Shown: one piece after another, positions 1 through 64,000 of the stretch
Layout: the number at the start of each line of letters is the position of its first letter
Numbering within the stretch: the first letter of the stretch is position 1
From: an uncultured delta proteobacterium
GTDB taxonomy: Bacteria > Desulfobacterota > Binatia > Binatales > Binataceae
Reading direction: 5' to 3'
Assembly (NCBI GenBank): GCA_963711565.1
Contig: CAVQEQ010000004.1
Coordinates: 1,408,001 to 1,472,000 of the forward strand
Length of the DNA: 64,000 nt
The notes under the pieces: model-generated
The model's database searches: none
Told to the model about the DNA's origin: nothing
The model's input: only the letters and a program-made list of their open reading frames with translations
Program-made: the position numbers and the translations under genes

Positions 1-1199
1 TCCCCGCGTGGCCGGTCTTTGATGCCCGCGAACGCGCGCAACTTGAAGACGTCCTCACATCGTCAAGCTGGGGCGGCTATCCGAGCCCCAATCGCAAGGC
101 CACCGAGTTCGCCGCTGCATTCGCCGCGTACCAGGGCGCTCGCTTCGCCATCCCGACCACGTCCGGCACCAGCGCGCTCGAGGTCGCCCTCAAGGCACTC
201 GGCATCGGCGCCGGCGACGAGGTGATCGTTCCCGCGGTCACTTTCGCCGCGACGCCCTATGCCGCCGTCGCATGCATGGCGCGTCCGGTCTTCGCCAACG
301 TCAGCGCCACCAACGCATGCATCGATCCCGAATCCGTCGAGCGCCTCATCACGCGCCGCACCAAGGCCATCATCCCCGTCCACTACGGCGCGTCGCTAGC
401 CGATCTCGACGCACTCGCGGAAATTTCCCGCTCGCATTCGATTCCGCTCGTCGAGGATTGCGCTCACGTCCCCGGCGCCCAATTCCGCGCTCGCGGCGTC
501 GGCACTCACGGCGCGCTCGGATGCTTCAGTTTTCAATCCTCTAAGCCGATGACCGCGGGCGAAGGCGGAATGATCACGACCAACGATCCCGACCTCGAGC
601 AGCGATGCCAGTCGCTCATCAATTGCGGACGCCGCCGCCCGAGCGACGACTTCGAGGGCCCGCTGATGGGCGCGAACTACCGGATGACGGAATGGCAATG
701 CGGAATCCTGCTCGCGCAGCTCACGCGGCTGTCCGAGCAGATCGAGCACAAGAGCCGCGCCGCCGCCCGCCTGCGCGAAGGACTCGGCGCCATCAAGGGA
801 CTAAGTCCCGTCGCGCGCGATCCGCGCGTCACGCGCGAAACGATCTATGCATTCATTTTTCTCCTCGAGGAATCCGCGCTCGGCATCTCGCGCAATCGAT
901 TCGTCCGCGCACTTCGCGCCGAGGGCATCCCGGCCGGCGTCGCCAACGATCCCGTCTATCGCTCCGCGCTCTTCCCGCGCGAGTCCGCCGCCTATCGCAA
1001 AGCCTGCGAACTCGCCGGCGCAAACCCCGACAGCGCTGCGATCGATTGTCCCGTCGCCGAGCGCCTGTTCGAGCACGCGCTCGTCTCGATACCGCACGAA
1101 TGCCTCCTCGGCGACGACCGCGAGGTTGACGACATCATAGAGGCAGCCGCCAAGGTGGCTTCCAGAGCCAACGAACTCGCCGCAGCTAAACTCATATGA
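1..1199 (+). CDS. DegT/DnrJ/EryC1/StrS family PLP-dependent aminotransferase (5'-partial)
   Basis: Frame is open from position 3 (PAWPVFD...SGTSALEVAL...GDEVIVP), so the gene starts before the window. Motifs EDCAH and FSFQSSKPMTAGEGG (PLP lysine). Confidence 0.9.
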   Translation, partial: PAWPVFDARERAQLEDVLTSSSWGGYPSPNRKATEFAAAFAAYQGARFAIPTTSGTSALEVALKALGIGAGDEVIVPAVTFAATPYAAVACMARPVFANVSATNACIDPESVERLITRRTKAIIPVHYGASLADLDALAEISRSHSIPLVEDCAHVPGAQFRARGVGTHGALGCFSFQSSKPMTAGEGGMITTNDPDLEQRCQSLINCGRRRPSDDFEGPLMGANYRMTEWQCGILLAQLTRLSEQIEHKSRAAARLREGLGAIKGLSPVARDPRVTRETIYAFIFLLEESALGISRNRFVRALRAEGIPAGVANDPVYRSALFPRESAAYRKACELAGANPDSAAIDCPVAERLFEHALVSIPHECLLGDDREVDDIIEAAAKVASRANELAAAKLI

Positions 1200-2560
1200 G
1201 CCCAGTCTACGCCGGCGCCGCGCGCGTAAAGCTCGATCCTCCAGCCGGACTAGCGATGCTCGGTTACGGCAACCGCGTCGGCCGCAACGCCGGAGTTCAC
1301 GACGACCTCGCCGCGCAGGCGCTCGTGCTATCCGATGGCGCGAGCAAGGTCGCGATCGTTGGCGTTGACCTGCTCGCGCTCGGCGTTCGCATAGCCGACG
1401 ACATCCGCGAGCGCGTCGCCGCCAGCACCGACATCCCCGCCGATTCGATACTGGTTTGCGCGACGCACACTCATTCCGCGCCCGCCTTTAACATCTTCGC
1501 GACGCCGCGCGCCGACGCGAAGCCGGCCGAAGGCCGCGACCTCCAATGGGAACGCGCGTTGCCCGCGAAGATTGCGTCCGCGATCGTTCAGGCGAACGAA
1601 AACCTCGAGCCTGCAACGCTGCGCGCTGCCACTGCCCAGTTCGCGCTTGGAATCAATCGACGGCTGATACGCCCGCATCACCAGGTTCAAACCGCCGCAA
1701 ATCGTTCCGGCCCCGCCGACGCGGAAGTCCGCACACTCGGTGCGTATCGCCCGAACGGAACTCCAATCGCGTTCATCATGAACTATCCGTGCCACGGCGT
1801 CGTCCTGTGCGAAGACAATCTGCTTTACTCGCGCGATTGGCCCGGCTTCGCGATGGACGAAATCGAAAGCGTGAGCAGTTCCGCCGGCAGCCCACGCCCG
1901 CTTTCGATTTTCATTCAGGGCGCGACCGGCAACATCGATCCTCGCAGCCGCGGCAATTTCGATGTCGCCGAACAATACGGCCGCGCGATGGGCCGTGCAG
2001 CCTTCGACGCGCTCCAACAGACGCCCCCGATTGCCGACTCAGGAATTGCCACGCTCAGGATTCCGCTCAGACTCAAGCTTAAAGATATCAGCGCCGAACT
2101 CGCTCTTGCGCGCGATTGCGCCGCGCAGACCCAGGCCTCGCTCGACAACCATCGCGGCGGCGACGGCTACCAGTTAAAGCGCTTGCGCGATCATCATGCG
2201 CAGTCGCTCTCCGCCTTGGCCGCTCTGGAAGCCCTTGAGGAGCAAAACCGCCGCGACCGCCGCGTCAATATGGACCGCCGCGAACTCGCCGCCGCGATGA
2301 CGATCGTCACAGTCGGGAGTGTCGCGTTAGTCGGCATCCCCGGCGAACTCTTCGTCGAGCTCGGCCTGGCGATCAAAGCAAATCCGTACTTCGCGCATAC
2401 TTTCGTCGCCGGCTACTGCAACGATCTGATCGGCTACATCCCCACCCGCGCTGCCTACGCCGAGGGTGGCTACGAAGTCGATACATCGCGAATCGCACCC
2501 GGCTCCGGCGAGACGATCGTCGAGACCGCCCTCTCCGCTTTTGCCGCGATGCGTTCCTGA
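1196..2560 (+). CDS. Neutral/alkaline ceramidase N-terminal-domain-like amidohydrolase
   Basis: GVHDDL, ATHTHSAP, NYPCHG, QGATGNIDP, PGELF and GYIPT...GGYE motifs; ATGA overlap with the upstream gene. Confidence 0.75.
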   Translation: MSPVYAGAARVKLDPPAGLAMLGYGNRVGRNAGVHDDLAAQALVLSDGASKVAIVGVDLLALGVRIADDIRERVAASTDIPADSILVCATHTHSAPAFNIFATPRADAKPAEGRDLQWERALPAKIASAIVQANENLEPATLRAATAQFALGINRRLIRPHHQVQTAANRSGPADAEVRTLGAYRPNGTPIAFIMNYPCHGVVLCEDNLLYSRDWPGFAMDEIESVSSSAGSPRPLSIFIQGATGNIDPRSRGNFDVAEQYGRAMGRAAFDALQQTPPIADSGIATLRIPLRLKLKDISAELALARDCAAQTQASLDNHRGGDGYQLKRLRDHHAQSLSALAALEALEEQNRRDRRVNMDRRELAAAMTIVTVGSVALVGIPGELFVELGLAIKANPYFAHTFVAGYCNDLIGYIPTRAAYAEGGYEVDTSRIAPGSGETIVETALSAFAAMRS

Positions 2561-3271
2561 ATGCGTGAGATCCGGCATCGCGAGCTTGCCACGATGCTCG
2601 CGACCGGCGCGCAGATCGTCGACGTGCTGCGATATCACGAGTACAACTCCGCGCACATCCATGGCGCCATTCACATTCCGCTCGGCCACATCCTGCGCGA
2701 CGCGCCGATCACTCTCGACCGCACACGCCCCGTCATCGTCTACTGCCGCGATTGTTTGTGCGACTTGAGCGCGCGCGCCGCCGCGCAGCTCGAGCTGCTC
2801 GGCTTCACGGATGTCCGCCACTACTTCCGCGGCAAGGTCGATTGGATGGAACGCGGCTTGCCAATGTATCCGCCGGCGCTGCTCTCAGAGCGGGTGCGCG
2901 CGTTTCGCTATTTCGTGAACAACCTCGCGCCTGAGTTGCGGAAATTCTGGATTCACTACACCGACCGCGTCCGCGTCGCCGAGTTCATGCGCGACGACCT
3001 CGTCCGTCTGGGCCCCGAAGATTCCGTTCCGCCCGCCACACCCGCATCGCCAATGCCCCGCGCGGTGGTGCTGAATTCCGAGGGAATCCTGCTGGGCGCG
3101 ATCGAACAATCCGATTCCGCGCCGCGGTCACTGGCCGCAATGAATCCAGCCCCGCAAACAATCCGCCCCGACATGACCCCGCGCCTCGCCACGCAACTGC
3201 TAGTGTCGAATCGGCACCTGCTGGTAACAACCGCAATGGGCAAATATTTGGGCCGCTATTTGACGGCGTAG
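2561..3271 (+). CDS. Rhodanese-like domain protein with a degenerate CBS-like C-terminus
   Basis: IVDV...Y..AHIHGAIHIP, VIVYCRDCLCDLSARAA..L..LGF, and GKVDW...GLP; C-terminal MNPAPQTIRPD / LLVTT..G..LG. Confidence 0.75.
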   Translation: MREIRHRELATMLATGAQIVDVLRYHEYNSAHIHGAIHIPLGHILRDAPITLDRTRPVIVYCRDCLCDLSARAAAQLELLGFTDVRHYFRGKVDWMERGLPMYPPALLSERVRAFRYFVNNLAPELRKFWIHYTDRVRVAEFMRDDLVRLGPEDSVPPATPASPMPRAVVLNSEGILLGAIEQSDSAPRSLAAMNPAPQTIRPDMTPRLATQLLVSNRHLLVTTAMGKYLGRYLTA

Positions 3272-3284
3272 TCGCTGAGAATTG

Positions 3285-3432
3285 CCTCGCCCCACGAGGG
3301 GAAAGGCCGACGCTCGTCTTCAAGCGGCGGGTGAGGGACCGAATTTCCGGGATTCCGGATGTGCGGCGCAACAGACAATCGCGCCGCAGAGTTGTCCCTC
3401 ACCCTAACCCTCTCCCGACAAACGGGCGAGGG
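3285..3432. repeat. REP/REPIN-like composite palindromic element (CCCTCACC(C)TAACC...GGGCGAGGG family)
   Basis: GGGTGAGGGAC (3329-3339) is the exact reverse complement of GTCCCTCACCC (3394-3404). Internal hairpin TGCGGCGC/GCGCCGCA. Lies between convergent genes; related copies at 22448 and 54567. Confidence 0.7.
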
Positions 3433-3450
3433 CATCAGAAGGACACCGCG

Positions 3451-3954
3451 TTACCTCTCGATCACCCCATCCGCGGAGATATCCAGATGGTACGCGGCCT
3501 CGCGCGCGAGCTCTTCAGGCCGCGTGCGGTAGAACTCCACCTGAGGAACGCCGGGCAACGCCGCGATCGCGTCGCGCACTGCCACCGTCGTGAAACCGTG
3601 TCTCTCGAAGAACCCGGCGGCGTCCTTCGTGAACAGGTACAGATGACGCGCGCCGCGTGTGTGCGCAGCTTTGCGCGCCGCCGCGAGCAACGCGCCGCCG
3701 ATTCCGCGCCGGCGACTCGATTGATTCACGTACAGCGATCGTATCAGCGCCGCGTCGATCTTCGACTCGACGCCCACCACTCCCACCGCTTCATCGCCGA
3801 CGTACGCGACGATGTAACACGCGGCCGGCCACTCGATCCCGTCGGTAATCATCCCCGCCCGCGCGAGCATGTCGCGCACGAGCCCGAGATTTCGCGTCTG
3901 CTCGATTACGAGCTCGCCTGCGCGATGCTTGCGTATCGCCATGCCGCGGTCCAC
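3451..3954 (-). CDS. GNAT family N-acetyltransferase (ArsN2/ArgA-like)
   Basis: LIRSLYV....RRRGIG..L and YLFT..AAGFFERHGF motifs. Confidence 0.85.
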   Translation of the reverse strand: MDRGMAIRKHRAGELVIEQTRNLGLVRDMLARAGMITDGIEWPAACYIVAYVGDEAVGVVGVESKIDAALIRSLYVNQSSRRRGIGGALLAAARKAAHTRGARHLYLFTKDAAGFFERHGFTTVAVRDAIAALPGVPQVEFYRTRPEELAREAAYHLDISADGVIER

Positions 3955-3957
3955 GAC

Positions 3958-4188
3958 CTACTTCTTCGGCGGCGGGAAGAGCTGCACGCCCGCTTCGTCC
4001 ACGACCGTGATTGCCTTGACCGGACACGAGCGCGCCGCCGAAACGATTATCGAGTCGCCGGCGCCCGTCGCGTTGACGACCTCGGACTTGCCCTCCGCGT
4101 CGAGCTGAAACACAGCCGGCGCTGTCTCCACGCAGTCGCCGCTGCCGATGCAACGAACCTTGTTCACCGTGATCGAAAGCTTCGCCAT
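3958..4188 (-). CDS. Monocluster ferredoxin, probably [3Fe-4S]
   Basis: CIGSGDC...AP.VF...AARSCPVKAI (CxxSxxC...CP); GGAGG ribosome binding site before ATG 4188. Confidence 0.85.
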   Translation of the reverse strand: MAKLSITVNKVRCIGSGDCVETAPAVFQLDAEGKSEVVNATGAGDSIIVSAARSCPVKAITVVDEAGVQLFPPPKK

Positions 4189-4278
4189 CGTTACCTCCAC
4201 AATTCTGAATGAACAATAGAATCCGCACCGCGCGCGCGCAATTGAATCCGCACGCGGCGCGGCTGATACTCATTCGCG

Positions 4279-4671
4279 ATGAGCCAAATCGCAGGCACCG
4301 GAATCAACGTCATCGAAGTCGATCGCATCGAGCGCGCGCTCACGCGCCCCGCCACGGGCGAGCGCTTTCGCGCCCGCGTCTTCACCGCCGGCGAGGTGAA
4401 ATACTGCGAGTCGCGCGGCCGTCCCCGCTATCAGAGCTACGCCGCGCGGTTCGCCGCCAAGGAAGCGACGATGAAAGCGCTCGGCACCGGCTGGAATCGC
4501 AACGTCGGATGGGGCGAAATCGAAGTCGTACGCGAGCGCGGCAAGGCTCCAACGATCGCGCTATCGGGCAAGGCCGCCGCCTTCGCGCGGCGCAAACAGA
4601 TCACGCGCTTTCACCTCAGCATCACGCATACGGCCGCCCAGGCGATCGCCCACGTAATCGCCGAATCCTGA
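4279..4671 (+). CDS. acpS: Holo-[acyl-carrier-protein] synthase
   Basis: GTGINVIEVDRI, AARFAAKEATMKALGTG and HLSITH motifs. Confidence 0.92.
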   Translation: MSQIAGTGINVIEVDRIERALTRPATGERFRARVFTAGEVKYCESRGRPRYQSYAARFAAKEATMKALGTGWNRNVGWGEIEVVRERGKAPTIALSGKAAAFARRKQITRFHLSITHTAAQAIAHVIAES

Positions 4672-4681
4672 TCGCTGTCCT

Positions 4682-4966
4682 TCAAAACAGCTTGGGCCAC
4701 TTCATCGCGCCGTGAAGAACACGCAGCACTGTCACGCTATCGCCCCGATGAAGGTATGCAACGACGTAGGGAAGTCCCGCGATTACCAGCTCGCGCGTGC
4801 CCTGGACGCGACCCGGTCGCCCGATACCCGGGTGTTCGGTTAACATCTCAACCAGCCGAATTATTTCAAGTACGGTTTCGATCGCCGCGCCGGGATTGTC
4901 ACGGCTTATGAATTGCTCGACTGAATCGAGGTCGCGGTCAGCGGCGGGCGTCCACTCTAGCCGCAC
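4682..4966 (-). CDS. Type II TA toxin, RelE/ParE family
   Basis: WTPAADRDL...HPGIGRPGRVQGTRELV...PYVVAY...VLRVLHGAMKWP. Confidence 0.88.
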   Translation of the reverse strand: MRLEWTPAADRDLDSVEQFISRDNPGAAIETVLEIIRLVEMLTEHPGIGRPGRVQGTRELVIAGLPYVVAYLHRGDSVTVLRVLHGAMKWPKLF

Positions 4967-5198
4967 GCTTGCGCTCCCACCGCTTCACCACCGTCTTGTG
5001 TTCCACGACATGACCGGCTTCGGCTTCCTTGAGCGCCTGCTTGACCTCGCCCACGAACCATTCTTCGTAGTCGAGGTAGCGTTCGACCGCGTGGTTTATC
5101 ACCCATGCCCTTGAACGGCTCATTGCATTGGCGAGACCATCGACGCGTTTGAGCGTCCGGCTCTCCATACGGACCGTGGTTGTCTTCTCAACGCCCAT
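4938..5198 (-). CDS. Type II TA antitoxin, CopG/ribbon-helix-helix family
   Basis: TTVRM....KRVDGLA....RSRAWVINHAVERYLDYEEW; overlaps the toxin gene; start placed at ATG 5198. Confidence 0.85.
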   Translation of the reverse strand: MGVEKTTTVRMESRTLKRVDGLANAMSRSRAWVINHAVERYLDYEEWFVGEVKQALKEAEAGHVVEHKTVVKRWERKRAARVDARR

Positions 5199-5267
5199 AT
5201 TCAAAGAGAATACATCCGGATATGCTCGATCGGCAACCCTGAAGTTCGAGGACAAGGGACGCGAGGC

Positions 5268-6686
5268 TTACTTCGCGGGCGCCGGCGCCGACGCGCCCGG
5301 AGCGTTGGCCATGTACAACGGCGCGGGCCGGTTGAGCTGCTCGAAAATGAACTCGCTCAATGAGTACACCGCTTTGCTGCCGCTCGAAGTCGCGTAGTAT
5401 TCCGCCCGCTGCGGCGGCTCGCCCGGGGCCGGCGGCGCCGTCTCCTTGACGCTGATCTTCGCGAGCTTGACCGCGCCGAGTTCTTTGCCGTCCTTGCCGA
5501 TGAGCGTGATTTCGAGCGTAGGATTATCAAGCCCGAATGGCTGCGCACTCGGCATCGGATCGGCGACGATCGACTGTCCTTTCAGATCGCGGAACTGATT
5601 AAGCAGCCGCTCGACGACCGGGATATCGCCGTCCGAGGTCTTGCCGCCGACAGTCACGCTCCACTTCCCGGCGGGCGCGCGCTTGAGCGTGAACTCGCCG
5701 TCGCTGTTCTTGACCTTGACCGTATCAACCGCCTCGGGATCGACCTTCACTATCGTCTTGTCGCGAAAATCCAGCGGCGATTTGTCCAGGCTGGTCATGA
5801 GGTACTCGGCGACGGCGTAAACCGGCGTGCGCTCTCCGCGACGCACATAAATCCCGCTCTTGCCCTCGCCGCTCTGCTTGAATCCGAACAGCATCGATTG
5901 CTGCTCGCCGCTCTTGAGCACCACCGTCGCCGTCAGATGCGGTTTTTCAAGGCCGTATTGATTGACGTTGCTCGGCGCATCGGACACGAAGTCGGACGCC
6001 CGCGCATTCACCAGCGTGCCGAGCGCCATTCGTACCGCAGTGTCATCGGCCGGCGACGGCGCGGGCTTGACGATCTTCCAATGGTCGCCGTCGCGATCGA
6101 TTTCAACCGCCGGACCGTTGTCGCGCGCGATGATCAGTTTCTGAACGTCGTCGAGCTTGAACGCCATCAGGTCGCGGTCGCGCAAATCGTTGACCGTCTT
6201 GTTCATTCCGGACGAGAACGCGCCTTCCGTCAGCAGCACCGCCGGACTGTTCGAGAGCCGGACGTAAGCGTTGAAGCCAATCGGCGTCGATTTCCCGACT
6301 TCGATCGACGGCAATGTTTTCTTGTCGAAGGTCGTTACTGTGATGGTCGTGGTCGGCGGCTTGAGTCCGAATGGCGTCAGGTCCGCCGGCTGGTCATCGA
6401 CGGTGCGGACCAGGACGCCGTCGGCGATCGCGCGCGCAAGGTTGTTGGCTTGCATCTGGTCAGCATCGGCGCCGATTGGCTTTACGATCCGCCAGGGCTT
6501 GCCCTGGTCGCGCTCGATCACGATATCGCGGTCGGAATACTTGAGTTCAATCTTCGCGATATCGTCCGGCTTGACGTTGATCAGTTTCGCCTGCGCCTCG
6601 GTCTGCGAGTAATGGCTGACGACAAAGGCGTAGCCGCCGACAATCGCGAACAGGACCAGCACGATAATGGTGTTGCGCAGCCGCAT
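5268..6686 (-). CDS. DUF4340 domain membrane-anchored protein (Gld-like ABC system accessory)
   Basis: N-terminal TM helix; three repeated W.I..P...AD / FGL..P modules; last gene of the ABC-GldG operon. Confidence 0.8.
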   Translation of the reverse strand: MRLRNTIIVLVLFAIVGGYAFVVSHYSQTEAQAKLINVKPDDIAKIELKYSDRDIVIERDQGKPWRIVKPIGADADQMQANNLARAIADGVLVRTVDDQPADLTPFGLKPPTTTITVTTFDKKTLPSIEVGKSTPIGFNAYVRLSNSPAVLLTEGAFSSGMNKTVNDLRDRDLMAFKLDDVQKLIIARDNGPAVEIDRDGDHWKIVKPAPSPADDTAVRMALGTLVNARASDFVSDAPSNVNQYGLEKPHLTATVVLKSGEQQSMLFGFKQSGEGKSGIYVRRGERTPVYAVAEYLMTSLDKSPLDFRDKTIVKVDPEAVDTVKVKNSDGEFTLKRAPAGKWSVTVGGKTSDGDIPVVERLLNQFRDLKGQSIVADPMPSAQPFGLDNPTLEITLIGKDGKELGAVKLAKISVKETAPPAPGEPPQRAEYYATSSGSKAVYSLSEFIFEQLNRPAPLYMANAPGASAPAPAK

Positions 6687-6715
6687 CGGAACTCAAGTCG
6701 TAGTCGGATGACGCC

Positions 6716-8284
6716 TCAGTTGCGCCGTTCCCACCACACCACGATCCCGGCAATCAGCAGCAACTCGGGGAGCAATAGCACTGCGAACGCGAACACGATC
6801 GAGAACTGCCCTTCAGTCAGGCGAAAGCGTGAGGCGCGAATCGAGCGCGGCCTGATCGAGATCGAGTTTTCCTCGCCGGTCAGCCAGTCGGCGCTGTTGA
6901 CGAAAAAGTCGCGGTTGAAGAACTGCGTCACATTCTGATTGTCGGCGAAGTCGGTGCTGCCATAGACCACGATTCTCGCGTCGCCCTTGCCCCAGCCGAG
7001 CTGCTCTAGGTTGCCGTCCACCGCCATCACGACGTTAATCGGCCCGCGCATGTCCTTGGCTGTGAGTTCAGCCTTCTGCTGCCGGAACAAAGTGTCGAGA
7101 TCGACCTCCGCCCAGGACGTATCGCTGGTCATCGCGATCGGAGTGACGGTCAGTCCCGTTTTCAGATTGGGTTCGGCGGTCAGCGACCGCGTCATCGGGA
7201 ACACGGTGCGCTGCTTGAAGTCCTTGGTAATCGGATGGTCGCCGTAGTTCTGCACGATCGGATTGAGACCCAGCGCGGGACCCTCGAACAGCCGCACCAC
7301 CTGGTCCACCACGATATCGTTGCCGACCTTGACACCCCAGTCGGCCGCCAGTTTCACCATCGCGTCTTCGTCGATTGGATTGTCGGGACGTTGCGGCCGG
7401 TACATCGCAATCATGCGCCCGCCATGCTTCAGGTAATCGTTCAACGCATCGATCTCATGCTGGCCGATCGGCTTGATCGGTCCCGCGACCACGACCAGGT
7501 TCACGTCATCGGGCACCTTCGGCAGTTGCGCGAGCTCGAGCTTGCGGACCTCGTAGCCCTCGCCTTCGAGATCCTTTTTGATAATGCCGTAGCCTTCGGC
7601 CTGTCCTTCGTCCTGGTCGGGATCCGCCTCGCCATGCCCGTCGAGGAATTCGATTACCTTCTTCGTGCTCCTTGTCGCGCGGATGATCGCGTTGGTCAGC
7701 GATTCCTCGGTGAGATCGGTGACGTTGGTGCCTTCGCCGCTATCGGCGCCGCCGTATTGCAGATGCGTGGTGCCCATCACCGACACCTTGAAACGCTCGG
7801 CGAGTTCGGGATGCTTGTCGGGATCGACCATCTCGTAAGTCAGTTTGGGCGAGTAATACGAAAACGTCTCGTAGAGTTCGCGCGCGGCGGGATTCTCGCC
7901 GCCCTGGAAGAAGCCGTACAACTTGAGAGGCTTCTGCAGATCCTTGACCACGTTGATCGACTGGCTCGACAGGCTGTAAACCTTCTCGGCCGTCAGGTCG
8001 AGCCGCGTGTGATGGAGCGACGAGATGTAGTTAATCGCGATCAGCAACCCGATGAACGCGATCGAGTAGACGGCGGCATTGGCGCCGTAACGCGCCGAGC
8101 GGCCCGTGGTGATCGATGAAAGCTCGGATCGGCTCGAGGTGATCCAGAGAACGATCGCGAAGATGCCGCCGGCGAGATTGACCCACACGAACAGCCGAAA
8201 GCCGCTCGAGATAAAATAGTCAACCAGCCCGAACGAGAGCAGAACCAGGCCGAGAATTCCGTAAAGAGCCGCCGATCGCCGCAT
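6716..8284 (-). CDS. GldG-family ABC transporter auxiliary component
   Basis: LDLTAEKVYSLSSQS, FLDGHGE, VVAGP and FNRDFFVNSADWL motifs; C-terminal TM helix ending WWERR. Confidence 0.85.
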   Translation of the reverse strand: MRRSAALYGILGLVLLSFGLVDYFISSGFRLFVWVNLAGGIFAIVLWITSSRSELSSITTGRSARYGANAAVYSIAFIGLLIAINYISSLHHTRLDLTAEKVYSLSSQSINVVKDLQKPLKLYGFFQGGENPAARELYETFSYYSPKLTYEMVDPDKHPELAERFKVSVMGTTHLQYGGADSGEGTNVTDLTEESLTNAIIRATRSTKKVIEFLDGHGEADPDQDEGQAEGYGIIKKDLEGEGYEVRKLELAQLPKVPDDVNLVVVAGPIKPIGQHEIDALNDYLKHGGRMIAMYRPQRPDNPIDEDAMVKLAADWGVKVGNDIVVDQVVRLFEGPALGLNPIVQNYGDHPITKDFKQRTVFPMTRSLTAEPNLKTGLTVTPIAMTSDTSWAEVDLDTLFRQQKAELTAKDMRGPINVVMAVDGNLEQLGWGKGDARIVVYGSTDFADNQNVTQFFNRDFFVNSADWLTGEENSISIRPRSIRASRFRLTEGQFSIVFAFAVLLLPELLLIAGIVVWWERRN

Positions 8285-8297
8285 CCGCCCCTCTACC

Positions 8298-9071
8298 TTA
8301 CCGCCAGCGTGCTGACTCGACCGAACGTTGGGTCAAGAACAGCGCCACGAAGATGAGACTCAGGAAATAGACAATGTCGCGCGTGTCGATGATGCCGGTG
8401 ACCATCTGCGCGAAATGATCCGGCAGCGAGAGATAGCGCAGCAAATCGGAGAACGACGACCCGCCCGCCTGCGCCGGCCACGATATGACGAACAGCAGCA
8501 GCAGCAGGCCGAAGCAACTGATCGCCGCGATGATTTGATTCTGCGTGAGCGAGCTGGTGAACAGTCCGATCGATACGAACGAGATCGCAAGGAACGCCAG
8601 CCCGAGATAGCCGGAGAACATCACGCCGACCTCGGGATTGCCGAAGGCTACGAGGATCAACGGAAACATCCCGGCCAGCCCGATCATGATCAGCATGAAG
8701 GCCGATGCCGCGATGAACTTGCCGGCGACGATCTCGCCGGTGCGAATCGGCGCAGTCAACAAAAGTTCGTAGGTGCCGCTCCGCTTCTCTTCGGCAAAAC
8801 TTCGCATCGTGATCGCCGGCACCAGGATAACGAGCACGATCGCGAGATTGTGCAGCATCGGCTCGATTACGCGCTCGTTGAGATTGAGTTTCTGCAGCAC
8901 CTCGGGATTCTGCATCGCAGCATAGGCGGTGAGTGTCACTTCGAAGTAACGCAGCAGCGCGAAGAAGAAGAACCCGCCCAGTAGCAGGAACACCGTCATC
9001 ACGACGTAGGCGACCGGCTGCAGAAAATAGCCAGCGAGCTCCTTGCCCGCGATTGTCAGAGAATTTTTCAT
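8298..9071 (-). CDS. ABC-2 type permease (GldF-like)
   Basis: KEL..YF..P.AY, PAITMRSFAEEKRSGT.ELLLT.P and SSLTQNQIIAA motifs. Confidence 0.88.
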   Translation of the reverse strand: MKNSLTIAGKELAGYFLQPVAYVVMTVFLLLGGFFFFALLRYFEVTLTAYAAMQNPEVLQKLNLNERVIEPMLHNLAIVLVILVPAITMRSFAEEKRSGTYELLLTAPIRTGEIVAGKFIAASAFMLIMIGLAGMFPLILVAFGNPEVGVMFSGYLGLAFLAISFVSIGLFTSSLTQNQIIAAISCFGLLLLLFVISWPAQAGGSSFSDLLRYLSLPDHFAQMVTGIIDTRDIVYFLSLIFVALFLTQRSVESARWR

Positions 9072-9089
9072 TCGAGCGATACGGGTCGT

Positions 9090-9857
9090 CTAGGTATGCC
9101 CCGCTCCAACCTCCTCCAGCTTTTCCTCGGCGGTCGCACCGTCCTCATGGTGCTCCTTGGTGATCGCAGTCAGGAAAATATCTTCGAGCGAAGTCCCGGC
9201 CGGCAGCTTCTTCAGGTATTCCTCGAGCACCACTCGGCCATCGGCAATGATCACGACCTTATCGCAGATCTGCGAAACCTCGGGCAGGATGTGCGTCGAG
9301 AGCACGACCGTCCGGTTGCCCGAGAGATTGTGAATCAGCCCGCGAATTTCGTGAATCTGGCGCGGGTCGAGGCCGATCGTCGGCTCGTCGAGCACCAGCA
9401 CCGGCGGATCGTGAATCAACGCCTGCGCCAGCCCGACGCGCTGCCGATAGCCCTTGGAGAGCTGTCCGCAAATTCGATGCGCCATATCGGTCAGGCCGCA
9501 AACATCGAGCACGTGCTCGAGCGCCGACTCGATCTTCGCGCGCGGCACGTCGCGCAATTTCGCGACGAACCGCAGATAGGCCTCGACGCGCATGTCGGGA
9601 TAGAGCGGCGGGTTTTCCGGCAGGTAGCCGATTTTGCGGCGTGCCTCGAGCGACTGCGAAAAAATATCGAGCCCGTCAATCAGCACGGTGCCCGCGCTCG
9701 CCGGCATGTACCCGGTGATGATGCGCATCGTGGTGGTCTTGCCGGCGCCGTTGGGCCCGAGAAAGCCGAGGATCGAACCGTTCTCGGCTTTGAACGATAC
9801 GTCTTTTACCGCGACAAAGTTGCCGTAGGCTTTAGTTAGGTTTTTAACCTCAATCAT
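9090..9857 (-). CDS. ABC transporter ATP-binding protein (GldA-like)
   Basis: Walker A GPNGAGKTT, signature LSKGYRQR, Walker B VLVLDEP. Confidence 0.93.
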   Translation of the reverse strand: MIEVKNLTKAYGNFVAVKDVSFKAENGSILGFLGPNGAGKTTTMRIITGYMPASAGTVLIDGLDIFSQSLEARRKIGYLPENPPLYPDMRVEAYLRFVAKLRDVPRAKIESALEHVLDVCGLTDMAHRICGQLSKGYRQRVGLAQALIHDPPVLVLDEPTIGLDPRQIHEIRGLIHNLSGNRTVVLSTHILPEVSQICDKVVIIADGRVVLEEYLKKLPAGTSLEDIFLTAITKEHHEDGATAEEKLEEVGAGHT

Positions 9858-10070
9858 TCAGGTCGTCCGATCCCAGAGCCAGCGTGATGTCGCGGCTGGT
9901 CCAATCAAATTGACGAAGGAACCAGCACGGCAATTCGATCGATCACAAGGCAACCGACTAATTAAACATGCCACGCCAAACTGTCAATACGACGATCTGG
10001 TGTCGGACAAAAGCTTCGGTTTGCTTTTCGATGCTTTTGCTTTGCGAACTGTATCGGATAGTTTCGAGCT

Positions 10071-12665
10071 ATGGCCGCTGAACGCAAGCAACTGATTCTG
10101 GTCGATGGCTCCGGGTACGTCTTCCGCGCGTTTCATGCGCTGCCGCCGATGAACACCTCGCGCGGGCTGCCGACACAGGCGGTGTACGGCTTCATCCGGA
10201 TGCTGCTCAAGCTGCTAAAGGGCGTGCGCCCGTCGCATATTGCGATCGTCTTCGACTCGCCGAAAAGAACTTTTCGCGACGACCTGTTCGCCGATTACAA
10301 GGCCAACCGCAGTGAGGCGCCGAACGATCTGATCGTGCAGATTCCGTATATCCATCGCGCGGTCGATGCGTTTCGGATCAAGTCGCTGATGGTCGAGGGC
10401 TTCGAGGCCGACGACGTTATCGGTACGCTCGCCAAGCGCGCGGCGAAAGAGGACTTCGTCGTCACCCTCATCACGGCCGACAAGGACTTCATGCAATTGG
10501 TCGGCCCGCACGTGACGCTGTGGGATACGATGCGCGATCGGCGAATCGGCGCGCGCGAGGTGCGCGAGCGCTTCGGCGTCGAGCCGTCGGCGCTGGTCGA
10601 TATCCAGGCGCTGACGGGCGATACGATCGACAACATCAAGGGCGTGCCGGGCGTCGGCGAGAAGACAGCGGCGGCATTGGTGCAGAAGTTCGGCAGCGTG
10701 AAAGGCATCTATGAAAACCTTGACCGTATCGAGGAGACCGGGATTCGCGGAGCGAAGAAAGTCGCGGGACTCCTCGCGGAGCATCGCGCGGCGGTGGACC
10801 TCGCGCGGAAGTTGGTGCGGATCGAGACGGATATGCCGCTAAAAGTCGAGCCGGACGAGTTCGCGTGGCACGGCGTGAACGAGCAGGTCGCCGCCGACCT
10901 GCTGCGCGAGTTGGAGTTCGATTCGATACTGCGCGAGATATCGCCTTCGCAGGTCGAGCTTCCCGGCCTGGAATCGAACGCGAAGCCGGTGGCGGCTGTC
11001 ACCGGAACCGATCTCGCGGACGCGCTCAATGCCCTGGCCGGCGCGCAGCGAATCGCAGTCGATCTCTCCGCGCCGGAGGGTGGCCAGGAAACTTTGCAAC
11101 TCGCGAGCGCCGGCACGACGATCGTCGTCGAGCATGACGGTATTGTAAGCGCCTCGCCCTTGCTCACCTCCGACCGTCCGCCCAAATCGTGTCACGATCT
11201 CAAGAATCAAATCGAAGCGTTCGCAAGGCATGGAATCGCGCTGGGCGGCGTAGATTTCGACACGATGCTGGCAGGCTTTCTGATCAACTCGGGAAAGGGA
11301 GAGCCGTCACTCACTGATCTCTATCACGAGTATCTCGCGCCGCTTGGCGCGAGCAGTCCACCGGGCACGAATGCCGCGATTGTGAGAAATCTCCGTGACG
11401 CGCTGGCGACGCGAATGGAAGCCGACGGCCTCACCTCGATGTACAACGAGATCGAGATGCCGATCGCGCCGATACTGGCCGAGATGGAAACCGCCGGCAT
11501 CGGAATCGACGGCGACGCGCTCAAAGTCATATCGAAGGAATTCGCCGAGCAGATGAACCGGCTGGAACGTGAGTGCTACGAGCTGGCCGGACGTGAGTTC
11601 AATCTCAATTCGCCCATCCAGCTTCGCGAGGTGCTGTTTACTGATTTGAAGCTGTCGGCCAAGGGCCTGAAAAAAACCAAAAGCGGCTTCTCGACCGACG
11701 CCGATACACTCGAGAAGCTCGCGGCGGTGCATCCCCTGCCGCGCAAGCTGATTGAGTACCGCACGATCTCTAAATTGAAATCCACTTACGCCGACGCGCT
11801 GTCCGAGGTGATTCGCTCGGGCACCGGGCGAATCCATACGACGTGGCATCAGGCGCTGGTTCCGACAGGACGCATCAGCTCGAGCGACCCGAATCTGCAG
11901 AACATCCCGACTCGCAGCGTCGAAGGGCGCCGGATTCGCCGCGCGTTCGTGCCCAAGCCCGGATGCGTCTTCGTGTCCGCCGACTATTCGCAGATCGATC
12001 TGCGCGTGATGGCTCATCTCTCGGGCGACAAGACGCTCGTCGAGGCATTCAACACCGGCGAGGACATCCACATCCGCACCGCGACCGAGGTGCTGGGAAT
12101 CACCCCCGACAAGGTCAACACCGAGGCGCGGCGGCTGGCCAAGGTGATAAACTTCGGGATCATTTACGGGATGGGTCCGCAGCGGCTGGCGGGCGAGCTC
12201 GGGATTGCGCTGTCGGAGGCCTCCGACTACATCAAGCGCTACTTCGAGCGGCTGCCGGGCGTGCGCGCATGGCTCGACGAGACTGTCCGCATCGCCCGCA
12301 CGACTGGATACGTAACCACGATGTACGGGCGGCGCCGCTATCTGCCCGAGCTGAATGCGCAGCCGGGCGGCGCGCGGGCGCAGGCCGAGCGAATCGCCAT
12401 CAATACCCCCATCCAGGGCACGGCGGCGGACCTGATAAAACTCGCTATGATACGGTTGGATAGAGCGCTGCGAGAGCGAGGACTGGGCGCGCGGATGATT
12501 CTCCAAGTGCATGACGAACTACTACTGGAAGCGCCTAAGGAGGAATGGGTAGAGGCGGCGGCGCTGGCAAAACGCGAAATGGAGGGGGTGGCCGAACTCA
12601 AAATTCCGCTCAAGGTGGACCTGAAATCCGGGCCCAACTGGGCCGAGATGAGCGGTGCGGCATGA
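10071..12665 (+). CDS. polA: DNA polymerase I
   Basis: 5'-3' exonuclease (LVDGS..FRAFHA, EADDVIGTL, GVPGVGEKTA); polymerase motifs TGRISSSDPNLQNIP, ADYSQIDLR, AKVINFGIIYG and QVHDEL. Confidence 0.97.
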   Translation: MAAERKQLILVDGSGYVFRAFHALPPMNTSRGLPTQAVYGFIRMLLKLLKGVRPSHIAIVFDSPKRTFRDDLFADYKANRSEAPNDLIVQIPYIHRAVDAFRIKSLMVEGFEADDVIGTLAKRAAKEDFVVTLITADKDFMQLVGPHVTLWDTMRDRRIGAREVRERFGVEPSALVDIQALTGDTIDNIKGVPGVGEKTAAALVQKFGSVKGIYENLDRIEETGIRGAKKVAGLLAEHRAAVDLARKLVRIETDMPLKVEPDEFAWHGVNEQVAADLLRELEFDSILREISPSQVELPGLESNAKPVAAVTGTDLADALNALAGAQRIAVDLSAPEGGQETLQLASAGTTIVVEHDGIVSASPLLTSDRPPKSCHDLKNQIEAFARHGIALGGVDFDTMLAGFLINSGKGEPSLTDLYHEYLAPLGASSPPGTNAAIVRNLRDALATRMEADGLTSMYNEIEMPIAPILAEMETAGIGIDGDALKVISKEFAEQMNRLERECYELAGREFNLNSPIQLREVLFTDLKLSAKGLKKTKSGFSTDADTLEKLAAVHPLPRKLIEYRTISKLKSTYADALSEVIRSGTGRIHTTWHQALVPTGRISSSDPNLQNIPTRSVEGRRIRRAFVPKPGCVFVSADYSQIDLRVMAHLSGDKTLVEAFNTGEDIHIRTATEVLGITPDKVNTEARRLAKVINFGIIYGMGPQRLAGELGIALSEASDYIKRYFERLPGVRAWLDETVRIARTTGYVTTMYGRRRYLPELNAQPGGARAQAERIAINTPIQGTAADLIKLAMIRLDRALRERGLGARMILQVHDELLLEAPKEEWVEAAALAKREMEGVAELKIPLKVDLKSGPNWAEMSGAA

Positions 12666-13287
12666 ATACTTTGCTGAATTTAGTCGTCCGCACCAGCGTC
12701 TACTCAAGTTGAGAACACCAGGCCGCCACGACGGTGATGAAGCCGAGCTAATCGAACGCTCCCGCAAGGGCGATTCGGCGGCATTCGGCGTTTTGGTTGA
12801 GCGATACCAGCGCCGAGTGGTCGGCGTCGCGCTGGCGGTGGTGCACAATCAGGATGATGCGATTGAACTGGCGCAAGAAACTTTTGTCCGCGCCTACGAG
12901 AACCTGTCGAAGTTCGAATCCCGTTCGAGCTTTTCAACCTGGCTCTACCGAATCGCGGCCAACCTCGCGATCGATTTCTGGCGCCGCGAGGGACGCCACG
13001 TGGTCCTTCATGGAGAAGATGCCGAAACCGAAATCAACAAGCTGCCAACCGCCTCGGGAGACTCGTTCAAGGAAGTCAGCCGCAGTGAACTCTCGGCGCG
13101 CCTAAAGCAAGCGCTGGAGGAGTTGACGCCAGAACATCGTGCAGTGATACTTCTACGCGAAGTCGAAGGGATGTCGTACGACGAAATTAGCGACGTTTTG
13201 CAGTGCCCAAGAGGGACGGTCATGAGCAGGCTGCACTATGCGCGAACGCACCTGCGGAGCATCCTGAAGGACGTGGCCGGGAGCTGA
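12655..13287 (+). CDS. ECF RNA polymerase sigma factor (RpoE-like); start uncertain, possibly TTG near 12709
   Basis: Region 2 (AQETFVRAY..L.KF...SSFSTWLYRIAAN) and region 4 (LREVEGMSYDEI..VL.CP.GTVMSRLHYAR). Confidence 0.9.
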   Translation: MRHEYFAEFSRPHQRLLKLRTPGRHDGDEAELIERSRKGDSAAFGVLVERYQRRVVGVALAVVHNQDDAIELAQETFVRAYENLSKFESRSSFSTWLYRIAANLAIDFWRREGRHVVLHGEDAETEINKLPTASGDSFKEVSRSELSARLKQALEELTPEHRAVILLREVEGMSYDEISDVLQCPRGTVMSRLHYARTHLRSILKDVAGS

Positions 13288-13293
13288 TCGAAA

Positions 13294-13872
13294 ATGGCTG
13301 AATGCGGTGAAATAAGCGTGATGCTCGGCGCGTTCGAGGACTCGGAGCTCGAACCGAACGAGATGCAGGAAGTCGCGTTCCATCTGGCGCGATGCGAATC
13401 GTGCACGGGTCTTCTCGCCGACTACTCGACGCTCGGACGGAACCTCAGATCGTTCGCGTCAGAGCCGTCGCTCGCCGGTTTCTCCAGCTCCGTAATCGCT
13501 CGCGTCGATCGTCTGCCGCAGCCGGTGCTGACGAGAATCGAGCGCTTCCTCCGGCGCCAGTTGGACTCCGTCGGCTCCGGCATCGCATGGGGCGGCGCCT
13601 TCGCAGCGGCCGCAATCATGACGATAATCCTGATGACGCCGTACGCTCGGCAATTCGCCAATCGTGGGACGCAGCCGACGGTAGTAGCCAGCTCGAACAG
13701 CAATGCGCCGGCAGCCAATCAAGCGGCGAACGCGGCTTCCAACGAGCCTACGATGGCAGACAACGACTCTCACGCCGACATCTCCCGGCTCGAGTCGGAA
13801 AACCATTCGGTCGCAGTCTGGAGCGAGCCGCGCCGGGATACTACGGTCATCTGGTTACCGGATCAGCCTTAG
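13294..13872 (+). CDS. Zinc-finger (zf-HC2) membrane anti-sigma factor
   Basis: C..I...L....D.EL and HLARCESC (HxxxCxxC); one TM helix; directly follows the ECF sigma gene. Confidence 0.85.
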   Translation: MAECGEISVMLGAFEDSELEPNEMQEVAFHLARCESCTGLLADYSTLGRNLRSFASEPSLAGFSSSVIARVDRLPQPVLTRIERFLRRQLDSVGSGIAWGGAFAAAAIMTIILMTPYARQFANRGTQPTVVASSNSNAPAANQAANAASNEPTMADNDSHADISRLESENHSVAVWSEPRRDTTVIWLPDQP

Positions 13873-13878
13873 GCCGCC

Positions 13879-14403
13879 ATGACGCTGCGCCCCGGTAGCC
13901 TCACTTTTCTAATTATCGCGATCACGGCCTTCGGACAGGTGGGCGTCACCTACGCCCAGCCCGCGCCGAAGCAGGTGAACGTCTATGTCGATTCTGTGAT
14001 GGCCGCGGATACCAACGAGGGAACCGACCCACGGCTCGGCGGAATGGACAAGCGGCTGCGCGGCCTCTTCGGCTTTTCGACCTACAGCCTGATCGGTCAC
14101 AACGAAGGGCAGACCGACTGCGGCAAGATGATCGCGTTCACGCTGCCCGGCGGCAAGATTCTCCACGTGCAGCCGCGCGCCATCGACGACGACATGATCG
14201 CGATGGAGATCGTCCTGTTCGACGGAACCCGCCCGATGATGACCACCGACCTCAAGCTCAAGAATAACGGGACGCTGATCGTCGGCGGTCCGCGCTACGA
14301 GCAGGGGATGATGATCATCTCAATTGGCGCGAGCACCGGCACCACATCGCAGCCAATGCAAGCCCAGGCACTGGGCACCCCCGCCGAAGCCAACACTCAC
14401 TAG
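13879..14403 (+). CDS. Exported hypothetical protein, third gene of the ECF/anti-sigma module
   Basis: Signal peptide ending TYA-Q; beta-rich domain with GTLIVGGP; 6 bp after the anti-sigma gene. Confidence 0.7.
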   Translation: MTLRPGSLTFLIIAITAFGQVGVTYAQPAPKQVNVYVDSVMAADTNEGTDPRLGGMDKRLRGLFGFSTYSLIGHNEGQTDCGKMIAFTLPGGKILHVQPRAIDDDMIAMEIVLFDGTRPMMTTDLKLKNNGTLIVGGPRYEQGMMIISIGASTGTTSQPMQAQALGTPAEANTH

Positions 14404-14415
14404 CACTTCAGCACC

Positions 14416-15072
14416 TCACAGCGGATCGAAGTACGGCAGGACGCGGCCGTCAAAATGGAATTCGCGGGCCAGGGTAATCCACTTGCGATCGATTCCATGC
14501 ATCGGCTCCGGGATACCGTCGAGCGGGAAAAAACCAGCGGCAAGCGCCTCGAGCGGATTCGGCTTGAGTTCGCCGCCGACAATTCGGCAATAGAAAAGCA
14601 TCGAGTAGATATGGCGCGCCGGTGAGCCGTACTTCTTGTTGTCGATAACGGCGAGCAAGCGCTCGGGCTCTACGATGAGGCCGGTTTCCTCGCGCGCTTC
14701 CTTCGCCGCATTCTCGGCCGGCGATATGCCTACGTCACAGAATCCGGTCGGGTACCACCACTTGCCGGTCGGCCGCTGAATCATCAGGATTTCGTCGCGC
14801 TCGTTGAACGCGATCACACCGCACCCTACCGCTGCCGTTACGTAACCTTCGTAGCCGGCAACCACCTGCTCGCGCCATTTCCGGCGCAATGCCTCCGCCT
14901 CGTCGTCGCTCGCACCGGCGACCGCCGAATGCATTCTGGCCGCCTCCTTGAGTAATTCCTCGTAGCGTTCGGAGTCGAAGCCGTCGGGCTTGAAGGCGAG
15001 TCCAGTCCGCGCGATCGCAGCGATACGCTCGATAAAGCGCGCCAGTTCGGCCAACAGATCAGAATCGGGCAT
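14416..15072 (-). CDS. NUDIX hydrolase with N-terminal extension (ADP-ribose pyrophosphatase YjhB-like)
   Basis: N-terminal IAAIARTGLAF....FDSERYEEL; Nudix box PTGFCDVGISPAENAAKEAREETGL. Confidence 0.88.
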   Translation of the reverse strand: MPDSDLLAELARFIERIAAIARTGLAFKPDGFDSERYEELLKEAARMHSAVAGASDDEAEALRRKWREQVVAGYEGYVTAAVGCGVIAFNERDEILMIQRPTGKWWYPTGFCDVGISPAENAAKEAREETGLIVEPERLLAVIDNKKYGSPARHIYSMLFYCRIVGGELKPNPLEALAAGFFPLDGIPEPMHGIDRKWITLAREFHFDGRVLPYFDPL

Positions 15073-15132
15073 CGGAATTTCCTTGTCGCGAGTTCGCCGA
15101 CAAATATAGCACGGCGGCGCGATGCGACTCCG

Positions 15133-15987
15133 ATGAAACTCATCCTCAGCCGCAAGGGATTCGACTCGGTGAACGGCGGATGCCCCAGCCCAATTCTGGA
15201 TGACCGGCTGTACTCGCTTCCAATTCCGGATTCGGGATCACCGACGACCTACGCGGAAATCTCTCCGTTTAATGGTTCGCCAATCGCGCAGATTGTCGAA
15301 GACCTGACCCACGGTCTGGTCAAGCGAAGCGACGGCGCTCATCTCGATCCGGACTTGCGACGCGGCTCGATCGCACGCGCCGCAGGATGGCGTCCGATCT
15401 TCGGGCAGGCAGGAGCCGCGCAGAGTCATCTCGCGAACGAGGGGATCAGCCCAGGCGATCTGTTCCTTTTCTTTGGATATTTTCGTCGCGCCGAGAAAGT
15501 CGGAGACGCGTTCCGCTTCGTCCGCAGCGCGCCGAGACTTCACGTTATCTTCGGATGGCTCCAGGTCGCGAGATTGGCCCGAGCCACAGGCGGTCTCGCC
15601 AATGAGATCCCCTGGGCTAACGGACATCCGCATCTCGCGATGCCCAATCGATACAAGAACAACACCCTCTATTTCGCGCGCCACCGTCTCTCGTCTATCG
15701 GCATCAACACGAGCGGCGCCGGGACCTTCGACCGGATCAGACCTGAGCTGGTGCTCACACAGACCGACCCCTATACCAATTGTTCGACGTGGCGGCTGCC
15801 GCGATGGTTCGCTCCGGGTGGACGACCCGCCCTTTCCTATCACTCAAAGGCGGCGCGTTGGACGGACCGCGCCAAGTCGGTGCGCGTGCAGTCGGCTTAT
15901 CCGGGCCAGGAATTCGTGCTCGACGTTCAGCAGTATCCGGAAGCGCGCGGCTGGTTGCGATCGATCTTCAGCGCCGGCAACAGCTAG
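15133..15987 (+). CDS. Nucleotide modification associated domain 3 (Nmad3)-like protein
   Basis: Recognised from memory of the family: MKLILSRKGFDS..GGCPSPI.....SLPIP, HLDPDL, FGQ.GAAQSHL, GDLFLFFG.F, HVIFGWLQV, HPH and GQEFV. Confidence 0.75.
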   Translation: MKLILSRKGFDSVNGGCPSPILDDRLYSLPIPDSGSPTTYAEISPFNGSPIAQIVEDLTHGLVKRSDGAHLDPDLRRGSIARAAGWRPIFGQAGAAQSHLANEGISPGDLFLFFGYFRRAEKVGDAFRFVRSAPRLHVIFGWLQVARLARATGGLANEIPWANGHPHLAMPNRYKNNTLYFARHRLSSIGINTSGAGTFDRIRPELVLTQTDPYTNCSTWRLPRWFAPGGRPALSYHSKAARWTDRAKSVRVQSAYPGQEFVLDVQQYPEARGWLRSIFSAGNS

Positions 15988-17036
15988 CGACGCGCCGCCG
16001 CGTTGCACACCGACCAGGCTGCGTCGGCCAGCGCAGGCACTCGCTCCTTGGCGCCGGCGAACAGTGGATCGTCGGTCTGGCCGCGCACAAATCGGGCGTA
16101 GCTGCCTTCCGAGATGATCGCGAGCTTGTACAACGCGAACGCCTGGTAGAACGGGAAATCGCGCATCGCGCGGCCGGTGAGTCGCTCGTATCGATCGATC
16201 ATTTCGCGCCGCGTCAGCCACCCTTCGGCGAGCTCCATGCTGGAGATCGACGCGCGGTCCGCGGGGTCGGGCCAATAGGTCAGCATCCAGCCGAAGTCAG
16301 CGAGCGGATCGCCGATCGTGGACATCTCCCAATCGAGCACGGCGATCGCGAGGGCGCTCTTCGGATAGAACATCACGTTGTCGAGCTTGTAGTCGCCGTG
16401 GACGATCGTCGGCGCCGGCGACGCTGGGATTCGCGCGCGCAGCCATTCCTTGACGTTTTCCATCACGGGCAGCGGGCGCGTGTGCGGTATCGTGCGCTCG
16501 AGCTGGTCAGTCCATCGCTTGAGCTGGCGTTCCAGGTAGCCGTCGGGCCGCCCGAAACCCTCAAGGCCGGCCGCGCGCCAATCGACCTCCTGCAGCGCGA
16601 CGAGCACATCCACCATCTGCTCGCTGACGTGCCGGCGCAGCTCGGGCGTTTGCGCAAAATGCTTGTTGTCCGCGCGCACCACGTCGCCGCGCATGTACTC
16701 CATCAGGTAAAACGGCGCGCCGATGTACGACGGATCGTCGCACACGGCGTACACGCGCGGCACCGGCACTGGGGTGTCCTGCAGGGCTTTGATCACGCGA
16801 TATTCGCGCATCATGTCGTGCGCGGTCGGCAGCAACGGTCCACGCGGCGGACGGCGCAGCGCCCATGAATGGCCGTCGAAATGAATCAGATGAACCTCGT
16901 TGGAATGGCCAAACGAGATATTTTCCGACCTGAGCGTGCTGGTGTCACCCAGCTTGCGCTCTTCGAGGAACCGCTTCAGGCCGTTGAGATCCACTGTGGC
17001 CGACGGTCCGGTTTTTTCCTGCGTCGAAGTACTCAT
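15984..17036 (-). CDS. APH/choline kinase-like phosphotransferase (ACAD10/11 N-terminal-like)
   Basis: GHSN, LRRPP..PLLPTAHDM.REY, HGDYKLDN and VLDWEMSTIGDPLAD motifs; start placed at ATG 17036. Confidence 0.88.
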   Translation of the reverse strand: MSTSTQEKTGPSATVDLNGLKRFLEERKLGDTSTLRSENISFGHSNEVHLIHFDGHSWALRRPPRGPLLPTAHDMMREYRVIKALQDTPVPVPRVYAVCDDPSYIGAPFYLMEYMRGDVVRADNKHFAQTPELRRHVSEQMVDVLVALQEVDWRAAGLEGFGRPDGYLERQLKRWTDQLERTIPHTRPLPVMENVKEWLRARIPASPAPTIVHGDYKLDNVMFYPKSALAIAVLDWEMSTIGDPLADFGWMLTYWPDPADRASISSMELAEGWLTRREMIDRYERLTGRAMRDFPFYQAFALYKLAIISEGSYARFVRGQTDDPLFAGAKERVPALADAAWSVCNAAARR

Positions 17037-17171
17037 CGAGCGGTACTGTTTTCGCAAACGCGGCTCGCGGTCAAGTGTCTGCCCCATCTTGCGACGGCAA
17101 AGCGCCGACCTATACAACGAATTGCAGTGAACGCGGCGCCAAAGTTGAACGATGGTCCGAGCGCCGGCCGG

Positions 17172-18038
17172 ATGGCCGCGATATTTCGCCTCGCGCGGCC
17201 CCATCAATGGATCAAGAACGCGTTGGTGCTGGCGGCCCTGGTATTCGGCCAGCGGCTGTTCGTATTGCACGACGTCGTGCTCGCACTCGTCGGCTTCGTC
17301 GCGTTCTGCGCACTTTCGAGCGCAGGCTACATTCTTAATGACATCGCCGACCGTGAGGCCGATCGCCTGAATCCCGAAAAATGCGACCGCCCGCTAGCGC
17401 GCGGCGATCTCACCGTAGCGGCGGCCAGCCGCGCCGCATTCGCGTTCGCCGCAATCGCAGCCGTCTTGAGTATCGTGTTGGGCCGCGAGTTCGTGGGAAT
17501 CGCGCTGCTGTACGCGGCGCTTCAGCTGGTCTATTCGCTGTGGGCCAAGCACCAGGTAATCATCGACGTGATCGCTGTTGCGATAGGATTCGTGCTGCGC
17601 GCATTCGCCGGCGGCGTCGCGATTGACGTCGAAGTATCGCCCTGGCTGGTCTTCATCACGTTCGTGCTGGCGCTGTTCCTGGTGCTCGCGCGACGGCGCC
17701 ACGAACTGATCGCGCTAGGCGACGACGCTATCGCGCATCGCAGCGCGCTCTCGGATTACAGCGTCCGGCTGGTCGATCAGATGATCTCAATCGTCGCCGG
17801 CGCGACGCTCGTCGGCTACATGATCTACACCGCCTCGGCCGAGGTCGAAGCGAAGCTCGGAACCCGCCATCTCTACCTGACGGTGCCGTTCGTCGCCTTC
17901 GGAATCCTGCGCTACCTCTACCTGATCGACGAGCGCAACGAAGGCGGCGATCCCGCGCGCGCGTTGCTCCACGATCGGCCGCTGATACTCGCGGTCGCAT
18001 TGTGGGTACTTACCGATATCGTCTTATTGTACTTCTAA
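17172..18038 (+). CDS. UbiA-family prenyltransferase (decaprenyl-phosphate phosphoribosyltransferase-like)
   Basis: RPHQWIKN, YILNDIAD.EADR..P.K..RPLA.G, GFVLR..AG and FGILRY motifs; multiple TM helices; start placed at ATG 17172. Confidence 0.85.
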   Translation: MAAIFRLARPHQWIKNALVLAALVFGQRLFVLHDVVLALVGFVAFCALSSAGYILNDIADREADRLNPEKCDRPLARGDLTVAAASRAAFAFAAIAAVLSIVLGREFVGIALLYAALQLVYSLWAKHQVIIDVIAVAIGFVLRAFAGGVAIDVEVSPWLVFITFVLALFLVLARRRHELIALGDDAIAHRSALSDYSVRLVDQMISIVAGATLVGYMIYTASAEVEAKLGTRHLYLTVPFVAFGILRYLYLIDERNEGGDPARALLHDRPLILAVALWVLTDIVLLYF

Positions 18039-18058
18039 TACTGCCGGTCGCGCGGCTC

Positions 18059-20659
18059 TCAGTAGGTCGGCAGAACTCCGGTCGAGGAGCCAACCGTGCC
18101 CGCGCGCTGGAACGGATTGCGCCCGAATGGCCGCTGCCCGATCGAACCCAAACCGCCGAGCGTCAACTGGAACTGGATCTGCACTTCGTTGGGATTGTAC
18201 GAATCGGTAAGGCCAACGTCCGCCGCCCAGCAATCGCACGGCGATTTGAGCCGCACGCCATATTCCGTCAACAGCATTTGAGTCGAAGCGATGTCGTATG
18301 AGGGCGCAAAGTACAGGCCCAACCTGTCGAACACCTCGGTGTACGCGGTGCCCGAAACGAACTCGGCGGCATTCTTGTTAGTCCCCTGAATGACCGTGTC
18401 GGTCCGATTCGCATAGTTGTATCCCAACTGTATGAACGAGCCTTGCAGCGCCTTGCCCATGTAAATATTCGACCCCGGCGTTAACCAAGGCGGCTGATAA
18501 CTTATCGACGTGTCCGCAAACGTGACCCCGGCATGATTGCGCGGGCTGTAATCAACCTCCGTGCTGAATGTCATAAGCTGGCTCAAATAGAGGTGCAGCA
18601 GCGCCTGGATGTCCGACATGTCCGAGTTCTCCGCCACTATGTGCCCGATGTCGTACGCCTGCTGTATCGTCAATGAACCAACCTGCGAGGAATGTTCGCC
18701 GTCGCGGACAATATTCCCGGCGTGTGGGATCGCCGTATCCTCGATCGGCTCTTCGCTGAGCGGCCCGGTCGCCGAATCGGCATCGGACAATCCCTCGTTC
18801 GGAGTCGCGTCCGTGGTCGTCTCCTCCGGCGGCAAATCTCTGGTTTTGGCGAACAGCTTGGTGGTGAAGCCGTAGGTGAAGAGACTGCGCGAGTTCAGGC
18901 GATCGAACGAATCGAACAGGGGCATGTTGCCCTGGTAGATATTCGGCACGTAGTAATAACTCGCAAACGGCTGAATGGTATTTTTGAGCGCCTCGACCGT
19001 CTTCCCGTCAACGTTGTAAACGCGATCGAGAATCGTGGAGATCCCGGCTTTTGCGTAAGGGACGATCCGCGCGGTGTCGCCCGCGGAGCTGAACGGGCTC
19101 AGCACCGCGCAATTGTTCCAAATGAGCTCCTGACCGCCGCCGTCAGCGCAAGTGTTGTTCTGGGGCTTGACCAATTCGGATTTAGGTGTGGTTCCGACCG
19201 GAATGATGTGGATATCATGTCCGTTGGTGTCATAGAACGCCGCCTGCGAACCTATCTGCCCGTAACCCTGTACGTAGTCGCCCCAACGCCATGGCAGCGT
19301 CACGCGAGGATTCGCGTCCAGCCGGAGGCCATCGATCCCTTCGTAGCGGTAGAAGTTGACCGCCTCCGCGTCGTAGTCCGCGTACATCAGGTTGTTGAAC
19401 AATTCCTGGCGTCCGGTCACCGTCGCATCGGGCAGCCGCTGCAACGCGAACTGCTGCGGCTGAATCAGATCCTGGTTCCAGCTTCCTTTGACGTTCACGT
19501 AGGCGTTTTCGAACTCGTCGAGCAGCCCGAAATCCGACGCCGCATCTCGCATCGAGCTCCAATTGTTGCTCTGGAAACCGCGCGACAGCGTCCACACATC
19601 CATCTCGCGCAGGTACAGGCTGTCGCTGACGGAGGCCGTGTCGGCGTACGCCATCAGATCGGGCGTGAGATGCTCCCGCGTCATCCCGATTATCCCGTAG
19701 CGGTCGAGCGGAATGTGCGGATCGGCGATCTGGTAGTCAACGGTGTCGTTGATGCGATTCTGGTCCGATCGGAGCGACTCGTTATAGAACGCGCCGTCCA
19801 CCCACAAATAATCGTCTTTGCCGTTGACCAGCCGATATTCACCCAAGCCACCGACGCGCTGCGAGGTCTCGATATCGAGCGCGACCGTCGCGTCGGAACT
19901 CTTGTTAATCGCCAGGTAGTACGGCTGCAGCCACTGAAAGCCGCGCAGCCCCGATTCACCCTCGCGCCCGCTCAGCAAGCCGCTGTGCCGATCCGTGTCC
20001 GCCGGGAAGACCAGGTACGGGAACGGAATCACCGGGTAGCCCGCCACGTTGAAGGTGCCATTGGTGGCATGGCCCGTATGGCCCATGTTCACCGTCATCT
20101 GGTCAGCGTTTATCGACCACGACGGCGTGCCCTTCTCGCATCCGCAGGTCGTGAAGAAACCCTTCTTCACAACGTAGTTCGGCCCTTCCTGCTTGATGAT
20201 CTCCTGACCCTCGAGGTGGTAAATGTCCTGCTTCGCCAACACCTTCGAGTTGTACAGCACCATCGTCTCATTGGTGATGTTGATCGTCGCCTTGGTCGCC
20301 CACATTTCGACTTCCGGATCGATCAGATGGACATTGCCGATAGCCGTGGCTTGCCGTTCACGGCGCATAATGTCGATTTCGTCGGCCTTCAGCACGCTGC
20401 CGCCCTGGGTCATGACGGCGTCGCCCTTGACGACGAAGGTGTCGGTCTTGGAGTCGTAGATCGTTTCCTGACCGGTGACGTTTACCGGAGCCTCATGCTC
20501 CGCGCGAACCGCGGGAGGAACTGCAAATCCTTTCGATTTTCGGGGCGGGGCTGTTTGTTGGGGCGGTGTGGCCGCATTGGCGATCGCCGGCGAGAGCATC
20601 GCGGCCAACACCATCGCGATCGCGATTCGTTTAAGCGCCGGCTTCAGGAAACAACCCAC
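18059..20659 (-). CDS. lptD: LPS-assembly protein LptD
   Basis: Signal peptide, OstA-like N-terminal domain (LKADEI, GNVHL), FTTC...PSW, R.SGLL, PYYLAI, C-terminal CDCW; downstream of folC. Confidence 0.85.
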   Translation of the reverse strand: MGCFLKPALKRIAIAMVLAAMLSPAIANAATPPQQTAPPRKSKGFAVPPAVRAEHEAPVNVTGQETIYDSKTDTFVVKGDAVMTQGGSVLKADEIDIMRRERQATAIGNVHLIDPEVEMWATKATINITNETMVLYNSKVLAKQDIYHLEGQEIIKQEGPNYVVKKGFFTTCGCEKGTPSWSINADQMTVNMGHTGHATNGTFNVAGYPVIPFPYLVFPADTDRHSGLLSGREGESGLRGFQWLQPYYLAINKSSDATVALDIETSQRVGGLGEYRLVNGKDDYLWVDGAFYNESLRSDQNRINDTVDYQIADPHIPLDRYGIIGMTREHLTPDLMAYADTASVSDSLYLREMDVWTLSRGFQSNNWSSMRDAASDFGLLDEFENAYVNVKGSWNQDLIQPQQFALQRLPDATVTGRQELFNNLMYADYDAEAVNFYRYEGIDGLRLDANPRVTLPWRWGDYVQGYGQIGSQAAFYDTNGHDIHIIPVGTTPKSELVKPQNNTCADGGGQELIWNNCAVLSPFSSAGDTARIVPYAKAGISTILDRVYNVDGKTVEALKNTIQPFASYYYVPNIYQGNMPLFDSFDRLNSRSLFTYGFTTKLFAKTRDLPPEETTTDATPNEGLSDADSATGPLSEEPIEDTAIPHAGNIVRDGEHSSQVGSLTIQQAYDIGHIVAENSDMSDIQALLHLYLSQLMTFSTEVDYSPRNHAGVTFADTSISYQPPWLTPGSNIYMGKALQGSFIQLGYNYANRTDTVIQGTNKNAAEFVSGTAYTEVFDRLGLYFAPSYDIASTQMLLTEYGVRLKSPCDCWAADVGLTDSYNPNEVQIQFQLTLGGLGSIGQRPFGRNPFQRAGTVGSSTGVLPTY

Positions 20660-21941
20660 TCCGCCCCTCGAGCGTCAGAAAATACGGGTAAACTTCGCCG
20701 ATAAGATACACCGATCCCGTAACCAGCGCCACGTCATTTGGCGTCAATTCGGAAATCACCCGCTCGATCGCACGCATCGAATCGCGCTCGACGCGCGCCG
20801 GACAATGCGCCGCGAAATGCGCGACCAGTTCCTCGGGCTCGAGCGGGCTCTTGGGCTTGGCGCGCGTCAAGGTTACGTCGCGCACGCGCGGACCGAGCAT
20901 CGCCGCCATCGCGGCCCACTCCTTCGCCGACTGGCATCCGAATATCAGGCGCGGCTTCACGTCCGGCCCGAGCTCGACGCTCATCGTCTCGAGCAGTGCC
21001 GCGATACTCATTTCGTTGTGCGCACAATCAAGAATTACCAGCGGCCGCTTCGATACGATGTCGAACCGCCCCGGCCAGTATATTTCCCGCAGACCTTTCC
21101 TGATTGCGTCCTCGTCCATCCGCCAACCCTGCGCGCGCAGCGCCTCGAGCGTAGCGACCGCAATCGCGGCATTCTCCTGTTGAAACGGTCCCGCCAGCCC
21201 AAGCTCGAGATCGCGCAGCTCCAACCCGAGTCCGTGGTAGTCCATTCGATGCGCGGGCGCTTGCGAATCGAACGAAAAATCGCGGTCGATCAGACGCACC
21301 GCACTTCCGCGCTGACCAGCAATCAACGTCAGCGCCAGCCGCGCTTCAGGGTCGCGCGCGCCAATCACCACGGGAATGTTGTTCTTGATAATCCCACCCT
21401 TCTCGCCCGCAATCGCGGCAATCGTGTGGCCGAGATATTCCATGTGATCGAAACCGATCGGCGTGATCACGCTCAACATCGGCGTGACGACGTTGGTCGA
21501 ATCGAGCCGCCCGCCAAGTCCCGTCTCTACCACCGCGATATCGACGTTCTCCTCGGCGAAGTAGAGGAACATCATCGCGACCGTGAACTCGAAAAACGTG
21601 AGCGCCATGCCCGCGCGGTCGTAAATCGCGCGCAGCCGCTCGATGTAATGGAGCATCAGCGCCGCTGGAATCTCGGCGCCGGAGATTCGCGTCCGCTCGG
21701 CCAAATTCACAAGATGCGGCTTGGTGTAGAGTCCGGTTCGATACCCCGCCTGCCGCAAACAACTGTCGAGCATGGCGGCAACCGAACCCTTGCCCTTGGT
21801 ACCAGCAATATGAACAGCGCGCAGCTTGCGATGCGGATTGCCAATAAGCTCGAGCGCGGCCTCCATCCGCTCAAGCTTGTAAATCTCGCCGCGCGCTTCC
21901 AGCGAATAGAGCCAGTCGAGAGTCTTCGAGAGTTGGTCCAT
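20631..21941 (-). CDS. folC: Folylpolyglutamate synthase / dihydrofolate synthase
   Basis: HIAGTKGKGS, ETGLGGRLDSTNV, IAGEKGGI, WPGRF, LDCAHN and GSVYLIGE motifs. Confidence 0.95.
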   Translation of the reverse strand: MDQLSKTLDWLYSLEARGEIYKLERMEAALELIGNPHRKLRAVHIAGTKGKGSVAAMLDSCLRQAGYRTGLYTKPHLVNLAERTRISGAEIPAALMLHYIERLRAIYDRAGMALTFFEFTVAMMFLYFAEENVDIAVVETGLGGRLDSTNVVTPMLSVITPIGFDHMEYLGHTIAAIAGEKGGIIKNNIPVVIGARDPEARLALTLIAGQRGSAVRLIDRDFSFDSQAPAHRMDYHGLGLELRDLELGLAGPFQQENAAIAVATLEALRAQGWRMDEDAIRKGLREIYWPGRFDIVSKRPLVILDCAHNEMSIAALLETMSVELGPDVKPRLIFGCQSAKEWAAMAAMLGPRVRDVTLTRAKPKSPLEPEELVAHFAAHCPARVERDSMRAIERVISELTPNDVALVTGSVYLIGEVYPYFLTLEGRSGLFPEAGA

Positions 21942-22061
21942 TTCCAGCCCGGAGTTTACCGGCTATCTGTCACACGAGGAAGATTTCGCGGGTCTGCCTG
22001 CGCAGCTCCTATATGCACGGGAGGCTGGAAATTGTAACTGTACGCGTCTCAGGAGAAATCA

Positions 22062-22352
22062 ATGAGCGAAGGCAGGCGGTTCGACGATGAACAGTTGCGG
22101 GGCGCCAGGTTCCGCGGATGCGGTCTGGCGCAAGCGGAGTTTGATGACGTGGAGTTGGCTGATGCCAGATTCACCAACGTGAATTTGCGCGGGGCGTCGT
22201 TCACCAACATAAACCTGCAAGGCGCTAAGGTTACCGACGCTAATCTCGCCAACGTCAGCATCGACGACTCGAACATCGTCGGCCTCACGATCCTCGGCTG
22301 GAACATCGCGGACCTGATCAAAGAGGCGCAGCAGGGAAAAGGTTCAGGCTAA
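22062..22352 (+). CDS. Pentapeptide repeat protein
   Basis: A(D/N)Lxx-type repeats (ARFTNVNLRGASFTNINLQGAKVTDANL); AGGAG ribosome binding site. Confidence 0.85.
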   Translation: MSEGRRFDDEQLRGARFRGCGLAQAEFDDVELADARFTNVNLRGASFTNINLQGAKVTDANLANVSIDDSNIVGLTILGWNIADLIKEAQQGKGSG

Positions 22353-22444
22353 GATATTCCTCGACGCTTACCCTTCGATGCACCCGCGCCCGCGCCCCGG
22401 TCGCCGCGCGGCCTCGTCAGCATCGCGAGAATTCGCGCTAGCAT
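22349..22444 (-). pseudogene. Orphan duplicate of the accD 3' end (31 codons plus TAG)
   Basis: Translates MLARILAMLTRPRGDRGAGAGASKGKRRGIS*, versus the accD tail TLARILAMLTKPRANRGAAPSASKGKRRRFRDGS*. By hand count 22365-22444 matches 23036-23115 at 60/80 nt with no gaps. Confidence 0.85.
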
Positions 22445-22447
22445 AAG

Positions 22448-22507
22448 CCCCTCACTTAACACCTCCCTCTTTGTGGTATCCCGACCGAAGTCTGTGGAGC
22501 GGAGGGA
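22448..22507. repeat. Degenerate REP-like element (CCCTCAC.TAAC.CCTCC...GGAGGGA)
   Basis: Shares the CCCTCAC(C/T)TAAC head and GAGGG tail with the copies at 3396-3432 and 54567-54605. Confidence 0.5.
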
Positions 22508-22632
22508 TCACCAAACCAACCACCTTGAAGAAAACCCCAACCACTCTCGTCTAACACCCGACTCGGACTCGCAACCGTAGCAAGACCGCTTGTGAACTTC
22601 CGTCTTGCGAAAAACCCTTCGTGAGGTTTTCG

Positions 22633-22986
22633 ATGCGCAAAGGATGGATAGCTTTTCTAATCGGAGCTTTCGTCGTGACGGTGACGCATGCCGGGGTCGC
22701 CCGAGCCCTTACGTGCACTTACGAATCAACCCCGACAACCGGCAACCCTCTATCTCAGTGCTACGTCACAGGTGACGGAACACCTTGTCCACACGGTACC
22801 CAAATAACCGGCGGAGCCTGTTCCAGCGATCCAGCCCTGCCTCTCGTGAGTTCCGAGGTAATCGAAACCCCCGGCGTAACCGATCCGTTCAGTTGGCGCT
22901 GTACCTACCAGCTTCCAACTGTCGGTGACGTCTGCCAAGGGTTGAACAACGTCACCATCACGGCGACGAGTATCTGCTGCAAGTAG
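22633..22986 (+). CDS. Small secreted cysteine-rich hypothetical protein (8 Cys); alternative start GTG 22621
   Basis: Signal peptide ending ARA; CP.G...TGGAC...W.C...ICCK pattern; more A/T-ending codons than the flanking genes. Confidence 0.7.
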   Translation: MRKGWIAFLIGAFVVTVTHAGVARALTCTYESTPTTGNPLSQCYVTGDGTPCPHGTQITGGACSSDPALPLVSSEVIETPGVTDPFSWRCTYQLPTVGDVCQGLNNVTITATSICCK

Positions 22987-23010
22987 ACCCGGCGCCGGGG
23001 TCTTGCGGCA

Positions 23011-23904
23011 TCAGGACCCGTCCCTGAAGCGCCTGCGCTTGCCTTTCGATGCTGACGGAGCTGCGCCCCGATTCGCTCGCGGCTTTGTCAGCATCGCGAG
23101 GATTCGTGCCAGCGTGAAGCGCATCTGATGGCGCGGGACGATCGCGTCCAGCATTCCATGCGCGAGCATGAATTCGGCGCGCTGAAAATCTTCGGGCAAC
23201 TCCTGGTTGCTGGTCTGCGCCGTCACGCAACGTCCCGCGAATCCGATCAGCGCGCCGGGCTCCGAGATGTTCAAATCGCCCAGCATCGCGAACGAAGCGG
23301 CGACGCCGCCGATGGTTGGATCGCACAGCACGGAAATATACGGGAGGCGCGAGGCGCGAAAACGGGCGATCGCGGAAGATACTTTCGCCATCTGCATCAA
23401 CGAGAGCGCACCTTCCTGCATCCGCGCGCCGCCCGACGCGATAAATAAAATCACCGGCAAGCGGCGCTCGCCCGCGACGTCGAACAGCCGCGCGAGCTTC
23501 TCGCCCACCACCACGCCCATGCTGCCGCCCATGAACTCGAAATCCATTACGCCGATCGCCACCGGCCGATTCTCGATTTTGCCGAGGCCGACGACCACCG
23601 CGTCGTTGCGGCCGCTGCTCGCGCGCGCCTGCTCCATCCGATTTGGATACGGGCGCGTATCGACGAAGCCGAGCGGATCGCCAATCGCCATCTCGGCCAT
23701 CAGCTCGCGCCACGTCCCGCGATCGACGCTGATTGAAAGCCGTTGCCCGACGGTGACGCGGAAATGATGGCCGCACTTGGGACATACGTTCAGATTGCGC
23801 TCCACTTCCTTGCGGAACGCCATCTCCTTGCACGACGGGCACTTCGACCAGATATCGTCGGAGGGCGCCTGCGCCGAGGCCGGCGTTTGTTCGCGCTCAG
23901 CCAT
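23011..23904 (-). CDS. accD: Acetyl-CoA carboxylase carboxyltransferase beta subunit
   Basis: Zn ribbon WSKCPSC...VCPKCGHH; FMGGSMG, SGGARMQEG, GGVAASFA and FQRAEF motifs; start overlaps the trpA stop. Confidence 0.96.
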   Translation of the reverse strand: MAEREQTPASAQAPSDDIWSKCPSCKEMAFRKEVERNLNVCPKCGHHFRVTVGQRLSISVDRGTWRELMAEMAIGDPLGFVDTRPYPNRMEQARASSGRNDAVVVGLGKIENRPVAIGVMDFEFMGGSMGVVVGEKLARLFDVAGERRLPVILFIASGGARMQEGALSLMQMAKVSSAIARFRASRLPYISVLCDPTIGGVAASFAMLGDLNISEPGALIGFAGRCVTAQTSNQELPEDFQRAEFMLAHGMLDAIVPRHQMRFTLARILAMLTKPRANRGAAPSASKGKRRRFRDGS

Positions 23905-24745
23905 CTGAATTCTCCGCTGCGGCATGATCCGTTCGCCGTGCCGCTTTCATCGCATCTTTCATCGCGCCGACCAATCCGCCCACCGCCTCCGGCACGTCGC
24001 CGGATTTGGCGTGCGCTTCGACTATCATGGAAATCGCGCTGCCGACTACGACCGCGTCCGCCATCGTTGCGACCTCGGCGGCCTGCGCGGGCGTCGAGAT
24101 GCCGAAGCCGACGCCGATCGGCAGATCGGTCACGCTGCGAATCTCGCGCATGTGATCGCCGATGCCGGTATCAAGATGAGCGCGCGCGCCAGTCACCCCA
24201 GTCAACGACACATAGTATAGGAAGCCACTGGCGGAGCGCGCGATCGCGCGGCTTCGCTCCATCGGCGTCGTCGGCGCGAGCAGATAGATCAGGTCGAGGC
24301 CGTTGGCGCGCGCGGGTTTCTTGAGCTCGCCCGCTTCCTCCGGCGGCAAATCCACGACCAGCAACGCGTCGATACCTGCGCGCGCGGCGTCAGCGCAGAG
24401 CCGATCGCATCCGTAATGAAAAATCGGGTTGTAGTAGCCGAACAGGATCAGCGGAATCTGCGTCTGCGCGCGAAGCTCGCTCACCATCGAGAGTATCGCC
24501 GCCAACGAGGCGCCCGCGCCAAGTCCGCGCGCGATCGCGCGCTGATTGGCGGGCCCGTCCGCCATCGGATCGGAAAACGGCACGCCCAACTCGATCAAGT
24601 CGGCGCCGCGAGCCTCGAGTTCGAGCACGAGGCGCCGCGTCGTGTCCATATCGGGATCGCCGGCGACGATGAACGGGATCAGCGCCGCCTCGCCGCGCGC
24701 GCGCAGCTCGCGAAATTTACGTTTGATTCTATGCGCTGCCGCCAT
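23897..24745 (-). CDS. trpA: Tryptophan synthase alpha chain
   Basis: IELGVPFSDPMADGP, VDLPPEE, YYVSLTGVTG and VGFGIS motifs; start placed at ATG 24745. Confidence 0.96.
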   Translation of the reverse strand: MAAAHRIKRKFRELRARGEAALIPFIVAGDPDMDTTRRLVLELEARGADLIELGVPFSDPMADGPANQRAIARGLGAGASLAAILSMVSELRAQTQIPLILFGYYNPIFHYGCDRLCADAARAGIDALLVVDLPPEEAGELKKPARANGLDLIYLLAPTTPMERSRAIARSASGFLYYVSLTGVTGARAHLDTGIGDHMREIRSVTDLPIGVGFGISTPAQAAEVATMADAVVVGSAISMIVEAHAKSGDVPEAVGGLVGAMKDAMKAARRTDHAAAENSDG

Positions 24746-24747
24746 AA

Positions 24748-25942
24748 CTACACCGTCACCCCGAGCGCCCTGGCGACCGTCTGCATATCCTTGTCGCCGC
24801 GCCCCGACAGATTCACGATCATGATTTGTTCCTTCGCCATCTGCGGCGCCAGCTTGATCGCCTGCGCCACCGCATGCGCACTTTCGAGCGCCGGGATAAT
24901 TCCCTCGGTCTCCGACAGCGTCTTCAGGGCGTCGAGCGCTTCGGAATCTGTGACCGAAGTATATTCGGCGCGGCCAACGTCGTTCAGCCACGAATGCTCG
25001 GGGCCGACGCCGGGGTAATCGAGTCCCGCGGCGATCGAATGCGTCTCGCGAATCTGGCCGAGCTCGTCTTGCAGCAAGTAGGTCTTGTTGCCGTGCAGCA
25101 CACCGACGCTGCCCTGGGTGATCGTGGCAGCATGATGCGGTCCGCTGATGCCGAGACCGGCCGCCTCGACGCCGATCATCTTCACGTTACTGTCTTTGAT
25201 GAACGGATAGAAAAGCCCGATCGCGTTTGAGCCGCCGTTGACGCATGCGACCAGCACGTCGGGCAGACGGCCTTCATGCGTGAGAATCTGGCGGCGGGCC
25301 TCGCGCCCGATGACCGCTTGGAAGTCGCGCACGATCATCGGGTATGGATGCGGTCCCGCCGTCGTGCCGATCAGGTAGTAGGTGTTGCGCACGGTCGCGA
25401 TCCAATCGCGCAGCGCTTCGCTCATCGAGTCCTTCAGGCTCTTGCTGCCCGCATCGACGGGCGTGACTTTCGCGCCAAGCAGCTTCATCCGAAAGACGTT
25501 GAGCGATTGACGCTCGAACGTCGAGCGAGCCCATGAAGACTTCGCACTCGCGGCGAAAGAGCGCCGCCATCGTGGCCGTCGCGACGCCATGCTGTCCCGC
25601 GCCCGTCTCGGCCGTGATGCGCGACTTGTTCATGCGCACGGCGAGCAGAGCCTGGCCGAGCGTGTTGTTCACCTTGTGCGCGCCGGTGTGGCAGAGATCC
25701 TCGCGCTTCATATAAATCTTCGCGCCGCCGAGTTTTGCGGTGAGATTCTCGCACAGGTAAAGCGGCGTCGGGCGTCCGACGAACTCGCGCGAACGATCCT
25801 CCAGCTCGGCGCGAAATTTTGGATCGCGGCGGGCCTCCTTGTAGGCGCGCTCGAGCTCGAACAACGCCGGCATCAGAGTTTCAGCGACGTACTTGCCGCC
25901 GAACTGGCCGAAGTGGCCGCGGCTATCGGGAACGTTTTGCAT
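24748..25942 (-). CDS. trpB: Tryptophan synthase beta chain; frameshifted by one extra base at 25517-25518 (probable sequence error)
   Basis: N-half has [15 protein letters not shown] and ETGAGQHG; C-half has [19 protein letters not shown] and NLSGRGDKD. Removing one T from GAC GTT CGAG restores [12 protein letters not shown]. Confidence 0.95.
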
Positions 25943-26531
25943 TGGTAATGAAGCTCCTCAGTTTATCGTGGTCCTTGACTCCCGGCGACGACTCGACGCC
26001 GCCGGCGCAATCGACCGCATAAGGTTCGAGTGCGGCCACCTCGGCAACATTGTCGGGATTCAATCCGCCGGCGACGAACGCGCGACTCAAATCAAGCCGG
26101 CGAAGTTGATCCAGCGGAATACGGCAGCCCGTGCCGCCGCGCAGTTTCGCGTCGAAGGCGTCGAGCAGCACATAGTTGGCTCGATGCGGCATCGCACTGG
26201 ATGTATAGCCAGGCTTCAAACGGTGCGTGAGGATCGTTGGCACCGGCCAGCCTGCGAGCATCGCGTCGTCTTCGTCGCCGGAGAACTGAATCATATCGAG
26301 CGCCGCTGCCCGCAACCGGTCATCGACATAAGCGCGCGCCGCGTTCACGAATACTCCGACCAGCGCGGCGCTTGATCCAATCGCCGCCCGAATCTTTCTC
26401 GCGCGATCGATCTCGACATAGCGCGGACTCTTTGCGTAGAAATTCAGCCCGAGCATGTCGGCGCCCGCGGCGATTGCCGCGCGCGCATCCTCGACGCGCG
26501 TGATGCCGCAGATTTTGACGCGTACCGTCAT
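25923..26531 (-). CDS. trpF: Phosphoribosylanthranilate isomerase
   Basis: [27 protein letters not shown] and [10 protein letters not shown] motifs. Confidence 0.95.
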
Positions 26532-27307
26532 AACGCGCGCATCAACTCGCCGAGCTTCGCGCCCGGCGTGCCGCCTTTCAGCAGACTCTCACCGATCAGA
26601 AACGCACCCGCGCCCGCCGCGTCGAGCCGCCGAATATCGCTCGGCGAATCAATCCCGCTTTCCGTGACGATCAGCGCGTCGCCCTTGTAGCCTGCGAGGA
26701 TGCGCTCGGTCACGGCGATATCGGTCACGAAAGTGTGCAAGTCGCGGTTGTTGATGCCGATCAAACCAGCGCCGATTTTCTCCGCGAGCGCGAACTCTGC
26801 GGCGTCGTGCGATTCGACCAGCGTCGCCATCCCAAGCTCGCGCGCGAGCGCCGCCAGCGAGCGCAGCTCGCCCTCTTTCAGCATCGCGGCGATCAGCAGA
26901 ATACAATCCGCACCGGCCGCACGCGCCTCATAAACCTGGTACGGCTCGAAAATGAAATCCTTGCGCAGCAATGGAACATCCACGGCGGCGCGGACTGCGC
27001 GCAAATCGTCGAGCGTGCCCTTGAAATGCACGTCAGTCAGAACGGAAATCGCAGCGGCGCCGACGGCGACATACTCGCGCGCCACGTTCGCCGGATCGAG
27101 TCCCGGCATGATGTCGCCCTTGCTCGGTGAGGCGCGTTTGATCTCCGCGACTATTGCGGGACGCCGCGCGCGCAGCGCCGCGATCAAATCGCGCGGCTTG
27201 GGCGCGCGCCCCGCTTCCGCAACAATCGCCATCGGCGACACGACTGCGCGTCGCTCGCGCACTTCGACACGCTTGGCGGCGTAAATGTTGTCGAGTATCG
27301 AAGTCAT
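26528..27307 (-). CDS. trpC: Indole-3-glycerol phosphate synthase
   Basis: AEIKRASPSKG, ISVLTD, LRKDFI, GINNRDL and ESGI motifs. Confidence 0.96.
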   Translation of the reverse strand: MTSILDNIYAAKRVEVRERRAVVSPMAIVAEAGRAPKPRDLIAALRARRPAIVAEIKRASPSKGDIMPGLDPANVAREYVAVGAAAISVLTDVHFKGTLDDLRAVRAAVDVPLLRKDFIFEPYQVYEARAAGADCILLIAAMLKEGELRSLAALARELGMATLVESHDAAEFALAEKIGAGLIGINNRDLHTFVTDIAVTERILAGYKGDALIVTESGIDSPSDIRRLDAAGAGAFLIGESLLKGGTPGAKLGELMRAL

Positions 27308-28326
27308 TGTACTCCGTTGCTGGCGCGGCGGAGTTTGTCGAGGACTTCCAGGGCGCGCCTCGAGGCGATAATTTCGCGCGCCACACCGACGCCTTCTGTT
27401 AGCGAAGCGGCCTTGCCGCCGACGTAGATCGAGGCGCCGCCGTTGAGCGCGAGCACATCTTGCGCCGCGCCCGCGCCGCCATCAAGCGCGCCGCGCAGAA
27501 CCCGCACGGCATCGTCGAGATCCTTGATTACCAACGTGCGATGGTCGCCACGCGCCATGCCGAGGCTTTCGGGCGTGATTTCATATTCGGTCATCTTTCC
27601 GTCGCGAAGTTCCGCCACACGAGTCGGACCGCTGATGGCGATTTCATCGATACCGTCGCCGCCATGCACGACCATCGCGCGCCGCGTTCCCAGCGCCTTG
27701 AGCGCATGCGCCATCGGCCGGATCAAATTCTCATCGGCGACGCCCAGCAGATGGAAGTGCGGACGCGCCGGGTTGCCGAGCGACCCCATCAAATTGAAGA
27801 TAGTGCGGATTCGGAGCTCGCGTCTGAGCGGCGCGATCTTCTTGAACGCGGGATGATACGCCTGCGCGAAGATGTGACAGCATCCCGCCGCGTCGAGGCA
27901 TCGCTTCAGCCCCTCAGGATCGCAATCGATCTTCACGCCCATCGCCTCGAGCACGTCGGCCGTTCCTACCGTGCCGCTGATCGCGCGATTGCCGTGCTTG
28001 GCGACCGGCACGCCCGCCGCGGCAGCGATCAGCGCTGCGCCGGTCGAGATGTTGAAGGTGCTCGCGCCGTCGCCGCCGGTGCCGCAGGTATCGAGCACTT
28101 CGCCGTCGCGAAGATTGAGCGGACGCGCCCTCGTCAGCATCGCGCGCACTGCGCCTGCCAGCTCGTCGGCCTCGGCGCCTTTGATTTTCAATGCAACGAG
28201 AAACGCGCCGACTACGGCGTCGTGCGCGCCGCCGTCCATAATCTCGCCGATCGCGAGTTCGGCCTCAGCGTCGGTGAGCGAGCGCCCGTCGATGAGCGCT
28301 TGCAGCGCGTCGTGAAGTCCGCTCAT
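27304..28326 (-). CDS. trpD: Anthranilate phosphoribosyltransferase
   Basis: [26 protein letters not shown] and DGIDE motifs. Confidence 0.96.
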
Positions 28327-28940
28327 CGCGCAGTTCCGTTTTTCTCGAGGCTGTCGAGAAAGTTTTGCAACAGATGTTTGCCCTCGAAGGTCAGAATGGA
28401 TTCGGGATGAAACTGCACGCCTTCGACCGCGTGCTGTTTATGTCGGAGGCCCATGATTTCGTTTTCTGCCGTGCGGGCGCTGACTTCCAGCGCCGGCGGA
28501 ATCGACGCGGCGTCAACCAGCAACGAATGATAGCGCATCGCATCGAACGGGCTCGGAATTCCCGCGAAGATCGTTTTGCCGTCGTGGACTATCGGCGAGG
28601 TCTTGCCGTGCATCAGGCGACCCGCGCGCACGACCTTGCCGCCGAAGGCCTCGCCGATACATTGCAGGCCGAGGCATACGCCAAGAATCGGAACTTCGCC
28701 CGCCATCTCGCGCAGGAGGGTCAGCGAGATGCCGGCTTCAGTGGGGGTGCACGGTCCGGGCGAGATGACAATGGCGGTGGGATGAAGCGCGCGGATGCCG
28801 GCGACGTCGATGGCGTCGTTGCGCTTGACCGTCACGTCGGCGCCGAGCTCGCCGAGGTACTGTACGAGGTTGTAGGTAAACGAGTCGTAGTTATCGATCA
28901 TCAGGACTCGAATGTTTTCGTTGTGCGCCATGCGACTCAC
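28323..28940 (-). CDS. trpG: Anthranilate synthase component II (glutamine amidotransferase)
   Basis: [26 protein letters not shown] and GVQFHPES motifs; lies between trpE and trpD. Confidence 0.94.
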
Positions 28941-30443
28941 CTCTTCGCCGCAACTTCGAATTCGCGCGCGGCCTGGAGCGCCCGCACCATCGCGCGAGCC
29001 TTGTTCACCGACTCATCGAATTCCGCGCCGGGGTCCGAGTCGGCGACGACGCCACCGCCGGCCTGGATGTAAACGCGATTGCCCTTTATGAGCAGCGTGC
29101 GCAGCGCGATCGCCGTGTCGGTGTTGCCGGTGTAACTGAAATAGCCGACGGCGCCGGCGTACACGCCACGCCGAACACTCTTCGAGCTCGTCGATAATTT
29201 CCATGGCGCGGATTTTCGGCGCGCCGGAGACGGTACCTTGCGGAAAGGTCGCCGCAAAAGCGTCGAACGCGTCGCATCCTTCGCGCAGCATGCCGGTGAT
29301 GTTCGACACGATGTGCATGACGTGCGAATAGCGCTCGACGACCATCAGCTCGGTCACGTTCACCGAGCCAATTTCAGAGACGCGGCCAACGTCGTTGCGC
29401 CCGAGGTCGACGAGCATCACATGCTCCGCGCGTTCTTTGGGATCGGCAAGCAGCTCGGCTTCGAGTTCGCGATCCTCGGCTTCGGTCACGCCGCGCCGGC
29501 GAGTGCCCGCGATCGGCCTCAGCGTGATCTCGCGGCCCTCGACGCGCACCATCACCTCGGGCGAGGCGCCGACCAGCGTCTGCTCGCCGAGGCGCAGGTA
29601 GAACATGTACGGCGACGGGTTAATCGTGCGCAGGCTGCGGTAGATGTTGAACGGATGCGCAGTCAGAGGCGCCTCGAAGCGCTGCGACGGCACCACCTGG
29701 ATAACGTCGCCGGCCGCGATGTATTCCTTCGCCGCGGAAACCATCGCCATGTAGCCTTCGCGCGTCATGTTCGAAGAGATAGACGCGTCGTTGATCGCGA
29801 CGTTGCTCGCGCCTTCGAGAGACGGCGGCACGGCGGGACGTTTGAGTCGTTCGATGATCTCGTCGATCTTAACGCGCGCACTTTGGTAGGCCATTTTGGT
29901 CGAGGCGAACTCCTCGATCGGCACGTTGGCGATAATTTTGAGCGTCTGGCGAACGTTGTCGAAACAAAGCACCGTGTCGGTGAACATCAGGTGGAAATCG
30001 GGCGTGCCGAGGTCGTCAACCGCGGTCTCGGGAATCTTCTCGAAGCATCGCACGATGTCGTAAGCGAGAAATCCGACGGCGCCGCCGAAGAAGCGCGGCA
30101 GGTTGGGCAGCTCGGGCGAGCGGAAGCGCTTGACCTCGGCGCGCAATTCTTCGAACGAGTTGGCGGCGGAGCGAACCTCGACGCCGCGGCCGGGGCGGAC
30201 GATGTCCATGCGGTTCTTGCGCGCGCGCATCACGAGGAAAGGATCGGAGCCGAGGAAAGTGTAGCGGCCCCATTTCTCGCCGCCGCGGACGCTTTCGAGC
30301 AGGAAGGCGTAGTCGCCGCGCGCGATTTTGAGAAAGGCGGAGACAGGAGTCTCGAGGTCCGCGGCGACCTCCTCGAAGACCGGGATGAGGTTGAATCCCT
30401 TCGCCGCCAGTTGATCGAATTCGTTTTCGCTCGGTTGCAACAT
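28937..30443 (-). CDS. trpE: Anthranilate synthase component I; frameshifted by one extra base at 29181-29182 (probable sequence error)
   Basis: [28 protein letters not shown] and GAPKIRAM motifs. Removing one A from CTC GAA GAG restores [16 protein letters not shown] and the C-terminal [10 protein letters not shown]. Confidence 0.95.
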
Positions 30444-30482
30444 CTCGTTTCCTCTCTCTTACTTCCGACTCCACCGCTCGCC

Positions 30483-30517
30483 AAAAAGAAAAGGGCCGCA
30501 GGTTCTGCCTGCGGCCC
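30483..30517 (-). terminator. Intrinsic terminator of the trp attenuator
   Basis: Minus strand reads GGGCCGCAGG-CAGAA-CCTGCGGCCC (perfect 10-bp stem) followed by TTTTCTTTTT, 40 nt upstream of trpE. Confidence 0.9.
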
Positions 30518-30543
30518 TATTGGGAAATCGGTTTTGCGATGAA

Positions 30544-30624
30544 TTACAAAGCCGGCGCGCAGGCGGGTGCATCGAGGTGCCAACGCCACCATCCCGCGCA
30601 AACATTTCGGCCCGTGAGGTCCAT
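30544..30624 (-). CDS. trpL: trp operon leader peptide MDLTGRNVCAGWWRWHLDAPACAPAL (26 aa)
   Basis: ATG 30624 to TAA 30544; TGG TGG CGT TGG at 30591-30580; immediately upstream of the terminator hairpin and trpE. Confidence 0.88.
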   Translation of the reverse strand: MDLTGRNVCAGWWRWHLDAPACAPAL

Positions 30625-30633
30625 CTTGGGTTA

Positions 30634-30662
30634 ATGATCCATGCGAGGCGGGCGATTGTCAA
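30634..30662 (-). promoter_or_regulatory. Sigma70-type promoter of the trp operon
   Basis: Minus-strand TTGACA (30662-30657), 17-nt spacer, GATCAT -10, then 9 nt to the trpL ATG. Confidence 0.65.
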
Positions 30663-30718
30663 CCGGGTGTGTTGACGGAATGAATTTCCATTGCATCGAC
30701 GGAATAAATTCCGTCCTA

Positions 30719-31390
30719 CTAGTGCGAAGTCGTGTAGGCCTGCTTGTATTGCTCGCGGAGGCGGTCTTGCGCGGCGGTCGCTTCGTCGGCGCTGGCGTAG
30801 GGGCCGATGCGGACGCGGTACCAGGTCTCGCCGTTAAGCGCGACTTTCGTTTCCTGCGCGTTGTAGCCGAGCGCCTTCAGCCGCGAGACCATCTCGTCCG
30901 CCCCGCTCTTGTCCATCACGGCTTCTATCTGAATGTTGTACGGCTTCGCGCCGGGAGGAAGAGCGCGCGGCGGCGCTGCGGGAGCCGAGGCAGTGTCAGA
31001 ATCGTCATCGGTATCTTCGTCAGATGAAGGCGGACTGACCGCGGGCGCTTCGGGCGGTTTCATGCGCGCGACGGTGGCAGGCGACGTGCGCGCAGCTGGG
31101 GGTACCTCGCCGATGGCGGGCTCGCTCGGTCTGACCGGCGCGGGCGGCGGAACTGACGCAGACTCAGCCGATGGTGAAGCGACCGCCGCGGAAGACATCT
31201 CGGATACGGGCGGGGGCTTTTCGGGTGGATTCGGCAGCGGGTAGACCGACGAGATTTGATTCAGGTCGGGTTGGTTCTGCCGGGCCATCTCGTAGCCCCC
31301 GACCAATCCCAGCAAGAACACCGCGCCCGACAGCCCGACCAGGCCGAGCAAAATTAGAAAGCCGCCGCCCGCCTTGATTTCGAATCGCAT
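30719..31390 (-). CDS. SPOR domain cell-division protein (FtsN/DedD-like)
   Basis: N-terminal TM helix, Pro-rich linker, C-terminal YNIQI...WYRVRIGPY SPOR domain; conserved position after argS. Confidence 0.85.
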   Translation of the reverse strand: MRFEIKAGGGFLILLGLVGLSGAVFLLGLVGGYEMARQNQPDLNQISSVYPLPNPPEKPPPVSEMSSAAVASPSAESASVPPPAPVRPSEPAIGEVPPAARTSPATVARMKPPEAPAVSPPSSDEDTDDDSDTASAPAAPPRALPPGAKPYNIQIEAVMDKSGADEMVSRLKALGYNAQETKVALNGETWYRVRIGPYASADEATAAQDRLREQYKQAYTTSH

Positions 31391-31397
31391 CCCGCCC

Positions 31398-33074
31398 TCA
31401 CATCCGCTCTGGAGCGCTCACGCCGAGCAACTCGAGTCCGCCCGCAATCGCATCTCTAAGAATCCGCGCCATGTACATCCGCGCCAAACTGAGCTCGCGA
31501 TCCGGTCCGATTATACGATTCGCGGGCTTGTTGTAGTAGCGATGGAACTCACCCGCCAGGTCGAGCAGATAGAAGGGAATCCGATGGGGTTCGAGCGCCT
31601 CGGCCGCCGCGGACATGACGTCGGGGAGCGCAATCGCACGCTTGGCGAGATAGAGTTCCTCGGCCCCGAGCAGATTTAGATCGATCGCCGACGTGTCCGC
31701 GGGCAACGCCAGCTCTTTCGCCGCGCCCTCGCGAAAAATGCTCGCCAGGCGCGCGTGCGCGTACTGCACGTAGAAGACGGGATTCTCGGGTGCCTGCTTC
31801 TTTGCCAGCTCGAGATCGAAATCGAGCTGGCTGTCGGACTTGCGGAACAGAAAGAAAAATCGCACAACGTCGGCGCCGACCTCGTCGATCAACTCGTCGA
31901 GCGTGACGTAGGTCGCCTTGCGCGTGGACATTTTAACTTTTTCACCAGCGCGCGTGAGCGTGACGAACTGGTAAATGATCGCACGGAATGGAGTGATGTC
32001 GTAGCCGAGCGCCTTGACGGCGGCGACGACCTCCTGGTGCTCGGCGATGTGATCGGCGCCGAAGACGCCTACGATCAGATCAAAACCGCGCTTGAGCTTC
32101 TCGATGTGGTAGGCGATGTCGGGCGTGCGATATGTCGGCTGCTTGTCGGCATCGGAGCGCACCAGCACGGCGTCCTTGGGAAGTCCGAGCGGCTCGCCCC
32201 GCAGCCAGATCGCGCCGTCCATTTCGACGGTGAGACCGGCGTCGTGCAGCGCCTTCAAGACCGCGTCGACCTTTCCCGAATTGAAGAGATCGAGCTCATT
32301 GGTGAAGACGTCGAAGCGGATTCCAAGCCGCGTACAGGTCTGGTTGATGTCGGCGAAGATGGCTTTCACAGCCACCGAGCGGAATATCTCGAGATCGGTG
32401 ACGGATACCAGCGAATCGCTCCGCTCCGCTTTCAGAGCGCGCGCGATATCGACGATGTACTCGCCCTGGTAGCCATCCTCGGGCATCACCGCGTCGATGC
32501 CGTGCGCTTGCAGATAGCGCACGCGGACCGACTCACCGAGCAACTTCATCTGGCGGCCGCCGTCGTTGAAATAATACTCGCGCGTCACGTCGAAGCCGGC
32601 CGCTTCGTGCAGGCGCGCGATCGTATCGCCGAGCACGGCGTTGCGGCCATGGCCGACGGTGACCGGACCGGTGGGATTCGCGGAGAGAAACTCAACCTGG
32701 ACTTTCTTCCCGGCGCCCGGACGCAGCTCCCACGCCGCTGGTTTCCAGAACGCGCGGCCCGCGCTCGCAGCCCGACGCATCTCGGAATGCCAATAGGCGG
32801 GAGCCATTTTGAAATTGATAAAGCCCGGACCGGCGACTGAAACCTCGCTAACTTCCGCCGGCAGCGTGACGTGCGACTTGATTATCGCCGCGATCGCTCG
32901 CGGCGCTTTGCGTTCGGGTTTTGCAAGAGTCAGCGCGACGTTCGAGGCAACGTCACCGTGAGCGGAGTCGCGCGGCGCTTCGATTCCGATCGAGGCAATT
33001 TCGGTGGTCAACTGACCCGCGGCGCGCGCCCGCCCGATTGCGTCGCGAAGGATGGAGACGATCAGTTCTTTCAT
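31398..33074 (-). CDS. argS: Arginine--tRNA ligase
   Basis: HGDVASN, AGPGFINF, EFLSANPTGPVTVGHGR, GADH, KMSTR and NPVFYVQYAHAR motifs; start placed at ATG 33074. Confidence 0.96.
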   Translation of the reverse strand: MKELIVSILRDAIGRARAAGQLTTEIASIGIEAPRDSAHGDVASNVALTLAKPERKAPRAIAAIIKSHVTLPAEVSEVSVAGPGFINFKMAPAYWHSEMRRAASAGRAFWKPAAWELRPGAGKKVQVEFLSANPTGPVTVGHGRNAVLGDTIARLHEAAGFDVTREYYFNDGGRQMKLLGESVRVRYLQAHGIDAVMPEDGYQGEYIVDIARALKAERSDSLVSVTDLEIFRSVAVKAIFADINQTCTRLGIRFDVFTNELDLFNSGKVDAVLKALHDAGLTVEMDGAIWLRGEPLGLPKDAVLVRSDADKQPTYRTPDIAYHIEKLKRGFDLIVGVFGADHIAEHQEVVAAVKALGYDITPFRAIIYQFVTLTRAGEKVKMSTRKATYVTLDELIDEVGADVVRFFFLFRKSDSQLDFDLELAKKQAPENPVFYVQYAHARLASIFREGAAKELALPADTSAIDLNLLGAEELYLAKRAIALPDVMSAAAEALEPHRIPFYLLDLAGEFHRYYNKPANRIIGPDRELSLARMYMARILRDAIAGGLELLGVSAPERM

Positions 33075-33203
33075 CGTTGAAGCCGTAGGTGCGTGCCGCA
33101 ATCGTGTCAGATAGACGCGGTCATGTTAAGGCGGGGTGACGCTCAGCGCGGGAGTTAGTCACTTTATTGAATGTGAAACCCGCCAGGGTTTCACGCTTCC
33201 TTG

Positions 33204-33228
33204 GGCAGGGGTGACCCCTGCACCCAGT
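33204..33228. repeat. Short palindromic repeat GGCAGGGGTGACCCCTGCAC(C/T)CAGT, copy 1
   Basis: 24/25 identical to 59920-59944; preceded by a second hairpin GTGAAACCC-GCCA-GGGTTTCAC. Confidence 0.75.
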
Positions 33229-33243
33229 AAGAGGAAAAGAGGC

Positions 33244-33693
33244 TTAGTCCTTTTTCCTGGTCCACGCGGGGTCGCTGTTGAGAGTTGGGTAGCCGGATCC
33301 TAACTGAATCAGGACGCCGTGCGAGGAGCGCGGCGAGATGAACGACTCGAAACTGGTTGGCGACCATTCGTGCTCGTCAACGATGCGCACGCCCTGCTCT
33401 TTCAGCTCGGCGGTTTTGCCTTTGCAGTCCGGCACGTTGAACGTCAGATGATGCATCCCCTCGCCGCGCTTTTCGAGAAACTTGTGCAGGAACGAATTCG
33501 CGCCGAGCGGCTCCAGCAGCTCGATTGACAACCCGCTGAGATCGAGCGCGGCGAGCTTGTAGCCGGCCGCTTCGTTGGCGGCCTCGAATACAAAGCTGGC
33601 GCCGAGGACGCCTTCGAAGAACTTGCGCGCCTCGGCGACGCTCTTAACCGCGATTCCGATGTGATCGAGTTTGCCGATTGGTGAATTTGCCAT
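33244..33693 (-). CDS. VOC family protein, methylmalonyl-CoA epimerase-like
   Basis: LDHIGIAV, IELLEP, KFLEKRGEGMHHL and HGVLIQL motifs. Confidence 0.82.
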   Translation of the reverse strand: MANSPIGKLDHIGIAVKSVAEARKFFEGVLGASFVFEAANEAAGYKLAALDLSGLSIELLEPLGANSFLHKFLEKRGEGMHHLTFNVPDCKGKTAELKEQGVRIVDEHEWSPTSFESFISPRSSHGVLIQLGSGYPTLNSDPAWTRKKD

Positions 33694-33758
33694 CGCTCCC
33701 TTCTCACTGTCTCCAGATCGATTGACGTGAAGTCGAATATGATCGAATAGAGATAGCT

Positions 33759-34253
33759 ATGCCAGCGACGCAATGGAAAATACCGCCGCTCATCAAGGCC
33801 TACGAGGCGCTCGGCGCGATTGGCGACGGCCGCGTGCGAATCGAAGACGACCGGCGCGCGACCGTGACCTCGTCGGACGGGTCGAAGAAATACGAAGTTG
33901 AGATGTCGGCGGACGGGCGCGAGATCGCGTCCAATGACAACGCGTCTTACTGGCAGGGTTACGTCGGCTATCCCGCGATCGCGGTGCTGATCGCGCGCGG
34001 ACTTTATCGTCCGCCGGCAAACGTCACTGACGCGCTGGCGGGAGTGGCGTGGAAGGAACTCAATCGCAAGTACAAAAACGACTTGGCGAAGACGATCGCG
34101 GATGTCGATCAGGAGCTGGAGCAAGGCGGGCACGATCCCGACGCGGTGAGATCGGAAGCTGAGGCCGTACTGACTTTTCTTCGCGCGCTGAAACCCGTGC
34201 GCGGCAAGCGCAGCCGCCCGCCGGCGGAGAAGCCCGCCGTCAAGCTTCGCTAG
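33759..34253 (+). CDS. Conserved hypothetical protein
   Basis: Host-like codon usage; protein-like blocks YEALGAIGDGR, VTSSDGSKKYEV and SNDNASYWQGYVGYPAIA. Confidence 0.7.
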   Translation: MPATQWKIPPLIKAYEALGAIGDGRVRIEDDRRATVTSSDGSKKYEVEMSADGREIASNDNASYWQGYVGYPAIAVLIARGLYRPPANVTDALAGVAWKELNRKYKNDLAKTIADVDQELEQGGHDPDAVRSEAEAVLTFLRALKPVRGKRSRPPAEKPAVKLR

Positions 34254-34579
34254 CTACAGGTACCGCTCACAGACACGTTGTACGACTGGACGATTAAGAA
34301 ATCGCGCATGGTGAGTTCCGTCGTCACTCCCGAGACTCTGCCGGTGGCGCAGTTGCTCAGCAGGTTGGCGAGCGCGGTCTGCGTCAGCCCTTGCGGGGCA
34401 ATGAGATGAAGGTAGCCGAGGTCGCTGGCGCTCGCGCTGATTGGATTGCCGGGACCGCCCTTGTCGGAGATCGTGCTCGTTTGAATGAAGACGCATCCGC
34501 AGGTCTGCGCGCATCCCGCAAGCATCGCGGCAAGGGCGATCGATTGGAGCAGTTTCATCGCAGCGATGGTAGTGCGCAT
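34250..34579 (-). CDS. Small putative lipoprotein
   Basis: Lipobox LAGC after a hydrophobic stretch; further Cys residues including a C-terminal SGTCS. Confidence 0.6.
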   Translation of the reverse strand: MRTTIAAMKLLQSIALAAMLAGCAQTCGCVFIQTSTISDKGGPGNPISASASDLGYLHLIAPQGLTQTALANLLSNCATGRVSGVTTELTMRDFLIVQSYNVSVSGTCS

Positions 34580-34672
34580 CGCGAAATTGAGTCAATCGAG
34601 CGCGCGCGAATGCTGTTGCGCGATCAAGCAAGATGCTAGCGTGGCGAAATTCGCGGTGGGACGGGGGCTTCG

Positions 34673-35314
34673 ATGGCGAACGGGACTGGCGGCTCGATCA
34701 CATCTTTCTTCACGATATGGACAGAGCCGCGCGCGACGATTCGGCGCATCGTCGATACCGAGCCGACGCGCCACGTAATCGCGCTCGCGGCGATCGGGCC
34801 CGCGATTGGCGCGCTGGCGCGTCAGTGGTCGAAGGCGCTGGACAGCAACGCCCATCTGTCGGTGCTATGGCCGATAGAGGTCGCACTCACCGTCGTATTC
34901 GCGGCGGCCCTTGGCGTTATCTCTCTGTACATTTCCGGCGTGATTTTGAGATGGTCGGGAGGCCTGCTGGGCGGCGTCGCGAGCCGAGTCGAAGTGCGCG
35001 CGGCGATTGCCTGGTCGCAAGTGCCTGCAATCGCCGGTGAGATCGTGCTGCTGATCGCCGTCCTGAGCGGTATTCCGATACCGCATGCGACGCCGGGATC
35101 GATACTGGAAATCGATCCCGCGTTTTACAAGGTTGCCGTCGTTGAAGGGGTGCTCAGCCTCTGGGGAGGAATCGTCGCGCTGTACTGTCTTGCCGAGGTA
35201 CATCGATTCTCGGCGTGGCGCGCGCTTTGTACGACCCTGATCCCGGCGTTGATCGCGATGATCGTCCTGGGATTCGGCGTCTTTGTAGTCTACTCACTAA
35301 TCGGACATCACTGA
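34673..35314 (+). CDS. Yip1 family membrane protein
   Basis: IWTEPRATIRRIV, GGLLGG, VRAAIAWS and AEVHRFSAWRAL motifs; about 5 TM helices. Confidence 0.82.
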   Translation: MANGTGGSITSFFTIWTEPRATIRRIVDTEPTRHVIALAAIGPAIGALARQWSKALDSNAHLSVLWPIEVALTVVFAAALGVISLYISGVILRWSGGLLGGVASRVEVRAAIAWSQVPAIAGEIVLLIAVLSGIPIPHATPGSILEIDPAFYKVAVVEGVLSLWGGIVALYCLAEVHRFSAWRALCTTLIPALIAMIVLGFGVFVVYSLIGHH

Positions 35315-35318
35315 TCGA

Positions 35319-37489
35319 TCAGTCCACGTGTAACCGCGCTGCCAGCCGCGAGAAGCGAAGGCGCTCGTCCTGGTTGCGCACCGCCTGCTGCAACGCGCCC
35401 TTCGTCCCGACCAGCACGCATACACGCTCGGCGCGCGTGATCGCCGTATAGAGCAGATTGCGGCGCAGCATCAGGTAGTGGCTCGAATGTATCGGCATCA
35501 CGATCGCGGGATACTGGCTGCCCTGGCTCTTGTGCACCGAGATGGCGTAGGCGAGCGCGAGTTCGTCGAGCTCCGACAGATCGTATTCGGCGTGCGTCTC
35601 CTCGAACACGACGCTGAGGCGCGCCTTATCGGTGTCGATCGCGAGAATCCTCCCGATCGAGCCGTTGAAGACGCCCTTGTCGTAATTGTTGCGCAACTGG
35701 ATGACGCGATCCCCCTCTCGAAACGTCCGGTCGCCAGAGCGGATTTCGCGGCCTACTGGATTCAGCAAAGCTTGCAACTCGCGATTTAGAATGTGCGTGC
35801 CGAGCGGGCCGCGATTCATCGGGGTCAGCACTTGGATATCGCGCGGATCGTTGATGCCGAAGCGTCCAATCAGGCGCTGCTGCAAGAGCTGCTTGATCGT
35901 CGCGAGCACGTCCTCGGCGGCGTTGCGCTCGAAGAAGAAGAAGTCGCCTTCGGCGTCGTTGGAGAGTTGCGGGAACTCGCCGCGATTCAGGCGATGAGCG
36001 TTGGCGACGATCAAGCTGCGGCGCGCCTGCCGGTAAACCTCCTTCAACTGCACCACCGGCACGAAGCCGGACGCGATCACGTCCTTGAGCACACTGCCGG
36101 GACCGACCGACGGCAGTTGATCGCGATCGCCGACCAGCAACAGCGAGCAGTTCGGCATCAGCGCGGACAGCAGGCTGGAGGCGAGCTCGACATCCATCAT
36201 CGAGGCCTCGTCGATGATCAGATAATTGGTGCGGAGCGGAAAATTCTTGCCGCGGATGAATCCGCCGCTCTGCGGATCGTATTCGAGCAGTCGGTGAATC
36301 GTCTGCGCATCGCGGCCCGCGGCGTCCTGGAGCCGGCGAGCGGCGCGTCCGGTCGGCGCGGCGAGCGTGGGCTTCAAACCAACGTCGGCGAGCGCGACCA
36401 GCAGCGAGCGCAGCAAAGTCGTCTTGCCAGTGCCGGGACCGCCGGTGATTACAGTGACGCAGCTCGCCAGCGCGCATCGCAGCGCGCTCTTTTGTTCGGC
36501 TGAAAGCTCCAGTTCAGACGATTTGATCGCGGCCGTGACCGCGCGATCGATCAGCTCTTTGTTCATCGCGCGGCCCGCGCTCAATTCCGCGATTCGCGCG
36601 GCGACGTTCACTTCCGCCTCGTGCAGGCGCGCGAGGTAAATCGCGATGTGGTCGTCCGCTTCTTCCGCGATCACCTCGCCGCCGGCGGCGAGCTCGTTGA
36701 CGGCGTCGTGCGCGAGGTCAGGGTCCATCTCGAGTGCGGTGCGGAACTGCCCTTCGAGATACTCGAACGGCGAATAGACGTGACCCTCGTCGGACATGCG
36801 TTCGAGGATGTAGAGGACGGCGGCGCGCGCGCGCTGGATCGAGTTGCGCGGGATACCGAGTTTCTCCGCGATGGCGTCGGCGGTGCGAAAGCCGATGCCG
36901 TGAATCGTGTGTGCGAGCACGTACGGGTCACGCTTGACAACGTCGAGCGCGTCCTTGCCGTAGAACTTGTGGATGCGCCGTGCGTGCGTCGCCGCCAGTC
37001 CGTGGCCGCGCAGAAAGACGGTCAGCTCGCGCAGGCCCGACGCGTCGCGCCAGGTCGTCGCGATCAGGCGCGCAACCGCGGCGCTGATGCCTGAGACCTC
37101 GCGCATGCGTTCGGGCGCGTTGTCGAGCACTTCGCCGAGCGTGTCGCCGAAATGCTCCGAGATTCGCCGCGCGAGCCTTGGGCCGATACCTTTTATTTCG
37201 GAAGCGAGGTAGCGCTCTATCGCTACGGCGCCGGCGGCCGCAGCGTTTCGAAATCGACTACGTGGAACTGCTCGCCATAGGTCTTGTGCTGCTCGAAGCC
37301 GCCGAGCGCTCGAATGGTCGAACCGACTTCGAGACCGGCTAGATTGCCGACGACGGTGACGCGGCGGAAGTCGCCATGCTCCTGAGGCACGACTACGATG
37401 GCGACCGAGTAGCCGCTCTTGTCGTTGACGAACAAGACTTGGTCGAGGATGCCTTCGAGCGTCTCGTTCGCTTGAACCGCTTGTGCCAC
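35319..37489 (-). CDS. recD2: ATP-dependent RecD-like helicase RecD2; frameshifted by a missing base near 37236 (probable sequence error)
   Basis: N-terminal part (37223-37489, HKTYGEQF) continues in another frame as IERYLASEIKGIGP; GGPGTGKTT, APTGRAA, IIDEASM, QLPSVGPG and HKSQGSQY motifs. Confidence 0.92.
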
Positions 37490-37987
37490 GGCAAGAGGAT
37501 TACGTGCCGCGAGCCCCGCGTCCAGTTGATGGGGACGCGAGCATCAACAGGCGCGCTTGCGATCGTCGAGAACTCCGTCGATTAGGTCGAGAGCGACGTC
37601 GGTGTCGCCCTCGGCGGCACGCATTTTAAGACAGCATATAAGCGTCTTCCTGGCGAAAATGAGGAGCAGGGCTGCCGAAATTGCGACTGGTCGGTTCGAC
37701 GAAGGGTGTAAAGTCATACCACATGTTGTGGTTCAATGATGCGCACGACCATCGGTAGCTTCGTTCCGTCAAATTTCGTGGTTCGAAAATAATCTTGCCG
37801 AGGCGTCGGGCGAGCGCGGAATATTTTTGGGTTGACCATGCTGAATGACGTAGCACGTTTCGCGCGCGGCCGTCAGGCTGAACAGTTCATCCCTGAACTC
37901 GGATAGCAGATTCCGGCGAGCGGTGGCTTATCGCAGATGTGGAGAACGAACCTTGGATCACCGACGCAGGCACTTGTCGCGCAAGGT

Positions 37988-38017
37988 TTGACAATATGTC
38001 GCGTATCGCGCTACATT
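37988..38017 (+). promoter_or_regulatory. higBA promoter with overlapping palindromic operator
   Basis: TTGACA (37988) - 18 nt - TACATT (38012); imperfect inverted repeat TGTCGCG-N5-CGCTACA (37997-38015); GTG start 10 nt later with no SD. Confidence 0.65.
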
Positions 38018-38027
38018 CAAATCATCC

Positions 38028-38303
38028 GTGATTAAGAGCTTCCGCCACAAGGGACTCAAGGAACTCTTCGAAACGGGTGGCAGCGCCGCAATCCCGCCCC
38101 AACTCAGGAGACGCTGCGCGACGATGTTGGAAGTAATCGATGAAGCCGAAAATCTGATCGACTTGTCCGGTCCAGGCTACAGAACTCATCCGCTGAACAC
38201 GAATCCGCAACGCTATGCGATGGCAGTCAATGGACCGTGGCGCATCACCTTCGAATTCGACAATGGCAGCGCTCTTAGAATCGATCTAGAGCAATACCAT
38301 TGA
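38028..38303 (+). CDS. higB: Type II TA toxin HigB (RelE/ParE superfamily)
   Basis: MIKSFRHKGLKELFETG...PGY..HPL...VNGPWRITFEF...DLEQYH; toxin-first gene order. Confidence 0.9.
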   Translation: MIKSFRHKGLKELFETGGSAAIPPQLRRRCATMLEVIDEAENLIDLSGPGYRTHPLNTNPQRYAMAVNGPWRITFEFDNGSALRIDLEQYH

Positions 38304-38351
38304 CGTATCCAAACCCATTGTTACAAATCAGATGAGGATGGGAGTTCGGCT

Positions 38352-38678
38352 ATGACTCAGGAATATCCGGTCGATCGCGCGAAGGTAGAAGCCCGGAAAC
38401 CAATCCATCCCGGCGTCATCTTCGCCGAAGATGTGATGCCCGAACTGCGGCGCAATCGGACTATCGGTGAAATCGCTACGTTGCTCGGCATCAGCAGACA
38501 GACGTTGCATCGAGTGATGGCCGGAGAGATGGCGATCAGCGCTGATATGGCGGCGCGTCTGGGCAAGCTCTGTGGCAACGGTCCGGGAATCTGGATCAGG
38601 CTGCAGGGGCGTTACGATACCTGGGAAGCAACGCGTCGGCTACGCAAAGAACTGAAGAAGATTCCGACGCTCGCATAA
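38352..38678 (+). CDS. higA: Type II TA antitoxin HigA (XRE-family HTH)
   Basis: PIHPG, A..LGISRQTL, ISADMAARLGK..GNGP..W..LQ..YD motifs. Confidence 0.9.
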   Translation: MTQEYPVDRAKVEARKPIHPGVIFAEDVMPELRRNRTIGEIATLLGISRQTLHRVMAGEMAISADMAARLGKLCGNGPGIWIRLQGRYDTWEATRRLRKELKKIPTLA

Positions 38679-38732
38679 GAGACCCGACAATCCGGCATGG
38701 ATCGAACCGGCGCGGTTGCCGTATTCCTGAGC

Positions 38733-38757
38733 CGCGGGCAGGGCCGCCCGCGCCACT
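38733..38757 (-). repeat. GTRG-type REP-like hairpin
   Basis: Minus strand AGTGG-CGCGGGC-GGCCCT-GCCCGCG; same layout as 41797-41823; lies between convergent genes. Confidence 0.5.
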
Positions 38758-38782
38758 GAGGTTGTGATTGCCGGCGGTCGAA

Positions 38783-40174
38783 TCAAACTTCGATGGTTTC
38801 CCAGTGGCCGGTTTGGAAGCGCCAGACTTTTACTGTCGAGCGGACGATGTAGTCGGCCAGCAGGGACCACCAGATGTAGTTGATGCTGCCGCCGTGATAC
38901 CAAATCAGAATTGTCAGGAAGAGGCGCATTCCGTAGAAGCCTGCCAGCGAGCCGTAGAGCGGGAACTGCGAGTCGCCCGCGCCGCGCAGTGCGCCGGTGA
39001 TTGTCCAATCTATTGCCATCAGCGGCTGCGCGGCGGCGAGTGCGTACATGAACTGCACGGTGTACTCGATGACCGTTTTGTCGTCGATGAAGAGCGCCGC
39101 AATCCAGTGAGCGAAGACGATAAACAGCAGGCCCATCGCGGTCATCAGCACTATCGACATCCTCGTCGCTTCCCATCCCGCTTTGCGCGAGAAGACCGGG
39201 TCGCGCGCACCGAGACCCTGGCCGACGAGCGTGGCGGAGGCCGATGAGAATCCGAAGCCGGGCAGGAATGACAGCGCGAGGATTCGGACACCGATGAAAT
39301 ACGCGGCGATTTCCTTGGCGCCGTAACGCGCGATGAATCCGACATAGGCGACGAAGCCGAACTGGATCAGCAACTGCTCGATGGCGGCGGGATTGCCGAC
39401 GCTGAGAATCCGGCGGCCGAGGCCGAAGTCGGGCCACAGGCCTTTCCATCGGAAGTTGAGGACCATGCCGGGAATCGACAAGGCGTAGAAAAACAGGATC
39501 CCGCCGAACGCGATCGCGATTAAGGTCGCGATCGCCGAGCCGTCAACGCCGAGCGCGGGAAATCCGAGCTTGCCGAAGATGAGCACGTAGTTGAGGAAGA
39601 TTGCGAGCACGTCGATGATGCCGCCGATCCACAGCGGCGTGCGCGTGTCGCCGGCGCCGCGCAGCGCCGACGCGCACATCAGGAAGATGCCCTGGAACGG
39701 CTCCGACAGCATCACGACTTGTAGGTATCGAGCGCCCATGTCGGCCATCTGGCCGTGGACCTGGAACAGTTCGAGCAGCGGATGCGCGAAAATGATTACG
39801 GGGATCGCGATGATGGTCGAAACCAATACGCCGAAGACCACCGACTGCTTGAGCACTTCCTCGGCGCTGTCGCGATCGTTCGCACCGACGTAACGCGCGA
39901 CCAGCGCAATCGTGCCGGTGCCGACGGCTGCGATGCCCGCGCGCACCGCACCGAGGATTTGCGTGGCGAGTCCGACCGCGCCGACCGCGTCCGCGCCGAG
40001 CCGCCCGACCATCAGCATCGAGGAGAGGCCGAGAATCGAATCGAGGCCGAACGAAAGGATCACCGGCCACGCGAGCGCCCACACCTCGAAGCGCATCCGC
40101 GAGATCGGCGGCAGGGTCATCGCGACCCCGCCCCGCGCACCAACGTCGGGGGCCGCTTCGAGAAACTCGGACAT
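38783..40174 (-). CDS. MATE family efflux transporter
   Basis: LAWPVI, MVGRLGADAVGAVG, LRGAGDTRTP, N..LIFG.LGFPALGV.G.A.AT and second-half LVGQ.LGA motifs; about 12 TM helices. Confidence 0.93.
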   Translation of the reverse strand: MSEFLEAAPDVGARGGVAMTLPPISRMRFEVWALAWPVILSFGLDSILGLSSMLMVGRLGADAVGAVGLATQILGAVRAGIAAVGTGTIALVARYVGANDRDSAEEVLKQSVVFGVLVSTIIAIPVIIFAHPLLELFQVHGQMADMGARYLQVVMLSEPFQGIFLMCASALRGAGDTRTPLWIGGIIDVLAIFLNYVLIFGKLGFPALGVDGSAIATLIAIAFGGILFFYALSIPGMVLNFRWKGLWPDFGLGRRILSVGNPAAIEQLLIQFGFVAYVGFIARYGAKEIAAYFIGVRILALSFLPGFGFSSASATLVGQGLGARDPVFSRKAGWEATRMSIVLMTAMGLLFIVFAHWIAALFIDDKTVIEYTVQFMYALAAAQPLMAIDWTITGALRGAGDSQFPLYGSLAGFYGMRLFLTILIWYHGGSINYIWWSLLADYIVRSTVKVWRFQTGHWETIEV

Positions 40175-40270
40175 GATTGAGATCAGTTACGCCAGCACGA
40201 GGCGTGATAGTCAATGGACTGCGCGCGCGCACGCTCATGAAGATCGTGCGGGCGCGGGAAATCCGCTACT

Positions 40271-41782
40271 ATGCCGTGCACGAAGCCGGTGGAGATGAGG
40301 CAGGCAGGTTCAGCCACGATAGAATCGGCGCCGCGAGCGGAACCTTCGCGCCGGGAGCTGTGGTCGCGCCGGCCGGTACAAATCTTCGCCGCGATCTTCG
40401 GCGTCGCGGCAGTCATCTACTCGTATCGGCTTGGCGCGGACGCGCTCGGCGCGAGCGAGGCGTTCAGCGCATGGTCGGCGGCGAAGCCGGGAATCGGCGC
40501 GATTGCGCGCACGCCGATACTGTACGAGCCGGGAAAATTTCTTTTCTACTACGGCGCGCTTCATTACTACACGCGGATTTTCGGGTTGAGCGAAGTCTCG
40601 TTGCGCTCGATGTCGGTAGTCCTTTCGATTGCGACGCTCGCGCTGGTGTTCGCGCTCGGCTGCGAAATGTTCGACGACAATACGGCGCTCGCCGCGGCCG
40701 CGATCTGGGCATTCAACCCGTTCGCGGTGGTGTTCGCGCACACGGCGCGAATGTACCCGATGATCCTGATGCTGGCGCTCGCGCAACTCCTGATGTTGTG
40801 GCGAATCCGCAGGCGGCCGAACGCAAGCCTCGCCGTGTTGTGCGGTGTCGTCGGCGCCGCGCTGCTCTACACCCACATGGGCGGGATTCTGTTCATCGGA
40901 GCGGCGCTGGCAATGCTCGTCCGCGATTACATCCGCGGGCGGCGAAATCCGATGCCGTGGCTGGCGATGGCAGTGACGCTGGTGCTGTTCGTGCCGTACG
41001 TGCCGGTGCTTCGCGCGCAGAGCGAGACGATGATCTCGGGCCATTGGCTCGATTGGATCGGCACTCAGTATGAATATCCACTCTGGATCAAAGTGGCGTC
41101 GGTGCTCGGAGCCGCCGCGGTCTGCGCCTGGTTTGTATTCGGTGCAAGCCCGGAATTGGATCGCGACGACAGACTCCGCTGGGTTGCCGCCTGGACGATC
41201 CTGCCGGGACTCGTGCTCGCTGCGGGCTCGATCGCGATTCGCCCGGCATTCAATCTGCGGTACATCGCGCCGTCGCTCGCCACGGCCGCATTGCTGATCG
41301 CAGCCGGAGTCGCGCAGGTGAGCGTGAAATGGCGGAATCTCACGGCGGCAGGATTCGCGCTGGTGTGCTTGATCATGCTGCCGTTCGATCGAACCAGAGC
41401 GCAGCCGTGGCGAGAGATTGCCGCGCAAGTGGCGACAGAAGGTGGAGCGGCTGATCCGGTTTTCTTTGAAGCGGGGTTCGTGTCGAACGACAACGCGCCG
41501 AACGTTCCGAACGGCGGATTTCCATTCGGCTTCTACTCGATTCCGTTCGATTACTACTTCAAGGGCGCCAATCCGCGAATAGCTATTCCGGGATTCGATA
41601 GTGCGGCTGCGCGAACGACTATTGAGGAACGGGTGTCATCGGCGGGCGGCGGATGGCTTGTCAGTTGGAAGGAAGGCGATGCGATAAACTCCGAGCTGCC
41701 TGATTCGAAGCGGTTCAAGACCGTCGAGAAGTACAGCAGCGACCGCCTGGCGTTTTACCGGATCACGCCGGCGCACAAATGA
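40271..41782 (+). CDS. GT-C fold membrane glycosyltransferase (family 39/PMT-like); start uncertain
   Basis: YY..LH....FG.SE.SLR..S, ARMY and LYTH motifs; multiple TM helices plus a periplasmic C-terminal domain. Confidence 0.78.
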   Translation: MPCTKPVEMRQAGSATIESAPRAEPSRRELWSRRPVQIFAAIFGVAAVIYSYRLGADALGASEAFSAWSAAKPGIGAIARTPILYEPGKFLFYYGALHYYTRIFGLSEVSLRSMSVVLSIATLALVFALGCEMFDDNTALAAAAIWAFNPFAVVFAHTARMYPMILMLALAQLLMLWRIRRRPNASLAVLCGVVGAALLYTHMGGILFIGAALAMLVRDYIRGRRNPMPWLAMAVTLVLFVPYVPVLRAQSETMISGHWLDWIGTQYEYPLWIKVASVLGAAAVCAWFVFGASPELDRDDRLRWVAAWTILPGLVLAAGSIAIRPAFNLRYIAPSLATAALLIAAGVAQVSVKWRNLTAAGFALVCLIMLPFDRTRAQPWREIAAQVATEGGAADPVFFEAGFVSNDNAPNVPNGGFPFGFYSIPFDYYFKGANPRIAIPGFDSAAARTTIEERVSSAGGGWLVSWKEGDAINSELPDSKRFKTVEKYSSDRLAFYRITPAHK

Positions 41783-41796
41783 GATGGACAAAGAAA

Positions 41797-41823
41797 GGCG
41801 GGCACGGCGGCCCGCCCCACTAC
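41797..41823 (-). repeat. GTRG-type REP-like hairpin, possibly a bidirectional terminator
   Basis: Minus strand GTAGTGG-GGCGGGC-CGCCGT-GCCCGCC, between convergent genes; adjacent AT-rich ATACAAA iterations at 41821-41847. Confidence 0.55.
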
Positions 41824-41879
41824 ATATACAAAATATACAAATACAAAGCGCTGCAACTGCTGGTCGCGTTGCGCGGAGA

Positions 41880-43943
41880 TTACGCGGCTTGCGAGGTTTG
41901 CGGTATCGCCATCGAGCCTGCGCCTACCCGGATCGGGAGAATCACGAGACTGTAGCCGTAGAGCTGCAGCCAGTTCTGGATTTCGACTGAGGTGTGATTG
42001 TGCAGGAAGCGGCCGATAAACCCTTCGACCTCGTCGGAGAAGATGAGCTTGCCGGCGAAGAACACGACGTGCGGAAATTCGTGCGCGACCTCCAGGCATA
42101 GACGCCGCAGCTCGACGACCACGTCGGGCGCCAAACCGGCGCGCAATTCGGGATGCATCCCCAGGTCGGCGGCGAACTGGCAATATTCGTTAAGGTCCTC
42201 GGACATTCGCGTCTCGAGCTCGTGCACTTCTTCGGGACCCTTAAGCAGCGCCGCATCGACTTCACCGACTCCGATGAAAACGACGTTGCGGAATTCGTCC
42301 TTGAACAACTGTGTGACCGCGATTAGCGTCGCCAGGCCGAGGCCGTTGAATCCGCTGACCAGGATGGCAGCTGTCGGCGCGTCGGGATCTCGCTTGGCGG
42401 GCTCGAGCTTCTTGACCGCATACAGTTTCGGCAGGATGTCGGCCTCAAGCTGCTCGATTGCCTTCGAGACCCGCTCGTAGTGATGCCGCACCGTGTAACA
42501 CACCGCGATCAATCCGCCCGTGATAACGACGGTCACCCATCCGCCGTCGTGGAACTTGAGCGTGAGCGTGATCACCAGGATCGTCGCCGTGAAGATTGTG
42601 CCGACGCCGTTGATGCTCATCTTGCGGAGCCATCGCTTTTCGTTCTTGCGCTCGATCCACCAATGCGTAGTCATCCCGAGCTGCGAGAGCGTGAACGTCA
42701 CGAAGACGTTGATCGCATACAGGACGACCAGCAGGTCGACCTTCGCCTCGGTGCCGATGAGCAGCAGGATTGCGGCGAGCCCGATGGTGATGACGCCGTC
42801 CTGCGTCACTAGCCGTGCGCTCAGGTTTGCGAACCGCCTCGGCAGCCATCGGTCGGTCGCCATCGTAGCGAGCACGCGCGGTCCGTCGACGAACCCGGTC
42901 TGCGCGGCGACGAACAGCAGCGCGCCCTCGGTCAGCAGCGCGAAGGTGATTATCAACGGCCCGATCTGCCATCCGAACAGATGCCAGTTGGTCGCAAGCC
43001 GCTCGAACATGACGGCATTGAGTGTCTTGCCGGGCTCGGCGTCAACGTTGAGCAGCAGATAGCCGAGTAGAATTCCGCCCGCGAGGAAAGCGAGCGACAC
43101 CGCCATGTACATCATCGTGCGCTTGCCGGTCTCGGCGCGCGGCTCGCGCAGAATCGGCAGGCCGTTGCTCACTGCCTCGATTCCCGTGTAGGTGCCACCG
43201 CCAAGGCTGTAGGCGCGGAAGAAAATCACCGCGAGCGCGAGCATCCCAATACTGTTCGAGCTGGCGTGGACCTCGCGCACAGCGTGTCCGACGATTGTCG
43301 GCAACTCCGGCGCGCGGCTCAGGATCGCGTAGCCGACCAGCCACACATGCATCACGATGAACGCGATGAAGATCGGCAGGAGCGACAGCACCGATTCCTT
43401 CACTCCGCGCAGGTTCATCAGGACCATCAGCACGACGACCAAAATGCACAGCCAGAACTTGTAGGGCAGCCATGAGACGGGCAGGAAGCTGAAGATGGCG
43501 TCGGCGCCGCTGGCGATTGAAATCGCAATGGTCAGCACGTAGTCCACGACCAGCGCCGAGCCGGAGATCAGGCCGAAATATTTGCCGAGCAATTTGGTCG
43601 CGACCAGGTAGCCGCCGCCGCCCGTCGGGAACAGATCGATCGTCTGCGAGTATGATGCGGAAATAATAAAGACGGTCAGCGCCATCAGCATCGCGAGGAA
43701 CACGGCGAGGTACTGATGATGTCCGAGCGCGAGGAAGGCTTCCTCGGGACCATAGCAGGAGGAGCTCAGGCCGTCGGAGCCCAGGCCCACCCAGGCGAGA
43801 AACGCGATCAAAGACAGGCTATGGAAGATTTCGGGATCGCGAACGTCGCGCGGCGGTCCTATCAGGACGTCGCTAATAGTGCGCTTGCCCGACTTCGCGC
43901 TGCTCGAGCTAGTGGTTTTCGAGCCGATGATTGGTGCTGCCAT
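41880..43943 (-). CDS. APC superfamily permease (YdaO/KimA-like potassium or amino acid transporter)
   Basis: GLGSDGLSSSCYGPEE, GGGGYLVA, DYVLTIAIS, NLRGVKES, TGIEAVSNG and LYAINVF motifs; cytosolic C-terminal domain. Confidence 0.85.
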   Translation of the reverse strand: MAAPIIGSKTTSSSSAKSGKRTISDVLIGPPRDVRDPEIFHSLSLIAFLAWVGLGSDGLSSSCYGPEEAFLALGHHQYLAVFLAMLMALTVFIISASYSQTIDLFPTGGGGYLVATKLLGKYFGLISGSALVVDYVLTIAISIASGADAIFSFLPVSWLPYKFWLCILVVVLMVLMNLRGVKESVLSLLPIFIAFIVMHVWLVGYAILSRAPELPTIVGHAVREVHASSNSIGMLALAVIFFRAYSLGGGTYTGIEAVSNGLPILREPRAETGKRTMMYMAVSLAFLAGGILLGYLLLNVDAEPGKTLNAVMFERLATNWHLFGWQIGPLIITFALLTEGALLFVAAQTGFVDGPRVLATMATDRWLPRRFANLSARLVTQDGVITIGLAAILLLIGTEAKVDLLVVLYAINVFVTFTLSQLGMTTHWWIERKNEKRWLRKMSINGVGTIFTATILVITLTLKFHDGGWVTVVITGGLIAVCYTVRHHYERVSKAIEQLEADILPKLYAVKKLEPAKRDPDAPTAAILVSGFNGLGLATLIAVTQLFKDEFRNVVFIGVGEVDAALLKGPEEVHELETRMSEDLNEYCQFAADLGMHPELRAGLAPDVVVELRRLCLEVAHEFPHVVFFAGKLIFSDEVEGFIGRFLHNHTSVEIQNWLQLYGYSLVILPIRVGAGSMAIPQTSQAA

Positions 43944-44036
43944 TCGAGTGTGCGACGGTCCGCTCTTGCAATTTGCAAATCTACGGGAAAATCAAAGATT
44001 GCGCAAAGCAATGCGGCGCAGTCGTCGCAGGTCGTC

Positions 44037-44939
44037 TCACACTGTGTAGACGGCGCGCGGCAATCCGAGCTGATAGCGCGTCGCGTCGATCAGGTTCTGC
44101 ATCAGCGCGACCACGGTCATCGGACCGGTGCCACCGGGATTGAGCGTGATCCACCCCGCGACTTCTTTCACGGCTTCGAAATCGACATCGCCAACGAACT
44201 GGCCGGGGCCGACTCGGCGGAAGCCCACGTCAATCACGCATGCGCCAGGCTTCACCATATCGGACGTGATGAGGTACGGGCGGCCGGTGTCGGCGCCGAC
44301 GCATGGGATGAGGATGTCAGCCTCGCGGCAAATCGCGGCGAGACTGCGCGTGTGGCGATGGCACCACGTAATCGTCGCGTTGCGCAGTCGTCCGCCAAGT
44401 ATCAGCGCGGTCGGCTTGCCCGCGATATCGCTGCGCCCGATGACGACGGTGCGCGCTCCGTCAACGGGCACCTTGTAGTAGTCGAGCAACGTGAGCACGC
44501 CGCGCGGAGTGCATGGGATAAAGCGTCCCCACCGGCCGCGATAAAAGCCTCCGACGCTGGCCGAGCTGACGGCGTCGAGATCTTTTTCAGGCACGATCGC
44601 ATCGAACAGACGGAAGCGATCGACGGAATCGGGGATCGGCAACTGCAGCAGGATCGCGTTGACGCGCGCGTCGGCGTTGAGCTCCTCGATCAGGGCCAGC
44701 AACGCGTTAGTGCTCGCGTCCGCGGACTTCATTCGCACTGTACGGCTGTCGCATCCAAGCTCGGCCGCCACCCGCTGTTTGTTCTTGACGTATTGCCGCG
44801 ACGCGGGATCGTCGCCGACCAGGATCGCCGCCAGCGACGGCGTGCATCCGAACTTGCTCTTGAGCTCGTCAACGTTGGCGCGCAATTCCGGCATCAGATG
44901 CGCGCTGAGCGCCCGGCCATCCATGATGATTGCAGCCAT
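44037..44939 (-). CDS. folD: Bifunctional methylenetetrahydrofolate dehydrogenase/cyclohydrolase
   Basis: VGDDPAS..YV.NK, LLQLP, PCTP.G, GRS.I.GKP, IDVG and PGG.GPMTV motifs. Confidence 0.93.
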   Translation of the reverse strand: MAAIIMDGRALSAHLMPELRANVDELKSKFGCTPSLAAILVGDDPASRQYVKNKQRVAAELGCDSRTVRMKSADASTNALLALIEELNADARVNAILLQLPIPDSVDRFRLFDAIVPEKDLDAVSSASVGGFYRGRWGRFIPCTPRGVLTLLDYYKVPVDGARTVVIGRSDIAGKPTALILGGRLRNATITWCHRHTRSLAAICREADILIPCVGADTGRPYLITSDMVKPGACVIDVGFRRVGPGQFVGDVDFEAVKEVAGWITLNPGGTGPMTVVALMQNLIDATRYQLGLPRAVYTV

Positions 44940-45068
44940 CGGGTACGATTCGATTATAGCACCGGTATGCGCCGAGCAAGGCGCTGTGGACAGAAGTCGG
45001 CGCTTGTTGGCAGATCACGCGGGGTCGTCTCGTTCGACTGGAAGGGGTCTGTTAGAATTTTGCCGCTG

Positions 45069-46199
45069 ATGAATGCGCCCAAGCGCACTGTTCTGTTCGA
45101 CCTTCACCAAAAACTCGGCGCGCGGATGACGGTTTTCGGTGGTTTCGAGATGCCCGTCAGTTACAGCGGGATTATCGAGGAGCATCTTGCGGTCCGCAAT
45201 TCGGCGGGAATTTTCGATCTGAGTCACATGGGCGAGTTTGAAATCAGCGGGCCGCACGCGCTTGCGACGATCGAGCGCGCGTTCACCAATTCCGCGGCGC
45301 GGCTGAAGCTCGGGCAGGCGCAGTACACGATTATGTGCGCGGAGGACGGCGGCACGCTCGACGACCTGATCGTGTATCGGCTCGAATCGGAGCGCTACAT
45401 GCTCTGCGTCAACGCGTCCAATATCGACGCGGACCGCGAATGGATCGTCGAGCTCAACGGTGGACGCGCGAAGTTCGAGGACGTGAGCGACGCGACCGCG
45501 CTGATCGCGGTGCAGGGGCCGGTGGCCGTCGCGATACTGGCGATTCTCGCGGATTTCCCGATCGCCGACGTCCCGCGTTTCGGAATCGCCGGCGGACAAG
45601 TCGCCGGCATCACCTGCCTGGCTGCGCGAACCGGCTATACCGGCGAAGACGGCTTCGAACTATTCGTGGACAACGACGGCGCGCGGCAATTGTTTGAGGC
45701 GATCCTCGACGCCGGCGCGGCGGCCAATGCCAAGCCGGTCGGGCTGGGTGCACGCGACACGTTGCGGCTCGAAGCGGGACTTCCGCTTTACGGTCACGAA
45801 CTCGATCGCAATTCGTCGCCGCTAGAAGCGGGCCTGAGCACGTTCGTAAAGCTCGGTCGCGACTTCGTCGGCAGCGCGGCACTCACGACGCAACGGGACA
45901 TGGGCCTGAAGAAAAAATTGATCGGACTGCAGACTGACGACGGCAGGATGGTCGCGCGCCAGGGCTACCGCGTCTTTCGAAACGGCGACGAGGCCGGCGT
46001 CATCACGAGCGGGACGTTCGCGCCGTCGATTCAACGACCGATCGCGATGGCGTATCTGAACATCGCGGGCAAAAATCCACCGGCCGTCGGCGAGCCGCTC
46101 GAAGTTGAAATTCGCGAGCGCAAAACTCGCGCGACAATCGTGCGGCGCCCGTTCTATCGGCACGGCGAAGACCATGCGGCATCAACTGCGAGCGTATGA
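45069..46199 (+). CDS. gcvT: Glycine cleavage system aminomethyltransferase T
   Basis: FGGFEMPV.Y, EHLAVR..AGIFDLSHMG, RTGYTGEDGFE and GLGARDTLRLEAG motifs. True start is ATG 45069; the track's 43716 start is a spurious extension. Confidence 0.95.
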   Translation: MNAPKRTVLFDLHQKLGARMTVFGGFEMPVSYSGIIEEHLAVRNSAGIFDLSHMGEFEISGPHALATIERAFTNSAARLKLGQAQYTIMCAEDGGTLDDLIVYRLESERYMLCVNASNIDADREWIVELNGGRAKFEDVSDATALIAVQGPVAVAILAILADFPIADVPRFGIAGGQVAGITCLAARTGYTGEDGFELFVDNDGARQLFEAILDAGAAANAKPVGLGARDTLRLEAGLPLYGHELDRNSSPLEAGLSTFVKLGRDFVGSAALTTQRDMGLKKKLIGLQTDDGRMVARQGYRVFRNGDEAGVITSGTFAPSIQRPIAMAYLNIAGKNPPAVGEPLEVEIRERKTRATIVRRPFYRHGEDHAASTASV

Positions 46200-46222
46200 T
46201 TGAATGAGGACAAACTGATTCC

Positions 46223-47572
46223 ATGAGATTCATGCCACATACCGACGGCGACGTCGCGGCGATGCTCGAAACGATCGGCGCGAAGCATCTCGACGATCTG
46301 ATAGCGCACGTGCCGGCGAACTTGCGCGCAAGTGCGGCGATCGATCTCGACCCGGGGTGCAGCGAAGCGGATGTCGTTCGCGAGATTTCGGCGCTGGCGG
46401 CGCGCAATACTGGCGCGTCGGGGTTCACGAGCTTCCTGGGCGCCGGCTACTATCGACATTTTGTGCCTGCCGCGGTGCGCGCCGTGATCGCGCGCGCGGA
46501 GTTCGCGACCAGCTACACGCCGTACCAGGCCGAGGCGAGCCAGGGGACCACGCAGGCAATTTTCGAATTTCAGACATTGATCACCCAGCTCACCGCGATG
46601 GAAGTCGCCAACGCCAGTATGTACGACGGCGCGTCGGCTGCCGCCGAGGCGGTCCTGATGGCGCGACGGGTGATGCCGAAACGCCCGGTCGTCGCGCTGT
46701 CACGAGCGCTGTGGCCGGACTATCGCGCGACCATCCGCACCTACCTGAGCGCGCTCAAAGGAATCGAGATCGTCGAAGTACCATTTGATGATACGACCGG
46801 CGCGACCGATGCCGCCGCGCTCGATCGTATCGCCAACGATCGGCTGCTTTGCACGGTTACCGGCTATCCCAACGCGTTGGGCGTCATCGAGCCTCTTGCC
46901 TCTATTACTGAAAAAACGCATCGCGCAGGCGCTCTCGCGATTTCCGCGACTGCCGAGGGAATCGCGCTGGGACTGCTGCGCGCGCCCGGCGAACTGGGCG
47001 TCGATATCGCAGTCGGCGAAGGTCAAAGTTTCGGGCTGCCGCTGCAATTCGGCGGACCCGGCGTCGGCTTCATGGCCGCACGAACGACTCATCTGCGCCA
47101 GATGCCGGGACGCCTAGTCGGACAGACTCGCGATCGCGACGGTCGCCGCGCGTTTTGCCTCACGCTGAACACGCGTGAGCAGCATATTCGCCGCGAACGC
47201 GCGACCTCGAACATCTGTACCAACCATTCTCTGTGCGCGCTCGCGGCGACGGTCTATCTCTCGCTGATGGGCCGCAGCGGACTGCGCGAACTGGCGGAAC
47301 GAAACGTCGAACTGTCGCATCGAGCGGCTGACGTGCTGGAGGCCGCCGGAATCCGCCGTCGCTTCTCGGGGCCGTTCTTCAACGAATTCGCGTTGAAGCT
47401 CGCGAATCCCGCAGCCGCTCTGGAAGCGGCCGAGCGCAACCAAATCCTCGCGGGCGTCGCGCTCGGCAACGACTACCCCGAGCTTCGCGACGCGCTTCTG
47501 GTTTCTGTAACCGAGATGAATCGTGGCGATGAGTTCGGCCGGCTTGCGGCGGCAATTGCGGAGGTGCGGTGA
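46223..47572 (+). CDS. gcvPA: Glycine dehydrogenase (decarboxylating) subunit 1
   Basis: FLGAGYY, YTPYQAEASQG, NASMYDGA and TREQHIRRERATSNICTN motifs. Confidence 0.96.
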   Translation: MRFMPHTDGDVAAMLETIGAKHLDDLIAHVPANLRASAAIDLDPGCSEADVVREISALAARNTGASGFTSFLGAGYYRHFVPAAVRAVIARAEFATSYTPYQAEASQGTTQAIFEFQTLITQLTAMEVANASMYDGASAAAEAVLMARRVMPKRPVVALSRALWPDYRATIRTYLSALKGIEIVEVPFDDTTGATDAAALDRIANDRLLCTVTGYPNALGVIEPLASITEKTHRAGALAISATAEGIALGLLRAPGELGVDIAVGEGQSFGLPLQFGGPGVGFMAARTTHLRQMPGRLVGQTRDRDGRRAFCLTLNTREQHIRRERATSNICTNHSLCALAATVYLSLMGRSGLRELAERNVELSHRAADVLEAAGIRRRFSGPFFNEFALKLANPAAALEAAERNQILAGVALGNDYPELRDALLVSVTEMNRGDEFGRLAAAIAEVR

Positions 47573-49092
47573 TGGCGAGTGCGGGCAGAATCGTCCCGAT
47601 TGTTGAAACTCCGGCAACTTCCGAAAGGATCGAACCGGTGGCGGGCGTGCCGCTGATTTTCGAACTTTCATCCGAAGGCCGCCGCGGTACCGATCTGTCG
47701 CCGCGTGCTGCCGGCGATCGATCTGGCGCTGAACTCCTGGGCGCCGAGCTTTGCCGCGAGGATCTTCCCGGCTTTCCCGAACTCAGCGAGCCGCAGGTGC
47801 TACGACATTTCCTGCGCCTGTCGCAGCTCAACTTCGCGCAGGCGCTCGAGTTCTACCCGCTCGGCTCGTGCACGATGAAGTACAACCCCGTCGTGAACGA
47901 CGAGCTCGCCGCTCTACCCGGACTCGGAGGGCTGCATCCCGCGACACCCGCGCATCTGGCGCAAGGCGCGCTCGAACTGATCGCGCGGATGGAAGCCGCG
48001 CTCGCGGAGATAACCGGCATGGACGCCGTGTCGCTGCATCCGGCGGCCGGCGCGCAGGGCGAGTTAACGGGCCTGTTGATGATCCGCGCATATCATCGCA
48101 AGCGCGGCGAGGTGCGACACAAGGTGATCATCCCGGATACCGCGCATGGCACCAATCCCGCCAGCTGCACGCTCGCGGGCTTCGAGGTGGTCGTCGCGAA
48201 ATCGAATCGTCGCGGATACCTCGAAGCGGCCGAGGTTCGCCGTATCGTCAGCGACGACGTGGCCGCGATGATGGTCACAAATCCGAACACGCTCGGAATC
48301 TTCGAGCCCGAGATCCAGGAGATCGCGGCGGCGTTGCATGAGCGCGGCGCGATGCTCTATCTCGACGGGGCGAACATGAACGCGTTGCTCGGCGTCGCGA
48401 AGCCCGGGCACATGGGCGCGGACATCGTGCAACTGAATCTGCACAAAAGTTTTTCGACTCCGCACGGCGGCGGTGGCCCCGGCGCTGGACCGGTCGCGGT
48501 TAAGAAGCATCTCGAGCCGTTCCTGCCGATGCCACGCTTGAAGCATTCCCGCGCCGGTTACGAATTCGACGCCGAGCGGCCGGACTCGATCGGACGGATG
48601 CGCTCGTTTCACAACAACTTCGGAATGATCGTGCGCGCCTACGCGTACATCCTCGCGCTCGGCGGCGACGGCCTCGGAATGGCGAGCCGGCTCGCGATTC
48701 TCGGCGCGAACTACGTGCGCAAGCGGCTGCAACCGCATTTTCCGAGCGCGACCGGCGAGCCTTCGATGCATGAATGCGTGCTTTCGCACGATCTTGAAAA
48801 GCGCGCCGACGTGAGCACGCTCGAAATCGCCAAGCGCCTGCTCGATTTCGGCATCCATCCGCCGACCATTTATTTCCCGCTGGTGGTGCCGGGCGCGTTG
48901 ATGATCGAGCCAACCGAAACCGAGAGCAAGGAAATCCTGGACAGCTTCATCGAAGCGATGGAGCGGATTTACGACGAAGCGTTGAACGATCCCGAGCGCG
49001 TCAAGAATGCGCCGCAGACTTTGCCGGTCTCGCGCGTCGACGAGGCCCTGGCCGCGCGCCGCCCGATCCTGAGGTGGGAGAAAAAGGCGTAG
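47569..49092 (+). CDS. gcvPB: Glycine dehydrogenase (decarboxylating) subunit 2
   Basis: PLGSCTMKYNP, AHGTNPAS, DGANMNA, LNLHKSFSTPHGGGGPG and IEPTETES motifs. Confidence 0.96.
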   Translation: MMASAGRIVPIVETPATSERIEPVAGVPLIFELSSEGRRGTDLSPRAAGDRSGAELLGAELCREDLPGFPELSEPQVLRHFLRLSQLNFAQALEFYPLGSCTMKYNPVVNDELAALPGLGGLHPATPAHLAQGALELIARMEAALAEITGMDAVSLHPAAGAQGELTGLLMIRAYHRKRGEVRHKVIIPDTAHGTNPASCTLAGFEVVVAKSNRRGYLEAAEVRRIVSDDVAAMMVTNPNTLGIFEPEIQEIAAALHERGAMLYLDGANMNALLGVAKPGHMGADIVQLNLHKSFSTPHGGGGPGAGPVAVKKHLEPFLPMPRLKHSRAGYEFDAERPDSIGRMRSFHNNFGMIVRAYAYILALGGDGLGMASRLAILGANYVRKRLQPHFPSATGEPSMHECVLSHDLEKRADVSTLEIAKRLLDFGIHPPTIYFPLVVPGALMIEPTETESKEILDSFIEAMERIYDEALNDPERVKNAPQTLPVSRVDEALAARRPILRWEKKA

Positions 49093-49130
49093 CAACTTTC
49101 TCCGCGGGCCTCGCCCCCTCCCTATCCGGT

Positions 49131-49166
49131 TCCCCTTCCCGCGCGGGAAGGGGTTAGGGGTTAGGT
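49131..49166. repeat. REP-like palindrome TCCCCTTCCCGCGCGGGAAGGGG with TTAGGGGTTAGG tail
   Basis: Perfect stem CCCCTTCCCG/CGGGAAGGGG between convergent gcvPB and mobA; reverse strand begins ACCTAACCCCTAACCCC, resembling the CCCTCACCTAACC family. Confidence 0.55.
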
Positions 49167-49239
49167 TCCTTCACATCTGCGCGATGTCGGGTGCCCCGCT
49201 GTCCGAGGTCCTTCCATCCGCTCGCGTTGCTCGCTTCGG

Positions 49240-49860
49240 TTAGGATGACGCGAGGCCGGCGAGCTTGAGGGCGTGCTTGTAGTCCTCGGGCGTGTTCACG
49301 TTGAAGAAGCTGCGGAGCTGCGGATCAATCGTTCTCAGTTCTTCTTCGCCGACTTTTCTCGCGTTGATCGCGTTGGCGCCGGCGGTCAGGCGCTTCTCGC
49401 CGCTCGCTGCGAGCGACTCGATCGCGTTTGCACATCTCTTGCGATAGACCGCGTGCAGCGGCTGCAACTTGCCGCCGACTTCCGGAATCACTGCGTCGAA
49501 TTCATTGAGCATCGCTACCAGCTCGGCAGCAACGTCGGAATTCAATAGCGGCAGATCGCACGAGCAGACGAAAGCGACAGTGTGCTCGAGCGCATTCAGG
49601 CCACGCCGGAGCGCGTCGAGCGGACCCGCGAACGCGGTCTCGTCATGAACGATCTTCAATCCGGGAATCTCGATGCGCGGCTGCCCTTCCGACGCGGGCG
49701 CCGCGACGATCACGATTTCGTCGAACCGCCGTTTGAGCTCGACCACAATCCTGGTGAGCAACGGCATCCCGCCGAAATCAAGCGCCGCCTTGGGCTGGCC
49801 CATCCGCGAGCTGCGCCCGCCGACGAGCACGATCGCAGCGGCTTCATTGGCTGACTGCAC
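49240..49860 (-). CDS. mobA: Molybdenum cofactor guanylyltransferase
   Basis: VLVGGRSSRMGQPKA, GPL, SCDLP, QPLHAVY and FFNVNTPED motifs. Confidence 0.92.
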   Translation of the reverse strand: MQSANEAAAIVLVGGRSSRMGQPKAALDFGGMPLLTRIVVELKRRFDEIVIVAAPASEGQPRIEIPGLKIVHDETAFAGPLDALRRGLNALEHTVAFVCSCDLPLLNSDVAAELVAMLNEFDAVIPEVGGKLQPLHAVYRKRCANAIESLAASGEKRLTAGANAINARKVGEEELRTIDPQLRSFFNVNTPEDYKHALKLAGLASS

Positions 49861-50470
49861 TACTCTCTGCCGCGCGATTGACGCGCAACTCGGTGCCGAT
49901 GATCCGCAACGCCTCGGGATGAAAGATCAGTGCGAGATGCCCGACATTGTGCAGCGTCACAATCCGCGCGAACGCCGCGCTTGTCGTCAGCGCCTCGATC
50001 GGCGCCGGCACGATCGGGTCGTCATCGCCGAAAATCCCGACCTCCCTGGGACTCCATTGAGCGTACGAATACGGCGAGCCGAGCGTGATAAGAGAGCGCA
50101 CCGCGCGTCTGGGCGCGGCCACCGCATAGCGCCGGGCCACGGTACCGCCGAGGCTGTGGCCGATCAGATGTACGCCGCTGCCGCCGGATTTTTCCTCAAC
50201 GACGCGGCCGAGCTGCGCGGCGGAATCGCCGAGCGTCTGCCATCGCGGGTACTCGAAATACGAAACGTTGTCGAATCCCACCAGCCGAATGTACGCGCCC
50301 AGCGCCAGCAGATTCGAGCGGCTGCCGCCGAAGCCGTGAAGCAGGATGACGGGTTCGCTTGACGGCTCGCAGAAGTAGGGCTCGCCTCGTTTGAGCAGCC
50401 AATCTACCGGATACGATCCGATCAACGCGCCAGCCGCGGCGATTTCAGTGATGACAGTTCTCGTGTTCAA
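49844..50470 (-). CDS. Alpha/beta-fold hydrolase (lipase/esterase-like)
   Basis: ILLHGFGG, nucleophile elbow GHSLGG, ITLGSP, D..VP and VGH motifs; TTG start with GGAGGAG ribosome binding site. Confidence 0.85.
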   Translation of the reverse strand: MNTRTVITEIAAAGALIGSYPVDWLLKRGEPYFCEPSSEPVILLHGFGGSRSNLLALGAYIRLVGFDNVSYFEYPRWQTLGDSAAQLGRVVEEKSGGSGVHLIGHSLGGTVARRYAVAAPRRAVRSLITLGSPYSYAQWSPREVGIFGDDDPIVPAPIEALTTSAAFARIVTLHNVGHLALIFHPEALRIIGTELRVNRAAESSAVSQ

Positions 50471-50646
50471 GAATCTCCTCCTCCCACCTCACACCCGCTT
50501 GCTGCGAGTAAAAGGTACTCACGCTGAATGTCCTCGGCAACCGCCACGACGGGTGTTTGCGCACGCGCGTCGGACCGGCGCACAATGCCTAGCGCGACGC
50601 CCCGACCATCAGTTCCGTGCCACGGCGCCCAAGCGAGGTGACCCTT

Positions 50647-51525
50647 ATGAGCGAAGCCAAGCGGGAATCCAAAGGACCGGTGCGCGGATATTTCTTCGAC
50701 AAATCGGTGGTCGTGACCGGCGCCTCGAGCGGTATCGGCCACAACGTCGCGCTCGCGTTCGGCGAACAAGGCGCGCAGGTTGCCCTGCTTGCGCGCCGGC
50801 GCGTCCAGCTCGAAACTCTGGCGCACAAAATCAACAAGGCCGGCGGCAAGGCGCTCGCGCTCGATTGCGACGTGACCGATCGCGCGCGCGTATTTTGGGC
50901 GATCGAGCAGGTCAAGGAAGCCTTCGGCAAAGTCGACATCCTGATTAACTCGGCGGGATTGCTAGTCACATCAACGGTCGAGGAGATGCGTCCCGAAGAT
51001 CTCGAAAAGATGATGGCGGTGAACGTCTTCGGCGCGCTCAACGCGATGCAGGCGGTGCTGCCTGTGATGCGCAAGGCCAAGTCGGGCAATGTCGTGAACA
51101 TCTCGTCGCTGGCGGGACGCCGGGGCGTCAGCCCGCTCGGCGGTTACAGCTCGACCAAGTTTGCGCTGGTCGGAATGACGGAAGCGCTGCGCGTCGAGCT
51201 CTTCAACACCGGGATAAAAGTGTCGCTGGTGATGCCAGGGGTGATCGATACGCCGATGGCCCGCAACGCGCTCAAGCACGACACGCTCAAAGGCGTGCCC
51301 GCGATGATGGCGATGCCGGCACGATGGGTGACGTGGGCGGTGCTCGCCGCGGCCGCGTTCGGGCTCACGGAAGTGGACGTCCCTCCCGGCGCCGCGGTGG
51401 CGGAAAAACTCGCGTCGCTGTTCCCCGGCGTCACCGACGCGCTGCTGAGCGTCGGCACCCGGGTCATGCAGGGTGCGGCAACGTTCATGGGTGGTGGCAA
51501 GGCAGAACACAAAGCGAAGTCTTAG
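50647..51525 (+). CDS. Short-chain dehydrogenase/reductase
   Basis: TGASSGIG, CDVT, NSAG and YSSTK (YxxxK) motifs; start placed at ATG 50647. Confidence 0.92.
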   Translation: MSEAKRESKGPVRGYFFDKSVVVTGASSGIGHNVALAFGEQGAQVALLARRRVQLETLAHKINKAGGKALALDCDVTDRARVFWAIEQVKEAFGKVDILINSAGLLVTSTVEEMRPEDLEKMMAVNVFGALNAMQAVLPVMRKAKSGNVVNISSLAGRRGVSPLGGYSSTKFALVGMTEALRVELFNTGIKVSLVMPGVIDTPMARNALKHDTLKGVPAMMAMPARWVTWAVLAAAAFGLTEVDVPPGAAVAEKLASLFPGVTDALLSVGTRVMQGAATFMGGGKAEHKAKS

Positions 51526-51544
51526 AAAATCGAGAAGTATCGGG

Positions 51545-52441
51545 ATGCGCGTATCGGATAAGAATCTGGCCGAGGTCTGGGACCGGGGCTTTACCATCAT
51601 CGAGAATTTCCTCGATCGAGATGCGCTCGCGGCGGCTCGGGAAGCGCTGTGGGAGATATATCCGAAGCCCGAGGATTATTTCAAAGCACCCGAGGAGCAT
51701 CCGGAGCTCGCTCGTGGACAATTTGCCGGGTTGCGGTTGTTTCCCTACAGCTCGTGGGCGCTGAATCGCCTCCCGGTCTATCCCGATCTGATTGACGGCG
51801 CGGAGCGCCTGCTCGAAACGCGGAACCTGGAAGTTTACAAGATCGAGCTGTGGGCGAAGTACTCCGGCGCCGTCAACTACGATCAGTTTCATCATCGCGA
51901 CTTTGGAAATCACAGCTTGGTGGTGCCGCGTGCGGATCGGAATCACACGCAGATGACGACCTTCATGCTGCTCTCCGATGTGACCGCGGAAGACGCGCCG
52001 ACCAAGCTGGTGCCGTTAAAGTTCACCCGCGAGTTGTCGTTGCCAACCCGTGCGGTGCCGTTCGGCGAGCTGTTCGAGCATGAGGTCGCGCTAACGGCGC
52101 CCGCGGGGAGTCTGCTGATCTACAAGACCGACGTTTTTCATCGCGGCTCCAATTTCACCGGCGTCAACCGTTCGCGCTTCATGATGCTCGTCGATATTCA
52201 GCAGCGCGGCTGGCGTTGGCAGGGGAAGATGAGCTGGCCGGATCGTGCGGATGCCAAAGGCATGCGCGAAACCATCGTGCGCATGACGCCGCGCGAGCGT
52301 GACCTTTTCGGTTTCCCGCCGCCTGGCAGCGAGTACTGGAACGAACAGACGATCGCGGATGTGTCGGCGCGATACCCCGGAATGGATATGACGCCGTACC
52401 TCAAACCCTCCGCGGATGGATCGGCTGAGCAGAAGTCCTAG
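51545..52441 (+). CDS. Phytanoyl-CoA dioxygenase (PhyH) family Fe(II)/2-oxoglutarate oxygenase
   Basis: GFTIIENFL, HRD, L.DVT...APT and APAGSLLIY....FHRGS motifs; start placed at ATG 51545. Confidence 0.82.
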   Translation: MRVSDKNLAEVWDRGFTIIENFLDRDALAAAREALWEIYPKPEDYFKAPEEHPELARGQFAGLRLFPYSSWALNRLPVYPDLIDGAERLLETRNLEVYKIELWAKYSGAVNYDQFHHRDFGNHSLVVPRADRNHTQMTTFMLLSDVTAEDAPTKLVPLKFTRELSLPTRAVPFGELFEHEVALTAPAGSLLIYKTDVFHRGSNFTGVNRSRFMMLVDIQQRGWRWQGKMSWPDRADAKGMRETIVRMTPRERDLFGFPPPGSEYWNEQTIADVSARYPGMDMTPYLKPSADGSAEQKS

Positions 52442-54476
52442 AAGCTCACGTCAAGTTCGCGCGACAGGAACGCGAGCTGATCCGCGAGCTCATCGATCGT
52501 CGCGTCCATCGGCAGAGTCCCCATGTGTCCAGCTTCGGGGCGATAGTGAAGTACGATCGGATTATTTGACGCCGTCGCCGACTGAAGTATCGCGGCCATT
52601 TTCCGCGCGTGCATCGGATCGACTCGCTGATCCAAATCTCCCGTCACGAACATCACTGCCGGATACCGCGTTCCGGCATGCACGTTGTGATAAGGCGAGT
52701 ACGCGAGCAGGTACGGGAAGTCATTCGCGTCGTCGGCGCATCCGTATTCGCCGATCCAGTAAGAACCCATCGGGTCCTTGTGATGACGCATCATGTCGAG
52801 CACCGGGCGATGACAGATTACAGCGCGAAACAGATCGGGACGCTGCGTCAGAGCGGCGCCGACCAGCAGACCGCCATTGCTCCCGCCCGCAATCGCGAGC
52901 TTCAACGGCTGCGTATAGCGATTGGCGACCAACCATTCCGCGGCTGCGATGAAGTCATCGAATACGTTCTGCTTTCGCTCGCGCCGGCCTGATGCCATTC
53001 CTCGCCGAATTCACCCCCGCCCCGGAGGTTGGCTGATGCGAAAACTCCTCCCGCTTCAACCCAGGCAACCGCCATCGACGAGTAAATCGGGAGCACGCTG
53101 ATGTTGTATCCGCCGTAGCCGGTGAGCAATGTCGGCCGCGCGGAGTCGAGCGCAAGCCCGCGCTTGTGGAACAGGTACATCGGAATCCTGGTTCCGTCCT
53201 TCGACGGATACCAGACTTGTCGTAGTTCGAATTGAGTGAGATCGGGAACGCCCTGTTGACGCCACCAAACGTCGCGCTCGCCGATGGCAAGGTCGTAGCG
53301 ATAGATCGTGGGAGCGTGATTGAACGAGCTGAAGTAGAAAAACGATTCGCTGCGTTCCCATCGCCCGGTAAACCCTGCGGCGACGCCGGGGCCCGGCAGC
53401 TCGATGTCGCGCACAAAGGTTCCGTCAGGTTCGAACACTCGAACGCGCGAGTGCACGTCCTCAAGATAAGTCACGACCAATTTACCGCCCACGGTCGCAA
53501 CGCTTTCGATCGTCGCGGGACCTTCGGGAATGATCTCGCGCCAGTTCGCGCGCGACGGATTGGCGAACTCGACCCGATAGACGCGGCGCCTCGGCGCTTG
53601 CCAGTTGGTCAGCATGATGAACGCATCGTCGGCGTCGGAACCGCTGGAGAAGGCGTCGAGGTCGTCGGCTATCGGAATGATCTCGCCGTCGGGGTCCGGC
53701 TGCTGAAAATACACGTCGTTGCGATCACCGCTTTTTGTGCTCGCGGTCCGGTAGCCGCAGCCGATCATCAGGTATCGTCCGTTATCCGACACGGATGCGC
53801 CTGCCCATCGTTCGGGTCCCCAGTTCGATCCGATTATTTCGCGGTCTTCGGAGACCGTGGAGCCCAAGCGATGAAACCTGACGCGCGGACCTTCGTCGGT
53901 TCTGACCGTGTAATAGAAGCCACTGCCATCATGCTTCCATGACGCTTTGCCGTACCTTCCTCTGGGTAGCCGGTCCGGCAAATCACGCCGCGACGCAACC
54001 TCCATCAGCCTAATCGAGAACTGGTCTTCACCGCCGTGCCGCGTGCCATACGCGAGGATAGAACCGTCGCGCGATATGCCTGCGATGTGAATGCTGGTTA
54101 TCCCGTCCGCGCTCATGGTGTTTGCATCGACCAGAACTTCCTCGTCCCCGTGCAGTCCGCGGCGCCGGCAGATGACACTTTGTTGATCGTCGGCGCGTCG
54201 TCGCTGATAGAAGTAGTAACCCCTTCGCTCGATCGGAAAGCCCATGGCGTCGACCTTCATCAGGCCGGCCAATCGCGCGCGGATGCGTTCGCGGATGGGT
54301 GTGTCCAGAAACGGCCGGGCATACTCATCCTGCGCAGAGAGCCACGCGCGGGTTTCGGGCGCATCTCCATCTTCAAGCCAGCGGTACGGATCCGTCACTT
54401 CAACGCCGTGCAGAATTTCCCGGAAGTCCTCGCGACGGGTGGTGGGCGGAGGCTGGAACTGATCGCTTGATGCCAT
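52438..54476 (-). CDS. Prolyl oligopeptidase (S9A); frameshifted near 52980-52986
   Basis: DPYRWLED, YPSKDGTRIPM, GYGGY and NLRGGGEFGEEWH in one frame; KQNVFDDF, GGSNGGLL, DQRVDP.H and AGH in the second frame. Confidence 0.9.
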
Positions 54477-54566
54477 TGCGGTTACCTCCGACGCGGCTGC
54501 GCAACCGTTATCGTAGTCGGCCGAAAGGCTTAGGTGAAACCTTAGGCTTCTGCATGAATCGCGGAA

Positions 54567-54605
54567 CCCTCACCTAACCTCTTCCGTGAAATAACGGGCG
54601 AGGGA
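54567..54605. repeat. REP-like element CCCTCACCTAACCTCTTCCG...CGGGCGAGGGA
   Basis: Closely resembles 3396-3432 (CCCTCACCCTAACCCTCTCCCG...ACGGGCGAGGG). Confidence 0.7.
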
Positions 54606-54609
54606 TTGC

Positions 54610-55353
54610 TTACATGAAGTACGGCTTCGACATCTCGTCGAATTTGCCGTACATCAGCCAAACCCGCACGTTGAATGCGTGCGGATGCTCGACCGGCTCG
54701 CGCCCGACAGTCTTGAGCCCGAGCTGTTTGTACATCTCATACAACGGCTCGACCGGATTCGTGATCAGCAGCTTCGGACGCCGCGAAAAAACAAAAAGCC
54801 GCGCCGTGTCCGACATCAACTTGACCAGGCCCTTGCCCTGGTAGGTCGGGTCGATCACCATCCCGCCGAACTCGAACACTTCCGACGCGAGCATCCCCTT
54901 GAACAACTGCGCGGGATACAGATGGCCGAGCGTCAGCGGCGCCTCGGCTAGGCATCGCGCCCAGAACGCACCAATCAGCGGCGGCCGGCGCCGCTCGCTC
55001 GCCTGCCCGACATTGTAAAGGCCAAAATGGATCGCCAACGGCCACAACAGCACGTGCACGCGTTTTTCCTGCACGTTCAGCATCTTCCAAGTCCGCTTGT
55101 GCAGAGCGGCAAGCTCGCGCAAACCCTGCGGCGTGCCGATAGGACGAACTTCGAGCCGTCCTTCGAGGGCAGAATGCGTCGGAGGACGCAGCGGGGGAGA
55201 ATGAGGTTCGCGCGCTTCGCGCTTGGGCTTCTCTGGCGGAAGTTTTTCTTCGGCCGGAGGGTGTTCGACGGCAGGCGTCCCGACTGGGGCAAGACGGACA
55301 ACTCGCGACGAGATCATCGCCTCGATCGGATCGTCATTCTTCTCGGCCGCCAT
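54610..55353 (-). CDS. Hypothetical protein with a putative GNAT-fold acyltransferase domain
   Basis: Pro-rich N-terminus; EFGGMVIDPTYQGKGL resembles acyl-CoA-binding motif A; YKQLGL resembles motif B. Confidence 0.6.
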   Translation of the reverse strand: MAAEKNDDPIEAMISSRVVRLAPVGTPAVEHPPAEEKLPPEKPKREAREPHSPPLRPPTHSALEGRLEVRPIGTPQGLRELAALHKRTWKMLNVQEKRVHVLLWPLAIHFGLYNVGQASERRRPPLIGAFWARCLAEAPLTLGHLYPAQLFKGMLASEVFEFGGMVIDPTYQGKGLVKLMSDTARLFVFSRRPKLLITNPVEPLYEMYKQLGLKTVGREPVEHPHAFNVRVWLMYGKFDEMSKPYFM

Positions 55354-55580
55354 CAGTGAACCCCGCCGCGCCGCCGAATCCGGGCGACGCCGATTTCACA
55401 CCACCCAACTCATTGCCGTCTCTCACGACGGCTCATCCTCACGCCTTAAGACGTGCGCCGACCGCAATCGGTTCGCTGCGGTTCGACGCCAACAACTGGC
55501 TCACCGCCGCTAATAATAAGGAATTAGAGGGTAAAACGAAACATAGTTTACAACCAAAACGTGATTTTTTTACTTTGCGG

Positions 55581-55613
55581 AAAAAGAAAGGGCGCCCGAT
55601 CGGACGCCCTTTC
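55581..55613 (-). terminator. Intrinsic terminator after the aldehyde dehydrogenase
   Basis: GAAAGGGCG...CGCCCTTTC stem followed by a T-run on the minus strand, 22 nt after the stop codon. Confidence 0.8.
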
Positions 55614-55635
55614 AAGCGACTCGTAGTCTTCGCGA

Positions 55636-57150
55636 CTATCCGATCTTGGCGTACACCGACTTGATCTGGGTGTACAGATCAATCGCGTACTTGCCCAGCT
55701 CGCGGCCGAAGCCTGACTGCTTGTAGCCGCCGAACGGTGACATCGGATCGATCTGCCCGTAAGTGTTGATCCAGACGGTGCCGGCCTTGAGTTTGCGCGC
55801 GACTCCGAGTGCGCGGTTGATGTCCTTGGTCCACACCGCGGCCGCTAACCCGTAGGTCGTGTCGTTGCCCTGGAGGACAACGTCAGCCTCGTCTTTGAAC
55901 GAGATCGCCGACGCGACGGGTCCGAAGATTTCCTCGCGCGCGATTTTCATCTGGTTGTTGACGCCGGTGAAGACCGTCGGCTCGACGAAGTAGCCCGATT
56001 CCTGCTTGCCGGGCTCGCCGCCGGTCTTGGCCTTCGCGCCCTCCGCCTTGCCGGCTTTCAGATATCCCTTGACGCGATCGTGCTGTTCCTTGGAAACCAG
56101 CGGCCCCATGCGGGTGCTCGGGTCGAGCGGATTGCCGAGGGTCAGGCCCTTGGCGATCTTCGAGAGCTCGTCGGTGAACTGATCGTACACCTTCTCCTGC
56201 ACGAACACGCGCGATCCGGCGCAGCAGACCTGGCCCTGGTTCATGAAGATACCCATCGCGGAGCCGAAGACCGCGGACGGCATGTCAGCATCGGGGAAAA
56301 TGATGTTGGGCGACTTGCCGCCGAGCTCGAGCGAGACGCGCTTCAAGTTGCCGGCGGAGGCCTTCAGGATGATCTTGCCAACTTCGCCGGAACCGGTGAA
56401 CGCGACCTTGTCGATGTCGGGATGCTCGGCGATCGAGCTGCCGGCGCCGGGGCCGAAGCCCGTGATGATCTGCACGACGCCCTCGGGCAGTCCCGCCTCG
56501 CAGATAAGCTCGCCGAGGCGAATCGCCGTGAGCGGAGTCTGCTCGGCAGGCTTCAGGATGACGACGTTGCCGCATGCGAGCGCGGGCGCGATCTTCCACG
56601 ACGCCATCAGTAGCGGAAAATTCCACGGGATGATCTGGCCGCACACGCCGACCGGCTCGCGCAGCGTGTAGTTGAACATCGAGGGATCGGACGGGTTGGT
56701 ATCGCCGTAAATCTTGGTCGCGAAGCCGGCGTAGTAGCGAAAGGTCTCGGCGGCGCCGGGGATGTCGATATTCTTGGACTCGAACAGCGGCTTGCCGTTG
56801 TCGAGCGTCTCGAGCTCGGCCAGCTCCTCGGCATGCTTGTCGATAAGCTCCGCAATCTTGAGCAGGAAGTGCGTGCGCGCGTGCGGGCTGAGGCTCGCCC
56901 ACTTGCCTTCCTCGTACGCCTTCCGCGCATGCTTGACGGCCTCGTCAACGTCGGCCTTGTCGCCCTCGGCGACGAGTGCGAGCACCTGCTCGTTGGCGGG
57001 GTTGAGGGTCTCGAAAGTCTTGCCTGACTTCGACGGCACCCATTTGCCGTTGATGAGAAGTTTCTTGGGCGAGCTCTTGAGGAACTCAAGCGCTGCGCTC
57101 GACTTGGCGCCGCGAGTCGCGGATTCCAATGACGCTGATGCTGATGCCAT
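55636..57150 (-). CDS. NAD(P)-dependent aldehyde dehydrogenase (ALDH1/2-like)
   Basis: IIPWNFP, KPAEQTP, FTGS, LELGGKSP, NQGQVCCAGSR, EEIFGP and PFGGYKQSG motifs. Confidence 0.95.
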   Translation of the reverse strand: MASASASLESATRGAKSSAALEFLKSSPKKLLINGKWVPSKSGKTFETLNPANEQVLALVAEGDKADVDEAVKHARKAYEEGKWASLSPHARTHFLLKIAELIDKHAEELAELETLDNGKPLFESKNIDIPGAAETFRYYAGFATKIYGDTNPSDPSMFNYTLREPVGVCGQIIPWNFPLLMASWKIAPALACGNVVILKPAEQTPLTAIRLGELICEAGLPEGVVQIITGFGPGAGSSIAEHPDIDKVAFTGSGEVGKIILKASAGNLKRVSLELGGKSPNIIFPDADMPSAVFGSAMGIFMNQGQVCCAGSRVFVQEKVYDQFTDELSKIAKGLTLGNPLDPSTRMGPLVSKEQHDRVKGYLKAGKAEGAKAKTGGEPGKQESGYFVEPTVFTGVNNQMKIAREEIFGPVASAISFKDEADVVLQGNDTTYGLAAAVWTKDINRALGVARKLKAGTVWINTYGQIDPMSPFGGYKQSGFGRELGKYAIDLYTQIKSVYAKIG

Positions 57151-57294
57151 TTTTCCTAATCTCCTGTCGTTGATGTGTTCGAGCGGTATAGAGCCTGATT
57201 AACACTCGAACCATAGTAAATCGAGATGTATTCGGCAAAGCGAAAAGTGGGCGTGCGCCCCTTGCTATTGCTATTGTGAGCGGCAATCGCGTCA

Positions 57295-59871
57295 GTGGCA
57301 GTCAAGCAAACACCCCTCATCGCGCAGTACCTGAGCGTCAAGCAACGCGTCCCCGACGCGATCCTGTTTTTCCGCCTCGGCGACTTCTACGAGATGTTCT
57401 TCGAGGACGCCGAAGTCGGCGCGCGCGTGCTCGATATCCAGCTAACCTCGCGCAACAAGGACGGCGTGCCGCTGTGCGGCGTGCCCTACCATTCCGCCGA
57501 ACCCTACATCGCCAAGCTGCTGAAGGCGGGCCACAAGGTCGCCATCTGCGAGCAAGGCACACCGGACCCGAAAACGCCGAAGCTGATGCCTCGGCAAATC
57601 GTACGCGTGATCACGCCCGGCACGGTCGGCGAAGAGATGGTGCTGACCGCCGCCGAGAAGAGCTACCTGGTCGCAGTCACGGGCGCCGAGGGATCCGGAT
57701 TCACGCTGGCCGCGCTCGACGTATCGACGGGCGAGTTTCTCGCCACGCAGGTTCGCGAGGCCGCCACGCTGTGCGAGGAAATCGCGCGAATCGCGCCGCG
57801 CGAAATCATAGCCGCCGCGGAGGATGGCGCATTGAGCGCGCTGCTCAAGGATCTGAACTGTCCATTGACGACGCTCGATCACGAAAGATTCAACCCCGAG
57901 CGCGCGGCCGCCGCATTCGCAAATCATTTCGCGGAGGCTGCCGGTGAGTTCGACCAATCGATCACGCACACGGCGGGAATCGCGCTGCTCTATGTCGAAG
58001 ACACCTTCGGCCACGACCTCGCGCATATCGCGGCGCCGCGTCTCTACCGCATCGCCGAGTACATGCTGGTGGACGAGACCACGCGGCGTCATCTCGAGCT
58101 GATCGCCTCGACTGACGGCGCGCGCAAGGGCTCGCTGCTGTCGATTCTCGACGAAACGCTGACCGCCGTCGGCGCGCGCACGCTCGCCAACTGGATCACC
58201 TATCCTCTGCTCGCGCTCGATGCGATTCGCGCCCGCCACGATGCGGTCGAAGAACTCTTCGACGCTGATCTGGGCGGCACGCTGGCGGAATCGTTGAAGC
58301 GAATCGGCGACCTCGAGCGGCTGGCCGGACGAATCGGCGCGATGCGTGCGTCGCCGCGCGATTGCATCCGCCTGGGCGACGCGCTCGGCGCAACGGATTC
58401 GCTCAAGCAAGCGATGGGTGCGCTCAAGAGTCCGCTTATCCGCGAGCAGGCCGCGCGAATCTCGCCGATGCCCGCGCTGGTCGCGCAAATTGGAGCGACG
58501 CTGTCCGATGAGCCGCCCGTGAATCCGCGCGATGGCAACGTGATTCGCGCCGGTCTCAGCGCCGAGGTCGATGAATTGCGCAGCCTCGCGTCCGGCGCGC
58601 GCGGCGTGATAGCGAAGTTGGAAGCGACCGAGCGCGAGCGCACCGCTATCCCGTCACTCAAGGTCCGCTACAACAATATCTTCGGCTACTACATCGAGGT
58701 GACGAAGCCGAATCTCGAGCGCGTACCGGCCGACTATGAGCGCAAGCAAACGCTGGTCAGCGCCGAGCGCTTCACCACGCCCGCGCTCAAGGAACTCGAG
58801 CGCAAAATCCTGACGGCGGAGTCGGCGCTCAAGGAACTCGAACTTCAGATCTTCACCAAGCTGCTGCGCGACTTGCAGTCGCACGCCGCGACGATCCTCG
58901 AAACCGCTCGCGCCGTGGGCGAATTCGACGCAGTGATGTCGATGGCGAAGGTCGCCCGGCATCGCGGCTACGTGCGCCCGAAGATCAATACCGGCCTGCG
59001 AATTCGCGTGCGCGACGGACGCCATCCGGTGCTCGAAGCCGGGATGCGCGCGGGCGAGTTCGTGCCCAACGACCTCGATGCCGAGCCCGACACGCGCCAA
59101 ATCCTGCTGATCACCGGCCCCAACATGGCCGGCAAATCGACCTACCTGCGCCAGGTCGCCCTGATCGCGATCATGGCGCAAATCGGAAGCTTCGTTCCCG
59201 CCGCCGAGGCGACCATCGGGCTGATCGATCGCGTGCTGACGCGAATCGGCGCGCGCGACGAACTTCGCCGCGGCGAATCCACCTTCATGGTCGAGATGAG
59301 CGAGACCGCGCGCCTGCTCAGGGGACTCTCAGAGCGCAGCCTGTTGCTGCTCGACGAGGTCGGGCGCGGCACCAGCACCTTCGACGGGCTCGCGATCGCA
59401 TGGGCGGTGGCAGAGTACCTGCACGATCAGACGCGCGCCAAGGTTCTGTTCGCGACGCACTTCCACGAGCTGACCGACCTCGCGCGCGAGCGCCCGCGCG
59501 TCAAGAATTTGAGCATGGCGGTTCGCGAATGGGGTGATGAGGTGATTTTTCTGCGCCGCGTAATCGAGCAGCCGTCGTCGCGCAGCTACGGTATCGAGGT
59601 GGCGCGCCTGGCGGGCTTGCCCGATTCGATAATCACCCGCGCGCGCGAAATTCTCGCCAACCTCGAGCAGGGCGAACTCGACGAAGCCGGGATGCCGCGA
59701 ATCGCCCGCGACCGCCGCTCCAAAACCCCCGCGCCACAACTCGGCCTGTTCTCGCCGAAGGACGAGCGCGTCATCGACGAGTTGCGCGCGCTCGACATCG
59801 AGCGCATGACCCCGATGGACGCCTTAAACGCCCTGGCCCGCCTGGCCGCCCACTTGAAGAAGGAAAATTAA
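57295..59871 (+). CDS. mutS: DNA mismatch repair protein MutS
   Basis: FRLGDFYEMFFEDA, CGVPYH, TGPNMAGKSTY, STFMVEM, DEVGRGTST, FATHFHEL and SYGIEVA motifs. Confidence 0.97.
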   Translation: MAVKQTPLIAQYLSVKQRVPDAILFFRLGDFYEMFFEDAEVGARVLDIQLTSRNKDGVPLCGVPYHSAEPYIAKLLKAGHKVAICEQGTPDPKTPKLMPRQIVRVITPGTVGEEMVLTAAEKSYLVAVTGAEGSGFTLAALDVSTGEFLATQVREAATLCEEIARIAPREIIAAAEDGALSALLKDLNCPLTTLDHERFNPERAAAAFANHFAEAAGEFDQSITHTAGIALLYVEDTFGHDLAHIAAPRLYRIAEYMLVDETTRRHLELIASTDGARKGSLLSILDETLTAVGARTLANWITYPLLALDAIRARHDAVEELFDADLGGTLAESLKRIGDLERLAGRIGAMRASPRDCIRLGDALGATDSLKQAMGALKSPLIREQAARISPMPALVAQIGATLSDEPPVNPRDGNVIRAGLSAEVDELRSLASGARGVIAKLEATERERTAIPSLKVRYNNIFGYYIEVTKPNLERVPADYERKQTLVSAERFTTPALKELERKILTAESALKELELQIFTKLLRDLQSHAATILETARAVGEFDAVMSMAKVARHRGYVRPKINTGLRIRVRDGRHPVLEAGMRAGEFVPNDLDAEPDTRQILLITGPNMAGKSTYLRQVALIAIMAQIGSFVPAAEATIGLIDRVLTRIGARDELRRGESTFMVEMSETARLLRGLSERSLLLLDEVGRGTSTFDGLAIAWAVAEYLHDQTRAKVLFATHFHELTDLARERPRVKNLSMAVREWGDEVIFLRRVIEQPSSRSYGIEVARLAGLPDSIITRAREILANLEQGELDEAGMPRIARDRRSKTPAPQLGLFSPKDERVIDELRALDIERMTPMDALNALARLAAHLKKEN

Positions 59872-59919
59872 GCGGGATGTTCCGCGTCTTTAAGTAAGAG
59901 AATCGCCTCCGCGGCGGGC

Positions 59920-59944
59920 GGCAGGGGTGACCCCTGCACTCAGT
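59920..59944. repeat. Short palindromic repeat GGCAGGGGTGACCCCTGCAC(C/T)CAGT, copy 2
   Basis: 24/25 identical to 33204-33228; intergenic, after mutS. Confidence 0.75.
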
Positions 59945-60014
59945 GCGAAGCGCAAAGTTGCGCGCGGCGCACTATTTTGCTCTCAGGCGCTGACGATGAA
60001 AAAGATGCGTTCGC

Positions 60015-61361
60015 GTGGCTGGCCCCGCCCGCGCGGGGCGTGGCGATCACCTCAATCGGCCGCTATCCTTGGATGCTGTGGGTAGGGTTGCGGTGATGCG
60101 GAGATTGATGGTGCCTGCGGTCGCGACGGCGACGATTTGCACGATGGTTGCGCTCGCGCGCGCCAGTGTTCCCGCGTCAGTTTTGACCTCGGCGCGAATC
60201 GAGCATCGCGGGCCGACTCTCGAACTCCATTTTGGATTTGGCGGATCGGTTCCGCGATTCGATCTCAGCACGCATGGGGTCGAACTCTGGATTGCGCTTC
60301 CGCGCACGCAGGTCGCAATCCCACCGCGTCCGCTGTTCGGTTATGAGACGGCGCCGATCCTGAGTGTCCGCGCGATTCAATCGGACAGTGGCTCGCGAAT
60401 CGTCGTCGAGGTGATTGGCAAGGCCGACTACGCGATCGCGCGGCTCCGCGACAGAAACGAAATCGTATTGAGGGTCGCATCGTCCGGCGCGGATCCAGAT
60501 ATCGCTGCTCCGATTATTGTGCACAACGACATTCCTCGGCGCTCTGCCCCACCCGTCGCACGACCGGTCGCGTTCGCGCCGTCCGAGAATCCGCATCCGG
60601 TTTCGCTGGCGCGGCCAATCCCGCCCGCACCCGTTGCCTTGAATGAGGACAATCGGCAGCCGGGTCATTTTCTCGTGATGATCGATCCCGGTCACGGCGG
60701 CTACGACCCCGGCACCCAATCGTCCGCCGGCGCGATGGAGAAGGATCTCGCCCTGCAGATTGCGACGCGGCTCAGGACCGCTCTGGAAGCCCACGGCATC
60801 CGCGCGGAACTCACGCGCTCGACCGACGTCTTCATCAGCCTCGCCGAGCGCACCCGCATCGCGAATAGCGCCGGCGCCGATCTGTTCGTTTCGATCCATC
60901 TGAATTCGAGTCCGAACCCCGATACCACCGGAATCGAAGTTTATTACCTGAACAACACCACCGACCGCGCAACGATTCGGCTGGCGCGAATGGAGAACGC
61001 CGGCGCCGACGGCTATGGCGCGCCGGACGCCTCCAACTTAAACTACATTCTCACCGACTTGCGTCAGAACTATAAGGCGTCGGAAGCTGCTTCTCTGGCT
61101 CGGATGATCGACGCGCAGACGGTCGCCGATCTCGATGCCGGACTGGGACTGAACGTGAACGCGCTGGGAGCGAAGATGGGACCATTTTACGTGCTGGTCG
61201 GCGCGCATATGCCGGCCGTGCTGGTCGAATGCGGCTTCATGTCGAACGCCGCCGAAGCCGCGCGGCTCGCGTCGCCGCAATACCAGGACGTGCTCGCCCG
61301 CGCGATTGCCACCTCAGTCGCGGACTACTTTGACGCCGATGTCGCGGCAGGAGATCTGTGA
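60015..61361 (+). CDS. N-acetylmuramoyl-L-alanine amidase (Amidase_3, AmiC-like); start uncertain, probably ATG 60096
   Basis: IDPGHGG.DPG, EKD..L, L.ERT..AN, FVSIHLNS and PAVLVECGFMSN motifs; signal peptide after MRRLMV. Confidence 0.9.
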   Translation: MAGPARAGRGDHLNRPLSLDAVGRVAVMRRLMVPAVATATICTMVALARASVPASVLTSARIEHRGPTLELHFGFGGSVPRFDLSTHGVELWIALPRTQVAIPPRPLFGYETAPILSVRAIQSDSGSRIVVEVIGKADYAIARLRDRNEIVLRVASSGADPDIAAPIIVHNDIPRRSAPPVARPVAFAPSENPHPVSLARPIPPAPVALNEDNRQPGHFLVMIDPGHGGYDPGTQSSAGAMEKDLALQIATRLRTALEAHGIRAELTRSTDVFISLAERTRIANSAGADLFVSIHLNSSPNPDTTGIEVYYLNNTTDRATIRLARMENAGADGYGAPDASNLNYILTDLRQNYKASEAASLARMIDAQTVADLDAGLGLNVNALGAKMGPFYVLVGAHMPAVLVECGFMSNAAEAARLASPQYQDVLARAIATSVADYFDADVAAGDL

Positions 61362-64000
61362 GCCTCGACTCGGGCGCGAATCGCGCCGAGCCTGTCGCAT
61401 CTGCTGTATCTTCGCCACGCGGGCAGGACGCGCTACTCGCGCAATTCGTCGCGAGCAAGACTCCCGGCGCAAACGCCCGCGCCTATCTCCAATCTGTGCG
61501 CGCCGAGCTGGCCGAGCGCCATTTCGCCGGCGCGAGCGGGAGCGAGATCACGGCTGCGATGACGGCAGCGATGGACGATCTGCTGCGTGCGCTCTTTCAC
61601 TATGCGGACGCCGAACACAACCAGCGCGCGCCCAAGCTCAATCAGAAAATTTCAGTGGTCGCGCGCGGCGGGTACGGACGCGGCGAGCTGAATCCGCAAT
61701 CCGACGTCGATCTGCTGTTCCTGCACGACTACAAGCGCGGCCCGTACGCGGAAATCGTCACCGAAATAATGCTGCACGCGCTGTGGGACGCGGGCCTCAT
61801 CGTCGGACACGGCGTACGCACGGCCAAAGAATGTGTGCGGCTGGCCAACGAGGACCTGAAGGAGAAAACCGCGATCCTCGATGCGCGCTTTCTGTGCGGC
61901 GACGAAAAGCTCTACGCCGACCTCGACAAGCTGCTCATCGCCGAGGTCCTCAATCGCAACCAGGACAAGTTCTTCGCCATCAAGCTCGAGGAAAGCCGCA
62001 AACGCCACGCCCAGTACGGCGATTCCATCTACCTGCTCGAACCTCAAATCAAGGAAGGCGAAGGCGGCCTGCGCGATCTTCACACCGCGATGTGGCTGGC
62101 CAAGGTCAAATACAAGGTCCACTCGCTCGAAGAGCTGGTGCAGAAGGCCGTCATCACGGAGCCCGAAGCGGCCGAGGTGATCGAGGCGCGCGACTTTCTC
62201 TGGCGCGTGCGCAACTCTCTGCACTTTTTGACCGGACGTCATTTCGATCAGCTAACTTTCGAGCTGCAGGAACGGATCGAACCGATATTCCGCCTCAAGC
62301 CCGAGGAGGGACAGGCCGCCGGTTCCGCCCTGATGCGCGCGTATTACATGCACGCGTCGACGATCCATCGCTTTGCCGAAGGCTTGATCGCGCGCGTGAC
62401 TGAAAACACTTCCGGCGGGCGATTTTTCCGCCGCACCCCAACCCGCAAGATTCGTCCCGGAGTGATCGTGCAGGGCAATCTGCTGAGCATCGCCGAGCCC
62501 GACTTTTTCAAGCGCGATCCGCTCAACTTGATCACGATTTACGCCGACTGCCAGGCGCAGGACGTCAGCCTCTCCGGCAGCGCCTACCAGTTGGTGCGCG
62601 ACAATCTTGGATTGATCGACGACGACATGCGCCGGGACCCGCGCGTCGCCGGAGCGCTGATGGATATTCTCTCAGCGCGCAATCGCGTCGCCGAAACGCT
62701 CGAGGCGATGCATCTGTCAGGCGTGCTCGGCGCGATTATCCCCGAGTTCGGCAACCTCTACGCGCGCGTTCTGCACGACCTCTACCATATCTACACCGTC
62801 GACCGGCATTCGCTGGTTGCGGTGCGCGAGCTCGAACGGCTGCGCACGGGAGAGTTCAAGGATCCCACTCCGCTGCTCACCGAAGTTGCGCGCGAGCTCC
62901 CTCACCTGCCGCTCGTGTTCCTCGCGTTGCTGCTCCACGATATCGGCAAGGGCCACGGCCACGAACATCACGAGCGCGGTGCCAACCTGACCGCCGAGGT
63001 GTCGCAGCGCCTGGGACTCAACAGTGAGGAAATCGATCTGGTCGTGTTCCTCGTCCGCAACCATCTGATGATGTCGCAGGTCGCGCAGAAGGGCGACCTT
63101 GACGATCAGACCACCGTCGCTGAATTTGCCCGCACCGTCGGCTCGATCGATCGCCTGAAGGCGCTCTACCTGCTCACTTACGCCGACATGCGCGCGGTCG
63201 CGCCGAAGGTCTACAACAACTGGCGCGACATGCTGCTGAGCGATCTATACCTGCGCGCGCTCAAGGTGCTCGAGCAGGGCGATCGCGAGGCCGCCGATCC
63301 CGCGCGCCGGCTCGCGACCGTCAAGGCCGCCGTCCGCGATTTCCTGCTCTTCGCAGCCGCTCCTGAAGCCGAGGTCACCGCGTTTCTCGATGAGATGCCG
63401 GACCGCTACTTCTTCACCGTGCCCGAAGACGATATCCAGCTGCACTTCGACCTAATGCGCACGCTCGACGACCGCCCGCTGGTCTGCCGCACCCGGCATT
63501 TTCCCGAACTCGAATTCAGCGAGTTCATCGTCGTGACGCGCGACCAGCCGGGATTGTTCTCGAAGATCGCGGGCGTGCTGACCGCCAACAATCTCAACAT
63601 CCTGTCGGCTCGAATCACCACGCGCACCAACGGCGTTGCGATGGACGTGTTTCGCGTCTCGCATCAGATGGGCGAGGCCTCGATGGCGCTGGAAGAGGAT
63701 CGCTGGCTCCGCGTCGAGCACGACCTCGAGCGGGTCATCACCGGCCAACAGGACATCGCGGCGCTGGTGGCGTCCGCCCATCACGTGCAAAGCGCCGGCC
63801 GCAAGTTCGTGCGCCACGTACCGACCGAGGTCACAGTCGACAATCGCACCTCAGAGCAGTTCACCGTCATCGACGTGTTCACGCAGGACCGCGTCGGCCT
63901 CCTGTTCGCGATCACCCACACGCTCTTCCGGCTCGGCCTGCGGATTCATCTCGCGCGCATTTCGACCAACGCCGATCAGGCGCTCAACGTCTTTTACGTG
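61358..64000 (+). CDS. glnD: [Protein-PII] uridylyltransferase/uridylyl-removing enzyme (3'-partial; absent from the ORF track)
   Basis: GTGA overlap with the amidase stop; ARGGYGRGELNPQSDVDLLFL, LEPQIKEG.GGLRD, YHIYTVDRH, LLHDIGKG, and ACT domains (DQPGLF, DRVGLL). Confidence 0.95.
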   Translation, partial: MSLDSGANRAEPVASAVSSPRGQDALLAQFVASKTPGANARAYLQSVRAELAERHFAGASGSEITAAMTAAMDDLLRALFHYADAEHNQRAPKLNQKISVVARGGYGRGELNPQSDVDLLFLHDYKRGPYAEIVTEIMLHALWDAGLIVGHGVRTAKECVRLANEDLKEKTAILDARFLCGDEKLYADLDKLLIAEVLNRNQDKFFAIKLEESRKRHAQYGDSIYLLEPQIKEGEGGLRDLHTAMWLAKVKYKVHSLEELVQKAVITEPEAAEVIEARDFLWRVRNSLHFLTGRHFDQLTFELQERIEPIFRLKPEEGQAAGSALMRAYYMHASTIHRFAEGLIARVTENTSGGRFFRRTPTRKIRPGVIVQGNLLSIAEPDFFKRDPLNLITIYADCQAQDVSLSGSAYQLVRDNLGLIDDDMRRDPRVAGALMDILSARNRVAETLEAMHLSGVLGAIIPEFGNLYARVLHDLYHIYTVDRHSLVAVRELERLRTGEFKDPTPLLTEVARELPHLPLVFLALLLHDIGKGHGHEHHERGANLTAEVSQRLGLNSEEIDLVVFLVRNHLMMSQVAQKGDLDDQTTVAEFARTVGSIDRLKALYLLTYADMRAVAPKVYNNWRDMLLSDLYLRALKVLEQGDREAADPARRLATVKAAVRDFLLFAAAPEAEVTAFLDEMPDRYFFTVPEDDIQLHFDLMRTLDDRPLVCRTRHFPELEFSEFIVVTRDQPGLFSKIAGVLTANNLNILSARITTRTNGVAMDVFRVSHQMGEASMALEEDRWLRVEHDLERVITGQQDIAALVASAHHVQSAGRKFVRHVPTEVTVDNRTSEQFTVIDVFTQDRVGLLFAITHTLFRLGLRIHLARISTNADQALNVFYV

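What the first reader, a model, noticed from the sequence alone, without database searches (positions are those of the whole stretch)
22349..23115. Diverged duplicate of the accD 3' end brackets a REP-like element and a cargo gene (possible tail-replacement integration)
Seen: 22365-22444 aligns without gaps to accD 23036-23115 (offset 671, 60/80 nt by hand count). The copy still encodes LARILAMLT.PR..RGA...ASKGKRR, and many differences are synonymous. Its TAG overlaps the TAA of the convergent pentapeptide gene. Between the two copies lie a degenerate CCCTCAC.TAAC palindrome, 3 nt from the copy boundary, and one opposite-strand, more AT-rich gene. Established: elements that integrate into essential genes often supply a replacement 3' end and leave the old one behind. 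Inference: the orphan is the ancestral accD tail, and a ~670-bp cassette from a relative replaced it. No integrase or transposase is in the window, so recombination anchored on homology at one end and a REP at the other is a candidate gene-capture route.
Basis: partly seen in the sequence, partly recalled or inferred. Interest (0 to 1): 0.75.

Follow-up and report, generated by a model that had tools for sequence, protein, structure and literature searches.

The report
Swapped accD tail from gene capture
An essential fatty-acid gene in a soil bacterium ends in a piece that likely came from a related species together with one extra gene, while its old end lies stranded just behind; the same scar sits at about two dozen other gene ends in this genome and likely marks ordinary homology-driven DNA capture without an integrase, not a new mobile element.

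Summary
The duplicate is real (60/80 nt, the only other copy in the genome) and is not an assembly chimera: contigs from other studies bridge it. The orphan is the resident accD end. Its tail type and its stop overlap with the pentapeptide gene match the cassette-free allele of several genus relatives; the current tail resembles another clade. It is not a one-off. The same layout (gene, cargo, leftover tail) occurs at about 25 gene ends here, with no recombinase in the cargo. It recurs at accD, RNase G and clpA in other species with different junctions, even for the same cargo. Best mechanism: single-crossover integration of a short end-joined donor fragment (0.5), or a linear HFIR-like variant (0.25). 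This is a variant of 'insertion with long target duplication', with diverged repeats and non-RM cargo. Small samples from two other families show similar numbers. This scan has noted the same architecture on other DNA, including another Binatia genome.

The parts
23011..23904 (-). accD, acetyl-CoA carboxylase carboxyltransferase beta subunit (anchor gene; longest ORF starts at 23925)
   Evidence: Pfam PF01039 and PF17848; gene call
23011..23115 (-). Current, likely donor-derived 3' end of accD (...KGKRRRFRDGS*)
   Evidence: Copy 1 of the repeat. Best matches are G035 81/102, G008 80/102, G034 78/102, while the accD body groups with G022 (99/83)
22633..22986 (+). Cargo gene, 117 aa from the ATG at 22633, 8 Cys, hydrophobic N-terminus (predicted secreted), no known family
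   Evidence: ORF; no Pfam hit; 5 homologs, 52-96%; 2 of 46 genus relatives hold a homolog, at other loci
22519..22640 (+). Leader that travels with the cargo gene (likely promoter and 5' UTR)
   Evidence: 76% DNA match upstream of the G063 homolog at a different locus
22448..22511 (.). Decayed REP remnants: left half of the CCCTCACC..CTCTCCC family followed by a copy of the TCATCC(C/T)GA.CG.AG family; no longer folds
   Evidence: Families have 77 and 12 pattern matches in the genome; 22467-22511 matches scattered sites in 6 relatives; z about 0
22349..22444 (-). Orphan: displaced resident 3' end of accD (LARILAMLT...KGKRRGIS*), no upstream coding sequence
   Evidence: Continues into the pentapeptide stop exactly as true accD ends do in relatives
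22062..22352 (+). Pentapeptide-repeat gene, convergent; the resident neighbour of accD
   Evidence: Pfam PF00805; follows accD in 11 of 36 genus relatives, directly in 8
20631..21941 (-). folC-type Mur-ligase-family gene, conserved downstream flank
Evidence: Pfam PF08245, PF02875; synteny.

Best explanation
The 671-bp piece (new accD end, cargo gene, REP remnant) is likely a fragment of a related species' chromosome that entered by one recombination event inside the last 100 bases of accD, so that the gene now ends in the incoming tail and its old end stands behind the cargo. Shown: the two tails, the resident identity of the orphan, the lack of a recombinase, and recurrence with variable junctions at this and other genes. 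Inferred: a short linear donor fragment carrying a gene end plus whatever lay behind it was closed into a circle by end joining, and the circle integrated by a single crossover at the shared gene end. The circle's random joint becomes the sharp cargo/orphan boundary, and the length of shared sequence sets the repeat length (about 30-140 nt). The target gene stays intact, so essential genes tolerate it. The REP came along as passenger DNA. Counting the linear variant (first rival), one-sided homology-anchored capture has about 0.75.
For: (1) Orphan = resident: 8 of 36 relatives have accD abutting the pentapeptide gene, and 10 of 36 end in a G[VA]S/EVS/RVS-TAG type tail; none ends in FRDGS. At clpA the orphan-to-next-gene spacing in G000 (552 nt) equals the cassette-free G070 (553) and G033 (555). 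(2) Short donor tract: G000 accD tracks G022 (0.90-0.93) up to about 50 nt before the junction, and only the last window tracks the G035 clade. (3) No fixed att core: accD orphans start at different places in G000, G019, G005 and G022. One TA cassette (83-90% identical) sits behind RNase G in G011, G064 and G062 with orphans of 36, 65 and 30 nt; one cargo start sits behind clpA in G017 and G034 with 137 and 125 nt. (4) 26 hits at 25 gene ends in G000; no recombinase or transposase family among the cargo ORFs of the 20 loci scanned or at accD; none of the 9 tyrosine and 1 serine recombinase hits lies inside any. (5) 125 of 229 differences are at third positions and 93 of 188 changed codons are synonymous, so both copies have a coding history. 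(6) Ku, a LigD-type gene 2 kb from it, ComEC and DprA are present; no reverse transcriptase was found. (7) Precedent: in E. coli 56 of 60 clones from DNA with one-sided homology carried a partial duplication (109-950 bp in the 14 sequenced), ascribed to degradation, recircularisation and single crossover (PMC3240628, passages and Discussion).
Against: The two accD tails share at most 14 identical bases in a row, a poor substrate for RecA by established knowledge. In G019 (111 of 112 nt identical), G017 (first 73 identical) and G034 both copies carry the host's own alleles in the inner part. A plain reciprocal crossover with a foreign donor does not predict this without gene conversion or a same-species donor. 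Mismatches are only mildly depleted in the inner half (21 seen, 28.1 expected, P = 0.023, 9 cases, alignment-edge effects not fully removed). Transformation delivers single strands, whereas Ku/LigD acts on double-strand ends (own knowledge). No donor allele with this cargo behind accD was found in 47 genomes. No circle and no same-species empty allele was seen in 8 runs (contigs only). The donor assignment of the new tail rests on about 25 terminal bases; the orphan is also 73/90 identical to G008. Some of the 25 loci are weak (C1:960013, C3:273975, C1:1139854, C3:1373022, C4:220389).
Confidence: 0.5

Rival explanations
1. Linear, HFIR-like capture without deletion. An incoming single strand pairs at the gene end, the resident strand is displaced as a flap rather than degraded, and the free foreign end is ligated to the flap. 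Strand-displacement synthesis or mismatch repair would make the inner part of both copies resident-type. No circle is needed.
For: Resident alleles in both copies at clpA in G017 and G034 and at accD in G019; ComEC and DprA present; the same model is proposed for T6SS and rhs orphan arrays (PMC5361080, passages); most published long-target-duplication cases are in competent species (PMC2853133).
Against: Described HFIR products generally carry a deletion of about the insert's size, not a duplication (PMC3240628). In E. coli the circle route was about 10 times more frequent. The flap step is my inference, with no experiment behind it.
Confidence: 0.25
2. Decayed integrative element. An integrase-coding phage or island inserted in the accD 3' end and supplied a replacement tail (as phage 21 and e14 do at icd), then lost its integrase and nearly all its DNA.
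For: The layout is the same as attL/attR with a displaced gene end (PMC12540744, passages). The genome has 9 tyrosine recombinase hits, and tRNA-end duplicates of this type exist in it.
Against: Junctions differ between events at one gene, also for one cargo. 25 unrelated anchors, no recombinase remnant in any scanned cargo, including 93-99% identical (young) cases.
Confidence: 0.1
3. Local duplication of the resident tail, with cargo inserted between the copies later, followed by drift or gene conversion.
For: Near-identical inner parts in several young cases. After a true duplication with one copy still under selection I estimate about 46% third-position differences, so the pooled 55% is only a moderate excess.
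Against: The new accD end matches another clade and differs in length and stop codon from the orphan. The same cargo lies directly behind copy 1 in different species. In the 10 cases at 87% identity or more, 32 of 43 differences are at third positions (counted).
Confidence: 0.1
4. REP/RAYT-anchored capture. Homology fixes one end and an HUH transposase cutting at a REP makes the other joint.
For: REP remnants lie within about 30 nt of the orphan in 3 of 4 accD cases and at clpA in G030. Two Y1_Tnp genes exist in G000.
Against: 2 of 26 junctions carry a listed REP motif, about 1.2 expected from 4.4% background; two further palindromes not on my list are visible by eye. None of the 5 RNase G junctions shows one by eye. 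The element here is truncated and does not fold. The RAYT at C1 is flanked by a different repeat family.
Confidence: 0.04
5. Chimeric assembly of two strains.
For: The genome is assembled from a mixed community, and one neighbouring gene (recD2) is frameshifted.
Against: One X1 contig spans all 2.5 kb with 3 differences (it may be the source). One X5 contig from another study spans 21500-23533 with 20 differences. X6, X7, X8, X10, X11 and X13 contigs bridge the orphan/REP junction.
Confidence: 0.01

Closest known systems
Insertion with long target duplication (Nobusato et al. 2000, seen only as a reference; Furuta, Abe and Kobayashi 2010, PMC2853133: passages and sections 15 and 18 read, supplements not read)
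   Same: Insert under 20 kb, direct repeats over 30 bp of variable length, no other mobile element, repeats often spanning a start or stop codon so the target gene stays intact, empty site in relatives.
   Different: Published cases were sought among restriction-modification genes, and the repeats I saw in Table 2 are 44/46 to 47/47 identical. Here the repeats are 75-99% identical with synonymous bias (two alleles, not one copied target), the cargo is general (TA systems, HNH, glycosyltransferase, unknown secreted proteins), and there are dozens per genome.
Single-crossover integration of recircularised DNA with one-sided homology in E. coli (PMC3240628: passages and Discussion read)
   Same: Variable-length partial duplication of the homologous end flanking foreign DNA, no integrase.
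   Different: Laboratory plasmid with identical homology, delivered by conjugation, duplications 109-950 bp. Here natural, cross-species, 30-140 bp; no intermediate observed.
Homology-facilitated illegitimate recombination, and C-terminal displacement at rhs and T6SS effector loci (PMC5361080 passages; PMC3240628 passages)
   Same: One homologous anchor, one non-homologous joint, old 3' end pushed downstream, serial events possible (two orphans at C2:84533).
   Different: Classical HFIR deletes resident DNA. The rhs/T6SS cases swap toxin domains; here ordinary housekeeping gene ends serve as docking sites for unrelated cargo.
Phage 21 and e14 at E. coli icd (listed in PMC12540744, passages; the replacement-tail detail for icd is recalled)
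   Same: Incoming DNA restores an interrupted gene and leaves a duplicate of the displaced end.
   Different: Those use a cognate integrase and a fixed att core; neither is found here.

Membership tests
Insertion with long target duplication (Furuta 2010) | Direct repeat longer than 30 bp, variable in length | tested here: met
   78-96 nt here; 32-140 nt across cases
Insertion with long target duplication (Furuta 2010) | Insert under 20 kb with no other mobile element | tested here: met
   671 bp; no recombinase or transposase
Insertion with long target duplication (Furuta 2010) | Empty site with a single copy in a related genome | tested here: met
   8 of 36 genus relatives have accD abutting the pentapeptide gene; met at genus level only, no same-species empty allele seen
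Insertion with long target duplication (Furuta 2010) | Restriction-modification genes in the insert | tested here: not met
   Cargo has no Pfam family; an HNH and a RAMA-domain gene occur at 2 of 20 other loci scanned
Insertion with long target duplication (Furuta 2010) | Both repeats near-identical to the target | tested here: not met
   76% here; near-identical in G019 (111/112)
Integrase-driven integrative element (phage 21/e14 type) | Cognate integrase in or beside the insert | tested here: not met
   Nearest tyrosine recombinase about 41 kb away; none in cargo
Integrase-driven integrative element (phage 21/e14 type) | Fixed att core shared by independent insertions at the gene | tested here: not met
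   Four different orphan starts at accD; different starts for one cargo at RNase G and clpA
HFIR | One homologous anchor and one non-homologous joint | tested here: met
   Homology only at the accD end; sharp unrelated boundary at 22444/22445
HFIR | Deletion of resident DNA at the joint | tested here: not met
   Resident tail and neighbour are retained; duplication instead
HFIR | RecA dependence, arising during transformation | not testable with these tools
   ComEC and DprA are present, but no activity can be tested
REP/REPIN element mobilised by RAYT | Intact palindromic REP at the element end, enriched at junctions | tested here: not met
   No fold; 2 of 26 junctions against 4.4% background
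REP/REPIN element mobilised by RAYT | Cognate RAYT flanked by the same REP family | tested here: inconclusive
   Two Y1_Tnp genes; one is flanked by another repeat family, the other shows none of these REPs within the 1.6 kb read

The most novel reading that the evidence does not exclude
Binatia, and perhaps many prokaryotes, run a routine host-encoded, integrase-free capture pathway: short DNA fragments from congeners are docked at the ends of core genes through as little as 30-100 bp of imperfect homology, closed by end joining or flap ligation, and the inner part of the target is truly copied. Certain gene ends (accD, RNase G, clpA; not lptD) act as reusable docking hot spots through which TA, defence and surface genes spread between species, leaving a countable scar at about 0.6% of genes and at roughly a tenth of genomes per hot spot.
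Probability: 0.3. Interest if true: 0.65.

Novelty: new variant of a known kind. Interest (0 to 1): 0.4.

Why it matters
If the reading holds, small accessory genes can enter at essential gene ends with no mobile-element enzyme, and each event leaves a datable scar that records donor and recipient alleles side by side. About 49 kb (1%) of this genome lies between such repeats (sum of spacings). It gives a concrete, testable mechanism for 'insertion with long target duplication', whose entry step was left hypothetical in PMC2853133. The repeated independent capture of one cassette at one gene end with different joints is the most useful new evidence.

Tried and rejected
3' polarity: gene-end queries suggested 3' tails far outnumber 5' heads (40 against 15 raw hits). 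An unbiased repeat scan found roughly 15-20 promoter or 5'-UTR duplicates, judged by eye, that those queries could not see. Strong polarity is rejected; some of those may be shared regulatory motifs. Genus specificity: 400-kb samples gave G007 0, G017 2, G043 1 and 2, G049 4 (2 with cargo) 3'-downstream hits, against 3, 1 and 1 in three G000 slices after removing REP hits. There is no sign that this genus is special, but the samples are small. 64 non-Binatia accD neighbourhoods (651 kb) gave no real case, and neither did 16 Binatia ones; they are biased to conserved operons and uninformative. Self-folding replacement tails (lead, z = -3.0, and from note e1-8677840): new tails fold slightly better than orphans (P = 0.02) but not better than 150 control gene ends (P = 0.14), so not supported. 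A tiny accD remnant in G021 was not significant (46 of 200 shuffles scored as high). A profile built from accD tails missed G022 and gave G005 only E = 0.053; both rest on self-alignment (0 of 200 shuffles). The folC tree leaves G000 unplaced. The X7 joint 22334-23063 is at 85% likeness and may be a relative, so it is not counted as a same-species empty allele. Cargo function: no Pfam hit, Atlas hits below 0.9 and unnamed; no structure was predicted. The protein searches with the cargo used residues 4-117. Replichore orientation could not be assigned from the GC skew. Literature searches found no paper on diverged tail-replacement scars genome-wide or in Binatia; most subscription journals are not in the library, and the supplements of PMC2853133 (Table 3 cases, repeat identities) were not read and may hold diverged examples.

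Full report
Observation. The repeat is as described: 22365-22444 against 23036-23115, ungapped, 60 of 80 identical, E 8e-9 against the 4.84-Mb genome with no other copy. The orphan encodes LARILAMLTRPRGDRGAGAGASKGKRRGIS* and starts abruptly at 22444; its TAG overlaps the stop of a pentapeptide-repeat gene. Between the copies lie a 117-codon, 8-cysteine gene of no known family on the opposite strand, its leader, and REP remnants. The closest named accD records (85-91% protein identity) are labelled Ca. Binatus or Binataceae. The assembly is sound: a contig from a second study spans 21500-23533 with 20 differences, and contigs of six more runs bridge the orphan/REP junction (8 of 23 listed runs were laid).

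Which tail is old. I fetched the accD region of 36 genus relatives. The accD-folC gap runs from 2 to 2975 nt in the 32 where both genes lie in the fetched stretch. The pentapeptide gene follows accD in 11 of 36, directly in 8. Ten of 36 end in a G[VA]S, EVS or RVS tail with TAG, several with the same stop overlap as the orphan; none ends in FRDGS. The orphan plus the pentapeptide stop aligns over about 100 nt to true accD ends. The current tail best matches G035, G008 and G034, whereas the accD body groups with G022 (99/83) and tracks it to about 50 nt before the junction. So the orphan is the resident end and the donor tract is short. The donor call rests on about 25 terminal bases. The cargo has homologs in 2 of 46 relatives, at other loci; one keeps the same leader.

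Recurrence at one gene. Orphan accD tails also occur in G019 (111 of 112 nt identical, 1.9-kb cargo with a 551-codon ORF), G005 (56 nt) and G022 (32 nt), that is 3 of 36 relatives, each with its own junction. A protein search of all 47 genus genomes saw only G000 and G019; the 10 additional genomes were not checked at DNA level. At RNase G a second match occurs in 5 of 43 genomes with the gene, and DNA self-search of 30 loci added G011, G062 and G065. At clpA it occurs in 5 of 45. The control lptD gave 0 of 44. One TA cassette, 83-90% identical, lies behind RNase G in G011, G064 and G062 with orphans of 36, 65 and 30 nt, and G017 and G034 share 275 nt of cargo behind clpA with orphans of 137 and 125 nt. 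Independent events with variable joints argue against a site-specific recombinase; descent from one event with later erosion is less likely but not excluded.

Genome-wide. With my own gene caller (it missed the cargo gene), the last 200 nt of 3900 genes were compared with 12 kb on each side. Same-strand, downstream, non-genic copies gave 40 hits; the opposite-strand controls gave 2 and 5. I dropped 14 hits at 6 genes (REP read-through, repeat proteins, one repeated block), leaving 26 hits at 25 anchors, about 5 of them weak. Anchors include P450, UspA, RNase HII, LptF/G, RNase G, trigger factor, ClpA and Pth; cargo includes MqsRA, MazF, HNH, RAMA, GrpB, a methyltransferase, a glycosyltransferase, Rhs and collagen-like proteins, with no recombinase or transposase in the 20 loci scanned. 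None of 10 recombinase hits lies inside a locus. Differences favour third positions (125 of 229) and synonymous codons (93 of 188); part of that excess would also follow a true duplication. The apparent 3' polarity largely dissolves once promoter duplicates are counted. Small samples from two other families of the class show similar numbers.

The REP. The element is a non-folding remnant of two repeat families that have 77 and 12 pattern matches in the genome. Listed REP motifs lie within 80 nt of 2 of 26 junctions, against 344 of 7769 intergenic windows. Three of the four accD cases do have a REP close to the orphan, but this interval is REP-rich in many relatives with no orphan. I read the REP as a passenger.

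Mechanism. Shown: one-sided homology, retained resident end, variable joints, no recombinase. Inferred: how the second joint forms. An end-joined circle integrating by single crossover has experimental precedent (56 of 60 clones; PMC3240628), and Ku and a LigD-type gene are present: 0.5. A linear HFIR-like route with flap ligation better explains why both copies carry resident alleles in their inner part in G019, G017 and G034, and ComEC and DprA are present: 0.25. Against the circle: only 14 identical bases in a row at accD. A decayed integrative element (0.1), local duplication (0.1), REP/RAYT anchoring (0.04) and artefact (0.01) follow. My reading before favoured the HFIR-like form; the scan's note e1-6985052 and the reading of PMC3240628 moved it.

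Comparison and novelty. It works like 'insertion with long target duplication' (PMC2853133) and meets its structural criteria, but not the RM cargo or the near-identical repeats, so I file it as a variant. It fails membership of integrase-driven elements, classical HFIR (no deletion) and REP/RAYT elements. Six literature searches found no genome-wide account of diverged tail-replacement scars; the library lacks most subscription journals and I read no supplements. This scan's earlier notes report the same layout in several other bacteria and archaea, including another Binatia genome; they are unchecked and are not used as support. Verdict: real, correctly read as tail replacement, wrong about the REP, one instance of a common process. 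Interest 0.4.

Noticed in passing
window 35322-37489 (-): recD2 is split: the N-terminal OB domain (88 aa) stops and the rest continues in another frame. It may be a real frameshift or an assembly error.
   Followed up: partly
G000:C2:84533-89006 (L077): Serial capture: a PhyH-family gene is followed by two orphan tails, and the promoter and start of the next gene are also duplicated.
   Followed up: partly
G000:C1:110421-115549 (L073): Nested events: a promoter-like duplicate (110421 and 115500) brackets a P450 gene that itself has a 123-nt orphan tail.
   Followed up: no
G000, e.g. C3:384894/386642, C1:360354/362806, C4:932217/936503, C3:1102339/1103685, C4:1487624/1490324: Roughly 15-20 diverged duplicates of promoter or 5'-UTR segments flank 1-5 kb inserts, the likely 5' counterpart of tail replacement.
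   Followed up: partly
L134 (G063:C715): The cargo homolog (59%) keeps the same leader but sits on the opposite strand between two paralogous genes that look like sulfotransferases (name from my reading of the sequence, no family search).
   Followed up: no
window 23128-23614: A same-species contig (X5) differs from the window mostly inside the accD body just upstream of the new tail, which may be a recombination patch.
   Followed up: no
L044 (G025): The pentapeptide gene behind accD is present as a tandem pair, one copy internally shortened.
   Followed up: no
L071 (G000:C1:341305): A RAYT-like Y1 transposase directly downstream of a gene that looks like rho, flanked by a GTGGGGCGGGCC-type repeat with 37 pattern matches in the genome.
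   Followed up: partly
L031 (G021), behind accD: Three short ORFs starting with a shared M[KN]..RHAAALAL leader lie in a row; a similar ORF follows the RAYT in L071. Possibly a mobile family of small secreted proteins.
   Followed up: no
window 4685-4966, 15133-15987, 38028-38300: ParE toxin, an Nmad3-domain gene and a HigB-like toxin sit singly between housekeeping genes; no flanking tail duplicates were found for them.
   Followed up: no
window 23036-23120: The new accD tail folds as a long hairpin (z = -3.0); the orphan does not. No general trend across loci.
   Followed up: yes

Follow-up and report, generated by a model that had tools for sequence, protein, structure and literature searches.

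The trp operon of this uncultured Binataceae bacterium is preceded by what is very probably (at about 90%, in our estimate) a classical ribosome-mediated transcription attenuator of trpEGDCFBA, which we read as real and probably functional, with a leader peptide that likely starts within a few bases of the transcript 5′ end. This reading is founded on conservation across the family, compensatory changes in the 2:3 and 3:4 helices, a predicted window of stall positions, the position at the head of the trp operon and the fact that neither TrpR nor TRAP nor a T-box was found. Segments and helices are named 1:2, 2:3 and 3:4, as in Escherichia coli trpL. The features are listed in Table 1 by their positions in the window, the whole 64,000 nt stretch of DNA that was analysed.

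An earlier, sequence-only reading had described a TTGACA-N17-GATCAT promoter, an ATG 9 nt further on that opens a 26-codon ORF with a WWRW motif, segments 1 and 2, and a GCCTGCG with a CGCAGGC partner. Reading the sequence again, we find each of these exactly where it had been placed. The proposal that they make up a ribosome-mediated 1:2/2:3/3:4 trp attenuator gains from family conservation, from compensatory changes in 2:3 and 3:4 and from a predicted stall window whose end coincides with the last Trp codon. The hairpin that contains the stop codon had been overlooked.

Table 1. Features of the trp leader region, with positions in the window
Feature	Position	Strand	Remarks
-35 box TTGACA	30662–30657	minus	predicted sigma70-type promoter
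-10 box GATCAT	30639–30634	minus	17 nt spacer from TTGACA; ATG 9 nt on
trpL leader ORF, 26 codons, MDLTGRNVCAGWWRWHLDAPACAPAL, then stop	30624–30544	minus	unannotated; no SD; in 77/77 loci
Segment 1, 5′ arm of 1:2 anti-antiterminator	30600–30581 (core of earlier reading 30599–30587)	minus	MFE structure; overlaps Trp codons
Control codons TGG TGG CGT TGG (Trp12, Trp13, Arg14, Trp15)	30591–30580	minus	
Segment 2, codons 17–23, within ORF	30574–30556 (core of earlier reading 30569–30557)	minus	folding
GCCTGCG, segment 2 core	30564–30558	minus	pairs with segment 1 or segment 3
Stop-codon hairpin CGGCTTTGT ... GCAAAACCG	30554–30546 with 30537–30529	minus	nested inside antiterminator
Stop codon TAA of trpL	30546–30544	minus	
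Intrinsic terminator 3:4 and U-tract TTTTCTTTTT	30518–30483, stem 30518–30492	minus	terminator scan
Segment 3 core CGCAGGC	30513–30507	minus	3′ partner of 2:3; loop-proximal part of terminator 5′ arm
trpE with SD GAGG (30454–30451)	30454–28937	minus	first gene of trpE-G-D-C-F-B-A-accD

Downstream of the leader the gene order is trpE, trpG, trpD, trpC, trpF, trpB, trpA, accD and folC, with most of the trp genes overlapping by 4 nt, and the upstream neighbours are argS and a SPOR/FtsN-like gene. The closest TrpE proteins, which share 88–94% identity, are those of Candidatus Binatus, Ca. Binataceae and an uncultured deltaproteobacterium. TrpR (PF01371), TRAP (PF02081) and T-box (RF00230) were each searched for and not found in the genome, which is 94.9% complete. 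Near 29196, trpE contains a single additional base that all four relatives compared (4/4) lack, and trpB has a frame change near 25500; both frame breaks are probable assembly errors. An 8 bp inverted repeat (GACGGAAT-TT-ATTCCGTC) and a second, degenerate copy lie at 30715–30674, between the SPOR stop codon and the -35 box; in the upstream DNA of relatives, inspected by eye, they were not seen.

The unit of promoter, leader and terminator precedes trpE at all 77 family loci compared, and as the related sequences in these statistics are kin, they are not independent samples. The 77 comprise 24 loci from the genus, this genome included, 36 DNA matches from other genera and 17 loci from genomes that the DNA search had missed. 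Promoter, ORF and terminator are all present at the 24/24 genus loci fetched with TrpE. The DNA search matched 99/151 family genomes, and the 36 matches fetched from other genera all lie before trpE and all include a Trp ORF. To avoid selecting for the feature itself, 20 genomes missed by the DNA search were also sampled; 17 of them yielded a trpE 5′ end, and the leader was there in 17/17. The three genomes with no trpE match (3/20) were left out of the 77, as were L088 and L089, which have no trpE 5′ end, and L067–L070, which are second DNA matches with no trpE. One of the latter, L070 (G069:C47:14471–14602, minus strand), is a 50 bit match to the 3′ half of the attenuator that contains the stop-codon hairpin and terminator, with neither a Trp leader nor trpE.

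The start codon (ATG in 75 loci, GTG in two), the reading frame and the Trp codons are preserved in all 77 loci. The family's leader peptides are 24–28 residues long, apart from one of 20, and contain 2–5 Trp residues. The positions of the Trp codons shift between genera, as in GWWRW, WANWRW, RRWW and WWCW, and their number stays at 2–5. With L076 excluded from the count for its premature stop codon, Trp is found at −14 from the last residue in 72/76 loci and at −12 in 68/76. Codons 21–24 are invariant, synonymous sites included, among 23 genus sequences. As the ORF had been selected by demanding two close Trp codons, the chance rate was measured with the identical test: only 6 of the 5627 TTGAC[ATG] sites in this genome, the trp leader's own among them, are followed 36–43 nt on by an ORF of 15–40 codons with W..W.

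The 153 nt leader has a predicted folding energy of −65.4 kcal/mol (z = −3.3) and none of 200 shuffled sequences was equally stable. The MFE structure contains the 1:2 helix, the stop-codon hairpin and the terminator. The terminator and U-tract described in the sequence-only reading were recovered by the terminator scan. The stem has 10 G/C-rich pairs and a closing A-U pair (11 pairs in the scan), and across the 77-sequence alignment it is 97.1% paired, with both-side changes in 4/10 pairs and 25 compensatory cells, a height of pairing that was reached by none of 500 shuffles. The 2:3 antiterminator is 97.0% paired in the same 77 sequences and 2/7 pairs are altered on both sides; one pair varies between U-A, U-G and C-G (38, 32 and 7 sequences, respectively). 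As the antiterminator and the terminator share segment 3, they are mutually exclusive. The stop-codon hairpin is paired in approximately 80% of cells, and 6/7 of its outer pairs have two-sided changes.

The 1:2 helix is the weakest element of the attenuator. Segment 2 is predicted to pair with upstream RNA in 75/77 leaders, and the 1:2 pairing quoted in the sequence-only reading does form in the fold of this genome, but its register is not conserved; only a 4 bp GGCG:CGCC helix, in a different register, is kept in the consensus fold, and the register varies between genera. The comparison with relatives that had been proposed found the Trp codons and the covariation of 2:3 and 3:4 kept over the 77 loci, but not the register of 1:2. 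Relative to synonymous recodings of the leader, the 1:2 helix is weakly stronger (median z −0.46, negative in 56/77 leaders and −1.9 in this genome).

Near-leaderless initiation of trpL is likely, given the fixed spacing between the -35 box and the ATG and the absence of an SD. The promoter has 10/12 matches in a consensus scan. Upstream of the leader start, TTGAC is present at 77/77 Binataceae loci, and a -11 A (spacer 17) or a TA (spacer 18) at 74/77, with the start codon 36–43 nt after TTGAC at 76/77 of the family's trpE loci. When +1 was placed eleven bases past the conserved -11 A, the 5′ leader was predicted from promoter spacing to be 1–8 nt in 73/77 loci and 3 nt in this genome, where transcription is predicted to start near 30627, about 3 nt before the ATG at 30624. 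Using what we take to be the anti-SD motif, the predicted duplex energies in this genome are −4.9 kcal/mol for the leader versus −8.2 kcal/mol for trpE, and the medians over the 77 loci are −3.8 and −8.4 kcal/mol. A duplex of −8.4 kcal/mol or better precedes 1/77 leaders versus 40/77 trpE genes; an SD is absent before the leader, in agreement with the view that it is translated without one. The leader upstream of leuA in this genome has the same 39 nt geometry as the trp leader. A search for ATGs 35–40 nt after TTGACA in this genome gave no clear genome-wide peak over controls, so short leaders need not be general there. In six metatranscriptome runs, 5–9% of the words sampled were found, in every case within contigs of relatives, and in 5/6 runs the leader is covered by such contigs, which cannot show starts. 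Among the six contigs listed over the leader ORF, four extend upstream of the predicted start and two end at 30603 and 30616, with DNA carry-over and read-through indistinguishable in these data, so the contigs do not bear on the start, termination or expression of the leader.

In the mechanism that we propose, transcription would begin near 30627 and a ribosome would initiate, with no SD, at the ATG approximately 3 nt from the 5′ end. When charged tRNA-Trp is abundant, the ribosome would pass the Trp codons, enter segment 2 and reach the stop codon; with segment 2 covered, 3:4 would form and an RNA of approximately 145 nt would be terminated at the U-tract. As segment 2 is part of the ORF, it would be the passage of the ribosome over segment 2 that sets the Trp-replete state. 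With tRNA-Trp uncharged, a stall on Trp12–15 would mask segment 1 and leave segment 2 free. The 2:3 helix, closed around the stop-codon hairpin, would then occupy the loop-proximal half of the terminator 5′ arm before segment 4 exists, and once it had formed the polymerase would read through into trpE. If the leader were not translated, 1:2 would form, favouring termination.

Ribosome stalling was simulated by folding transcripts that end after segment 3 with the ribosome footprint forced single-stranded. The antiterminator probability exceeded 0.5 in 72/77 leaders at the best Trp stall and in 67/77 at every Trp stall, and the corresponding figure for transcripts to segment 3 with no ribosome was 23/77. 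In five of the 77, all relatives, no Trp stall produced the antiterminator. When the ribosome was placed at the stop codon the antiterminator formed in 0/77 leaders, a result that is largely built in, as the footprint there masks segment 2. A codon-by-codon scan in this genome predicted antitermination for stalls at approximately codons 6–16 and a collapse at codon 17, which places Trp15 at the edge of the antitermination window. When full-length leaders with a stalled ribosome were folded at equilibrium the terminator won, with an antiterminator probability above 0.5 in just 2/77. The predicted switch must therefore be kinetic, relying on co-transcriptional timing, which the folding mimicked solely by shortening the transcript.

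The same attenuator could operate with a leader that is translated mainly from longer transcripts, produced by read-through from argS–SPOR or from an earlier start, in which case trpL would be SD-less but not near-leaderless. Consistent with this, none of the terminators listed by the scan lies between the SPOR stop codon (30719) and the promoter. A strictly leaderless start lies 6–8 nt beyond the -10 box, and the ATG here, 9–10 nt past it, is further away than such a start needs. However, in many genera TTGAC and the -11 A keep a constant spacing to the ATG although the sequence farther upstream is different, and the leuL leader has equal spacing. We therefore consider longer transcripts an unlikely main source of the leader peptide. 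It is much less probable that the nascent peptide senses free Trp in the ribosome tunnel, in the manner of TnaC, and arrests translation at the stop codon, so that the ribosome sits over segment 2 and termination is forced at high Trp. The last Trp is fixed 11 codons from the stop codon in 59/77 loci, a C-terminal A-C-A-P is conserved, and Trp12 and Pro24 fit what we take to be the TnaC spacing. Yet the C-terminal codons do not vary even at synonymous sites, the C-terminal substitutions that do occur (C to W or R) follow base pairing with segment 3, and the same C-terminus is retained in a Trp-free Asn/Asp paralogue of the leader (see below). Together these point to a constraint on the RNA, and codon stalling alone accounts for the layout.

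An RNA switch in which the ORF is incidental, either a tRNA-binding T-box or one that depends on a TRAP-like protein, is more improbable again. A TGGCACC heptamer at the Trp15-His16 codons presumably resembles a T-box bulge, but it is not conserved, there is no space for a Stem I, and searches of the genome for a T-box and for TRAP found neither. The Rfam ‘trpB’ motif, which matches weakly (22.3 bits against a cut-off of 59; E 0.67), could be set beside the heptamer, but the leader's start codon is intact in 77/77 loci, as are its frame and Trp codons, and the sections of PMC11109978 consulted report the motif in Firmicutes and Fusobacteria. The frame breaks in trpE and trpB raise a further option, namely that in this strain the premature terminator is constitutive and leaky and the leader a relic that no longer responds to Trp. 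This too is highly improbable, as every leader element here agrees with the family consensus and, in an assembly of 4 contigs, sequencing errors are, we infer, the simpler source of single-base slips.

The ribosome-mediated attenuator that we favour was not recognizable through Rfam: no family matched the window at its gathering score. Relaxing the limit to E up to 10 gave seven matches, each scoring far short of its cut-off, and Trp_leader, which we take to be RF00513 and to represent the E. coli trpL attenuator, was not among them. Thus, the Binataceae leader lies outside that sequence family. The E. coli trpL region, described in the consulted part of PMC4007540 as a leader ORF with tandem Trp codons and alternative antiterminator and terminator structures, shares with the Binataceae leader a short ORF with tandem Trp codons and alternative hairpins before trpE. 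However, the ORF here has 26 codons rather than 14, spans segment 2 and has its stop codon within an additional hairpin that the antiterminator encloses. It also differs in that the leader has no SD and in that TrpR was not found in the genome.

Leaderless trpL genes are described in the sections consulted of three papers, for Sinorhizobium meliloti rnTrpL/trpL-trpE(G) (PMC6614838), Streptomyces lividans trpL1-trpE (PMC8079986) and Deinococcus deserti Deide_08989-trpEGD, the last transcribed from the base immediately upstream of the ATG (PMC4007540, Table S9). Like the Binataceae leader, these have a Trp-containing peptide, no SD and hairpins before trpE. Their starts were measured at 0–1 nt, whereas the Binataceae 5′ leader is predicted to be approximately 3 nt (1–8 nt in most relatives), and the peptide is 26 aa here versus 15–18 aa in Streptomyces and Deinococcus. 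The Binataceae leader also precedes a whole trpEGDCFBA operon, and belongs to a phylum other than those of Sinorhizobium, Streptomyces and Deinococcus. Our literature search found no report of a trp attenuator for the Binat/Binatota lineage, and an earlier prediction for related deltaproteobacteria may exist; the sections of PMC4833913, PMC2965389 and PMC11109978 consulted contain nothing bearing on the Binataceae lineage. As the mechanism is a textbook one and leaderless trpL has been published, the general picture does not change. The attenuator would bring an uncultured family, Ca. Binataceae, into the range of classical ribosome-mediated attenuation, and it offers sequence resources a small ORF that had not been annotated and an RNA model of the family that is absent from Rfam. 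It would also imply transcription–translation coupling in this lineage and ribosomes able to initiate on a 2–4 nt leader without an SD.

Outside the family, the attenuator unit has a patchy distribution. In five other families of the class, no copy was found at the six trpE loci examined (0/6). In a further family, f3, it precedes trpE in 4/4 of the fetched model matches that lie before trpE. These Trp leaders (L184, L185, L186 and L191; e.g. ...ASAWWRWCAK...) are found directly before trpE with a related terminator, and the attenuator therefore extends past Binataceae. A class-wide model search matched 84/150 genomes at E up to 0.001, and the matches outside the family were weak. Among the 16 that were fetched, four were Trp leaders before trpE, four were Leu leaders before leuA and eight were terminator-like sequences without a Trp leader. 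Short Trp-cluster ORFs, mostly of the NWWW type, were also seen before trpE in 18/18 loci from Syntrophales, Syntrophaceae, Syntrophobacterales and Syntrophus (within L143–L169; ORFs alone), and in 0/3 loci from Nitrospinota. Our search of the trp leader literature found no mention of Syntrophus.

Second leader matches in the family led to a gene for an aspartate-tRNA(Asn) ligase, a non-discriminating AspRS (ND-AspRS), that scores above the NCBIfam PRK05159 cut-off. The ND-AspRS gene was detected in 17/165 family genomes at E up to 1e-120, and an ND-AspRS gene with an Asn/Asp leader was not found in this genome (G000). The model trained on trp leaders gave full-length matches of 43.7–78 bits in 12/17 ND-AspRS loci (L203–L212, L217 and L219, in genomes G145, G064, G152, G067, G138, G055, G087, G104, G124, G080, G147 and G143). 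A copy of the leader was not found at the five ND-AspRS loci of genus g25. The peptides encoded by the 12 leaders are rich in Asn and Asp and free of Trp (e.g. MMLDHDNRNANGNRCRCTRACAPVS). The leaders all retain the segment 2 region together with the stop-codon hairpin and terminator, and most also retain the promoter spacing; a rough footprint scan predicted a matching stall window in 8/12.

An Asn/Asp-rich leader before ND-AspRS has a precedent in D. deserti, where Deide_10019 (MFAALANNNDNDPH) precedes a non-discriminating aspartyl-tRNA synthetase in the part of PMC4007540 consulted (Table S9). Going beyond Deide_10019, the Asn/Asp leaders of Binataceae are homologous to the trp attenuator, and it is this homology that is new, as Asn/Asp leaders before ND-AspRS were already known. 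On balance, we favour the idea of a portable module, in which a promoter–leader–hairpin cassette was duplicated, its Trp codons were replaced with Asn/Asp codons (or the reverse), and the copy came to control ND-AspRS, with both leaders starting a few bases from the 5′ end. If so, a single RNA scaffold would have changed its amino-acid specificity in nature, and the leaders would represent a class of initiation between leaderless and SD-led. The Asn/Asp copy would be a natural test case for changes of attenuator specificity, and in that respect is the more useful by-product.

Further leader-like sequences were seen elsewhere in this genome. The leader upstream of leuA (MFSNLLPELLLSLALTRAHARRASGQV; G000:C1:353372, plus strand) starts 39 nt after a TTGACT and has a strong terminator, giving a second attenuator with near-leaderless geometry. 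Similar leu leaders are present in families f15 and f9 (L188–L190 and L197). Near position 414710 of the same contig (G000:C1, minus strand), a TTGACA is followed 42 nt on by MTDTLTGWWEPSLFTLG, before an ORF that by eye resembles MotA/ExbB; no terminator was seen there and the arrangement may be due to chance. At G000:C2:111259 (plus strand; L181), a short ORF (MNPNIERARETSRGGVSATFGHH) and a terminator precede an ABC-transporter ATPase-like gene, and this is possibly another leader-peptide attenuator.
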